From Adineta vaga (lineage: Eukaryota > Animalia > Rotifera), in NCBI GenBank assembly GCA_021613535.1, contig CP075495.1, positions 8,122,001 through 8,186,000 on the forward strand: a stretch of 64,000 bases of DNA, given 5' to 3'. How positions within the stretch are numbered: position 1 is the first letter of the stretch; each line of letters begins with the position of its first letter. Shown one piece after another: positions 1 to 64,000 of the stretch. The notes under the pieces were generated by a model. The model had not been told where the DNA came from. It did no database searches and was given only the letters and a program-made list of their open reading frames with translations. The position numbers were made by a program, and so were the translations under genes.

Positions 1-3277
<3,277 letters not shown>

Positions 3278-3518
3278 TCTTTCAACGAATAATGAAATGA
3301 TTGAACTGGTAACAGAAAACAAAGAAACTACCGCTTGTTCGTTAAAATGGCAACATTAATGACATCTATGGATGTTTTTTTCTTGATTGGTTGTCGATAG
3401 AAATGTTTTTATGTCCTGTCTACACCTCGAGATTTTTTTCTTCTTATCATTATTGATGAAGCATTTCTTTGATAAAAAAAAATATGTACATATTTTCTTC
3501 TATATTTTTCCTCTATAG
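3278..3518. promoter_or_regulatory. Short head-to-head intergenic region (probable bidirectional promoter) between RAD54 and the TBC gene
   Basis: The divergent start codons are only ~240 bp apart. An inverted CCAAT box (gattgg) lies near 3385. Confidence 0.45.
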
Positions 3519-6401
3519 ATGACATCGACAACATATGAATATCGATCTCATTCAAGTGAACGTTTATCATCCTCAAAAAAATCCTTTCCATCACTTCGTT
3601 CTTCTCATTCGGCATGTGCGATTGATATCAAATCCATACCATCTTCATCAACACCAGCATCATCGTCATCATCCTATTCATTAGATAATGAAACTAAAAA
3701 TGAAGAAATTATTTCGTCATCGTTATCTACACGTCCAACAAATTCAGAATTTTTTCATAAATCAAATTCATTGGATTCAGGATATAAAACTTTAAGTGCT
3801 GCTAGTCATGGAACATCACATACGGATCCAATCGATGAAGAAAATGAACATCATCATAGTTTTCTTCAAATAGCATCTTCACCATCAGTCTGTTCATCTT
3901 CATCTGATGTTGTATCAAATACAAATACAAATACAAATCAAAAACTAAATTCAAAAATTGAATTCGTTGTTGACGATGAAGATGATGTTGACGATAAACT
4001 TCCAAGATTATCGCGAAAAAATTCTAAATCAAATACCGATGGTAAAAGAATTGTTTGTTTTTTTTTCTATTTATTATTTAATCTTTTATTGACTTTTTAA
4101 AGGTTTATCAACAGGTGGCGATCGTCGTTCTCGTAAAAATAGTCTTTCGAATTATTCCGTTTCGAATTATAGTGTTCTTTTGAATGAATTCTGTTGTGCA
4201 TCATCAGACAAAATTGATGAAACAATAATCGATGAAAAAACAAATAAGAAAAAAGGTGGTTTTGCAAATACAGTAGCAACATTTTTTTCATCGAAAAAGA
4301 AAGAAGATGAACAACAACAACAACAACAACAATCAGCAGTAACACCGACGAAAAAACTCTATCGATCAAGAAGTGTTTCAGAAGCATCACTGGAACGAAC
4401 AACTATCGCCAAGTAAGTTCTTATCATGTCTATGTAAATCGTCATAAAAGTCACATTTTGATCGATTTTCTTTCTATACATCAAATATTCGTACTTGATA
4501 AGAACGAAAAATCTTTACATATATTTGTTTATTAATAACATTGGTATTCACATCGAAGTAGAGAAATTACGTTTTAAAACATATAATATAACGCATTCTT
4601 ATCGTATAATCATAGAAAGCAACATTGTTGGGATTATTTTCTTGTTTAAAAAAAAATGGTTTTTCCCTTTAGTCAAGATTCACTCGAATCAACACGAACA
4701 CATTCAATTGAAACTACCGATGATCAAACAATTAATGAATCAACACCGAACAATATTCCTACCACGACAACGTATACAATTCCATTAAAGACGGCAAAGA
4801 TTTCTACACGATCACTTCTCACAACTTCATCCTCAGTAACAAATAATGATCATCCATCATCATCTAGTTGGTTTTCTCGTCTTTCAAATCGATTCAATTC
4901 ATCGACGTCAACAATACGTTCAACACCGAAATCAAGTAGTACCGGTTTAATCTTTGAAAATCGTCCAATAAATTTACCACCAAAATCCAATGAAGAAACG
5001 CTCAAACATCAAGTTGAATATCAAAAAATGTGTTTCGAAGCAAAACGTGCTCAACAATTATTCGATGAAAAAGATCAACAACAACAACGTATCAAAATCA
5101 AACGAGAAGAATTTGTTTCGAAATCATTAAAAATATGGACACAAGAAATTTTACCCTATTGGGATAAATATGAAAGTGTTCATAATTGTCCAGATTTAGC
5201 ATTAAATGCGAAAGCTTATAAACTATGGTGGCATGGTTTACCACCACGTAAGAGAGAAAAACAACCATATAAAGATGAATGAAGAGAAATTATATGTTTC
5301 TATTCATTTAGGTATTCGAGGAAAAGTTTGGAAAATGGCAATTGGAAATGAACTTGGTATAACGTATGAATTATTTACACAACTACAAGAAATGGCAAAA
5401 GAAAAACTTGAAGAAACACGACAAGTACGTTGATATTAAAGAATAAAGAAAAAACAAGGATTTTATATTATTGTTTTCTAGGCAGAAGATGCTCGAAGTA
5501 ATCATTCAGCATCACCTCAATTACCAACAACGATGTCACATTCAAGTGAAACAACAAGTTCATATTTTGAACTTATTCAACTAGATGTATCAAGAACATT
5601 TCCACAGCTTCGTCTTTTTCAACAAAATGGACCATATCACGGTTTGTAAAACGATAAAACTATTCCACATCAATCATAATGTTTTTTTGACCTTTTCGTT
5701 TATGAGAACTGACGTATAAAATGTTAATAGAAGAAGTATTGAAAGTCAATGCTTAATATTAATATAATCTACAGAGACATATCTTTTGAAAGAATCCAGA
5801 TAAAATAGAATCGATTAATTCATTTTTCTTTATTTATTTAGAATATCTTCAATTATTACTTTGTATATATGTATATTTCTGTCCTGAGATTGGCTACGTT
5901 CAAGGTCAAGCATTTCTAGCTGCGATGTTTTTATTAAATCTTGATTTATATGATTCATTCATTTGTTTTTCAAATCTAATGCATCGTTCTTATTTTCAAA
6001 CATTCTATCGCTTTAATAATATCGAAAAATATCTTGAATTATTCAATCAATTACTTAATTATCATTTACCTAAATTAAGTGCACATTTTATTCAAATGTC
6101 AATTGAACCAAATTGTTTTGCATTAGATTGGTTTTTTACAATTTATTCGAAATCTTTACCACTTGATGTTGTTTCACGCATTTGGGATATGTTTTTTCGC
6201 GATGGCGATGCATTTATTTTTCGTACAGCTATTGCAATTTTATCTCTTTATGAAGAACGTTTATGTCAATTAGATACATTTCATTGTTTACAATTTTTAA
6301 CACGTTTACCTGATGATTTAAATGTTACATCATTATTCAAAGCAATCGATAAGATTAATTTTGATCATACGAATTGTGAATTATTTTATCTAATTGCATA
6401 A
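3519..6401 (+). CDS. TBC1D14: TBC-domain Rab GTPase-activating protein, TBC1D12/14-like, multi-exon
   Basis: ENRPINLPPKSNEETLKHQVEY, LWWHGLPPR/IRGKVWKMAIGNEL, IQLDVSRTFP, GYVQG and WFFTIYSKSLPLDVVSRIWDMFFRDG motifs, plus a long Ser-rich N-terminus. Confidence 0.88.
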
Positions 6402-6838
6402 AGTTCAACGAAGAAAAACTTCTATTCTATATTTCTTGCTCAGATAGGAAAAGAGAGAGATAGAAAAAACAAAATGCAATAGAGAAGGCATTCATCGTTC
6501 TTTTGTCTTTATGCACAACCAAATGTTTGTTTCTGCTCTAGTCTTTTCTGCACAAATGGGTTTGCATTTATTAACATAAACTCATTTCGTTTTCTTTGTG
6601 AAAAATCTTCTTCTTCTTCTTCTACTTTTCTCACTTACGCACGCTCATATTTGATTATTCATTTTGGTTTTCTTTTCTTCATGTGATATGATTATGTCTC
6701 TCTATTCTATTTTTTATTAAAATATTCATTTGTCCATTGCGTTAATCATTGTACAATTGTTATTTTAGAATGAAATAAATAATTTTAAAGAAAAAAAAAG
6801 AGACGCACGAAATAATGGAGAAAAAAAATAGAGAATGA

Positions 6839-9800
6839 ATGATTTCATTTCGTAATCGATTATTAAGAATTGTTAATTATAGAATTTGTTATTTCAAACA
6901 AATGGCTCGTATGCAATCGAATTTTAACTTCATTTCATCCTATTGTGAACCAACATTTAATGTCGACAAATATCAATCTAATAAAACGGGAATGAAATTA
7001 TATCATATTAATCTACCTTTACCTCTAATTAAACTTGAAATATGTGTACAAACAAAACCATATGATGATACTGGATGTGCACATACATTAGGTAAACTAT
7101 TGATTAAGATTTGATCATAAGAAAAATCTTTTTAATTTAGAACATTTAATATTCATGGGTAGTCGTCAATATCCTCAACAAGGTTATCTTGATTATATAT
7201 CTGCTCAGTATTATTCATTGGGTACGAATGCAACAACATATCGCGATATGACAACATATGAATTGACAACAGTCAATCATCAGTCATTATCAACACTTCT
7301 TCCGATCTATCTTGATCATATATTCAATCCATTATTAACGAATGATTGTTATTTAACTGAAGTCCATCATATATCGGGTGAAACAGGTGATGATGCAGGC
7401 GTTGTTTATAGTGAAATACAATCGAGTGAAAATCAACCTGATGAAATTCTTCTTTATTCAGTTTTACGTGATTTATGGTCAGATAAATCACCGTATTATT
7501 ATGAATCTGGTGGTCGATTAGAATCAATACGAAATGAATTAACGTTAGATAAAATAAAATTATTTCATCAAAAATTTTATACACCAAATAATGTAGCAAT
7601 CGTTTTATGTGGCGGTGGCATAAATATCAATGAAATCTTAACAATATTAAATAAATTTGAAGAAGAAAATTTTTGTCAATTAGAAAATCATCATAGAATG
7701 TCATTTGATTATTCATTAAATGAAAATTTAAGAAAGAAAATTAAATTTGATAATGATAAATTTCCTTTTATTAAAATAAAACGTGCAAGTTTTGATGAAA
7801 ATTCTATTTCATCAGAGAAAAATCCTGATACAAATCCATCAATATCGATTGATACAACGAAATTATCTGTTCAATTAACAACAACAACAGGAAATGCTAC
7901 TGATGGAAATGATTCATCATTTTGTGATTCAGAATTGATGGTTTCACATGAAGATTTATCTGTTCCATCATCACCAACAACACTTTGGTCTACAATTGAA
8001 ATTGATAATTCTATAAATCAACGTCATATGAATGAATATAAAGAAATTTTTTATCCTGTCGAAGATAATGATGAAAATCTTGGACAAGTCGCGTTTGGTT
8101 ATCGATTAGAATCTATTTATGAAATGGAAATGTATACAGCACTTGATGTTTTACTAACGACATTATTTGATGAAGATATTTCCATTTTTTATAAAGAATT
8201 TATGGAAATACCAAATACTCTATGTTCATCAATTGATCATGATTGGTTCAATTATCCTGAGAGAGTATTAACTGTTGTCTTTGAAGGTAAATAAATAACG
8301 AAATTTTCTAATCTTAGAAATAAATTTGTTTGATTTTTATATTTAGGTGTTGAAGTTGAAAATTTAACGATAGTTGCAGATAAATATTCATCTGTTCTCT
8401 ATTCAATCATTGATTCTCAAACGACAAATGATCAACTTTATACACAATTACAACGAAATATAAAGAAGAAAATTGATTTACATTTGAATGAAATCGAAAA
8501 TGAACCGTATGGTTTTCTAACAGATTTATGTTGTCTCGATCATATTTCGGAATTATCTGTAACAAAAATAGGCAATGAGAATGATGATGAACAACATTTA
8601 CATACATTTTTACAAAATAAAAAATATTTAAAAAGTCTATTCGAACGACCAATAACATACTGGCATGAATTGATTAAGAAATATCTTCTAGAATGGCCTT
8701 CAACGAAAAGAACAGTTATCTTACTTAAACCAAGTAATGATTTATTAATTGAACAACAAGGTAAATTAAAAATTATCCTTTCATACTATATTCTCTGTAG
8801 ACATCAGGAATCAAATCGATTTTTCTTTTTCAATACAGAGGTAGTTACCTGTCTTATCTAAATTTGTTTTTATTGGTTGTATCATCATCAATAGGCTTTC
8901 ATGCTTTTTAATATCATTTGTTCTACATATATACTTTTTTTCTCAGAGCAAGACGAACAACGTATATCGGAACGTCTTGAATCGCTTGGTTCCGATGAAC
9001 TTCAACGTTTAAAAACTGAACTTGATCAAGCACGTTCAAATAATAAACAATCTACATCTAACTGTGCAACTATTTCTCATCCATCCATTACATTCAATAC
9101 TCAATTACATCTTCTACCAATTGAATATCATTCAAATGAGAATTCTATTGATTTATTTCATAGTCCAACTAGTCATTTTATCAAATATATTATACATATT
9201 CCATTAAAAGATCTTCCTCAAGATCTACAATTATATTTTCCACTATTTACAAATCTACTTTTTCATACACCAATTCAATATGAAAATATTCATTTTGATA
9301 AATATCATTTTTGTGAATTAATTTCACGTGATATTCTTGATTATAATGTATCTAATGGACAATCATCATCTTCTCCCGTGCAATCAAGTTATGTTCATGG
9401 ACATTATCTTGATACATTTATAATTTCATTACAATCATTCAATAGTATCGACATGTATAAAAATACAATTGATTATTTTCGTCATGTTCTATTTGGAAGT
9501 GTTTTTGATGATTATAAAATAATTCTTGAAGAATGTGAAAAACAATTGAAAAATTTCATTGAAACCTTACAAGATGGTCAAACAATTCATCGAGCTTATT
9601 TTAATTCATTAATTCATTCGATAAATACGAATAGTTATTATCATCAAATGAATATATTTTTACAAAAAAATCTTTTAGAAAAGATCTGTAAACATCCAGA
9701 TAAATATCAACATGAAATTATATCGAAATTAAAACGAATTCAGATGTTTATTTGGAAGAATCTATCTGACATACATTTAACAATATGTGGAAATGTAGAT

Positions 9801-10646
9801 TTAATTAAAGACAATCGACAAATCATTGAACAATTTATGAAAGAAAGCAAAGCTAAAAGTAACATAACTATTGAAGATAGTATTACTAAAGATATTAAAG
9901 GAAAACATATACCTACTGTATCATCAGCAGCTGTTATTGGTAGTCCACATGAAGAATCAGGGTATGTCTTGTTTTCTGGATTATGAAAGATTATTGCTAT
10001 CGGTTAAATTCCATTTTTTTTAATTTTATTTAGTTATGTCATTCGTTGGACACGTCTTTCAATATCTCAACAAGATTTCATACCATTAATGATCTTTTGT
10101 AATTATCTTGACATGGAAAATGGTCCACTATGGATAGCATGTCGTACGAATGGTTATGCATATGGTGTTTCATTCGATTTTGATTTTGAATCAAATATAA
10201 TTCTTGTCTCTATCAATCAATGTTCTCAATTAAAACTTGCATATTCCAGTGCTATGGAAACTCTGACGAATCTCGTTGAACATAAGATAAGTTTTGACTC
10301 ACAACGAATATTAGCTGCACGAAATTTAACGATTTGTATGTTTACGGAACATCTCGCAACATTAGGTCGAGCAGCTAGTGTTTGTATTCGTTCGTATCTC
10401 AATACATATTCAATTGAGAAATATCAAGATCTTATACATGATATAAATCGTTATAATTATAATGAAACAGTTTTCTTCGAAATTATCGACAAATATTTAT
10501 TACCATTGATTGATAATACTCGCTCATCGACATTGGTGCTAGTCAATACGAATAAAATGAAAGAAACACAAGCATATTTACAAAAACAACACGACATGAA
10601 AAGTGTGACAGTCATCAAAGATGTGGTGAAATCTTTATGTCGTTAA
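6839..10646 (+). CDS. Peptidase family M16 (insulinase-like) zinc metallopeptidase, C05D11.1/presequence-protease-like
   Basis: Inverted zinc motif GCAHTL|EHLIFMGS (HxxEH) split by the intron at ~7092-7140; also GTNATT, DAGVVYSE, YYYESGG, FHQKFYTPNN and C-terminal CRTNGYAYG. Confidence 0.88.
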
Positions 10647-10753
10647 ATAGAACAGACAGTTTTTCAACAGTGCTATTTTCTTTTTCCCTTTTTTCTTTTT
10701 TTATTATAAGAATGTGAACCCACCACTTTCTACTATCATTTCTTTTACTTCAG

Positions 10754-12570
10754 ATGTTTATCAGATCGAATCATTTGATAAAAACATTCGTTCGAAGAGG
10801 TGATAGGAATGCTTTTGTTTTCAACAGGATTGAATAAAAATACGAAATATTTCTATTACAGCGAATGTCGTTCAACAATGTGCAATGTCAACAAATATTG
10901 GTTCATCCTTATTTACACTTCCAGAATCGCATGAAATGCTCAGAAAAACATGTCGAGATTTTGCTGATCGAGAATTAAAACCAATAGCTGCACAACTTGA
11001 TAAGACACATCAATATCCAGCTGATATTGTTTGTTTGTTATTTCGTTCGGAAAACAATTGATTATGAGATTATCTGTTTAGGTGAAAAAATTGGGTGATC
11101 TCGGTTTGATGTGTGTCGAAGTTGATGAAGAATTGGGTGGGTCAGGATTAGATTCACTTGCTTATGCCATTGCTATGGAAGAAATATCACGTGGATGTGC
11201 CAGTTGTGGTGTTATCATGTCTGCACATAATGTGAGATTGAAACTTTTCAGTCGAATAAGAGATACTATAACTCATATGGTTTTTCGTTTAGTCACTTTA
11301 CTTAGGTCCAATAGCGAAATATGGAAATCAGAAACAACTCGAACAATTTGTTGAACCATTTGTAAATGGTGAACGAGTTGGATGTTTTGCTCTTTCTGAA
11401 CCAGGTTTGTTTCGTTTGTCTTCGACTTTAATAAGTAAATTCCTAAATATCATTCAATAGGTAATGGCTCTGATGCTGGTGCAGCTAGTACTACAGTGAA
11501 AGAAGATAGTAAATCAGGTTATATCATGAACGGAACGAAAGCTTGGATGTAAATAATTTCTTTGATGAAACGTATCGTTGTTAGTGGAATTCTTATCATT
11601 TATTTAGTACAAATGGATACGAATCAGAAGCAGCAGTTGTCTTTGCTACAACTGATAAATCATTGAAACATAAAGGCATCAGTGCTTTTATTGTTAAAAA
11701 ACCTACGGAAGGTTTATCCCTAGGTAAAAAGGAAGACAAATTAGGTATTAAAGCAAGTTCAACATGTAATTTGATCTTTGATGATTGCGTTATTCCAAAA
11801 GAAAATCTACTTGGTAACAAAGGAGACGGATTCAAAATTGCAAGTATAGAAATCAAATTAATACTTTCTCTTTGTTCTTCTTAAACCATTGCATGTTTTA
11901 GTGACAACACTTGATTCAGGTCGTATTGGTATTGCCGGCCAAGCATTAGGTATCGCTCAAGCATCACTTGATTGTGCAGTTGATTACGCACAAAAACGAC
12001 AAGTATTTGGTAAACAATTAACTCAATTACAAGCAATACAAATGAAATTAGCTGGTATGGTCTCTTTCACAGCAAAGATAGAGTTTTATTTTTTTAAATA
12101 AATCTTCATAGATATGGAAATGCGTTTACAATCAGCACGTTTATTAACATGGAAAGCTGCAGCATTAAAAACTCAAGGAGAATCATTTACAAAATTTGCA
12201 GCCATGGCTAAACTAGCAGCATCAGAATGTGCGACATTTAATGCTCATCAAGCTATTCAAATTTTAGGTGGAATGGGTTATGTTAGTGATATGCCAGCTG
12301 AACGTCATTATCGTGATGCAAGAATTACAGAAATTTATGAAGGAACGAGTGAAAGTAAGAATTTCATATTATTATTAACATAGACCTCGTAGAAATCAGT
12401 TGTGAGTGTGGACTTATCTTTTTATTACCGTTTACACGAGACAGGACAATAATGAGTCCATAAAAAGTCGATTTAAAGAAGAAATAAATTCGATTTCTTT
12501 TTTCATTTCAGTTCAAAGATTGGTCATTGCTGGTAATCTTATCAAAGAATATAGTGCAACAACAGCTTGA
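10754..12570 (+). CDS. ACADS: Short-chain specific acyl-CoA dehydrogenase, mitochondrial
   Basis: [27 protein letters not shown]|[73 protein letters not shown]. Confidence 0.95.
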
Positions 12571-14496
12571 AATTAATACTTCTTATTGTTAAAATTCATT
12601 TTATGGAATAAAAAAGACTTAATTTAAAATTACAGTAATAACATATGTTTTTTTTCTCTTCAAAACTTTCAAAAACCTGGTAAGCATGTAGGTATGAGAA
12701 AGAGGATTAAAAATCTACGCTCATTCTCGTGTAAATACATAATAAAGATCATGACCGTGCTTGTTGGTATGACAAGGATAGAATCTACAACTATAGACAA
12801 CAAGAACTGGGCAAAAAACAAGAAAACCCATATATGATAGTTGATCAACAATAGTCCGTAATATATTTTCCTTTTAAATTTGATAATGTACTATTGCATG
12901 TCGAAATGTTATCAGAAGTTGTTCATACAGTTTTTTTAAGATTTCCTTGGTGATATTGTTCATCATGGGTGGCTTTTCTCATTTTTATTTCTACATTTAT
13001 ATCAGTACGATATTTTGAATTTAATCCAATGATTTGAATAATGGCTTCAATTTATGTTTATGTATGGCTTTGGCATGATTTTCTGCTTCTTGGTGAGAAT
13101 AGTAGTACTAAGAGAGCAGATGTGTGTCCTTTACACCAATTGGACTCTCTATTTTTACAAGTACTTCATATTTAGCTTTCAGGAGCTCTGTGGTTTGCTC
13201 TTGTACGTGATGGATTTTGTTTTATACACGCGATGTGTTTAATACTCATCAGTCAATCGTGTTCAAGACAACGCCGATCATCTTTTGTTATTCGCTTTAA
13301 TCTTATTCAAAAAGATCAAATTCGCCGTCACGACGAAGATAGTTGAACACAAATAATTATACAATCAAAGATTCTTGTACATAAATAAAATATTTCATAA
13401 AAATTGAAACAAATCAAACGGTGTTAACAAAGTTTTCTGCGATTTTCGTAAGAGAATGAATCGAATGTTTAATGTTCTCTTATAGATATGAACATGAATA
13501 TTTTTGTAATATCACTCTTTCATGAGCACGCCTACAGAATTTTGAAAATGTCGTTTCACTGTCATATGTTTTTTTACAAAATACAAAAGTTACAATAGTT
13601 TAAAAAATAGATTAACATCCTTTTAAATTAAGAAGCCAACAAAAATCAACTTTGTCATAAAAAATAGCAGTATTTTTTCATAAGAAGCATCATATAGTCA
13701 AGGTAACTATTAACAATTATTTGTCGTTATTTTGATTAGTTGCTATTTTCACACTAGATATTTACCTATCATCAACATTATACATATATGTAACTGACTA
13801 ACGTTCATAATAAAAGTTGACATTGAAGTTCTTTTCGTTTATGCGAATATAGTGCTTCTCAACAACATCATATACATATATCGAATAGCATAAAAGAAAA
13901 AAAAAGCTGAAAGAGAAAGAGTGAGAATAACGATCAATAGACGTGTCGGATAAATGATGTAAGGCTTTTTTTCTTCTTTAAAAAAATAGTATCTGAATAA
14001 CAAGCAAGAAAGCAGTATTGTTGTTGCCATAAGTGTTGTTTTTTGATTGACGATGTAAATCATTTGCTTCTAATGTATCAAGTATAGCTTACGATTTTTG
14101 TCTACAGCGAATTTCAGGAAAAAACACTCCTCATCCTCCCAATCTTTTCACGAGAATATCTGTTAACCTTGACAGTGAACGTTGATAGTACTATTTTTTG
14201 ACCATCACTATTTACTATTGTTTTTTTGTAATAGATGAGAAAAAGTCAACGGTTAAAGATAAACAATTATTCAACAACACTAGAGAGAGAATACACACTT
14301 GATAAGACAGCATACTGAATTGACAGAACCAATTAAATTCTTTACTCTGTGTATCCTGAAAAAATTTTCTTCCCTATTTAAATTGTTTCTGTTGCCTTGA
14401 TTGAAATAATTTGTTTTTTTGACAAACTAAGATGGTGCTTATGAAATTTTTAAGGAGATCAAAAATCAACAACTTTATCAAGTGACAAACGTTATT

Positions 14497-16400
14497 ATGG
14501 CAGAAAACGGCAAAAATTCGATTTCTTCCACTCGATCTGATTATCCAAATGGACGAAAACAACGTGTTGAACGTTGGGCATCACGAAGACTAAATCCATC
14601 AAATCATGGTACAGCAACAGCAGCATCTACTTTATTGGGAACTGTCTCAGCACAAAAACGTTCAGAAAGTTCATATACACAATCAAATCGAATGCTTAAT
14701 GTTCAATTAATTCAACTCGGTATGGACAGACAAAATACTATTGATCAACGAACATTTGATCAAAAGTTATTTATTAATAAACAAGCATTAAAACATAAAC
14801 ATAATCAAGCAATGATTGAGTAGGAAATTTGTTTGTTTTTCTCATATTAAATGCAACATCAAATTCTGTTTTTTAGTATATTGAATTATGTTCGTAAATG
14901 TTGTAAATATGCTGATACACATGATATTCAAGAGAATTATTCAAAAACAAATGAAAAAGTAACAAGAACAACACCAACAAAACGAAGTCTTTCACGGGCA
15001 TCATCATCCACTAGATCACCACCAACAAAACGTAGTTTATCGGCAAATGTATATACACAAGAAACTCTATCACTCACAGATATATCTCCCAATCAAGATG
15101 AAAAAACAATAGAAACTAATGATCCACTTTTGACAAACGACCATCCACTTGAAAATACAGTATGTGTATGTCAAAAAAAAACCTCTCTTTTGAAGCGTTA
15201 TAGTTTGATATATGATCGTGTCATTGTGTCTTAAGAATAATGACCTTTACTGATATCATTTTACTTGAGACACATACAAAATTTTATGATGTAAATTGTC
15301 AATAGTATTGATTAAACATTCATTTCTTTATTTCAGGTAATTCAACCCATGAGTAGTGAAACACGAATTGAGGGTGATGACGATGATGATACTCAAAAAC
15401 GTCATGTTCAATTTCAAATAATCACCGATGCAAACGAAGTTAAATCAATGAATTTGATTCCTGAATCACATTCAAATAATGAAATAAAACTAACGAAGCG
15501 AAATATAATATCTGCACCTACTATTCGATCATCTAGTTCGTTATATAATCGTCGTGCGACAAACTCTGCTTCTTCCATAGGAACAGTCTCATCATTATCT
15601 ACTTCTATGCATGATCAAAGTAACCAACTGTCTAGTCCAAAACGATCACCTTCAAGATTCACTGTAACAAAAGCATCTCTGAGAGATTTCCGTCGTCATC
15701 CAGAAAGATATTTAAGTCCTTCAAATTGTTATTTACCCCTACTTCGTCGACAAGCAATTGAAAATGAAGCAAAAGAATCCGCTTCTAAGAAACAGACAAT
15801 TTTACCAAGATCTGTTTCAGGTCTTTCATCAGAATTAGATGTTGCTTTTGATGATGCCAAATCATTTCTCAGTGACGACAATGACATCGGGTTTGTTTAA
15901 TAACTATCGTTTTATTTTCTCCTATATTCTTTCTATGTAGAAAACCTACGATTCGTCCATCACTATCCTTTTCAAATGAAAACGATCGTAAGAATACGAC
16001 TAAATCGTTGTCATTGAAAACTAATTCAAAAAATACTATTACAAACATTTCTGAACCGCATACTACAGCCATGGCTCGACTTCGTGAACGTGAATATACT
16101 CGTTTGAATAAATTAATTCATTCGAATTTAATTGAGAAAATTATTGAACCATTATCAACCGTAAAAACTGATGATAATGAATATCAAAATGTAAAACAAG
16201 AACACAGTTTTCATTATAGTCGACAATCGAATTCAACAGTTAAAGATCAATCATCATTAAGACCAGCTCGAGCACGTCAACTTGCGGATATTTTACGTTC
16301 AATTGATTCTTTAAATTGTTCAGATACAGCTGAAAAACGTGCACGAAAAGAATTAGATATGGAAAAAAATCGAGCTAAATTGGGCATCTTAATCTTTTAA
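14497..16400 (+). CDS. Uncharacterised Ser/Thr/Arg-rich, largely disordered protein (about 4 exons)
   Basis: Four consecutive + strand ORFs linked by plausible GT-AG introns. No family recognised. Confidence 0.65.
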
Positions 16401-17528
16401 TAATTTCAAAGAAAACTTTTCTTTTTAATTTTTTATTCGAATAAATCTGATCAAATCTAAATTATAATAATTGCCGTATGAATAAAGATATGTTCCCTTG
16501 AGTTTTCTTCATTATCAACAAAAAAGACATTTGTAAACTGTCATCTACATCCATTTGATATTTCCAGTTACCTTTTCTTGTGTATTAACAGAACTGAACA
16601 TGTAAAATAAAAATTACTTCTCAGTGTCAGTTTTATTGTTGATATCAACATTATTAGAGATTGAATGTACTTTTCGTACGCGGTACTTCTTTTGTATAAT
16701 ATTACGATTAAAACCAATGAGTGTCTATGTTTAGAATGTTATTGTTATAGCGAGTTCTTGTTCTTCTCGTCATCAATCTAATCCTTTTTAAATGATGAAA
16801 AAAAGATAAACGTTTTTCTTGATGCTAATCTATCCATTTTTTTGCATATTAGAATAATCGATCTCTATTAAGAGTATTCGGACGACGGAAACGCTTCCGA
16901 TAACGATCGAATCGGCAATAGGTAAATAATGCTTTTCATTTAGACATCCGGCTTTCTAAATCCAAGCTCATTTATATTCTAATCAGTATCGTTCAAAGAA
17001 GAAGAGAATAGAAATTGAGTATTTCTTCCTCGATCTCTTTAAGTCTGTCTAAATGGAAAATGATCGATTTTCTTATTGTTCATTTTCTTTCTTTTTTTTC
17101 TGACACACAATAACAGATAGCCTTTCAAGGTACCAAAAAAATTTTTTATATAAGAAAAGTGCGCATTCACCACGACTAAGACAAACTAGAGATTGACATT
17201 AAAGAACAAAGCATTTTAGTTAATGCCCGTGACAAAAAGGAAAATTCATAATGATATTCTCCGATTGCCCTAACATTACTTTTTTTTGTCGTTTGAAAAT
17301 CTGTCACTATGCTCAATTATTGAAAAGACGTTCGGGCAAAAAAAGAGAAGGAGAAAAGAAAAGACGATAGAACAAACGACAAACCACCAATCTCGACGCT
17401 TAAAAGCTTTTTCTATCTTTTGAATAATATGAAAGATTGAATAAAAATCTTCTTGTTAGCTTTTTGTTCTTTTCATTTGAAAAACTTTTATATTACCATG
17501 ATTATCGTCTAAATATAACATCTATCCA

Positions 17529-20327
17529 ATGGTTAAACGTATTTTAAGTGTTCATAGTATTAATACTATCGATCGTAAGTTCATACATAGACACGAAATT
17601 CGCTTCTTCATGACATAGATCATTGATTTTTCTCTTTAAAATAGGTGATGAACATGATATGGCACGAAAAGACTTGTTAGAAAGTAGTCCATTAACAAAT
17701 AATCGTGCTATTTCAGCACCGATGATTGATAATGGTCTATCATCATCTGATGATGAACATCCTCATCATACGAAGAAGCAAAGTGTAACAATTGTTAATG
17801 TTAAAACAACCGAATTAGCACTCAATAAATCAGGTGATCAACAAACTGAAGTACGTGAACAATGGAGCGAAAAATTGGATTTTCTTTTATCTATCATTGG
17901 TTTTGCTGTTGATCTTGCTAATATATGGCGTTTTCCATATTTATGTTATAAAAATGGTGGAGGTTTGTTTTGCATATGAATATATGTATAGATTTGCTTC
18001 ATTTCTTTAACTGTTTATTTCTAGGTGCATTTCTTATTCCATATGCTCTTTCAGTTATACTCGGTGGTATGCCTTTATTTTATTTGGAATTATTACTTGG
18101 GCAATATTATCGACAAGGTGCAATAACATGCTGGAGAAAAATTTGTCCATTATTAGCCGGCATTGGTTGGGCAGTAACAATCATTGCATTCTATACTGAT
18201 TTCTATTATAATGTTGTCATTTCATGGGGTCTTTATTATTTAATTGCTTCATTTCGACGAATACTTCCATGGAGTGAATGCAGTATGTAACCATTTAAAA
18301 TAATTGATTGATTGATTGATTGATTTCAAAATGAAAATCCTTTTTCAGGTCATCGATGGAATACACAAGATTGTTCAACGGTTGATACTCGACGTCATTT
18401 TCTTGAGAATTGTATTAATCAATTGAATGAAACATTGAATAGTACAATGGATTATTTACCAATTAATTATAATGAACAAAAATCATTTGAAAGAAGTATA
18501 TTCTATGAAAATTGTTCAGAAAAATTAACACAACAACGAATTGCTTCACCAGCCCAAGAATATTTTCAGTAAAGAAATTATTTCAATTCTATAGATTTTG
18601 ACTTGTTCCCTTTTGTTTTCTATCCTAGTTTACAAGTATATCGTCTCAATCAAACACGCAATCTTAGTTTCGAAAATCCCGGTAATGTTAATTGGGAAAA
18701 TGTTGGATGTCTTGGTTTGATCTATTTAATCTGCTATTTTTCCATGTGGAAAGGTGTTAAAACATCAGGCAAAGTAAGATTTTAGCAGAGAAAAAAACAA
18801 AGATTCATTCATATTTCTTCATTAAAGGTTGTCTGGTTTACTGCATTATTTCCATATGTTGTATTGACAATTTTAATGATACGTGGTCTTTTCTTGAATG
18901 GATCAATGAAAGGTATCGAATATTATATACGTCCAGATTTAAGCAAACTTAGCGAAGCATCGGTCTGGGTCGATGCCGCTTCACAAACATTCTTTTCGTT
19001 GGGACCTGGTTTCGGTGTATTGATGGCCTTTGCAAGTTATAATGATTTTCATCATAATGTTTTTCGGTATGAAAAGAAACATTGCTTGTTTTTTTTTCAA
19101 AAGATAATTATTTTGTTTAGAGATGCAATGATTACAGTCGCAGTAAATAGTTTAACAAGTTTTGCTAGTGGTTTCGTCATTTTCATGTTTTTGGTAAAGG
19201 AAACAATTATTTCGATTACTTTTAAGCTTTTGTATCAATGTTTCTTTTTATCTAGGGTTACATGAGCGAAATATCAGGACGAGCAATCAAAGATGTTGCT
19301 GAACAAGGTTCAACACTTGTATTCATTGTGTATCCGGAAGCTATCGCTACAATGCCATGGGCGCCGGTCTGGGCGGTATTCTTCTTCTTAATGCTCTTAA
19401 CACTTGGTTTAGATTCATCGGTGTGTAGTTTGATTTATTTGTGAATTGAAATAGTTTTGTTTGATCTCTTCCTGATTTCTAGTTTGGCGGAAGTGAAGCA
19501 ATAATAACTGCATTGAGTGACGAATTTCCTGTTCTTCGACGACATCGAGAATGGTTTGTTGGAATATTATTTTTCTTCTATTTTATCGTTGGAATTCCAA
19601 GTTGTACGGATGCTGGAGTTTATTTTGTCGAGTTATTACAAAACTATGCTGGTAATCAAAAAACAAAAATAATTTTTGCCTTCAATCTTTTCGTCGTTAT
19701 TTTTAGCATTTTATTCAATTATTATTGCCGTCTTTTTCGAAGCTATAGCCGTGTCATGGCTTTATGGAATAAGACGTATAAGCGACGATGTTAAACAAAT
19801 GCTTGGCTCAAAACCAGGACGATTTTGGCTTGGAACATGGTGTGTTGCTGCACCTGTTTTTCTCGGAGTAATAATAGTCCTAATAGTTCAAAAGTTCATT
19901 ATTAAATTTCTTCATATTAGGGTATTATTCTGTCGGGTTTAATTCAACATAGTAGTCCATCATATGGAAAACCATCTGATCCGTTTTACTATGAAGTTTG
20001 TATTATTTTTCATATTTAAATGGAATAAATAGCATAATGATTTTTATTTCTAGTATCCAGCATGGAGTCATTTACTTGGTTGGATGTTTGCCTTATCATC
20101 AATAATATTTATACCAGTAGTTGCTATTTATCAATTATTGATTGAACGCGGAAGTTTAGCCAATGTAAGAATAGAATTGAATCGAATTGATAGTATGATT
20201 ATTTCTTTTTAAATAGAGATTTCATATGGCAATAACACCATGGAAAGATCGAAAAGATCAAAATAAAGAAGTAATAGTTAGTACCAATTATGTAACGACA
20301 AAATTTATTACTGAAGAAACGATTTAA
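17529..20327 (+). CDS. DAT: SLC6 sodium-dependent monoamine transporter, dopamine-transporter-like
   Basis: [39 protein letters not shown] (TM1 Asp of monoamine transporters; the FAVDLAN form is DAT/NET type), [55 protein letters not shown]. Confidence 0.85.
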
Positions 20328-20857
20328 TAGATATTTTTTTCTAGAGTTTTTTTTGTCTATTCAGACTTTATAATAATCTTTTTTTTTCTTATCATTCTTT
20401 TTATCTGTTGTTTGTATACGCGTCTATTTCTTTCCTTTGAACACAAATTTTCATTCTCTCATTTCACATTAGCATATTTAAATTTGGGCAAGGTCATTTA
20501 TATACATCATTGATCTCTTTTATTTTCAAAGAAAATTTGCACTTTAATTCTTTCTTTACTAATCTCAACTAGAGATGGGTCGAAAGAGAAGGGAAAAAAA
20601 CGATCAAATCCTTCTCTAAGGTTATCACTCTTTTGTTTGATTACTTATGTCATCTTTTTTTTCAATCAAACAAACGTCTTGTATCATCCTTTCAACGAAG
20701 TTGACATTTGAACAGGATCAGCTTACACGTACATTCTTCATTCAATCGATCGACCTACTTTGCATAAGGAGAAAAAAAGAGATCGTTGATCATTATCATT
20801 AAAATCACTTGAGAATAAAACCATCTTTTGAATAGGCGGAGTTTGTTCTATTCACTA

Positions 20858-23350
20858 ATGAAGGTAAGTTAAAGTGAAAGTCTATGTTCAAGAATAAAAT
20901 TATAGAAAAAAACCATGATTTAGGCTTCGTTATTTCTTCTTGGTCTTCATTTACTTTATTTTTCTTCTATTAATGCCGGTAAACAAGAATGATCATACAT
21001 GTTCTATGTTATTTTCTTATTCCTCTCCTTTTTTTTCTTCTTTGAAGACTTTTGTGAAACAGACGAATGTCGCCGTGGTGACTGTGAATTAGTACGTCAA
21101 CCAACAGGTTTAATAAAGAAGAACTGTCATTGTGCGAAAGTAAATCTTTCAATTAAATTCAGATTTGTTTCCTTAGAAATCATTTTCTAGGGTATTTGCG
21201 GTGAAACATGTCAACGTTTATGTAATACTACGTCCGTATGTGATACTAATCCATGTTGGTTTGGCGGTATTTGTGTTGATGTAGCCAACTTTGATTATGT
21301 TTGTCTATGTCCACCTAATCATTCTGGCAAAGATTGTCGAGTTTTACTTTCTTGTCAAGGAAACAGTTGTTGGAATGGTGGTGCATGTATTGAAACTGGT
21401 TTGTAAATGAATAGATGACATATCAAAATACAAAGACTTCTCTTTTTATTTTAGCCTATGGTGCACGATGTAATTGTTCCAATGAATATTCAGGTGATTA
21501 TTGTCAATATAAAAAAGTTAAACCAGCAGTAAAACAAAATGAAACCGTACCACGTGTTGAATATAAACAATTCGATGCAGAAACATTAGCAGTTATTGCT
21601 AGTTTAGGAAGTTCAACTAATGAACAGACACAGCTACGTACAAGTGATTTGAGTGATAGTGTTGCCATTGCATCGGGTAATCATTCGCAGTTCGTTTTTT
21701 GTTTAACAAATCCATGTGAAAATGGTGGAACCTGTTTTGTTACAAATACAGCAACAACAAAAGTTCGATTAGATAGAGATATTGAGTATATTTTCTTTTG
21801 GGTTTTTCTAGGGAATTTGCGTATGTCGTGATGGATATGTAGGTGATTATTGTGAAGTTTTATTTAATACTACATCTCCTGCTTTTCGAATTCCGACTGG
21901 TTATTGTTCATCAAGTCCATGTTTAAATGATGGAAGTTGTGTTGAAATTGGCGATCTTCAAGGTTATTGTCGATGTACAGCTGAGTATCGAGGTCTCTAT
22001 TGTGAAATCTCGGTACGTGCTGTTAGTTGTAATCCAAATCCTTGGTAAGAACTGTAATCATTACTATCATTTTCACAAACACTTATTTTATATTTTAGTA
22101 AAAACGGTGGAACATGTGTTTTATTAGAAAATAATCAAGGTAAAGAAGACTGAAATTTTCGTCATTTTTTCTTCATAATACTTTCTATTAAAATTCATAG
22201 CACAATGTTTATGTACACCAGTATTTCGCGGTTTAAGTTGTAATCAATTTAGTTATGTGCCTTGTGGTGATGCTACATGTCATGGAACACAAGTAAATCG
22301 AAAAAAAAGAAGAGAGATTTTATTTCAAATGATTGCTTTTTTTATATTTAATTATAGGGTGTCTGTGTAGCTAATAAATGTATTTGTAAAACAGGTTTTG
22401 CTGGACCAAGATGTGATTCAACAGATTTCTGTTCAGCTTACCCATGTTTAAATGGAGGTTCGATAAAAAATAGAGATGAAATTTTTTTTTTTCTAAATTT
22501 TCATTTATAGGTACTTGTATTCGAACGAATGAAGAGCCATATGGTGGTTGCAGTTGTCCACCCGAATTTTCAGGTCCAACATGTAGTAATGATCCATGTA
22601 CACCATCACCATGTCTAAATGGTGGTTATTGTATACGAAAACCAGATAATCAATTTTATTGTCAATGTCGAAATAAAAATAAAGGCGTTTATTGTGAACG
22701 TATGTTTCTCTTCTTTATTATTATATTATATCTCCGTATATATTGTAGAGGTTGAATGTTTTCCATCGGATGCAACTGTTGATGTACTTAATAATGGTAA
22801 AGTTCCTTTATCATCATTAGAAATTGGTGCACAAGTTCGTGTAATTGATGACAATAATCAAATTAGTTATTCACCAATTATTGCTTTTCTTCATCGTGAA
22901 CTAAATGAACATGCTTTATACAAACATATTCGTACAAAAGCTTCTTTTATTGAATTATCAAAACGTCATTTAATTCATCGTCGAAACGATGGTTTTGTTT
23001 GGGCTGAGAACTTAGTTGAAGGTGACGAAATTCTTGTTTCAACATCCATTCATACAAATGAAACACAATGGGAGAAAATCATCGAAATTACTGATATTTC
23101 TAAACAAGGTCTTATGGCTCCATTAACTGAACAGGGTACAATTATTGTCAATAATATTCATGCATCCTGTTATGCTCTGGTAAAATCACATCAAGTCGCT
23201 CATTTTGCCTTAGCACCATATCGATTTTATCATCGATTATTTGGTTCATTATCGCAAACAGATTCAATGACAACACCTATTCTTTCTTATGCAAATGTTC
23301 TTTTACATTTTTTCAAAAATTTACCCATCGCAAAAGACCTTATTTTTTGA
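20858..23350 (+). CDS. Secreted protein with signal peptide, 9 EGF-like repeats and a C-terminal Hedgehog-type Hog module (Hint + sterol-recognition region)
   Basis: Spliced N-terminus MK|ASLFLLGLHLLYFSSINA. Repeated NPC/SPC-xNGGxC...CxC...GxxC units. Last exon reads VECFPSDATV...SSLEIGAQV...YSPIIAFLHR...ELSKRHLI...APLTEQGTIIVNNIHASCYA...HQVAHFALAPYRFY. Confidence 0.9.
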
Positions 23351-23871
23351 TCGATTAAATAACTTGTAGATATATAGTTATAATCGATAGATACATTAAC
23401 AAAAGACAAAAACAAAACAGTAGTCGTAGACATTGTTTGGCATTAATCATTATATGTTGTTTGAATCTTTCTCTTTTTCTGAATTAGATTTAATAAATCA
23501 ATTTGATTTTTGAAAAATCATTAATACGCATTATTTCTATTTGCCGAAATAAACATGATAGAAATGTAAAACTAATTGAATTGACTCGATTACTGTATCA
23601 CTTGTTTTTATGAAAAACCAGTTCGTTTAGCTGGAGTAATAGTTCTATAGACATATTAAATTACAAATCGAACTGTTAATAGAAGAGTACTGACGATTTT
23701 AATAAATAGTTCCAATAACATCATCCAATATACTAAAGGACTTGGTTCATTTCAATATATATTTTTCTTTTTCTTTTTGACAAAACAAAAACGAATAAAA
23801 CTAATGTACATTGGCATATTATATGAAATGTTTTCAATACTATTAATTCGATGTTTCGTATGTATATGCTT

Positions 23872-25464
23872 CTAACGTTTGGAGTATTTCAATTGATTTT
23901 TTGGTAATGATTTCTTCTTAGCAATTCGATAGTTATGATGCTTGGATTCTGATGAAGTCAAAGGATTCTTCTCAAAAGCTGGTGGATATAAAGATAATTG
24001 TTGACGCAATTTACATATTTCCATTTGTGTTCTTAAACATTTTACAGTCTGTTCTAATGCAACTTGGCATAATGATGAATGTACACGATCACTTAGTTCA
24101 TTAACCACTGTTGAGTTACGATGAATTTTGTCTAACAATAATGCATAACATAGTGCTTCTTCCTGCTTTCTTTCGAATGGTGACGTACGGGAGTCTAAGA
24201 GAGAATAATAATCATAATACCATTCTTCATCATGTCTTATTTCTGATGCTGATGCAATTTCTGAAATCTCTTTTATTAATTTATCATGCTTTTCTTGTAG
24301 TTCCGATGCCAGTATCAACAGTTCTTCTTGGACACATTCTCGTATTTCTTTCCGTACAGATTTTTTATTAAATGTATTATTCAATATATCCCGACGAATT
24401 TTCTTCTGTAAATATTCACTATCTTCCGTTACCTGCACTGGATGGTTCCATTGATACCAAGATAATATTCCCGATAGGGATGAATATTCGTGTAATTTTT
24501 TCAAATCAAATTTACATACTGATAAACGTTCATATATAATCTCCTGTACACGTTTATGTATAGGTTCAAGAAGATTTTCCTCATTAGACTTTAAAAAACG
24601 TGGAAAAATAGTATGGTCATTATATGAGCGACGCAGTAAAAGATTCTGGCGATCTTCTAGTGTTGGATACGATCTGCGAAAAAACCTGCGCCAGCGTCCA
24701 AATTGATTGAAATCGGAATCTTCCTCATTATCAAGAGGATATACATTTTGTATAACAGTTGTCGTATCTATTTCGTATTCTGACAGGAAACCATTCACTG
24801 ATGTTATATTCATCTGAACTTCATGCATAAGTTTGTTTAAAGATTTTAATAATGATGGTTGATATGTCGAGAAACAATATTCAGCAATTTTATATACATG
24901 ATGACGAAGACATGGACCAAAAAATTTGTGTGCACTTAAAATAAACATGATGAACCAATATATTTGATCGATGACATGATTTTTCGTAAAATCATATTCT
25001 TCTTTGATCATCGCAACGGCAAATTGAACAGCCATATCTTGTAGGACAGATGGTCTAATTATCTGTATATCTTTTTCTAACATAGGACTATAGACTATTG
25101 TCGAAAAAAAGGTTGTATCGACTTCTTCCAATGTAGGATCTGGATGAAAAATCATACCAAGAAAGTCGAGATGATCAATAACAGATATAATATCATTTTC
25201 TTTTGATAAATGCGTAAATAATTGTCGAATCGAATCGAATGTAAATGATTCGAGAATAGCTGGAAAATATTTGAATTGAATCAGTGGATCGAGCTTATAA
25301 TAACCATCATTATCATATAATGATACGAAATTATCGGCTGCAGAAACCAGAGTAGCTACATATGGTATTTTTTCGATTTGTTCTTCAGTGAGGGTAAGAA
25401 TCTCACCAGAACCGAATCGAAACGTTTTTTCTTTAAGTAATGTTACAGTAGTATCATCAACCAT
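23872..25464 (-). CDS. Uninterrupted 530-aa ORF; uncharacterised protein with possible N-terminal BTB/POZ-like fold
   Basis: A long ORF in AT-rich DNA. The N-terminal pattern LTEEQIEKIPYVATLV...LDPLIQFKYFPAILE...LDFLG is reminiscent of BTB/Skp1 domains (weak). Confidence 0.7.
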   Translation of the reverse strand: MVDDTTVTLLKEKTFRFGSGEILTLTEEQIEKIPYVATLVSAADNFVSLYDNDGYYKLDPLIQFKYFPAILESFTFDSIRQLFTHLSKENDIISVIDHLDFLGMIFHPDPTLEEVDTTFFSTIVYSPMLEKDIQIIRPSVLQDMAVQFAVAMIKEEYDFTKNHVIDQIYWFIMFILSAHKFFGPCLRHHVYKIAEYCFSTYQPSLLKSLNKLMHEVQMNITSVNGFLSEYEIDTTTVIQNVYPLDNEEDSDFNQFGRWRRFFRRSYPTLEDRQNLLLRRSYNDHTIFPRFLKSNEENLLEPIHKRVQEIIYERLSVCKFDLKKLHEYSSLSGILSWYQWNHPVQVTEDSEYLQKKIRRDILNNTFNKKSVRKEIRECVQEELLILASELQEKHDKLIKEISEIASASEIRHDEEWYYDYYSLLDSRTSPFERKQEEALCYALLLDKIHRNSTVVNELSDRVHSSLCQVALEQTVKCLRTQMEICKLRQQLSLYPPAFEKNPLTSSESKHHNYRIAKKKSLPKNQLKYSKR

Positions 25465-26239
25465 CGTACAATTATGTTAACAGTACGAAATATTGATTTG
25501 AACGTTGTAAATAAACTTACCCAAACCAGGAATAATTGAAACGTATATTCCTTTAATTATGAATCAATAATGTTTCGATATGTACGCTTTTACTCGAATA
25601 AAAAGTAAAAATGACTTCTCGTGCACCTTTTCGTATACTTGGAGAACAATGTTTCTTCCTCGTGTTTTATTTTTTCCTTCATCCTCACATGTTGTAAATT
25701 TACAACTAAGAAAGCATGATTCATTGATGGCTTTTTCCGACAAATACATCATTGTATCACTAAGATCTCTCAAATTACCACAATTTTCGAGAACATTAAT
25801 AATCGATTTAAGTATATTGAGTCATCACCATTACATACTTTAGTACATATGAAATGTAGAAAATTAAAACTTATTCATCGAAACCACTATCCATATTAGA
25901 AGATTTCATTTTCATTTTCTTTTCTGATTGAAATGAAACAGTCATGAAGTAAAGTCGAATGTTTTATCTATTCTATTACGAGAATGAACTTGCCTCTATA
26001 GTTATTTGTAACAATGAAGCATAAGTATAAACAAATATCTTATTTCTGTTTTTTTTCTTTTATCAAAGCCAATGCATATATCATATCTAAGTATCTGTTA
26101 AGTGATAAAAGAAAAGAATAATATGCACAACTGTCTAAAAGATACCGACGTCATCACCTTCTACATGTATACAGATATAAACGAGTGAAAGTGTATACTT
26201 TGTTTTATAAACAATTCGACAAATCGAGAAGAATCATCG

Positions 26240-27103
26240 ATGTGGTCTCGAGAACTGTTTTTTGTTTGGATTTTAACTGTTACAATTCTAACAACACAAA
26301 GTCATGTTATTCATGTATATTTTATTTGTGATGAAAATTATATTCAAAAATTCTAATTAAATTCTTCATTTAGAAACGAGGTTTAATATCGCAATTATTT
26401 GGTGGTAGTTCGAAATCAACTCAAAATGTTGATGCTAATATGTCACCACGTGAACGATCAAAACTTCGTGAATTACGAAAAATCCTGTCGTCATCACAAT
26501 GCTCAGTAAGTTTCTATCTAATTTTCTTGTTTCAATTTTTTTCTAAACTAAACAATAGGTGCTGCTATCGGTATGGTCGTTCAACAAGCTTTAGCTGCAA
26601 AAAATATGGATGATGTTTGTGAGAATAAATATGTTAAGATGGCATACATGGCTGGTGGTGTCAATCCTCAAATTCAACAAGCATTGAATTTACTTGGTTG
26701 TAATGGACCTAATCGTAAGTTTGGAGGGGATAAAAATAAATCTAAAGATAAATATGGTGCATCAACAACACCGGCAAATAAAAATATGGATGATAACGAT
26801 GATAATGACAATGATGAAGATGCAACCAATAATCAAGATGACGATCAAGATGAAAGTGATGGTTTACAAAGTAGTTTACCACCGGAGAAAAAATCAAAAT
26901 TAACTCAATTACTTAGTATTGCACGAGGTGAAAAAGGTGCAAAACGTAATTTTGTCAAAGGTCTTTTTGGCATAGGTAAAAAAGATAAAACATTTAAAAA
27001 AGGTCACAAGTTACCACAATCAACTTATACTTTAGACAAAGATGATGCAAATTCATTGAAAAATTTGGAAAATGAACTTGACAAATATAATAAAAATATT
27101 TAA
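26240..27103 (+). CDS. Uncharacterised secreted protein (3 exons) with Asp/Asn-rich and Lys-rich segments
   Basis: MWSRELFFVWILTVTILTTQSHVIH signal-like exon, a second exon ending ILSSSQCS, and a third exon containing the 176-aa ORF. Confidence 0.7.
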
Positions 27104-27239
27104 TAAATAATTTGTTTAAAATTTCAATATGTACTTCACTTTGCTTCATTCAAATAAAATTCAATTCATATTAAAATATGCCTCTTATACATCATACGAA
27201 TCAAACACTCTCAGCTAACAGATATTCCAAAAAAAGGAG

Positions 27240-27273
27240 AGAGAGATAGAAAGAAAGAAAGAAAGAAAGAAAG
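27240..27273. repeat. (GA)/(GAAA)n microsatellite
   Basis: gagagatagaaagaaagaaagaaagaaagaaag. Confidence 0.85.
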
Positions 27274-27394
27274 CCTTATGATATAGAAGAAGAAAAGAAA
27301 AGCGGAAATATCAACACTAGAATTGATAACATCTATTCTACAATTCATTACAGACAATAACCATATTCTTAGAAGGAGCAATTGAAAAGAAATA

Positions 27395-27659
27395 ATGAGT
27401 TCATCAGAAGCAAGTTAGTAGTAGCTTTTAACAATTTAATCATTATTCTTTTATTCGACTTATTTTTTTTCATTTAGCTGATAAAACGATTAAAGCAGCT
27501 GATATTGCTGATGCAAAAATAGCTGGTAAAGAAACACCAGCAAGTGATCCTCATAAAAAAGCGGATGCTGAAAATCGAGGCCAACTTTCAGGTGATCAAT
27601 CAACTATTCAAGAAACTCCTGTCGCTCCAGTTGGTGCAACAACTGAAACAGCATCATGA
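27395..27659 (+). CDS. Small 66-aa hydrophilic, probably disordered protein (2 exons; not in the ORF track)
   Basis: Exon 27395-27413 (donor gttagt) plus exon 27478-27659 (acceptor tttag) give MSSSEATDKTIKAADIADAKIAGKETPASDPHKKADAENRGQLSGDQSTIQETPVAPVGATTETAS. Codon usage is like the neighbouring genes; AATAAA near 27846. Confidence 0.7.
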
Positions 27660-27708
27660 ACATCTTCAAAACGAATAGAACAACTATTCATATCAGTGAA
27701 ATCGATGC

Positions 27709-27761
27709 ATGTGTGTGTGTGTTTGTGTGATTTTTTACATATATATATATATATATATATT
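27709..27761. repeat. (GT)n and (AT)n microsatellites
   Basis: gtgtgtgtgtgt followed by atatatatatatatatatatat. Confidence 0.85.
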
Positions 27762-28289
27762 CTTTCAAGTAATCACGCGGCTATAATCCAGCAATGACGT
27801 AATATTATTTTATTTATTCAGTGATGTATGGAGTTCTATATGTAAAATAAAAAAGACTTTTGTCTACATAAAATTTTCATTAAGAAAAAACGATTTATCA
27901 TATCTGACATGTGGAAACTGCAAGATAAAACTTGTGTTGATAGATAAGATTTATATAACGACGATATATATATATCGAAGAGTAATCAGAACAATAGTTA
28001 TTCATACACTCGAAAAAAACAACAAAATACTATTTATAAAACTTAAACAGTTATCTATTGTTTGATAACACACGAAAATGATACAAAATATATACTATAT
28101 AGAGATGTACCGCGAGACAAAACTTATTCACTATAGAAAACATGACTGTCAGTTAGCGCAATCTATCATTACTTATAAATATACATGTATTGAGATTCGT
28201 TCATCGATGAATGAATAACAGCTGACAATTGAAGAACGTAAAGCAATTTAGTTTTAGTTTAGTTTGGACTCAGTTACAATTGTATATGC

Positions 28290-28943
28290 ATGCTGTTCCG
28301 CATTTTGTATTTATTATTGTTCATAAATTTATTTGATTTATCCGATTCGGAAAAACAAACAACAAATCATATGAAATGTATTGATTTACTTATTGGTCAA
28401 TATCGTTGTCAACATCCTAAAATAGATGAATCAACTCAAGAACCTCAAGGCTGTAAACGATATAATTATACTTTGGATGGTGAACTAAGTATATTGATGT
28501 AGCTCCTATTCAATGTTATACAGCTCCAAAAATTATCTGTGATGGTGGAGTTTATAATGAAACACTAGATGGATATGTATTCGAACGAAATACAACATGT
28601 CGATGGACAAATGGAAAATATTATCGAACAACATTAGCTTTATCATTATTTCTAGGTATGAATTATTTTTCGATGTCGAAATTGAGAATTATTGATTGAA
28701 TTGTTTTGTTTAGGTATATTTGGTATTGATCGTATTTATTTGGGATATTATGTTACTGGTTTATTGAAATTATTTACATGTGGTTTTATGTTTGTAGGTG
28801 CTCTAGTCGACTTTTTGTTAATTGCACTTCAAGTTTTAACACCTGCAGATGATTCACATTATATAATTGATTATTATGGACCACGTCTATTGTGGACTGA
28901 ATTTAATGAAAATCGAACTTATTTAAAACCACAAAATTATTAA
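28290..28943 (+). CDS. TM2D1: TM2 domain-containing protein 1 (BBP-like), with an apparent 1-nt frameshift near 28488
   Basis: Signal peptide, CIDLLIGQYRCQHPKIDESTQEPQGC, CRWTNGKYYRTTLALSLFLG|IFGIDRIYLGY...GLLKLFTCG...DFLLIALQVLTPADDSHYIIDYYGPRL. Confidence 0.88.
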
Positions 28944-29429
28944 TTAAAGTTTTCTTTTTTGTATATTTTCTGTTAAATCTATTTTTGTTCGTATTCTTAT
29001 ATGTCATACGAAAAATACAAGTCAGGTGTTCTTGATGTTTTTCTTTAACGACAAAAGAACTGTTTCAATAATCAAAATGTCATTGTTTATTCTTTATAGA
29101 TTATCTAGTCGTCCAGTGAACTTTCTAAGTCAGCGAGTAATAGTGGATCCTTTCAGGCCTTTGAAGAAAGTTAGTCAGTGTTAATTTTCATTTTAAACTA
29201 TAGGAGAAAAACATCGATGTAAAAACTGATTAGTCTCTATTCAATTCTTTCTTGAGAACATATTTTTAAAAAACTGATAGTGAGTTTATCGTTTGATTGT
29301 GACCTTTATCTTGTGTAACGATCGATTACATGTAGACTAGTTGTTACTAATCTTAGTGTCGGTTAGAGAAACAATACAACATTTAAAACAGATTATTTCT
29401 TATTTTCTAGATACAAATTTTCTTTTAAT

Positions 29430-30752
29430 ATGATGATTTCTCTCATCGTACTTTTTATTCTTACTCTTTGCACTAAATCTTTTCATTCTTCTGTTCCATT
29501 TATTATCAATCCAGATTGTACATTATCTGAATGTACAAATCCTCATTATCCAGCAATATTTTATGCAAATCATTATGTTGCTGATGATACAATTCATATT
29601 CTCTATTCATCCTTAGATGAATTAACAATTAGTATTATTCAAACAAAAAAAGGTTATGGTCCACATTTTAATTATACAGCATTATTTAGTGGAAATTATT
29701 CCGGAGCAATTTCATTTGCTGATACAGTTCCTTCCAATTCATTTTCATTAATCCTTCGACGTTTGATTCAATTTGAGGATGTAAATGATACGGGTATTCT
29801 AAATGAAACTGATACATCCATACAATCCTATTGGTTAAAAGATTTACGTACACATATAACGTCTGAAAATAAGAGTACAACACAACCATCATTTCAATTA
29901 CCATTAGAAAATGTAAATCTTTGATTTTAATTCTACGAGGAAAAAAAGAAAAAGATTTGATTTCTTTTAGATTACTGGTCTTTTAACAATTGACGTGAAT
30001 TATCCAGGTGAAACAACACGTGATACAAAGTTTCCGAAATTACGTTCAACACCAAAAAGTTATTTTCTAAATATTGCTATACAAGCTGATAATTTAACAT
30101 CAACTCGTACACGATTTGCTATGGAATTTTATCTTATCCAATTAGGTATTGAAGGTACACAACTTTCAACATCAAGATATATCGATGATCAATATACACC
30201 AGGTTAAAAGGTGTTCATTATTTCCTAAATTTATAATATTCTTTTTTTTTTAGGTATATTTAATGTTTGGCAAATTAAATCACGTAGTCCAATATATTCT
30301 TCATCAATGTTATGGAAACCAGTTGTCTATCAAAGTGTTGATCGTTCGATAGAAAAAAATACTTTAATGACAGTATATGATTTAGAGAATAATATTACAC
30401 TTCAAGAATTCATTGATCAAGGAATTTTCAGAGCTCTTTATAATGGACCCTATGTTTCAGCATTGAATGTTTCATTTGGTCGAGCTAAAGATGGTTTGTT
30501 TAGTTTTCTTTTGTTATTTTCTTCAATTACTTTCTTATCCTAGGTTTCTTTGTTAAATCCAATTATTCATTTATTCAAATGACTGCTGGTTTGGATATTC
30601 TTGAAATGGATTCAGTCACACGATTTATTACGTTGGCACTTTTTCTTACTCTACTTTTGCCAGGTTTAGTAGCTATTATTGCATTGATATTTATTATGAA
30701 ACGTCGCTATTCAAGATCAGATACGACAGGTTATGATGTAATTGAAGATTAA
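29430..30752 (+). CDS. GLMP: Glycosylated lysosomal membrane protein (NCU-G1 family)
   Basis: Signal peptide, many N-x-S/T sites, LRRLIQFEDVNDTG, RTRFAMEF, IDDQYTPGIF, LWKPVVY, LNVSFG..KDGFF, a C-terminal TM and a GYDVI tyrosine sorting motif. Confidence 0.85.
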
Positions 30753-31326
30753 AATACATTCATTTCTCCTATTGCATATTAACATATGCTACTATCGGTA
30801 CATTTTCCTCTTTTGTTACTCATATCAGTGATTATATTTTTTCTTTTTTGTTTCAAAAAACTTGAAGTTCGATTTTTTTTTCATGTGAATAAAACTAAGA
30901 GAAGATCTGTTTATAGATAAAATCTATGTATCGTCTAATGTATATATAATACAATGAAGAAAGAAGCAAAATAATGAATAGACTATTGTTCAAAGAAATA
31001 TATTTTTCCACAGAGAATCGTTCTTGATTCAGTCATTGTAACGAGATTAAAGTCGATAAAAGTGAACTATTTCTCGTATAATTCACTCGTTGCACGCATC
31101 AAATACATATCCCTCGAGTATTGCATGTATTTATGATTTTTATTCTAGACGTAAAGATAACTAAACAAATGTATCGAGTAGTCTATCTCTGTTTTGTTAT
31201 TAACATAGAATTGTAGTCCATCAAATCATTTCTCATATATTATATTCATATAATTCTTCCGAGTGTTTCGTAAGTTTACATCGATTGTTTTTAAACAGCT
31301 AGAAGTCTGTTTTTATTAGATTACAA

Positions 31327-32289
31327 TCAAATAACTGATGTTGCACTGCGTGTATATGTTGTCATTGGTCGTATACGACATGAAACTTGTGGGTTTTGTG
31401 TCCATAGATATCGATGAAATAGATCTTGTTTAATTTCTTCAAACTTTTCATATTTTTCAACTATTTTATTAGATTTCTGTTCAGATTGTGAAGGTCGTTT
31501 TGATGATGTTGATGTTCGATGACGCGATGTTCGTGGAAGATTAAATTCATGAGTAAAATATTCTGGTCCAAGCATAACTAAATCCGATAGACGATAATCT
31601 TTCTGTCGATTCCGATAAGATTTATAAGTCGATGTTAACGGAAGTTTCCGATGAGCCGGTGAAGATACTCGTGAGAATACATCAATATTTGATTGACGTG
31701 ATACAGTTAGTTCATGTAATAAAGGTGATTGAGTTGAATCATATTCAACAGGAATTGCATTTTTTATATCATTTGTTTCTTCCGAAATATTTTCAGCAAC
31801 AGAAAATCGTGGTTGAATTGATTGATGACGCATACGTACGGCACTGAGAACTGAAAAAGCTGTCGTTGCTAATGAAATATTACTTGTCTGACTGATACGT
31901 ATTCCTGTATGTTGATGAGCTGAACTTTTTCGATGATATGATTTCATTGTTGGAAGAATGTTAAAACTAGGTTCTCGCGAATAGTTATTCGAGATTTGTT
32001 TACTTCCAGCTGGTATTGATATACTATGTCCAGGTTTTGATACATAAACAGAACTTTCGCCTGGAAATTCGATGATACAATCTTCAACACAATCTTCTAA
32101 TGTTGATTTGAATATATCCGAACATTTTCCATTTACAACGAGTACTTTCTCTGGTGTATATGATTTCGCTGATTTATTTTCTTGAAAATCAGTTATTGAT
32201 GATCGACGTCGTGTTATACTACTGCATCGTGATCGATTGTTTATATTCAATAGATGAGTACTGTTCACACTTCCACGACGTGATGACAT
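31327..32289 (-). CDS. Uncharacterised 320-aa Ser/Arg-rich protein (may have an upstream exon)
   Basis: Long ORF with no recognised domain. A splice-acceptor-like tttctatag lies near 32314. Confidence 0.65.
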   Translation of the reverse strand: MSSRRGSVNSTHLLNINNRSRCSSITRRRSSITDFQENKSAKSYTPEKVLVVNGKCSDIFKSTLEDCVEDCIIEFPGESSVYVSKPGHSISIPAGSKQISNNYSREPSFNILPTMKSYHRKSSAHQHTGIRISQTSNISLATTAFSVLSAVRMRHQSIQPRFSVAENISEETNDIKNAIPVEYDSTQSPLLHELTVSRQSNIDVFSRVSSPAHRKLPLTSTYKSYRNRQKDYRLSDLVMLGPEYFTHEFNLPRTSRHRTSTSSKRPSQSEQKSNKIVEKYEKFEEIKQDLFHRYLWTQNPQVSCRIRPMTTYTRSATSVI

Positions 32290-33262
32290 ACTTGACGACG
32301 AATCGGATAAAACTATAGAAAATAAATAGTATAAAATCTATTTATGAATTGTTCAATCACTTCAAAACGATTGAACAATAACAAAAAGAAGAAAAGAAAT
32401 GTAAAAAACAATTTCCATAGTATTTCTTCACCTATATTACCCAACCACGGACAAAAAGAACACAATCATCTACTTGTTACTTGATACATTTATATATATA
32501 TATATCTATTAGTGAAATACTTCTTCAAGCGAACAACTAAAAACGATTGATTCGAGTCTTTCTCATTTCCCCGTATGTCTGAAACGATAAAAATTATTCC
32601 TCAATTATCATTTCCTGTTCCGCTTAATTTCCTAGCGTTTTTGTGAAATTCTATCGAACAATACTCATACTTTTATTCTCATTCTCTTTCTGTTTTTTTT
32701 TTAATATTTTATACTTCGAAAGAGAAACAGATATATGACAATTATTTGACATAAAAACGAATCAGATATATTACCTTCATCATCAATCATATCATTGTTC
32801 ATCTTCTTTGATTTGTTATCGAGATCTTTCGTCATACCTATAATCAAATATTTTTTTCTAATAGAAGAGAATTGCTTTATATATGCATAATAATCATATG
32901 TATTATTTGATAAGTAAAGCCTAATGAGTACAAACGAATGCATGTACTTGTAACAAAAGTACGAAATTTTCTCTTTTTGTTTCATTCAATCTTATTATTT
33001 TACTAAATTTATTTATTCGAGAAATAAAGAAAGTATAAGAATTCATTGAAATGAATAAATATGTACGTAGAAAGATCTCATGATGAATTTTAATCAATTT
33101 GATTATATAACATTTTTATATTCAATTTCTTTTTTTTTCTTACAACAATGCATCATTTTCTGTACTAATACTTGCTTTTTGAATGATTAATATTCTGTTA
33201 GTCAATAGAAAAGCGGACATTTCATCTTATTTGTACGTATTGTAAAACTATAATATTTTAAT

Positions 33263-33907
33263 CTATATACAACAATATTTGTTTTTTTTCGTTGATGTTT
33301 CATCTTTTGTTGAAGCTTCTTTCGACATTGTTAAATAATGCATTGTAAAAAAATCATTTTGTATCCAAAAGAATTTATTAAGTGCCATTACAGTTGCTTG
33401 CCGCGTTTTATCATCGATATGTTCGTCATTCCATAATACATCGATTAATAAATGTTCTAGGTAACCTAGTAAAGTATTGATATGTATGTAATCAACATTA
33501 ATTGATGCTGAACCAGCTTGATTTGTATGCATTTTACCAATATGTGATAAATATTGAAGAAATGTATCATTCCATTCACGTTGAGTTAGAACACGTTTTA
33601 AATACATACTTAACATATCTTTACGAAAGGTCATTTGTGCAGATTCTAGTGTAATACCATGAGCTGCTTTTGGTATAAAACCTTCGAAACCTTCTGTATT
33701 GACTAGGAAATATTTTTTGGTTATATCAAATGAAAATAATTTTCGGTAAACTGTGTCAGCAATAACAGGTATACGTGGGAAAAGTATCGGTGCAAATGCA
33801 TTCAATAGAACAATATCATCCGAAGTAAAATGTAAAAATTTCGATAAATATTCAAAACGATAACGAAGATCATTGTTGAGTCGATCATTGTCAATATGTT
33901 CTGACAT
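33263..33907 (-). CDS. Single-domain sensor globin (protoglobin/fungoglobin-like), copy 1
   Basis: LRYRFEYLSKFLHFTSDD...VYRKLFSFDITK...FRKDMLSMYL...YLSHIGKMHT (proximal His)...VDYIHIN...NKFFWIQNDFF; intronless. Confidence 0.88.
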   Translation of the reverse strand: MSEHIDNDRLNNDLRYRFEYLSKFLHFTSDDIVLLNAFAPILFPRIPVIADTVYRKLFSFDITKKYFLVNTEGFEGFIPKAAHGITLESAQMTFRKDMLSMYLKRVLTQREWNDTFLQYLSHIGKMHTNQAGSASINVDYIHINTLLGYLEHLLIDVLWNDEHIDDKTRQATVMALNKFFWIQNDFFTMHYLTMSKEASTKDETSTKKNKYCCI

Positions 33908-36900
33908 TGTGTTTGTAAAAGAGACTTTCTCGTTGATTTGTTACTAAAATGTAGACACAAAAGAAAAGTTGGTTCTCTATTTGAACGGCAATAGAAGTAG
34001 AGAAAGAGAAAGTGTGAGATTTTCTATTTATCTTGCTAGAATGTCAATAAGATATGCGATAAGAAAAAGAAAAGGAAAAACTATATCTAAGAAACACTTT
34101 TTCTGCATAATGATCTCCATTAAAAAAGTCTTTATTGTGTTACTCAGGCGCAAAACATTGTGCATTTATTGACAGTTGAAACATGATTTTGTTGGTAACA
34201 AAACGGAAGAGTAATTTTAATAAAAAATCATTAAGGAAGAAAGCAGTTATGTTCATATCATGATTCATCTTTGAAAAAGAAACTAAGTATATTGAACAAG
34301 ACGTTCTCCGAGGACGCAAGAAATGCTTATGATTCAAGAAACTTAACATGATATTTTGTCTACTCCCTCAAGACATTTCTCGATCTTAATATTATCACGT
34401 AAGTTTTTATCTGGGTGATATATTACATTAATTAACATGTAAAATGCACACTTCAAACACTTACTAACAATCTATTCTACACTGTGACTTTCCGTTTGAT
34501 GGAAAATATTTTTTTATCGATAGATCGATGAATGAATATAAATGTTTACGAGAATGATGTTTATCCAATAGAAATGCACCATCTGTTAACTGTTGATTAC
34601 GTTTAATGATCAGGAAATATTATTCTTTCAGTGTTTTTTATGATTCTCCGAAAACCTTTTCTCTCTCTCTGTCTATGTTGTCTATCAATCAATGATTGAA
34701 TTGCGATAAGCTCAACTATTGTAAATCCAATTCTCATCTTATCGAAGTCTTCTTTATCCTTCTTAATAGTATATGTTTATGATATCAAGTAAAAGAAAAT
34801 GAATGTTTCATATCTACATAGACAGTTGGAAATGCCAGTAGTATTCTATCATGGTCTAATTATCTACAGACGATCTAGTCAACTCTGTATACAAATGTCA
34901 CGAAGAAATAATTAGACAAAAACTTCCTAGTTGATATAGTATAAACACATTGGATTGGAAGTTGATACATGGACATAATTAATTCGTTGAAATGATGAGA
35001 TTTTCTTCTCTTGTGACTGTAATATTTTCAAATAATTGCCTTCCTGACCAATATATTTCATTTTTCCTTACAGAATGAACTTTAAGTTATTTTTTACTTC
35101 TTTTAATATAAATATAAATAATTGAAATTAACGAAAGGTTAATTTATAGCATGATGTTATCAATGTTTTATTTTGGCGAAGAAAAAAGACAACCTACGTG
35201 ATATGATTATAAATCTTCGAATGAAAGAAGTGTTAGACGGTAATTAAGCATTTATTATTAGATTTTACAACGAATGTTTTGCTTCCTACGTGATCGGTGA
35301 ATTAACTTGATAACATAAAAATGAAAGAGATTAAGCCTATAGCATTGCTTCTAAGATGAATTAAGTAATGAATAGTCTTTCATCGTATTCCATACGATAT
35401 CATTTTCTAAATGGAATGCTTTGTAAGCTATTTTTTTATGTTAATTATTGGTTGTTATGATATCCCAAACAAATACTGGGTACTCTTCGATAATATTGTA
35501 TAGAACTGCAGTTATATTTAACATCTTCCGGAAATACGGATAAAGATAACTGGTAATAAATTATATCGTACAGAAACATTATCAAACAAAACAATTTGTA
35601 TAATTATTTTTTTTTATACTGGGAGAATACGTGGTTATATGTATACCAGATTTTTTTGTCCAAATGCACGCATCTTTATACAAAAAAGAATGAAAAATTT
35701 CTATGGTAAAATTATTTTCTAGAGATAAGCTACAAGAAATACAAGCTTTTCTATAAATCATATAATAGAGTGATATCAATTTATGTGTGCTCATTGACTA
35801 CAATTATGATTAATATAGAGTATAACTAAACGAATTTTCTTTTATTAAAATAGATTTTGCTATAGAGTTGATTTGTATTTATCTTCAGGCAATTGTTAGT
35901 ATTTTCTAAAGATCATTAAGCTTCATTATATTTGTTCGTCGAACATAAAATATAAACATAATCCATTGAAAACTGTCTATAAAATTAAACTAAAATAATA
36001 CTTCTCAAAATAGATATGAGAAAATTGAATTGAATTCTTTTAAGAAACAGATGATTCCATCAACTGCCTTTTTTTGTTTTGAAACTTATTTTTGAAAAAC
36101 ATTGACACGACAAATTCATATTACTATCATCGATGCACTTTATCTTTATATAGCGAGTACTGTGTTACTATATTTTCAATCGTATTCCGTAACGAATAGC
36201 ATATTCTCATCAAAATTAGGTAGCGTGTAAATGAAAAGAAAATGTGCTTTGACTTTGACTGTTGAGACATTGTTTAGTAACGTTTAATCTTCTTGTTCGA
36301 AATGACTAAATAGATTCTCGATTTGAATAATTCAGTGATGCATGTAAATATGGTATCTAAAAAACTATGTCAAACAACTCATTGAACTCTCGTGACAACT
36401 AACAAGAATATTCTAACGGTTTTATTAAATTTGTCAGAATTCATTGATTCGTGAAATATTATAGTTGTTTCTTCAAGAATTGGCAAGTAAAATAATTATA
36501 ATGAAAGTTGTCAAAAATTTCCCTGAAACGATGTGTCCTTCAAAGGCATGATTGATTATTTCTTCGAGAAGATAACCTAGACGTACCTTATTATTCCAAA
36601 ATCTTGAAACTGACAACAAAAATATTCCTCGATCGTGGTAGAAGAACATCAGTCTATGTGATTAATGAACTCAAAGTTGATAATAACGAGGTTAGAATGT
36701 TACATATTAAATCATTATTAAAATCAGTCTATTTATCGACGACTCACAGATACAATGAGAAAGATGGTTTCATATTTATATGATTCGATCTGACAATTAA
36801 TCGTTTTTGATAATCGTGATAAGGATGACATTCGAGGGTTATATTAACGATAGTAAATATTTCATACGTTTTTCTTTCTATTTCGGTATATATACAATTG

Positions 36901-36950
36901 TGTTCAATCTATAGTGGAAATTTGTACAAAGGTAAATTAAAGGCTATTGA

Positions 36951-37604
36951 TTAATTTAAAATACAACAACTATGAGAATCTTTTGTGATTTTTTCCGTTG
37001 ACGATAAATCATCTTTTGTTGATGATAAATAGTGCATTGTAAAAAAATCATTTTGTATCCAAAAGAATTTATTAATTGCTGTTACCATTGTGTATTTTGC
37101 TTGATCATCAAGATTTTCAGCGTTCCATAATATATCAATGATTAAATGTTCTAAATAACCAAGTAAAAGATTAATATGTATGTAATCAACATTAATTGAT
37201 GATGATGAACCAGCTTGAGGGGTGTGCATACGTCCAACTTGTGAAAGATATTGAAGAAATGTATCATTCCATTCATGTTGAGTTAGAACACGTTTTAAAT
37301 ACATACTTAACATATCCTTACGAAAAGTCATTTGAGTTGTTTCTAATGCTGAATCAATTTCTTGATTTGCTGAAATATTATCGAAACCTTGATGACGTAC
37401 AAGAAAATATTGTTTTGTTGCATCAAATGAAAATAATTTTCGGTAAACTGTGTCAGCAATAACAGGAATACGCGGAAAAAGTACTGGTGCTAATGTATTA
37501 AGTGCTGTTATATCATTTAAAGTAAAGTTAAGAAATTTCGATAGATATTCGAAACGATATCGAAGATCAGTTGTTACTTTCTTGTTATCAATGTGTTCAG
37601 TCAT
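36951..37604 (-). CDS. Single-domain sensor globin, copy 2
   Basis: Same motifs; QVGRMHT; ends SHSCCILN. Confidence 0.88.
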   Translation of the reverse strand: MTEHIDNKKVTTDLRYRFEYLSKFLNFTLNDITALNTLAPVLFPRIPVIADTVYRKLFSFDATKQYFLVRHQGFDNISANQEIDSALETTQMTFRKDMLSMYLKRVLTQHEWNDTFLQYLSQVGRMHTPQAGSSSSINVDYIHINLLLGYLEHLIIDILWNAENLDDQAKYTMVTAINKFFWIQNDFFTMHYLSSTKDDLSSTEKITKDSHSCCILN

Positions 37605-39393
37605 GATGAGATTGGCTATGCAAATGTTCGAATGTTATTTTTCTAGTCAGTTTTTGTTTTTATGTAGTTTCTTTCTTTCGCTTCTCTCGTCTAGGTTTAT
37701 GATAAGTCAGTTTAGCAGCATATATTAATGTCACTGGAAAACTAACATGTCGCATTTTGCTTTTCTATTATAGACGCAATACATAGATAGTAATAAGATG
37801 TCTAGCATCAGTTAGATTATCATTCTAATTATCATCAAAGTAACTGACGTTTCCTTTCATTAGGTAAAATAACAGCTTGTTCTTCACATTTCAAAATGAA
37901 TAAGTTTGAAAAGAAGTCAGGAAAATAAGATAAAAATTTCATAGACTTTTCCACTCGAAAAAGAAATAGAAAAAACTTTAATTAGCAAATTTGTCTACGA
38001 AATACAGTGAAAGCATGTGCAATGTATAATATGGGGAAGTATCCAATATTCTTCCGTAATTGTAGTGCATGAGCTCGATAACATCGAAAACTTTTCATAT
38101 AGAAAAGTACATTTTCTTTAATTATAGTTGATGTCCTTGAAAAATTGTTATCGAAAAGCTGCCTTTTACACAATGTAGTTATAAATACGAATGAATATAG
38201 ATATCATGATATTCACATATTTCATATTTACATAATTGCTTTCAAATAAACATTGTTCATAACAAAACTATTACACTTATGGAAGACTAAAATAAAATTT
38301 CATATTGTTACAAATTTTTAATACTGATAAATTCTTATTTTTAAAATGATTATAAATAGTGTACACATTCACGATGATTGATTTTAATCAGCTTAAGTAA
38401 AAAAATGAGAAGATTTTCTCACATAAACATTTATGCGCTGCAAAGATATTCAAATGTCAATACAACCTCATTATATTGCATATAGAAATGAAGATTAAGA
38501 AACATAGTTTCAGATCTCATCTTGACATTTACATAAAATACTATCCTATGCTTGATAGACAGTTAAGAACTTCCGATAGCGTCTATTTATTTATAGTATT
38601 GCTCATATACTCACATGAAAAAGGATGTATTGAACACTAATGCTAAAGAATTATACTCATAATTAAAGTGGGAAGACACAAATAACAAAAGCAAACTAAA
38701 TGAGTTTATCGTCGATTCTAAAATATTCAAAACAACTGATACTCAATGTTCCATATTTCCAAAATATGTGAAGTAATTATATTTCTGCTTCATTCATTTC
38801 TTATTCAAATTTATATTGACAGTTCTCTTCTCTAGAACGAACAATATATTACTTTTCAATGCATCGTTACATTCTACTGGCAAAATGAATTTACAAATCA
38901 TATCTCATGAACAGATGTAGTTTGTTAAAAAGAACATCGATGAATATTATGTCTGAAAATTTTTATATAATCTTTACTTTTCCTCTTTATTTAGGCATTC
39001 GACACAATACAAATTTCTTAAAAAATTCAAATATGACTGTTGACAACGTACATTACAAAAGAGACTATATATACAAACAAGAAGAAAGCTGATAACGTTT
39101 CATCTAGTGCAATTGACACATCTTCTTGGTAAGACTACAAACCAGTCTAATGGGAATATGATGTGAATGTCGAACAGAATATACATGATTAATTAAATAC
39201 TCGATTACAGAATTTATTAAAAATTAATATTTTCATATGTAGAATAGATTTCATTTACACACGAAATATGTTTTGATTATATTAAGATAAATTTATAAAT
39301 TGTTTTATTTGTTTTGATTCAATTTTACAAAGTAATCTTGTCATAGCAGATTAAATTCATTTAAATTTTAAAAAAACTGTTTTTCTCATCCAT

Positions 39394-40035
39394 TTATGCC
39401 CAACAACATCTTGATTTTTTCGTTGATGGTGGTGTTTGAATTGATGTCGAACCTTCGTTTAATGATTTAAAATAATGCATTGTAAAAAAATCATTTTGTA
39501 TCCAAAAGAATTTATTTATCGCTAGTAAAGTTCGACTTTTACTACTTTCTATTAGACTATCATTCTTATACAGAATGTCTATCAATAATTGTTCTAAATA
39601 ACCAAGTAACAGATTAATATGTATGTAATCAACATTAATCGATGATGAACCGGCTTGAGGGGTGTGCATACGTCCAACTTGTGAAAGATATTGAAGAAAT
39701 GTATCATTCCATTCATGTTGAGTTAGAACACGTTTTAAATACATACTTAACATATCTTTACGAAAACTCATCTGTGCAGATTCTAATGTTGCACATGGAG
39801 TTCGTTTTGGCGTGGCACCTTCGTTATTGATGAGAAAATGTTGTCTTGTTATATCAAAGGAAAATAATTTTCGATAAACAGAATCAACAATAACAGGAAT
39901 CAGTGGAAAAATAATAGGTGCAAATGTATTAAGAGTTGTTATATCATTTGAAGTAAAGTTAAGAAATTTCGATAGATATTCGAAACGATATCGAAGATCA
40001 TCATTGAGTCGATTGCTTTCAATATGTTCAGCCAT
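39394..40035 (-). CDS. Single-domain sensor globin, copy 3
   Basis: Same motifs; QVGRMHT; ends KKSRCCWA. Confidence 0.88.
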   Translation of the reverse strand: MAEHIESNRLNDDLRYRFEYLSKFLNFTSNDITTLNTFAPIIFPLIPVIVDSVYRKLFSFDITRQHFLINNEGATPKRTPCATLESAQMSFRKDMLSMYLKRVLTQHEWNDTFLQYLSQVGRMHTPQAGSSSINVDYIHINLLLGYLEQLLIDILYKNDSLIESSKSRTLLAINKFFWIQNDFFTMHYFKSLNEGSTSIQTPPSTKKSRCCWA

Positions 40036-41384
40036 GGTTGAATAAAAAAATGAATGGTTTGCTTGAAAAGAAAAATGACAGTTTATTTTGTATTTCCTAT
40101 GTTAACTGTCGGTTAATATTTTTTTCCTTTTTTTCCTTTCCGTACCGTGATACATCAAACGTCATTGAAAAAGAAATTTAATTGCACATAATTTCGAATC
40201 TAATTTCATTATTGCAATAAACAAAAACTAAACGATTACCTTTTCATCACCCGAAAGATATTTTGCAACATGAAATCGAGTAAAACATGCGATTTCAACA
40301 TTAATAGATTAAAATGTAATTTGATTAAAGAGAAGATTAGTATTGTTTTAAAGGGTATGTGCATAAATCCTGTTACAAATGATCATAGCTAATTCATGTG
40401 ACCAGAACATTTCTTGTTCAACCAATAGAATAGGTTGTGATAAACCCAAATGCATCAGTGAATAATTTTTGTTGTTTTACGAAAGTAATCTGTATGACTA
40501 ATTGATAATATTACTAATAACAAAGACGAAGACTGAAAAGAATTTATTACTAACTTTTTTCTTTAATAGGCATGGTTTCATGTCGTTTTGCATGTCGCAA
40601 AACAATTATATAACTGTTTTTTTCTACTATTCAAGGAAAAAAATATGTAACCTTTCTACAACAATTGTGATTAATTTACAATTGTTGAAAGCGTTCACCT
40701 TCTAATATATCATGCGTTTTTCGTAATCATTAAACGACAGAATCAGAATTTTAAACATTCAAGCTTAAACAATATATGACCTTGTTTTTCCCATGATACT
40801 ATTTATGTATATGGATACATCGGCACAAAGTTTACGGTCAAGTGTAGTGTACGTACCTAAATTAAAAACATTGTTGAGCTATTCAGAAAACTGAATTGAA
40901 TATAAGTAGGGCAAAGAAAATATCTTATAACTTTAAAAGACGATTTGTTCTTCACTGAAATATCTGAGATTCCACTCTGGTACTCTTTATGAAATTAAAT
41001 AGTCAAGATATAAATGCCATGTCAATAAATATTCTATTTCCTTTTATATGAATAGTGGAAAATAATGACTATACTTGTTTTGTATAAAGATCTCTCTTTC
41101 TGGTATTATATAAAAACGAACTGTTTTAAACGTGAAATGAATTTAAATAAACAAAAAAGATAGAGACGAACAATAATAAGAATATAGGTAATTTTATTCA
41201 TAGTTACTGTATTTACATATGAGATAAATGCAAAGATTGTCTAGATTTTTCCAAGATATTTTTATCCATTTTACGTATAATATATCATTTCTTAGTGTTA
41301 GTTAAGAAATATATAAATATATATCGATTATTTAATCTCTTTCTTTTTATTATATACATGAAGATAGTATGAAAAAATAGATAA

Positions 41385-42029
41385 TCAATGAAACCAACAT
41401 TTAGACAAACTAGTTATTGGTACAGATGAAATATTCTTCTCTTTCACTGATATTCCATAATGCATGGTAAAAAAATCATTTTGTATCCAGAAAAATTTAT
41501 TAATTGCACTTAATGCATCTAATTTCTTCGTTTCATCAACTTTATCGGTATTCCAAATAATTCCAATAAAATTTGTTTCAAGAAATGATAATAATGTATT
41601 AATGTGTAGATAATCAACATTAATCGATGCTACACCACCATTCGTCGTATGAATTTCTCCTACACGAGATAAATATTGTAGAAATGTATCATTCCAATCA
41701 CGTTCAGTTAAAATACGTCCTAAATAAACGCTTAACATATCTTTTCGATAATTGACTTGAACAGATATTAATGTACTGCCAGTTTCTTTATTCGGACAAA
41801 ACTGTTCAAAACCATCGTGAGGTGAAAGAAAATAATTTCGTGTTATATCGTAGGAATATAACTTTTTATAGGCTTTTTCCACAATACTCGGCAGAAGTGG
41901 AATGATAATTGGAGCTAAAATATTAAGCATATTAATATCATCAGAAGTAAAATCGATACATTTTGTTATATAATCAAAACGATAACGTAAATTAGTAGTA
42001 AGTCGATGTCTATCGATGTGTTCACCCAT
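41385..42029 (-). CDS. Single-domain sensor globin, copy 4 (start at MGEHID by alignment to paralogs)
   Basis: Same motifs; RVGEIHT; ends SKCWFH. Confidence 0.86.
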   Translation of the reverse strand: MGEHIDRHRLTTNLRYRFDYITKCIDFTSDDINMLNILAPIIIPLLPSIVEKAYKKLYSYDITRNYFLSPHDGFEQFCPNKETGSTLISVQVNYRKDMLSVYLGRILTERDWNDTFLQYLSRVGEIHTTNGGVASINVDYLHINTLLSFLETNFIGIIWNTDKVDETKKLDALSAINKFFWIQNDFFTMHYGISVKEKNISSVPITSLSKCWFH

Positions 42030-42849
42030 TCTGATGTAATACAAAATGGTCTTAAATTTCTTAACAAAAAAATAGAATCTTCTTCTTTCTCCTTTCTACG
42101 TAGGCGATGAGAGACTTTATAGAAAGAAAAATCTGTTTTTCTCTTCTTCATAAAAGATCTTTGGAACTACTTCTTTGTCCCCTCAAGTCATCTTGATTAA
42201 GAAAACATAGTCATTATTTTCTATGATTTAATATATCCTTCTCTTTAATTACTAATTGTGTCTATTCATGTCATCTGTTTTCGTTCTAAAAAAAAAGCTA
42301 TTAAAAATGAATGATAGTTTTACTTTGATATGAAAAAAGACACGTTCATATTAAAAATAGTGCTTCAGATTCCATAAAATAGAATTCTAGTTAGAATATT
42401 ATATTGTTTCGACCAAAAGAAATCTACTGTTACGCCTCTTTACCTCGAATTGTCACTTATTCATTTTATTAAGAACGAATTTATCTGTAGAAAATCGTAA
42501 ATGATTATGTTTTAGAAATGTTTGAGCACATAATCAATGATCGAAAGAAAGTTAGTTATTATAAAATACAAATCCTGTTGATTTATCATACATGAAAAGT
42601 GAGGAGATCTATTGAAAAGAAGCATTGATGAAGAAGACGTTCTTGAGCAAGTCATAAATTGCGACTTTCGAATATTAATACCTAACCGCGTCATCAAAGT
42701 TTGATTTTATGAATAGAAAAGCAAAAGTATTATAATTCTGAGATTTCCGTGTGACTACATTTCAATAGTCGACTGAAAGTATTCTATTACTATTTCCATC
42801 TACATGATTGATTTTGATTATAAATGATATATTGAACAACTTTTTATTC

Positions 42850-42965
42850 TACATATATAATAGAAAACTATACAAAGACAAATATATTCAAGCTACTATA
42901 GGTAATATTTAATGGGTATGTAGCTTGAATGTATTTGTCTTGCATAGTTTTCTATTATGTATGTA
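42850..42965. repeat. Imperfect inverted repeat (~45-bp arms, 23-nt loop)
   Basis: Left arm acatatataatagaaaactatacaaagacaaatatattcaagctac (42851-42896) is the near reverse complement of gtagcttgaatgtatttgtcttgcatagttttctattatgtatgt (42920-42964). Confidence 0.9.
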
Positions 42966-43133
42966 TAAATGGCCTTATTAGATTACAATGAATGTGAAAT
43001 TATACATGAAACAAAAAAGTTACCGAATATTTATCTGATATTAAAAAGCAAAACAAAAATTTTTTATGTTATATTTCGGACTCAAATCAGATTTAATTTA
43101 GATTGTCATTCAGAGTTGATTTTTACTATAGAT

Positions 43134-43778
43134 TTATTTTGAGACATTTTTTGGTTTCTTTGGAATAGTATCATTGACATGCAAAGTCTTGGACAATAGT
43201 AGTCCATAATGCATTGTAAAGAAATTATTTTGTATCCAAAAAAATTTATTAACTGCACGTATACTCAGGCGTTTTTTATTCGTATCCATATTTTCTATAT
43301 TCCAAATTGTTTGAAGAATCAAATTTTCTAAATAACCAAGTAATGCATTGATATGAATATACTGAACATTAACTTCAGGTGGATTTTTATTATTTCCATG
43401 TAATTCTCCAACATGTGACAAATATTGTAAAAATGCATCATTCCATTCTGTTTGTATTAAAATACGTTTTAAATATATAGTTAACATATCTTTTCGAAAA
43501 TCGGTTTGTGCCGATATAACTGCATGATCAGCGTCGTTATTGATCGAAAAATTTTCGAAATTATCATTACGAAGAACAAAGTATTGTTTTGTTATGTCAA
43601 ATGAATATAATTTTTTATAAACTGTTTCAACAATAGATGGAATTTGTGGAAATAGAATTGGTGCTAATAAATTAAGTGCATTAATATCTTCTTTGGTGAA
43701 ATTAAGAAATTTGGCTATATAATCAAAATTATAACGAAGACTGTTCATAAGTCCAGTTCTATCAATATGTTCAGCCAT
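43134..43778 (-). CDS. Single-domain sensor globin, copy 5 (start at MAEHID)
   Basis: Same motifs; HVGELHG; basic tail PKKPKNVSK without Cys. Confidence 0.86.
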   Translation of the reverse strand: MAEHIDRTGLMNSLRYNFDYIAKFLNFTKEDINALNLLAPILFPQIPSIVETVYKKLYSFDITKQYFVLRNDNFENFSINNDADHAVISAQTDFRKDMLTIYLKRILIQTEWNDAFLQYLSHVGELHGNNKNPPEVNVQYIHINALLGYLENLILQTIWNIENMDTNKKRLSIRAVNKFFWIQNNFFTMHYGLLLSKTLHVNDTIPKKPKNVSK

Positions 43779-45566
43779 TGGAATATGCAAGAAATTTGTT
43801 TTCAGTCGTCAAATGTAATGCTGTTCTTTTTTTTTATGTTGAATGATTACTTTCTTTATTATATTTTGTCAAATAAATAGTTTCTATCAAGTACATCTTC
43901 AAATATTTTTTTTCTTTTCTGACATGAATGATATTCATTAGTGTAGTCATGCAAAAAAGCCATGCAAGTCATAATGTGTAAAATGAGTGTATTTTGTGTG
44001 AATGTGCTAGATTAAATTCGTCACCGTATCGATTGAGAGACTATAATGATATAGTGTGATATGCACTTCAATAAATAATAATATAGGAACAAACTATTTT
44101 AAAATTAGTAATAGGACACTTTTAGAAAGTCATTTAACAGATTGTTAATGTACTTTCCTTAAGAAATCAAGTCACAATTGAAAATTAAAGTATAAGAAGA
44201 GCTAACTAGCAACAATATAACGTCCGTCTGCTATTGTATCACATAAAATAGTATTTGGTATTTATTGTGTTATTGTTATCTTGTTATTGCATGTCTCTAT
44301 TTTGTGAATGAGAGTAGTGGAATTCTTGATGCATCTCTATAGTAATACGTACTATTTCACTGGAAAATACTATATTTTAAACAATCGTGACTAACATACG
44401 TACGGTTAACAAAATACAGAAACTCTACAAAACAAGAAGTGCGAGGAGAAGAGTGAAAGAAATATGTCATGCGCGCAAATATCTGTAAACTATCGGTTCG
44501 ATTAGACAATCAGTTATCACGATATAGCTGAATACAGAACATGTTACTATGCCATTGTTCTTCGTTTATTTTATTGAATGTTAGAGAGTAAAAGAAACGA
44601 AAAATCAATTTGATACACTAATGATGATCTTCATAACTTTGTTGTTTTTTGTCACAGTTTGCAAGTATTGAGCCAAATCGATACCGTTATATAGTTTGGT
44701 ATGTTTATAAATATGATCACATATACAGTTTGATAAAGATGAAGGAAAAGCACGAAATATGGGAATACCAATAAAGTCTGATGATAATGGAATCGATCGA
44801 ATAAAGTAAGTGACTATGTTTTAAGGATCTATGAGACTGTCGACAAAATAAAATTCCAATATCCTTACCTTTAAATCACATGCAAATGAAACGATAAAAT
44901 ATTTGTAGAAAAACTGAATAAAATAAAATATCTTGCATTTGTTATATCCCAGTAAAATATGGGGAATAGAACTAAATTTCAAGAAGAATATGTTGCAGTC
45001 ACTAAATTTATGATTATTTTTGTATGTATCTTTTCTTTGACTATCCAAAGTAACATCTACAAGAATCAGAAATAATAATCATTATTACTATTGGACGAAT
45101 TTTCATTGACAAAATCTATTAATTACGCAACAATCAATTGATTAATTAGTTTTATAAAATCGTCTTTGCTAATTCATATAAAAATAACAAGAGAAATATT
45201 TCAGTTTGCACAAAAAATGATAAAACACAATAATATTATGAATAGGAAAGTCATAATCTTCTTATACAAATGTTTTGTAAGTTAGAATAGCATTTTCTTG
45301 AATTGTTTTCCTCTTCTATAAAAAGAAGTACAAAGAATACATTTTCCAATGGATATTTAAAAAGTATAAATATTATCAGTTGAATTGTAGATTGACAGCT
45401 CAAGTAAAATAGTAATGCTCTTATAGTACAAAGAAATTCGTGAATCATTATACATCCTATTGCAATCATTCCTATTAATTGAAGATGCATTCTTTGTTCT
45501 TGATCAAATTCATTGAAGCATATAACAAATTAGTAATATACCGTATTTTAGGATTAGAACAAATAA

Positions 45567-47144
45567 ATGGACAATCAACATAATCCAATAAATACTACTA
45601 ACGTAGTTGAAGGTTTATATAGTTATGATTATTGGAATCCATTGAATTCTCACATTGCATCTTATATAAAATCTCCAATTCAATTGAATTTTATTAGTTC
45701 AAAAACATCAGTAATTGGTCGTTCATTACGTCATGCTATTGTTGATTTACTGGATCATATCTTGCGAGAACCCTATGAATATGTTGAGAATGAGACTACT
45801 GTTATGGGTACTGAACATCGTTTATATCATTCCCGTCGTTATATTTTCAAATCAAATGCAAATGAACTTCAATGTTCTGAGGTGATGAGTGATAGTCATA
45901 TTGAATTTGACATAAGTTCTTTAGCTCCAACTGTTTTCTATCAAATACGTGAAGATATTGGTATTTCGAATAAAAGTTTTCGTCAATCATTTTCTCAACA
46001 GCATTTAAAAGATTTTACTAATCCAGGTAAAAGTGGTTCATTAATGTATAAAACATTCGATGAATTATTTATTTTAAAAACATTACGTGAATATGAAGCA
46101 CGTTTATTACTACAAATTCTATCTGGTTATCATTTACAATTATCTCAACGTGCAACCATATTAAATCGTTATGTTGGCTTATATTCCATACGTTCTCCAA
46201 CATGGTTATCTTCTACCGAAGTTTATATCGTAGTTATGGCTAATGTATTTACACCATCATTACAAATTAATGAAATATTTGATTTAAAAGGTTCAACAAT
46301 GAAACGAAAACTAGTTGGCCATTTATCAGTAGATAAATTACATAAATTAAAAGATGTTGATTTTACAGATTTATATCCCAATGGAATACTTATTCCATCA
46401 AATATCTATCATCGATTACATTTAGTAATATCAAATGATATTAAAGTTTTAAGAAAGCTACAAATTACTGATTTCTCCTTGATACTTGGTATTAAACATT
46501 TGGATGTGACAAATGATGATCTTATACAAAAACGACCATCAGCAGGTTTAGCAGCACTTTTTCATCTTAGTCAGAAACTTGCGTTAATGCCAATAAATAA
46601 ACTTCGTCTTCATGATACATCATTAAGTGCTTCAGTAGATTTAACATCTCTACCAACTTCATATTTGAAACCATTAAAAATGCTTGGTGAAAAGACTGAT
46701 GAAAATCTATATTATGATAAAAATGAAATTGCGTGTAGAACTCTACCAATACCTGGCATTATAAATCGAAGTAATCAACGTGTTTATCTGTATTTCGCTA
46801 TCATCGATATACTTCAAACCTATGATTGTATGAAATCTATGGAACATTTGATTAAAAAAATAACTGATCCTAATCGACGTCTACAATATTCTGTTATAGA
46901 TTCACATGAATATGAGAAACGAATTATGAAGTTTTTATTTGAATCAGTCTTTATCAATGCTGGTGATAGTTTTCCATGGTATAGCATTCGGACCAGCACA
47001 TCTGTTGCAAATAATGATAATAATAGTATCAAAGTCGAAGAAAAAAACATAACTATTCAGAAACAAAATACTAACTGTACTGATGAACAATCAATTGAAT
47101 GCGTCAACTTGTCTACAAACAACACTGTTGAACTTCGTTTGTAA
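45567..47144 (+). CDS. Phosphatidylinositol-phosphate kinase (type I PIP5K-like), divergent and intronless
   Basis: APTVFYQIREDIGI, FTNPGKSGSLMYKTFDELFILKT, FDLKGST, KLKDVDF, ITDFSLILGI, FAIIDILQTY and YEKRIMKF motifs. Confidence 0.88.
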   Translation: MDNQHNPINTTNVVEGLYSYDYWNPLNSHIASYIKSPIQLNFISSKTSVIGRSLRHAIVDLLDHILREPYEYVENETTVMGTEHRLYHSRRYIFKSNANELQCSEVMSDSHIEFDISSLAPTVFYQIREDIGISNKSFRQSFSQQHLKDFTNPGKSGSLMYKTFDELFILKTLREYEARLLLQILSGYHLQLSQRATILNRYVGLYSIRSPTWLSSTEVYIVVMANVFTPSLQINEIFDLKGSTMKRKLVGHLSVDKLHKLKDVDFTDLYPNGILIPSNIYHRLHLVISNDIKVLRKLQITDFSLILGIKHLDVTNDDLIQKRPSAGLAALFHLSQKLALMPINKLRLHDTSLSASVDLTSLPTSYLKPLKMLGEKTDENLYYDKNEIACRTLPIPGIINRSNQRVYLYFAIIDILQTYDCMKSMEHLIKKITDPNRRLQYSVIDSHEYEKRIMKFLFESVFINAGDSFPWYSIRTSTSVANNDNNSIKVEEKNITIQKQNTNCTDEQSIECVNLSTNNTVELRL

Positions 47145-47246
47145 ACATTTATTGTATATTTGTATATTTACAAAAAAAGATAATATATATATATAAGAAA
47201 GTATATATATAATCATTTTTTCTATAGCTTTCTGATTTATTTTTAC

Positions 47247-47684
47247 TTAAAAATTTGCTGGCTTGTATCCTTGTCTAAGACAATGAATAAAAACTATACT
47301 AGCTAAGATGCCAAATATTCGTAAGACGAGTTCAGTCGTTCGTATGAGAATACATTCTGTACGTGATGAATATCGTCCCATGCTTATAATTTCTATAATA
47401 CTTTTTGCCAATGCTAATGTCAGAATACAAATTAATATTAGTACAGATATAATAGACATTTTCGTACGACAATACCATAGAGCTAATGTAGCATAGACAA
47501 CATATAGAATCATAAATATACCAAGAATAATGAGAAGAATTGAATCATATGTTGGACGAAAATGTGATAGTAAACCAGATATACCTTGAATAATATATTC
47601 ATAGATACCAGTTGAAATAACTTGACCATAGAATAAGGTGAGAATGATTTGAAGCCATCGTACTGAACGACTATTTTCAGCCAT
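47247..47684 (-). CDS. Small four-transmembrane protein of unknown family
   Basis: ~145-aa ORF from MAENSRS with four hydrophobic segments and a C-terminal GYKPANF. Confidence 0.7.
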   Translation of the reverse strand: MAENSRSVRWLQIILTLFYGQVISTGIYEYIIQGISGLLSHFRPTYDSILLIILGIFMILYVVYATLALWYCRTKMSIISVLILICILTLALAKSIIEIISMGRYSSRTECILIRTTELVLRIFGILASIVFIHCLRQGYKPANF

Positions 47685-49463
47685 TGTATGACTGTCAAAG
47701 AGAAAGACCAACTAAAAAGAATATTAATATAATATTGTCTTGCTTTTCACTTGCAAAAAATCTGTTACCATATATTTGTATGGGGGTGGATTATAAATTA
47801 TGTATAAAGTTATGTACATATCTTCCACTATATTATCCAAGATATAAAACACCTGACTTTCACTGCTATAATCAGATTAACTATCATTGATCGTCGATAA
47901 TTTGTTCGGGAATCTTTAGATCTTTAACTTGTTTTTGACATAATTTAATAAAGAATTATTCATTGATGATCAATTTTTCGTCACCGAACGTTAGTTTAGA
48001 TAACAAATTAAAAAAAATTAAACTTCTCATTCTCTATCATTGTATAAATGTATTTGAATTAAAAATCATTTCAGTATTGTTAACGAAAAATAGCAATGAG
48101 AAAAAGGAGATAAAACATTTTATATTTTTGTACAAAAATAGACGGAACTAGAAATATCATTTGATAAAAAAATAATGCTGGTTTATATCCATTATTGAAT
48201 CATTGTCAATCCATGCTGTGTAAACGAAGGAAATTCTACCAAAAGAATAATATATTTATACACATTTTAGAATTGATTGTTCATGAATAAAGATCAATAT
48301 CGAAAGACCATAACTAAACAGACGAACTTTAATTATTCATATTGATTCGTCATATATATTCGCGTTGTTACTGAAGACTAAAAAGAAAATCAATTTAATA
48401 AATTATTCATCAAATCGTGATTTTTCTGTAACATCAATTCTAATTTACTTCACCAGCCTCCATTGTACAAACTACTTGATTAGAATATTCGGTCATCAAT
48501 AAATAAATGTCTGTTTGTATAGATTTTCCAACATATATCAAATCAAAGCAATGCTCAATGGTTAGAAGATTTAACCAAATAGCATTTTCATATTTCTACA
48601 AAAGTTCAGTAGTATACTTATTGAATCTAAACCAAATAAAAATAGAAGAAAATGACATATAAATGATAAATCAAATTCACAAGATTAATCTATATATTTG
48701 CCCTTCAACTAGAAACGAGGGTTCGCTAACATATAATAAATTCATAACGAAAATAAATGTTCTTTGAATTTTATTCTAAGGACAACAATTTTGCGAGTCC
48801 TCAATGAATAATTAACATTGCAAAATATGCGCAGGAATAGTTGACCTAGGAATATATTTTCTGAGTACATTAGCATCTGTTTCGGGTCAAGATAAGTTCT
48901 CGGGTCAAAAAAATGTAAAACATCGAACGTATTCAGTATCTCATAATTCATCCTATATTAGTACTGTTCTTACCTACGAAACATTTCATTCTTGAGAACC
49001 GATCTGTAACTATCCACTCGACTGAACCCATGTTTTCTTTTTGTTTCAAATTTCTCAAACTGATCATATTCATTTATTTTTCTATAATAAACTGAAAATG
49101 ACAAGTGAAATAATGATAATAATACCGAACCTGTTCTCTCTTCATTCATTGTTCTACATAACATGTTTGAGAATAATTTCTTTTTAATCAAGAATTTATT
49201 ATATAACATGAATAATAAACAAAACAAATGTAAACCATCATACGCTGTAAGATTTTTGTGTTGTTATAGCGATGATGATGTAAAGATAATATTTCGTGAC
49301 ATGTTGATAAATAAAAAAAGAGAAAGAGAAGAAACAGAGAGACAAGCATCTATCATTGTAGATATGCGCACACATGAACAATAAGATATTAGTATACAAA
49401 GACGACAATAATTGATTTGTTTTTTTTTTCTGCATAATGTCATTATTGTTATTAATTAATTAA

Positions 49464-50668
49464 TTAAACTGCATTCATGTCAACTGAATCGGTATCAAGT
49501 TTGGTTTGGGCCATATATTTTTCTAGATCATTATCAAGAGTTTCTTTTGAAACATTTCTGTTATTATTAGAATTATTATTTCGATTGTTAAATCGACCAT
49601 TACCACGACCGCGTGAAAATCCTCTATTACCACGACCACGATCACCGCCTCCACGACCACCACCACCACCACCACGGCCTCGGTTTGGTCTAATGAAATT
49701 AAAAACGAATTCTTTTGATTTCTAATCATTGAAAATCTATTACCTATTGCCAAAACGTCGACCTTGATTATTATAATTATTATTATTTCCACGTCTTTGA
49801 AATCCACCAAATCGGCCACCAGTATTATTGTTTATAAAACCACGTTTTCGTGAATGAAATATTCGTGCTAATAAAATAATAATGCATTTATAGACATCCA
49901 TAGATATTGTTCAACATACTTCCAACTCGACCTTGGACGCCAAGTCGTACACCCATTCCACTTTGTCCACCGAATAGATAAGAATTAGCACCACCGCCAC
50001 CGCCGCGTCTACGATTACCAAAACTAAGTCGTTGAAAAACACGTGGTGTTCGAGGAGCTGTAAATGGACGATTTCCAATAGCATTATTGTCCATACCACG
50101 TCGATAATTGATACTTCTCTAAAGCATATTGTTAAATATAAAATAAAAATCCGAAGAGCATCTCATGAGAAATTTTCTGACTAATGACTATTATTGTAAC
50201 TTTGAAAAACGATTGAATCTTGATAAAGATAAAATTGAATCATAATGACATTGAGAGATGATGCTGACGAAATGATTGTTAAATAGAATATATTTTTAAT
50301 CGATGCTATACGATTCTTTCATTTTCATGATTAGGAACAGTCGGAGAAAAAGTCCTTTATTTATATACCCTTGATGACATTCAGCAATGAGTTTTTGTAA
50401 AGAATAAATGTATACCTTTTTAAGACGATTAGCAATGTTTAATGTTGCCGATCGTTTATTTGCAAATAAATCTTGACGAGTTTGTGGAATAATAACATTC
50501 GTTTGTTGCTGAATACGAGGTGTTGGAGGTACATGTTTAGCAATTTCGCCAAATCTATGTTATAAATATTGAATGATATCAATCTGTTTTGAAATAATAT
50601 TTCTCTACATACCTTTGATCAAGTGATAATTTAGTTGCTGATTTTAAAATAATTTTACCCGTAATCAT
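49464..50668 (-). CDS. CHTOP: Chromatin target of PRMT1 (FOP) homolog, RG/RGG-rich, multi-exon
   Basis: N-terminal MITGKIILKSATKLSLDQ|RF, a central RG/RGG-rich region, and C-terminal VSKETLDNDLEKYMAQ (FoP/UAP56-binding motif). Confidence 0.85.
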
Positions 50669-52070
50669 TGTCTTTCTCGGTATATGAAAGAAGAGTTTCA
50701 ATGAAAAAAGAATGAAATGAATGTCAAACACAGCAGATATCTTCCTTGTGATACGTCAATAGACTGGAACATAAATAACAATAAACAACTTATTGATTGG
50801 TTCATATTGTTAATATGACATAGAATTTAAATTGATCTTTAAAAAGTTATTTTTCAATAAAATTATTTGTTTGAAAATATTTTCGATGATGAAAAATTTT
50901 CTAATGTAATTTTGATGAAGAGTCTGCAGAAGAGTTTTTGATTGGTGCAATCTATTAGCCAATAGGAATGAGACTTTGTTAGTTACCATTACAATTACAA
51001 ATACAAATGATGAAGATTTAGTTTTTGACTTAATATTAAAACCAATATTGACGATACAATCAATAAATGTGAATAACATTATCAATCAGCTCGAGGAATA
51101 AAACCTGTTATTTTATGAACGAAAGTCTCGAAAGAATTCATGATAAGAAACTTTATTCATCTTCGTACAATGATGAAACATATGAATTTCTTACTAAAAA
51201 GAAACTAGTTTAACAGAATTTTGAGACAAAACTATTATTTGTTGATATTTATCGATACATAATAATAACTTATGTAACGAGAGAAAATATTATGTTTGAA
51301 AAGAACGTCAACAATTATGGATATTTTTGTTTATGAATAGACTTTTTGCTATACTAGTAGATGAAGTTAAGTACATTTGATTACATCATAATATCAAAAT
51401 CCTCTTTCTGCAAAAGAAAAGAACCATCGTATCTTAATAATAGATTAAATTTGATCGTTACGATTAATAAAAGAATGTTAAATTATATGGCATCGAATGT
51501 TTCTTTGTTTGAACGTTCTCATATCAATCGAAATAGTGATGTATGTCAATAAATCTTCAATACAATGAAGACATTCTCTATCGATGAAATGTCTCTCAAC
51601 AAAGGGAGGATTTTCGATTTAGTAGATTTAATTAGAAGTTCAGAAGCTGAAAATTGAATATTAATCGTTTCTTTTGATGATGAATCAAGAGTAGTTAAGT
51701 AGAAGCTGCATTGTTCAGTTTTATAAAATAGTTTTTATATGTTTTTCTTTTTCAGGCGTGTGGATGTAATACATCTGTTTTTGCTTGCACAGTTATAGAG
51801 AACTGATGCATTATACGATAAAATTTCAACATATTCAAATAGAATAACAAAAATACGGTTTGTTTGATTTTAGTTCAACTAGTTTATATTCTTCCTTTCA
51901 TTCTTGAATAAACAGTTTATTTGTCGGGATTCTTTCAAATATAAATCAAAAAAATATTCATTTGCATGAATACACACTATCTCAACTATTTAATTCACAT
52001 ATATAATTATAAAAAAGATCGATTCTATCATTACTATATCACTTAATACGTATGAAAATATAACTAAATC

Positions 52071-52092
52071 ATATATATATATATATATATAT
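52071..52092. repeat. (AT)n microsatellite
   Basis: atatatatatatatatatatat. Confidence 0.85.
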
Positions 52093-53378
52093 GTACACAT
52101 TTCCTCAAGCTAATATACATATACGTCTGTAAATTATGTTCATGTAAATGTTTCTTTTCTTATTCAATCAACATATGCAGCTCGTCATTCTGACTCGATC
52201 TCTCTTCTCTTTCGTTATATTGTTTTATATGTGTGATGCTTTTTGCTCAATTTGGATGTATTCAACAGCTCATTTTCTTTTCTCTTATGCATACATCACG
52301 TAATAGTAATTTTACGTTTAGTCAAGTAATAGTTGTTGGACATTTTACACCCTTTAACACTCAAGGCAAAATGAGCATGTCCTACTTAGCTGAACGAATA
52401 ATATAAGCATAGTAATACGAGTCACCATAGTCATTTTCATTATCGATCATATTCGTTGACTAATTGAAGATTCGTTCGTATAGTCTATAGACATTAGGTG
52501 AGCATATCCGATATTTATTCTGGTGATCAAATATTGATCGCAAGTCTTGATATACATCCAAGATAATGATAGACAAAAAAGAAAGAAAGAAAGAAGGAAA
52601 GAAATGAATACAAAAGACTATTCTTTCTTCCATACTGCGCATGCATGCTCACACTTAATTCTCTGTTCTCTTTCTTTTCTTTTTACTCTTAGTTTCTTTG
52701 CCGAGACAAAATACGAGAAATTTGTCAGCTGCATAAGAGAAACATTGCTTCTAAACCAGCATTGAAATTGACTGTTTTCCTTTGGAAAAAAATGAATGAG
52801 TAGGCGATAAGAGTGTAGCAAAAAGAAAAAGAGAGAGAGAGGAGGTCGGAATCATATAGAGGGAAAAAAGCAGAATGAAAGGGAGTCATTAATCGTCTTT
52901 GCTGTGGTCGATGTCGATGAAAATGAGACGAGGAAAAAAGAATGAGACTGATTCGTTTGTGAGTAGAGTATTGAGAATGACGATCAACTGAATAAAAAGA
53001 GAAAAAAAAATTAAAATGTTTATTTTTTGATTAAACTCAACTGCTGCTTTTCATCAGTGTTTTCAATCATTTTCTTTTTGTAAAAAAAAATACGTCAACA
53101 TATTCCTATTGTTATGCTCATTTGAAAAATATATATATATATAAATATACATGCATAGTCAGTTAACGACTTTTTCTTTCTTCTCTCGTCTTTTTTCTTT
53201 ACTAATCGGTTTTTTCTCTCTTCATTTTGTTCGGTACATATTACCAATCTTACTCTCATACTTTAGATGTGGCAAATTGATGTGCTATTCAATTGTGAAA
53301 TCTAGTCGGTGATTATTCTATAGTTATGATATCAACAATGATGATGTGATTGAAAACAACAATAACAATTAATTAACA

Positions 53379-56300
53379 ATGATGGCATGTATCGAACGAC
53401 ATGGATGGTGTTCGTCCTTGATGTCGTCCATACGGTGTCCCTCAAATCTCGACAAATCAACAAAACCTTGTCCTATTCTCTCATCGTCGCGTGCTTCAAC
53501 ATCAATGAACTCAAACAGTGATAGTATTTCTCTTACTAGTAGTTCCATATCACCGTCATCACTATCATGCGGTAAAGGAAAAAAGGCATCTATATCTCTT
53601 CAACATTCATCATTCGATCGAACCAACGACTATTATACAAGTAAACGTATTGAAGAATTACATGAACGTATGGATGATATTCAAATAACAAATTTTTTAA
53701 AATTTATCAATCATCATTTATCATTACGAAAAGATCATAATAAACTAAATATTAATGATTTAGCTAAAGATCTATCAAATGGACATGTTTTAATCGATTT
53801 AATTGAAATTTTATCATCAACAAAATTAAAACGTGAACGTGGTCATACACGTTTTCATTCATTAACTAATGTTCAAATTGTTTTGGATTATTTAAGAGCA
53901 CGTATGCCACATATGAATATCTTAGCACACGAAATTGTTTCAGGCAATCGTAAACAAATACTTGCTCTATTATGGATTATCATGAAAATATTCGATTTTC
54001 CAGGATTTCGTCTTACAAATAAGAATTGTTTTGTTGAAAATACACTCTTAGGTTTCGGTCAAGATCGTAGTATAATCATCAAATGGTTAAATAACATTCT
54101 AAATCATAGTTTAAATACAATTCAAATTTATATTCATGATTTTTATCTTCAAACATGGATTAATGGTTACTATTTATCAATAATTATAAAATATTTAATA
54201 CCATTAAGTTTAAAATATTTAACTATGGAATGTTTTGATTATTTAAAAGAATTAGAAAATATACATTCACAAGATAAACAACGTTTTCATTTATGTTTAA
54301 CACTTTCAAACTATTGTTTTGATACAATTACACTTATTGATGAGAACGATAGAAGTGAACGATGTTTATTTAGATATTTTACTGAATTACAACATAATAT
54401 TATCAATATACTTAAAACAAATCATATTAATAAATTAATACAAAATAATCCTTATACTAAACAAATACTTGATACAGTTACTCAAACAACAATCTCATCA
54501 ACAGGTAAATGTCAATGAAAAATCTTTTTTCATCATGATGATGATGATGTAATAGATTAAATCAATATGTGTCTTGTTTATAGAACAATCGTCACATATA
54601 ATTAATAGTAATGAAGAATATTTGATTTGTGTTGAAGATGATAATCATTATCAACACATTCCAGTAGTCGAACAAAAAGAATTTTCGATGAATTCTCGAG
54701 GTCAATCAACGGGTGGTCTTCATCAATCAACAAATTTACGAACAGTAGAAAAATCTCGATCATTTAATAATCAACAACTTAATAATCAATTGCAAAGAAA
54801 AAATCGTTGGGAAAAAACGGAAATTTTACAAAGGTATTGAAACAAACGATAGATTGTAATTAGTGAATAGAGTAATAGCCTTGACCTATTGCATAACGAA
54901 TGTTAAAATTTCAATTAAAACAATGAAATTTAATCAAAAGATAACGACATTCTAACGATAATGACTCTATTGTTGATGCAGAAGAAAAATTCTCTAAGGT
55001 TTCCTTCGGTAATCCAATCTTTTTATTGTTTAAGTAAGAGAGACGCTTATAAGTCATGTTTAAGGATGAATGTTAATGGTTAGAAATGTTATATAAGTTC
55101 ACAATTGACTTAATAGATTTTCTTTTCTTATAGTGATTTGCCTATTGTGAATGGCCAGAATGATACATTAAAAGCAGAACAAGTTAAAAGAGTAACTAAA
55201 AAACAACATTCAGTTAATAGTACTCCAGGGAAATCAGAACAATCGGTATCAATAACAGTTACAAATGAACAAGAAAAAGAAGTCAATCAATTCAACGTTG
55301 CATGTCAAGATTTCGAACAAATCATATTGAAAGTTGAAGAAACTATAGTTACAGATGAAAAGGATAGACAACGAAAAGTTGAAATAGATCAACCTATTCT
55401 CGTGAATAAAGAAAATCTATATGATGATAGTGAAAAATTTGAAGAAATTAATGATCCGATTGAAAACGAAATATCAAACCAATCTGCTGCTACATTGGAA
55501 GAACCACTAAAACTTGACACGTCTGGTGAAGAGAACAAACAATATGTCAATGAATTCGAACAGTCAACAAACGCAATAAAAGAACAAAATGAATCAATAG
55601 TTTCAAATGAAAATGTTCCAGAATCTGATGTTCAAATCATTGAATTAGAAAACATCCCAGCAGCAACAGCGCCAGAGCAATTCTCGACAAATACTACAAT
55701 TGAATTTGAAGAAGTACAGCAACCTGTTACAACAACAACAACAACAAACGAAGAGAAACTGTTATCTTCAATTGACCATGAAAGTTGCGAACAATCTGTT
55801 GAAAATAAATTATGTGATTATACAAATGTCACAACACGCCAAGTAACACATGAAGAATTATTATTAAATGCAATGCCTGAACTAGATATGATGATGACAC
55901 CTGCTACATCAGATGAGAAATCAAAACCAGCTACAATTGAAGAATCATTACCAGTTCCATTAGTTACCGAAGGAAATATATCAAAACTTAATGAAAATAG
56001 CACATCTGTTCCAGTGACTACGAATAAAAAGTCATCAACATCGGCAACAGCAAGTAAAAAAACGAAAAAACGTGTAAATAATAGTGTCAATCACGAAACA
56101 TTACAGACACATAATGAACAATCACAACAATCAACAATTAAACTTGAACAAATGGAAGAGAAAAACACCATGGAAACTATACAAACTATCGACAATAAAC
56201 CTGTGCCAATGCCATCAATCAATGAACAAGCAAGTCAGCCAGAAACAAATTTCAATGGTACCGATGAAAAAGCAGAACAACTGATTACTGAGACATCATC

Positions 56301-57431
56301 TCGAAATGTCATAGGAAAAGAAAATAATCCTTCAACGATAACAAATATTAATTTAGAAAATCCTTTAGTTACAACATTATTTAAACAATCTATTGTATCG
56401 AATGATGAAGCAACCAAATCAATCATGAACAATAAAAAGTACAATGGTAATGTGAAAAAATCTCCACAAGTTGAATCGTCTAATAAAGAAAATCAACACA
56501 TTTCGACATCAAATAAACAATCAACATTTATTATAAAAGATTCAGATCAATCAAGAATTCCAAGTGAACAAACGAAAGTAAATAAAGGAGATAAATCTTC
56601 TGATATGATCACTACCTCATCAACCAAAGTAAATAACGAATCAGTACAAGTAGCTGTATCACTTAACAAACAAGAGCATGTTACAATATCAAAGAAACAA
56701 GTAGCTTCACCTTTAGTACCACTTGAGAAATCGAAACAAACGATCGTAACAAGTGAAGCAATCGAACGTATATGTTTGATAAGTACAAATAAAAAATCAG
56801 ACCAATCTGAAGAATTACTTGAAAAACAAGAACAATCGGCCACTGTATCTGAACAACCATGTGCTTCTGTTATATTACACAAGGATGTAAAGAAATTATC
56901 GCCTAAGAATAAAAAATCTCGACGATCAAATACGAAAAAAGGAAATTCATCAGTTAAAACTGAAAATGTACACGAAACACTTTCTCAAAATGAAGAGGAA
57001 AATTTTGAATCATCAGTGTCACCTTTGAAATTAGTAACAATTGTACAAGAACAAAAATCAAATATTATTTTCTTAGAAGATCCCAACTCTTTACCAATAT
57101 TGCCCGATGACAAATTATTACAATATGAGTAAATATTGTTTGATAATCAAAGGTTTTCTTAGTTTTATCTCTTTTTTTTTCTAGTGATACTGCTCAATCT
57201 TCAAGTGCCTTACGTTCTCGTAAACATAAAAAGAAAAAGACAGTTACTACAACTAACACAACAATAATTGAAAAGCCATTATCAGTAGCTACAACAACAA
57301 TAACAACAAATCGTAATTTTCTTCTTATTATACAAGAATTTTTACTTGATCGAAAAACGATTGCATTCAAATGTGTTTTTATTCTTGCTTGTCTTTGTGT
57401 TTCAATCTATTATTATTGTACTCTCGCCTAA
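53379..57431 (+). CDS. Calponin-homology actin-binding protein with long disordered stalk and C-terminal transmembrane anchor (calmin-like architecture)
   Basis: IQITNFLKFINHHL...INDLAKDLSNGHVLIDLIEILS...NVQIVLDYL...EIVSGNRKQILALLWII is a type-1 CH domain. A ~660-aa E/S/T/N/Q-rich exon follows; the last exon ends CVFILACLCVSIYYYCTLA. Confidence 0.8.
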
Positions 57432-57683
57432 GTGATATTTATTTCATGTTGTTAGTTGAATACAATCAACAATGCGTTATATTTCTCTCTTGTTAACATT
57501 TCTTTCTTCAATGGGCAAATTTTATCTGTGTGTGAACAGTTTCTTGTTTTGTTTTCGAATATATACAGATAAAACGTACTATGGTGGGTTTAGAGAGATA
57601 AATATCGAAAAAAGTCCGAATCTAAATTTTTGCATGTATTGTTCTCGTCAAACCAAATCTTAAAATAAACAGAAAAAAGTTGC

Positions 57684-58544
57684 TTAAGCCCCTTCTCCCT
57701 TACAAATGATTTTTCACTTTAGACTATCGATTTACGTGGACTCCGTCTAGGAAAAAGCTAACGAGCTCAAGTTGGTGTCAATTTAAAGAGTCTCCGGTTG
57801 CAGCTTTTGTCCGAGTGGGTTTTCAAAATTCAATCTTGTTCATTTTTTATGAGCATCTTATTGGAAAGGTCTAACAATCAGCATAGAAAACGGGTTCGGA
57901 CAAAAGTTAGCGTTGATGAATACTTTTAAAGCAATAACCGTACTCGATATTGGCTTATTTACCTCGAGAGACTAGTTCACAGTTTTTTTAATTACAACTC
58001 ATGTTTTGAGAAAAATGAAAAATAACTTTTACAAATGAAGTTTTCATTCAAATTCAAAAGGAAACACATAAAAATGATGGCATATTTTCAATAAATTTCA
58101 CTGGACTATTTAACAACGTGTAACAAATGCAATGCGCTAACACCATCTATCATGCTGGAACAAGTTCACTCTCCTTTCTATCCAATCATCCGTGTATCAT
58201 ATGTTAGGATATACTGCGGATCCCATAACTCCAATTGAATTGACCGATGGATGAAGAAACCAGAAAATCCCAGGGATTTTAGACAAAAATGAATAGATCA
58301 CTATATTTAAATTATAATTTGTGTAACTTTTGACTCTCAACAACAAAATACTATCAAATCTTTGTCCTCTTTTATCGATTGTTCGATTATTCTACACTTA
58401 TATTGTCTGAAATGAAAGCTCCATTTGACTCAAAATGTTTCAAAATCATGAAATACCATAGGTGTTCTACATCTTCCTATGAGTAAAATTCAATCTGGAT
58501 TTTTCTTTGAAAATTGAGTTTTCTAAGAGGGAAGAGGCCCTTAA
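57684..58544. mobile_element. Degenerate non-autonomous TIR DNA element flanked by TTAA (Kolobok-like by TSD and terminus)
   Basis: Left end TTAA|gccccttctcccttacaaatgattttt versus reverse complement of the right end TTAA|gggcctcttccctcttagaaaactcaatttt. The ~850-bp interior is non-coding. Confidence 0.55.
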
Positions 58545-58574
58545 ATAAATCTTTTCTTATAGATTTTTGAATAG

Positions 58575-61500
58575 ATGTTGATTAAAGCCTTCTTATTGAA
58601 TCGTTGTTTTCAACGTTTTACAACCTATCGATGGTTGTCAAAAACTCATCAACCTGCTCTTTTCGAATCAAAATGGGCAGCAATATTTGCTAATGCAACA
58701 ACGAATTCATATCTTCCTTCTCTACCTCACGATAAACAACATGAAAAACCATTCGTTATGCTTTTTCCACCACCAAATGTGACAGGAAATCTTCATCTAG
58801 GACATGCACTAACAACATGTATTCATGATTCTCTCTTAAGATGGTATACAATGCAACAGAAATCCTATGCACGTTGTGTACCAGGCTATGATCATGCTGG
58901 AATAGCAACACAGGTAAATATGAAATCTAACTGAGAATTTCTCAAAAAATTAAATTTATTTTTACAGGTTATCGTAGAAAAACATATTGCTCCTAAAAAA
59001 CGTGAGGAAATAGGAAGAGAAAATTTTCTTCAAGAATGTTATCGATGGTCTTCTACATATCGTCAAACCATTGAAACACAATTAAAGCGTTTATGTCCAT
59101 TGTTTGATTGGTCAAATGCTTATTTTACAATGGATGAACATCTTGTTAATTGTGTTCGTGACGCTTTCTTACGTTTATATGACGATGGTCTTATCTATCG
59201 TGACCGACGAATTGTAAATTGGTGTTGTCAATTAAGATCTGTAGTTAGTGATATTGAAGTTGATTCAAAAGAAATAAATGGACGACAAAAATTATTCGTT
59301 CCTGGCTATGGAAAAGAAATTGAATTAGGTGTACTTTATAATGTTGCATACAAAATAATTGATGGAGAACAAGAGAAAGAAATTATTGTAAGTACAACAC
59401 GGCCAGAAACAATTTTAGCTGATACAGGTATTGCTGTTCATCCATTGGATCCTCGTTATGCATCATTAAAAAATAAGTTTGTTCAAAATCCATTTGATCC
59501 ACAAGATCGTTTACCGATTATTTTTGATGAAAATGTTGATCAAAACTTTGGTACTGGTGCAGTTAAATTAACACCTGGACATGATGCATTTGATTATACC
59601 TTAGCAATCAAACATCATCTACAAATTCGAACAATGTTAAATGATCAAGGTCGTGTACAACTGCAATCAAATCATCCATATTATCAAGAATTAAATGATT
59701 TACATCGCTATGATGCACGTGAGAGAGTATTACAAATATTAGAAAAACAAGGATTAAGAAGAGGAGAACAAGAACAACAAAAAATGATCATACCAATATG
59801 TAGTCGAACAGGTGATATTATTGAACCAATGGTTAAAGAACAGTGGTTTTTAGATACAACTGAAATGTGTAAGTTTACTCTTCTATTTATTGGACGAGTG
59901 TTTCTTGGAAATTGATCTTCTAGGTCGACAAGCATCATCTATTGTTGATGATGATACTCTTAAATTAACACCATCATCTAAACGTAAGGTCTGGAAATAT
60001 TGGTTGAATAATAATCGACCATGGTGTTTATCTCGACAACTTTGGTGGGGACACTCGATACCAATGTATCATTGTTCAATCAATACTAAATCAAATGATT
60101 ATAAATGGATTGGTGCAAAATCACTTGAAGAAGCAAGAATAAAAGCTGCTCAATTGTTTCCAAACATTGCAGCTGATTCGATTCATATTGAACAAGATCA
60201 AGATGTACTTGATACATGGTTTTCATCAGGTTTACTACCAGTCTCTCTCTTTTATAATAAAGATTCTCAAGAATTCCCCACGACATTACTCGATACAGGT
60301 TATGATATCATGTTCTTCTGGGTTGCTCGTATGGTTATGCTTGTAAATATTTATTCAGTTGAATATTTATCGAAGAAAATCTTTCGATTTCTAGAGTCTA
60401 AAATTAACTAATCAAGTACCATTTCATGAAGTTCTTTTTCATGGTTTAATTTGTGATCCAAATGGGAAAAAGATGTCAAAATCTTTAGGTATTTATATAT
60501 CTGTCTATTTGTATCATTACTGAATGTTTCTTTTAGGTAATATAATTGATCCAATGGATGTCGTGGATGGTATAAGTCTTAAATCTTTACAAACTCGTCT
60601 TGATCAATCACATTTATCTCGTACCGAAATTGAACGTGCTAAACGTATTCAGGCTACTCAATATCCATCGGGTATTGAACCCATTGGTTCTGATGGTTTA
60701 CGTCTTTGTCTTTTATCATATGATATATATCAACAATCAATACGTTTTGATCCAACACAATTTGATTATGTTGGACGTTATTGTAATAAATTTTGGAATG
60801 CTTATAAATATGTAACAGAATTTGCTTTGATTGATATGGATTTTCGTCATGAGAAATTTTCCAATATAACTTATGAACAAATAGAAAACTTAGTTGAAAA
60901 TCGTCTTGTTGATCGTTGGATTTTCTATGAATTAAATAGAACTATAGGAAAAGTGAATGATTGTTTAAAAGATTTTACATTTCATCTTGCTATTAACCGT
61001 TTACGTGATTCATTTTTGAAAGATTTCTGTGACTTTTACATTGAATTTAGTAAAATTCCTATTAAACAACAATCAAATCAAACTACAAAAGCCAATGTTC
61101 AATTATTACTGTATTATTTACTTAAACAATATCTTATTCTTTATCATCCATTTCTACCAGCTCTAACAGAAGAATTATGGCATGATTTAACACAAGGAAA
61201 ACAAGGATATCTTATTCATCAATTGTATCCAACGATGAAAGATACTCAAAAGTAAGATTCGAAAGTTATTTTATGAGAAATTTGCTTCTTAAAATACATG
61301 AAATAATTCTTATGATTATTTTTTAGAATTAATCATATGGACTCTGAAGTTGTTCAAATGATTCGTTTAATTTTTAAGAATTCCACAAGTTTCAAACAAA
61401 TACTTCGTTTACCACGTGATTCTGATGTTATCATTCATTTTGACAATCAAATTTCGGAAGATTTGACCAAACATATTGAATCTTATCTAACCGAAATTCG

Positions 61501-61897
61501 TACAATAACTCGATTAGATAAAATTCGTATTTTACGATCTACTTCTTCTGATACGAATCTTCATCAATCAAAACTTTTATTTCGTGATTATATTAATGAT
61601 AATGTTGAACTTATTTTCAATTTAAATGATGATAAACAAACACGAGATCTTGTTGAAAAACACGAAGAACGATTGAGTAAACAACTTGATAAATACAATG
61701 ATGATTTGAGTATTAGTGAAGTAACCACGAAATTTCATCAAGAAAATAATGATATGGAAAGTATTGAACGTGAACGACATCGACGTGAGATTTTATTAGA
61801 AGAAATAAAATTAACTCAACGACGACATGAAAGATTTGTTCAGCTAGCTAAAAAACGAACGATTATTGAAAAAAAGAATAAAAAACAGCTAAAATGA
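58575..61897 (+). CDS. VARS2: Valine--tRNA ligase, probably mitochondrial
   Basis: [13 protein letters not shown] (HIGH), [61 protein letters not shown] and KMSKSLGN; Arg-containing, acid-free N-terminal presequence. Confidence 0.92.
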
Positions 61898-61982
61898 TAA
61901 TAGATAAACTTTATTTTCTTTTGACGATCAATTCATGAGTATGATTGAAAGTCACATTTCTACTTTCAATTATAGAATCATT

Positions 61983-62854
61983 TTAAAAAAAGTCCATCTT
62001 AGGTTCTTCTAATGTCGTTAATAATCGCTGTAAACCATCACTTAATCTTATTCCGTGTAATTTTCGTTTTAAAAACTCGAAATCGATTATCTCTTGTAAA
62101 GGACGTTGAAAAACAATCGTTTCAATTCGAATTAATCTATGTAGAAAATAACGTTCAGCATAACAACAAATGGCAATTATTTCTTTTGTTTGAAGTGTAT
62201 CTATTGAATTTATTTCAAGAAAATCAAATAATTCATTAATATCATCATGTGTTTTATAATAATTAAAGTATTCACAAATAATATCTTTGACATCTTCAAG
62301 ATCACTCGTTGTATCACGTTGAATTTTTCGTATTAATTTGAAAATAACTTGTTGTCGATTAATTAAAGGTTTAGTATATTTACTAAGGAAAGCTAATGGT
62401 GATAGATTTTCCAATTGAGAATAATCCGATGGTAAAGTACATTGAATAGATGAAGCGCTGAGTGTGATTGGTGCTTTAAATTTCTCTATTTTTCTTTCTT
62501 CTAAACGAGTTTCTTCATTGAAACGATCGATCAAATCAGATGTTTGTTTCGTTTCTTGAATCAATGGTTTAAGATATTCCATTGGAAGAAAAGTACCTTT
62601 TTCTTTAAAATTTATATAATCTTTACGCATATCATTGATTAAACCAGTATAATAACCAGCTAAAAACAATATTGAATTCACTTGAAAAGTAGTTCTTTAT
62701 ATTGGTATGTCTTGCCTGGTACTGCTCTAACATGTTTGCCATTGACAAGTTTGAGTTGTTTTCTTAATAACTCATTTTGTTTCATTTTATTTGGTGGAAT
62801 AAGTGGTTTTGTTTTGACAACTTTCGTTGCTTGTATAACTTCGTTGATAGTCAT
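61983..62854 (-). CDS. Uncharacterised ~270-aa protein (possible degenerate EF-hand region), 2 exons joined by a predicted GC-AG intron
   Basis: ATG at 62854 (MTINEVIQ...RAVP). Intron 62715-62660 (gcaaga...tttttag) joins in frame to AGYYTGLIN of the 232-aa ORF. Confidence 0.65.
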
Positions 62855-63505
62855 GGATAACTATAATGATTGCGTATTTAGAAATTTTCGTTCGAATAAT
62901 ATCAGCTGAGTTTTTGTTTCCCTAGTGATTTAAAAACTTCTTCTTTTTTTCATCAAGGCAATTCGATTTAAAATGCTTCTTGATTACCAAGCTGCGTGTG
63001 ATTTAAGGTAATATAACATTTACTTCTCTTACTGTATTTACCTCACACCGTCTATACATATCTTCCTTCGAATAAGTTTTGATCGGCAGCGCCCTCCACA
63101 TAATGATTCATGTTCTATACATCAACAACAACGTCAATATATGTTATAATAAATCAGCTGATATTGACGAATCAGCCTCAAGAACTGATTGATTGCAAAA
63201 TGTCTTAGAATCGCAATAGAACATCCAAACCCCCTACCGATTGTCAATTACATCCAATAGTTTATCGCATGAAAATATATTTAGTAAATTCCATCAAGAC
63301 ACGTCTTAAATCTAATATATGTACTATGTTTTGTCCTTCTCGGTGTCTCTCTTTTTTCTTTTTCTCCTGTTATATCTATCTTCCTATTGATTATGAAAAG
63401 AACAAACCTATAAAAAAAGACGACGAACTTACGATACATATTCTATTTACTATTGAGTCATCCTCTATTGTTTCTTCTTGAAGCAAATAGTGACGTTGTG
63501 CACGC

Positions 63506-63530
63506 ATATATATATATATATATATATATG
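63506..63530. repeat. (AT)n microsatellite
   Basis: atatatatatatatatatatatat. Confidence 0.85.
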
Positions 63531-63771
63531 TGTATGCTTTCGCTCGATCGTTCTACTCGTTAGTATTATTCAGTGAAGCGTAATAGTTACCCCAGTCATT
63601 ATACGAATGGAATACATATGTTAATGTAATTTATTTCTTTTTTTGTACTTTGACGGATCTGATATTTTTTCGTAGTTAAAGAATATGTTGCTTTTAGATC
63701 ATAACATTGTCAAGCGTCTATTTGTATGGTGAATTGTGTGGTTGATAAATTTGTGATTAATTATTAGAACT

Positions 63772-64000
63772 ATGACAGATTCGAAGCAACAAACATCGAT
63801 GAATAATCGTCGAGATAGTGGCAATACACATTCTTTAAAAATTTCTATCAAACGTCGAAGAACAGGAGAATTTATTGCTCGAAATTCGATGTTAACAGAT
63901 TTATTTCAAATATCACACATTAAATGTGTACGAAATGCTTTTGCTGCTGCGTTCATTTTGATGGTATTACGTCATATGGCCAATGATCTTTTACAATACG
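63772..64000 (+). CDS. SOAT1: Sterol O-acyltransferase (ACAT/SOAT, MBOAT family), 5' part only
   Basis: MTDSKQQ...GEFIARNSMLTDLFQISHIKCVRNAFAAAFILMVL matches the SOAT N-terminal F.AR.S.L..L....HI motif before TM1. Truncated by the window end. Confidence 0.7.
   Translation, partial: MTDSKQQTSMNNRRDSGNTHSLKISIKRRRTGEFIARNSMLTDLFQISHIKCVRNAFAAAFILMVLRHMANDLLQY

What the first reader, a model, noticed from the sequence alone, without database searches (positions are those of the whole stretch)
20858..23350. EGF-Hog fusion: candidate self-cleaving, possibly sterol-tagged secreted EGF-repeat protein
Seen: the spliced gene encodes a signal peptide, nine EGF-like repeats (with a Cys-free linker after the third) and then, with no transmembrane segment, a Hint domain starting at Cys codon 22757. 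This is followed by APLT..GTIIVNNIHASCYA and an SRR-like tail (HQVAHFALAPYRFY...ILSYANVL). Established: in Hedgehog the Hog module cleaves at its N-terminal Cys and transfers the upstream domain to cholesterol; nematode warthog/groundhog/quahog genes fuse Hog to other secreted domains. Inference: here the released cargo would be a Notch/Delta-style EGF array rather than Hedge, giving a hedgehog-related signalling or surface-anchoring protein with an architecture I do not recognise as a named family.
Basis: partly seen in the sequence, partly recalled or inferred. Interest (0 to 1): 0.88.

Follow-up and report, generated by a model that had tools for sequence, protein, structure and literature searches.

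The report
Rotifer nine-EGF protein with Hedgehog-type self-cleaving domain
This is a real, transcribed bdelloid-rotifer gene that joins a secreted array of nine EGF repeats to a complete Hedgehog-type self-cleaving (Hog) domain: a new, conserved cargo for a known processing module that probably leaves the EGF array carrying a sterol, though no cleavage or lipid has been shown.

Summary
An 11-exon gene (20858-23350, + strand, 641 codons) encodes a signal peptide, nine EGF repeats with a 65-residue Cys-free linker after the third, and a 197-residue Hint plus sterol-recognition (Hog) domain that starts at the Cys codon 22757. Spliced contigs from three runs in two studies confirm eight of the ten introns. 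One contig joins EGF exons 6-10 to the Hint exon, while a DNA run holds only the unspliced form.

All catalytic positions are occupied: Cys1, His72, Cys143, Ser for Thr69, and His for the Asp46 general base. Engineered D46H Hedgehog is active. The SRR H-P-R motif is also kept.

Full-length orthologues of 632-643 aa exist in Adineta, Rotaria and Didymodactylos, with the same exon order and dN/dS of 0.08-0.2.

It is not a Hedgehog (no Hedge domain) and not a DSL Notch ligand. I read it as a new cargo variant of the known family of Hog proteins with variable N-termini. I found no paper that describes an EGF-Hog. Public databases hold it only as an unnamed "EGF-like domain-containing protein".

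The scan found a sister copy before on another piece of this genome (s1-489407). Cleavage and sterol transfer remain untested.

The parts
20858..20978 (+). Exons 1 (20858-20863, Met-Lys) and 2 (20924-20978), encoding a 20-residue signal peptide; predicted cut after ...Ile-Asn-Ala
   Evidence: Reading frames and GT..AG sites. It is the only hydrophobic stretch. Rotaria L003 has the same 6-nt plus 55-nt mini-exon structure. Public full-length models start the same way. No RNA contig covers it.
21048..21504 (+). EGF repeats 1-3 (EGF1 21053-21223 with eight Cys, EGF2 21239-21337, EGF3 21353-21504), spanning exons 3-5
   Evidence: Translation. Pfam EGF/EGF_2 hits on exon 4. Introns 21140-21190 and 21399-21454 seen in spliced contigs.
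21505..21699 (+). Cys-free linker of 65 residues inside exon 5; the least conserved part of the protein
   Evidence: Translation. Exon 5 is 42-74% identical across orthologues, against 87-100% for exons 7-10.
21700..22695 (+). EGF repeats 4-9 (21700-21853, 21905-22003, 22028-22241, 22263-22414, 22430-22584, 22597-22695) over exons 5-10. O-fucose-type C2-x4-S/T-C3 motifs occur in EGF4, 5, 6 and 8.
   Evidence: Pfam EGF hits on the exons. EGF and EGF_TEN score above threshold on orthologues. Best solved relatives are Notch1 and DLL1 EGF repeats. The motifs are conserved in five orthologues. All introns are seen in spliced contigs.
22754..22759 (+). Predicted autocleavage site Glu444|Cys445 (Glu codon 22754-22756, Cys codon 22757-22759)
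   Evidence: Aligns with Cys258 of Drosophila Hh. Cys is invariant in 74/74 Hog sequences and Glu at -1 is present in all 21 orthologues.
22757..23176 (+). Hint fold. Key residues: His490 (22892-22894, at the Asp46 general-base position), Ser512 (22958-22960, at Thr69), His515 (22967-22969, at His72), Cys582 (23168-23170, at Cys143 in SCYA)
   Evidence: Pfam PF01079 E = 6.6e-43. PDB sequence match to Drosophila Hh-C, E = 1e-22. AlphaFold2 model pLDDT 88, best matches 6TYY and 1AT0 at rmsd 1.5 A and TM 0.91-0.92. Column counts.
23177..23350 (+). SRR-like tail of 57 residues: helix 1 with the His-x4-Pro-x-Arg motif (codons starting at 23201, 23216 and 23222), a loop, helix 2 (...LSYANVLL...), and the stop at 23348-23350
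   Evidence: Predicted helices 147-167 and 178-188 of the exon-11 peptide. His/Pro/Arg are present in at least 68 of 74 Hog sequences. The motif is required for SHH cholesterolysis in cells (PMC7906309).
23351..23528 (+). 3' UTR, with AATAAA at 23492-23497
   Evidence: Spliced contigs run on to 23441 (X1) and 23528 (X5). Sequence read.

Best explanation
The gene encodes a secreted precursor of a bdelloid rotifer (most likely Adineta vaga): signal peptide, nine Notch/Delta-type EGF repeats, then a complete Hedgehog-type Hog domain (Hint fold plus sterol-recognition tail).

Shown here:
- The gene is transcribed and spliced as modelled.
- EGF and Hint lie in one mRNA.
- The architecture and exon order are conserved across three bdelloid genera under purifying selection.
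- The Hint part folds like Drosophila Hh-C in prediction and has a residue at every catalytic position.

Inferred mechanism:
1. In the ER, Cys445 attacks the Glu444 carbonyl in an N-to-S acyl shift, helped by the Ser512/His515 pair that stands for the Hedgehog TxxH motif.
2. The thioester may pass through Cys582.
3. The thioester is resolved by the 3-hydroxyl of a sterol held by the SRR helices and activated by His490. This is the natural counterpart of the engineered, active D46H Hedgehog.

The predicted product is a 424-residue EGF array esterified to a sterol four residues after its last cysteine. It would therefore be tethered to the outer membrane leaflet or carried on lipid carriers. The 197-residue Hog fragment would be discarded.

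The function of the EGF array is not known. Cell-surface adhesion or matrix organisation, or a juxtacrine ligand, are all possible. EGF6-9 are the most constrained part of the protein.
For: Gene model and splice sites.

Transcripts: spliced contigs cover every junction from exon 3 to exon 11. One 1339-nt contig carries exons 6-11 plus the 3' UTR. The EGF-to-Hint joint appears in X1, X2 and X5 (two studies). The DNA run X8 holds only the unspliced form.

Domain and fold:
- Hint PF01079, E = 6.6e-43.
- Drosophila Hh-C, E = 1e-22, aligned through the SRR.
- AlphaFold2 pLDDT 88; best solved matches 6TYY (Hh D46H) and 1AT0, TM 0.91-0.92, rmsd 1.5 A.

Catalytic columns in 74 Hog sequences: Cys1 74/74, His72 74/74, Cys143 73/74, SRR His/Pro/Arg at least 68/74. 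His at position 46 and Ser at position 69 occur in all 21 orthologues, and the His/Ser pair occurs in 51/74 overall.

Literature:
- D303H keeps structure and activity and widens sterol tolerance (PMC9163320).
- HhC tolerates heterologous N-terminal fusions (PMC13738340).
- The HPR motif is needed for cholesterolysis in cells (PMC7906309).

Conservation:
- Collinear exons in L008, L003 (Rotaria magnacalcarata) and L004 (Didymodactylos carnosus).
- Full-length 632-643 aa models in A. ricciae, A. steineri and Rotaria sp..
- dN/dS 0.08-0.15 for EGF exons and about 0.2 for Hint.
- The Hint sequences of the orthologues form one clade with 97% support.
Against: - No cleavage, thioester or lipid adduct has been observed for this or any rotifer Hog protein.
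- The -1 residue is Glu, not the Gly of Hedgehog. The effect of Glu on the acyl shift was not tested here.
- For nematode Hog proteins the literature itself leaves open whether a sterol is the adduct (PMC2362128).
- The general base is His rather than Asp. This is supported only by an engineered fly mutant.
- The SRR loop and second helix are modelled at low confidence (pLDDT 57-72).
- The 5' exons are not covered by RNA contigs. Two public gene models splice an upstream SLC6 transporter onto the EGF exons.
- The runs that show splicing are only guessed to be RNA.
Confidence: 0.7

Rival explanations
1. The Hog domain cleaves itself, but the thioester is resolved by water or by some nucleophile other than a sterol. 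The EGF array is then released as a soluble, unlipidated secreted protein, and the Hog domain acts only as a self-removing pro-domain.
For: The Glu at -1 and the His/Ser active-site flavour differ from sterol-transferring Hedgehogs. The adduct of non-Hh Hog proteins is an open question in the literature (PMC2362128). Thioester formation does not need sterol (PMC13738340).
Against: The SRR is the part needed only for sterol transfer. It is kept here with its His-Pro-Arg motif and both helices. A His general base supports sterol transfer in engineered Hh. A plain pro-domain would not need 57 conserved SRR residues.
Confidence: 0.2
2. The true product is a fusion of the upstream SLC6 (sodium:neurotransmitter symporter) gene with the EGF-Hint exons, as annotated in Rotaria magnacalcarata and Didymodactylos carnosus. 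The signal-peptide exons would then not be used.
For: NCBI models P0228 (1064 aa) and P0232 (1157 aa) join SNF, EGF and Hint. The same gene order, with the SLC6 gene ending about 530 nt upstream on the same strand, holds in the window. RNA contigs do not cover 20500-21061.
Against: - The SLC6 frame runs on after the ...ITPWK motif to its own stop at 20325-20327.
- The 6-nt plus 55-nt signal-peptide exons are conserved in Rotaria.
- Five independent full-length models of 632-643 aa start with Met-Lys plus a hydrophobic stretch.
- From established SLC6 topology, a C-terminal fusion would place a disulfide-rich EGF array in the cytoplasm.
- The Didymodactylos model also skips parts of EGF1 and EGF2, a sign of a poor automatic model.
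Confidence: 0.04
3. The Hint domain is catalytically dead or is used only as a structural or binding module, and the protein works uncleaved.
For: Asp46 and Thr69 of Hedgehog are both replaced, and Gly-1 is replaced by Glu.
Against: The replacements are conservative or known to be functional (Ser for Thr; His for Asp). They are shared by 51 of the 74 Hog sequences aligned here. Cys1, His72 and Cys143 are strictly kept under purifying selection.
Confidence: 0.05

Closest known systems
Hedgehog (Hh/Shh) precursor, C-terminal autoprocessing domain (Hint + SRR; PDB 1AT0, 6TYY, 6TD6)
   Same: Same fold and order of motifs: Cys-Phe start, xxxH motif, SCYA with the second Cys, and SRR helix 1 with His-x4-Pro-x-Arg followed by helix 2. 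It is about 30% identical to fly HhC. It has a signal peptide and carries the cargo directly upstream of the Cys.
   Different: The cargo is nine EGF repeats, not the Hedge (HH_signal) domain. The junction is Glu-Cys rather than Gly-Cys. His replaces the Asp46 general base and Ser replaces Thr69. There is no N-terminal Cys for palmitoylation. The Hint sequence does not group with Hh Hint sequences in the tree.
Hh-related Hog proteins with other N-termini: nematode warthog/groundhog/quahog, cnidarian Hog genes, Lophohog, choanoflagellate Hoglet, Glomus GIN1 (PMC2362128, PMC9695228)
   Same: The same principle applies: a secreted, lineage-specific N-terminal domain is fused to a Hog module. It belongs to a lineage-specific set of Hog genes (other Hog genes are noted in this genome).
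   Different: The N-terminus here is a long array of a widespread, recognisable domain (EGF) rather than a lineage-specific novel domain. In the papers I could search, none of the named families has EGF repeats before the Hog domain.
EGF-only membrane-tethered proteins of the Notch ligand periphery (DLK1; EGF repeats of Notch1 and DLL1)
   Same: The EGF repeats match Notch1, DLL1 and DLK1 repeats best (E = 5e-20 to 2e-10). Four of them carry the O-fucose consensus. The predicted product is an EGF array held at the membrane.
   Different: There is no DSL or MNNL domain, no transmembrane helix and no cytoplasmic tail. Tethering would be by a lipid added by the Hog domain. No link to Notch signalling is shown.

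Membership tests
Hog-domain (Hint + SRR/ARR) autoprocessing proteins | Hint module (Pfam PF01079) above the gathering score, at the C-terminus | tested here: met
   147 bits against a cut-off of 29.7, covering model positions 12-207 of 213. Predicted fold matches 1AT0 and 6TYY at rmsd 1.5 A.
Hog-domain (Hint + SRR/ARR) autoprocessing proteins | Nucleophilic Cys (followed by Phe) at the start of the Hint module, His of the TxxH block, and the second Cys in SCYA | tested here: met
   Cys445-Phe, Ser-x-x-His515 and Ser-Cys582-Tyr-Ala align with Cys258, Thr326/His329 and Cys400 of fly Hh. The Cys and His columns are invariant or nearly so in 74 sequences.
Hog-domain (Hint + SRR/ARR) autoprocessing proteins | General base at Hint position 46 (Asp in Hedgehog) | tested here: inconclusive
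   The residue here is His, not Asp. His occurs in 60/74 Hog sequences, and engineered D46H is active (PMC9163320). Activity of the natural His was not measured.
Hog-domain (Hint + SRR/ARR) autoprocessing proteins | C-terminal sterol/adduct recognition region with two helices and the His-Pro-Arg motif | tested here: met
   The fly Hh alignment runs through the SRR. The HPR columns are at least 92% conserved. Helices are predicted at 147-167 and 178-188.
Hog-domain (Hint + SRR/ARR) autoprocessing proteins | Entry into the secretory pathway (signal peptide) | tested here: met
   There is an N-terminal hydrophobic stretch of 20 residues and no other one. It is conserved in orthologues. No dedicated signal-peptide predictor was available.
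Hog-domain (Hint + SRR/ARR) autoprocessing proteins | Self-cleavage with transfer of the N-terminal part to a sterol or other adduct | not testable with these tools
   This needs protein expression and mass spectrometry.
Bona fide Hedgehog | N-terminal Hedge signalling domain (Pfam PF01085 HH_signal) | tested here: not met
   No HH_signal hit on any exon or on the full-length orthologue P0237, whereas true Hh proteins in the same search set do hit it.
Bona fide Hedgehog | Gly-Cys-Phe cleavage motif and an N-terminal Cys for palmitoylation after the signal peptide | tested here: not met
   The junction is Glu-Cys-Phe in all 21 orthologues. The mature N-terminus starts Asp-Phe-Cys.
DSL-type Notch ligands (Delta/Serrate/Jagged) | DSL and MNNL domains before the EGF repeats, plus a transmembrane helix and cytoplasmic tail | tested here: not met
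   Pfam finds only EGF-type and Hint models. There is no second hydrophobic stretch.
Nematode warthog/groundhog/quahog and Lophohog | Family-specific N-terminal domain (Wart, Ground, Qua, Lophohog) | tested here: not met
   The N-terminus consists of EGF repeats, and Pfam returns no Ground-like or other such domain. Lophohog has no Pfam model, so that comparison rests on its published description as a unique domain (PMC9695228).
Teneurins (EGF_TEN, PF25024) | Teneurin EGF block together with the teneurin intracellular, TM, NHL/YD-shell and Tox-GHH parts | tested here: not met
   EGF_TEN scores above its cut-off on the orthologues (83 bits against 65), but no other teneurin domain is present. 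The resemblance lies in the EGF array only.

The most novel reading that the evidence does not exclude
The bdelloid EGF-Hog could be a second kind of sterol-anchored extracellular protein in animals besides Hedgehog: an O-fucosylated, Notch/Delta-like EGF array that is lipid-tethered by its own Hog domain and acts as a short-range ligand or adhesion molecule. On this reading the natural His general base, shared with most non-Hh Hog proteins sampled here, would give broad sterol tolerance suited to scavenged sterols. If so, protein sterylation is a general, modular anchoring device and not a Hedgehog peculiarity.
Probability: 0.3. Interest if true: 0.8.

Novelty: new variant of a known kind. 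Interest (0 to 1): 0.5.

Why it matters
Covalent sterol attachment to a protein is firmly established only for Hedgehog. Whether the many other Hog-domain proteins sterylate their cargo has been open since they were found in nematodes (PMC2362128).

This rotifer protein is a clean test case for three reasons. Its cargo is a well-understood, easily detected domain type. Its SRR keeps the residues known to matter for cholesterolysis. Its active site carries the natural version of the D46H swap that widens sterol choice in the fly enzyme.

It also shows that a common extracellular module (EGF) can be recruited as Hog cargo and then be kept under stronger constraint than the Hog domain itself across bdelloid rotifers.

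On the practical side, it flags two public gene models that wrongly merge this gene with the neighbouring SLC6 transporter.

Tried and rejected
- **Joined protein left out.** Exons were searched by reference, and public full-length orthologues (P0237 and others) stood in for the whole protein.
- **ESM Atlas.** The searches gave only generic Hint clusters for a partial orthologue and nothing usable for the full-length one.
- **EGF+Hint outside bdelloids.** The search with the region option found only five bdelloid proteins. This tool needs shared 5-mers, so absence elsewhere is not shown. Among the best 150 representatives of the exhaustive Hint search, 30 long proteins were Pfam-scanned and none had EGF. 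The other 3800-odd hits could not be listed.
- **Hint tree.** The tree (quick method) does not resolve deep relations. I therefore make no claim on whether the EGF-Hog Hint derives from hh or from an older Hog lineage.
- **RGD motif in EGF1.** Rejected as functional evidence. It reads RGGD, RGGE or RSGD in the other lineages and RRGD only in A. ricciae P0237.
- **Apparent O-fucose match CRVLLSC.** Rejected, because it spans two repeats.
- **Zhao et al. 2019 (PMC7106946).** Not held, so the D46H data are cited from the 2022 review.
- **Odd joint 21762 to 23757.** It has 22-nt sides, is GT..AT, and is present in the DNA run too. I take it as a short chance or repeat match, not as splicing.
Full report
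**Observation.**
The region 20858-23350 on the + strand of this AT-rich window (29.5% G+C) holds an 11-exon gene. The exons are:

| Exon | Coordinates |
|---|---|
| 1 | 20858-20863 |
| 2 | 20924-20978 |
| 3 | 21048-21139 |
| 4 | 21191-21398 |
| 5 | 21455-21762 |
| 6 | 21812-22044 |
| 7 | 22099-22139 |
| 8 | 22201-22292 |
| 9 | 22358-22457 |
| 10 | 22511-22699 |
| 11 | 22749-23350 |

The ten introns are 49-69 nt long and all are GT..AG. The exons add up to 1926 nt, or 641 codons plus the stop.

Read exon by exon, the product has these parts:
- A 20-residue signal peptide, the only hydrophobic stretch.
- Nine EGF repeats. The first has eight Cys and the others six.
- A 65-residue Cys-free linker after the third repeat.
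- A 197-residue C-terminal domain that begins at the Cys codon 22757, four residues after the last EGF cysteine.

Pfam gives Hint (PF01079) at E = 6.6e-43 on the last exon and EGF-type models on the upstream exons.

**Transcription and exon joining.**
Contigs of four public runs were laid on 20500-23800. Run X8 holds only collinear, unspliced pieces and behaves as genomic DNA.

Runs X1 and X2 (one study) and X5 (another study) hold contigs that skip exactly the predicted introns 3 to 10:
- One X1 contig of 1339 nt carries exons 6-11 and 90 nt of 3' UTR.
- An X2 contig of 686 nt links exon 5 to exon 10.
- Other contigs link exons 3-4-5.
- The EGF-to-Hint joint 22699|22749 is seen in all three runs.

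These runs are only guessed to be RNA, but they carry spliced forms that the DNA run lacks. Exons 1 and 2 are not covered.

Exons were searched by reference, and public full-length orthologues were used where a whole protein was needed.

**The 5' end and the neighbouring gene.**
About 530 nt upstream on the same strand, an SLC6 (sodium:neurotransmitter symporter) gene ends with its own stop at 20325-20327.

NCBI models of Rotaria magnacalcarata (P0228, 1064 aa) and Didymodactylos carnosus (P0232, 1157 aa) splice that transporter onto the EGF exons. I read this as an annotation artefact, for four reasons:
- The Rotaria locus L003 has the same ATG-AAA|GTAAGT mini-exon followed by a 55-nt exon encoding a hydrophobic stretch that ends ...Ile-Asn-Ala.
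- Five independent full-length models of 632-643 aa start with Met-Lys plus such a stretch. They come from Adineta ricciae (two), A. steineri, Rotaria sp. Silwood2 and one Logan assembly.
- From established SLC6 topology, a C-terminal fusion would put a disulfide-rich EGF array in the cytoplasm.
- The Didymodactylos model also skips parts of EGF1 and EGF2.

Read-through transcripts are not excluded by my data.

**Organism and conservation.**
- All named relatives are bdelloid rotifers.
- The window's exons are 88% identical to A. ricciae P0237.
I did not verify that independently.
- Exons 3-11 are collinear in a close relative (L008), in Rotaria (L003) and in Didymodactylos (L004).
- The Hint sequences of 21 orthologues form one clade with 97% support, and Didymodactylos branches first.
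- Nei-Gojobori dN/dS is 0.08-0.15 for the EGF exons and about 0.2 for the Hint exon.
- EGF6-9 are 87-100% identical across genera and the Hint exon 53-83%. The cargo is therefore at least as constrained as the processing domain.
- A. ricciae has two copies, and the scan has already noted a sister locus on another piece of this genome (s1-489407). This fits the degenerate tetraploidy of bdelloids.

**The Hog domain.**
The last exon aligns with Drosophila Hh-C from Cys258 through the SRR (E = 1e-22).

An AlphaFold2 model built on 74 Hog sequences has mean pLDDT 88. It shows the all-beta Hint core followed by two helices. Its best solved matches are 6TYY (Hh D46H) and 1AT0, with target TM-scores of 0.91-0.92 and rmsd 1.5 A, ahead of inteins.

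Catalytic positions:

| Residue here | Equivalent in fly Hh | Conservation in the 74 aligned Hog sequences |
|---|---|---|
| Cys445 | Cys1 | 74/74 |
| His515 | His72 | 74/74 |
| Cys582 | Cys143 | 73/74 |
| Ser512 | Thr69 | replaces Thr |
| His490 | Asp46 (general base) | replaces Asp |

The His/Ser pair occurs in all orthologues and in 51 of the 74 aligned Hog sequences. The Asp/Thr pair goes with Gly at -1 in canonical Hedgehog.

The literature supports a working His at this position. The engineered D303H (D46H) fly enzyme keeps its structure, pKa and cholesterol activity. It also gains more than 200-fold activity on coprostanol-type sterols (PMC9163320).

The SRR keeps the His-x4-Pro-x-Arg motif of helix 1, with the same spacing as human SHH His374/Pro379/Arg381, and the Tyr-containing helix 2. 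These residues are needed for cholesterolysis in cells (PMC7906309). They are at least 92% conserved in my alignment.

HhC domains tolerate heterologous N-terminal fusions (PMC13738340).

**The cargo.**
- The EGF repeats match Notch1, DLL1, Notch2 and DLK1 repeats best (E = 5e-20 to 2e-10).
- On the orthologues they also pass the teneurin EGF-array model.
- Four repeats (EGF4, 5, 6 and 8) carry the C2-x4-Ser/Thr-C3 O-fucose consensus in all orthologues, and one O-glucose consensus is present in some. That these motifs mark glycosylation sites is established knowledge about EGF repeats and was not tested here.
- There is no DSL, MNNL, Hedge, Ground-like or other domain, and no membrane helix.

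**Most likely mechanism.**
Shown: one mRNA, a conserved architecture, and intact catalytic and sterol-recognition residues.

Inferred: in the ER, Cys445 forms a thioester with Glu444. A sterol bound by the SRR and activated by His490 displaces it. This yields a 424-residue EGF array esterified at its C-terminal Glu, only four residues beyond the last disulfide-bonded cysteine, plus a free Hog fragment.

My probability estimates are:
- Self-cleavage: about 0.8.
- A sterol or similar lipid adduct: about 0.55.
- A Notch-related signalling role: about 0.1.

Rivals are cleavage without lipidation, a real SLC6 fusion, and a non-catalytic Hint domain.

**Comparison and novelty.**
It works like the Hedgehog precursor but is not a Hedgehog. 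It has no Hedge domain, its junction is Glu-Cys, and it has no palmitoylation Cys.

It belongs with the Hh-related Hog proteins whose N-termini vary: warthog, groundhog, quahog, cnidarian Hogs, Lophohog, Hoglet and GIN1 (PMC2362128, PMC9695228).

Public proteins related to this Hint domain carry many other cargos: trypsin, matrixin, multicopper oxidase, PAN, MACPF, AIG1 GTPase, an AID/APOBEC-like deaminase, and HH_signal with or without an LDLa repeat.

Four full-text searches found no paper describing an EGF-Hog or rotifer Hog proteins. UniRef calls the orthologues only "EGF-like domain-containing protein".

I rate it a new variant of a known kind, of moderate interest. It is a good test case for the old open question of whether non-Hedgehog Hog proteins sterylate their cargo.

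Noticed in passing
window 19900-20327 (+); L003 about 4362-4420; L004 about 6216-6290: An SLC6/SNF transporter gene ends just upstream (stop at 20325-20327). The order SLC6 then EGF-Hog is kept in Rotaria and Didymodactylos. The public models CAF3821787 and CAF0766732 merge the two genes, and UniRef names them 'Transporter'.
   Followed up: partly
alignment A1 (74 Hog sequences): Hog active sites come in two correlated flavours: His46/Ser69 (51 sequences) and Asp46/Thr69 (11, including canonical Hh with Gly at -1). Two proteins with a Hedge domain (P0007, P0012) carry the His/Ser flavour. The natural His mirrors the engineered D46H mutant.
   Followed up: partly
P0003, P0031, P0052, P0059, P0081, P0097, P0109, P0143 (metagenome proteins): Hog domains are fused to trypsin, matrixin, multicopper oxidase, PAN, MACPF and an AID/APOBEC-like deaminase. 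P0007 has HH_signal plus an LDLa repeat plus Hint. P0005 and P0093 hold two or three Hint modules. Their source organisms are unknown.
   Followed up: no
window 23872-25464 (-): A 530-codon intronless ORF lies directly downstream on the opposite strand, with no Pfam match.
   Followed up: partly
L004 8485-9793: In Didymodactylos the intron between exons 6 and 7 seems to be missing (matches end at 9751 and restart at 9755). The gap between exons 5 and 6 is about 1 kb, against 49 nt in the window.
   Followed up: no
window 21741-21762 and 23757-23778: A contig in both the DNA run X8 and run X1 joins 21762 to 23757 (GT..AT, 22-nt sides, unrelated letters on both flanks). It is probably a short repeat or chance match from another locus, not splicing.
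   Followed up: no
window 21071-21079 (EGF1): An Arg-Gly-Asp triplet sits in EGF1. It is shared with A. ricciae P0237 but reads RGGD, RGGE or RSGD in the other orthologues, so it is probably not a conserved integrin motif.
   Followed up: yes
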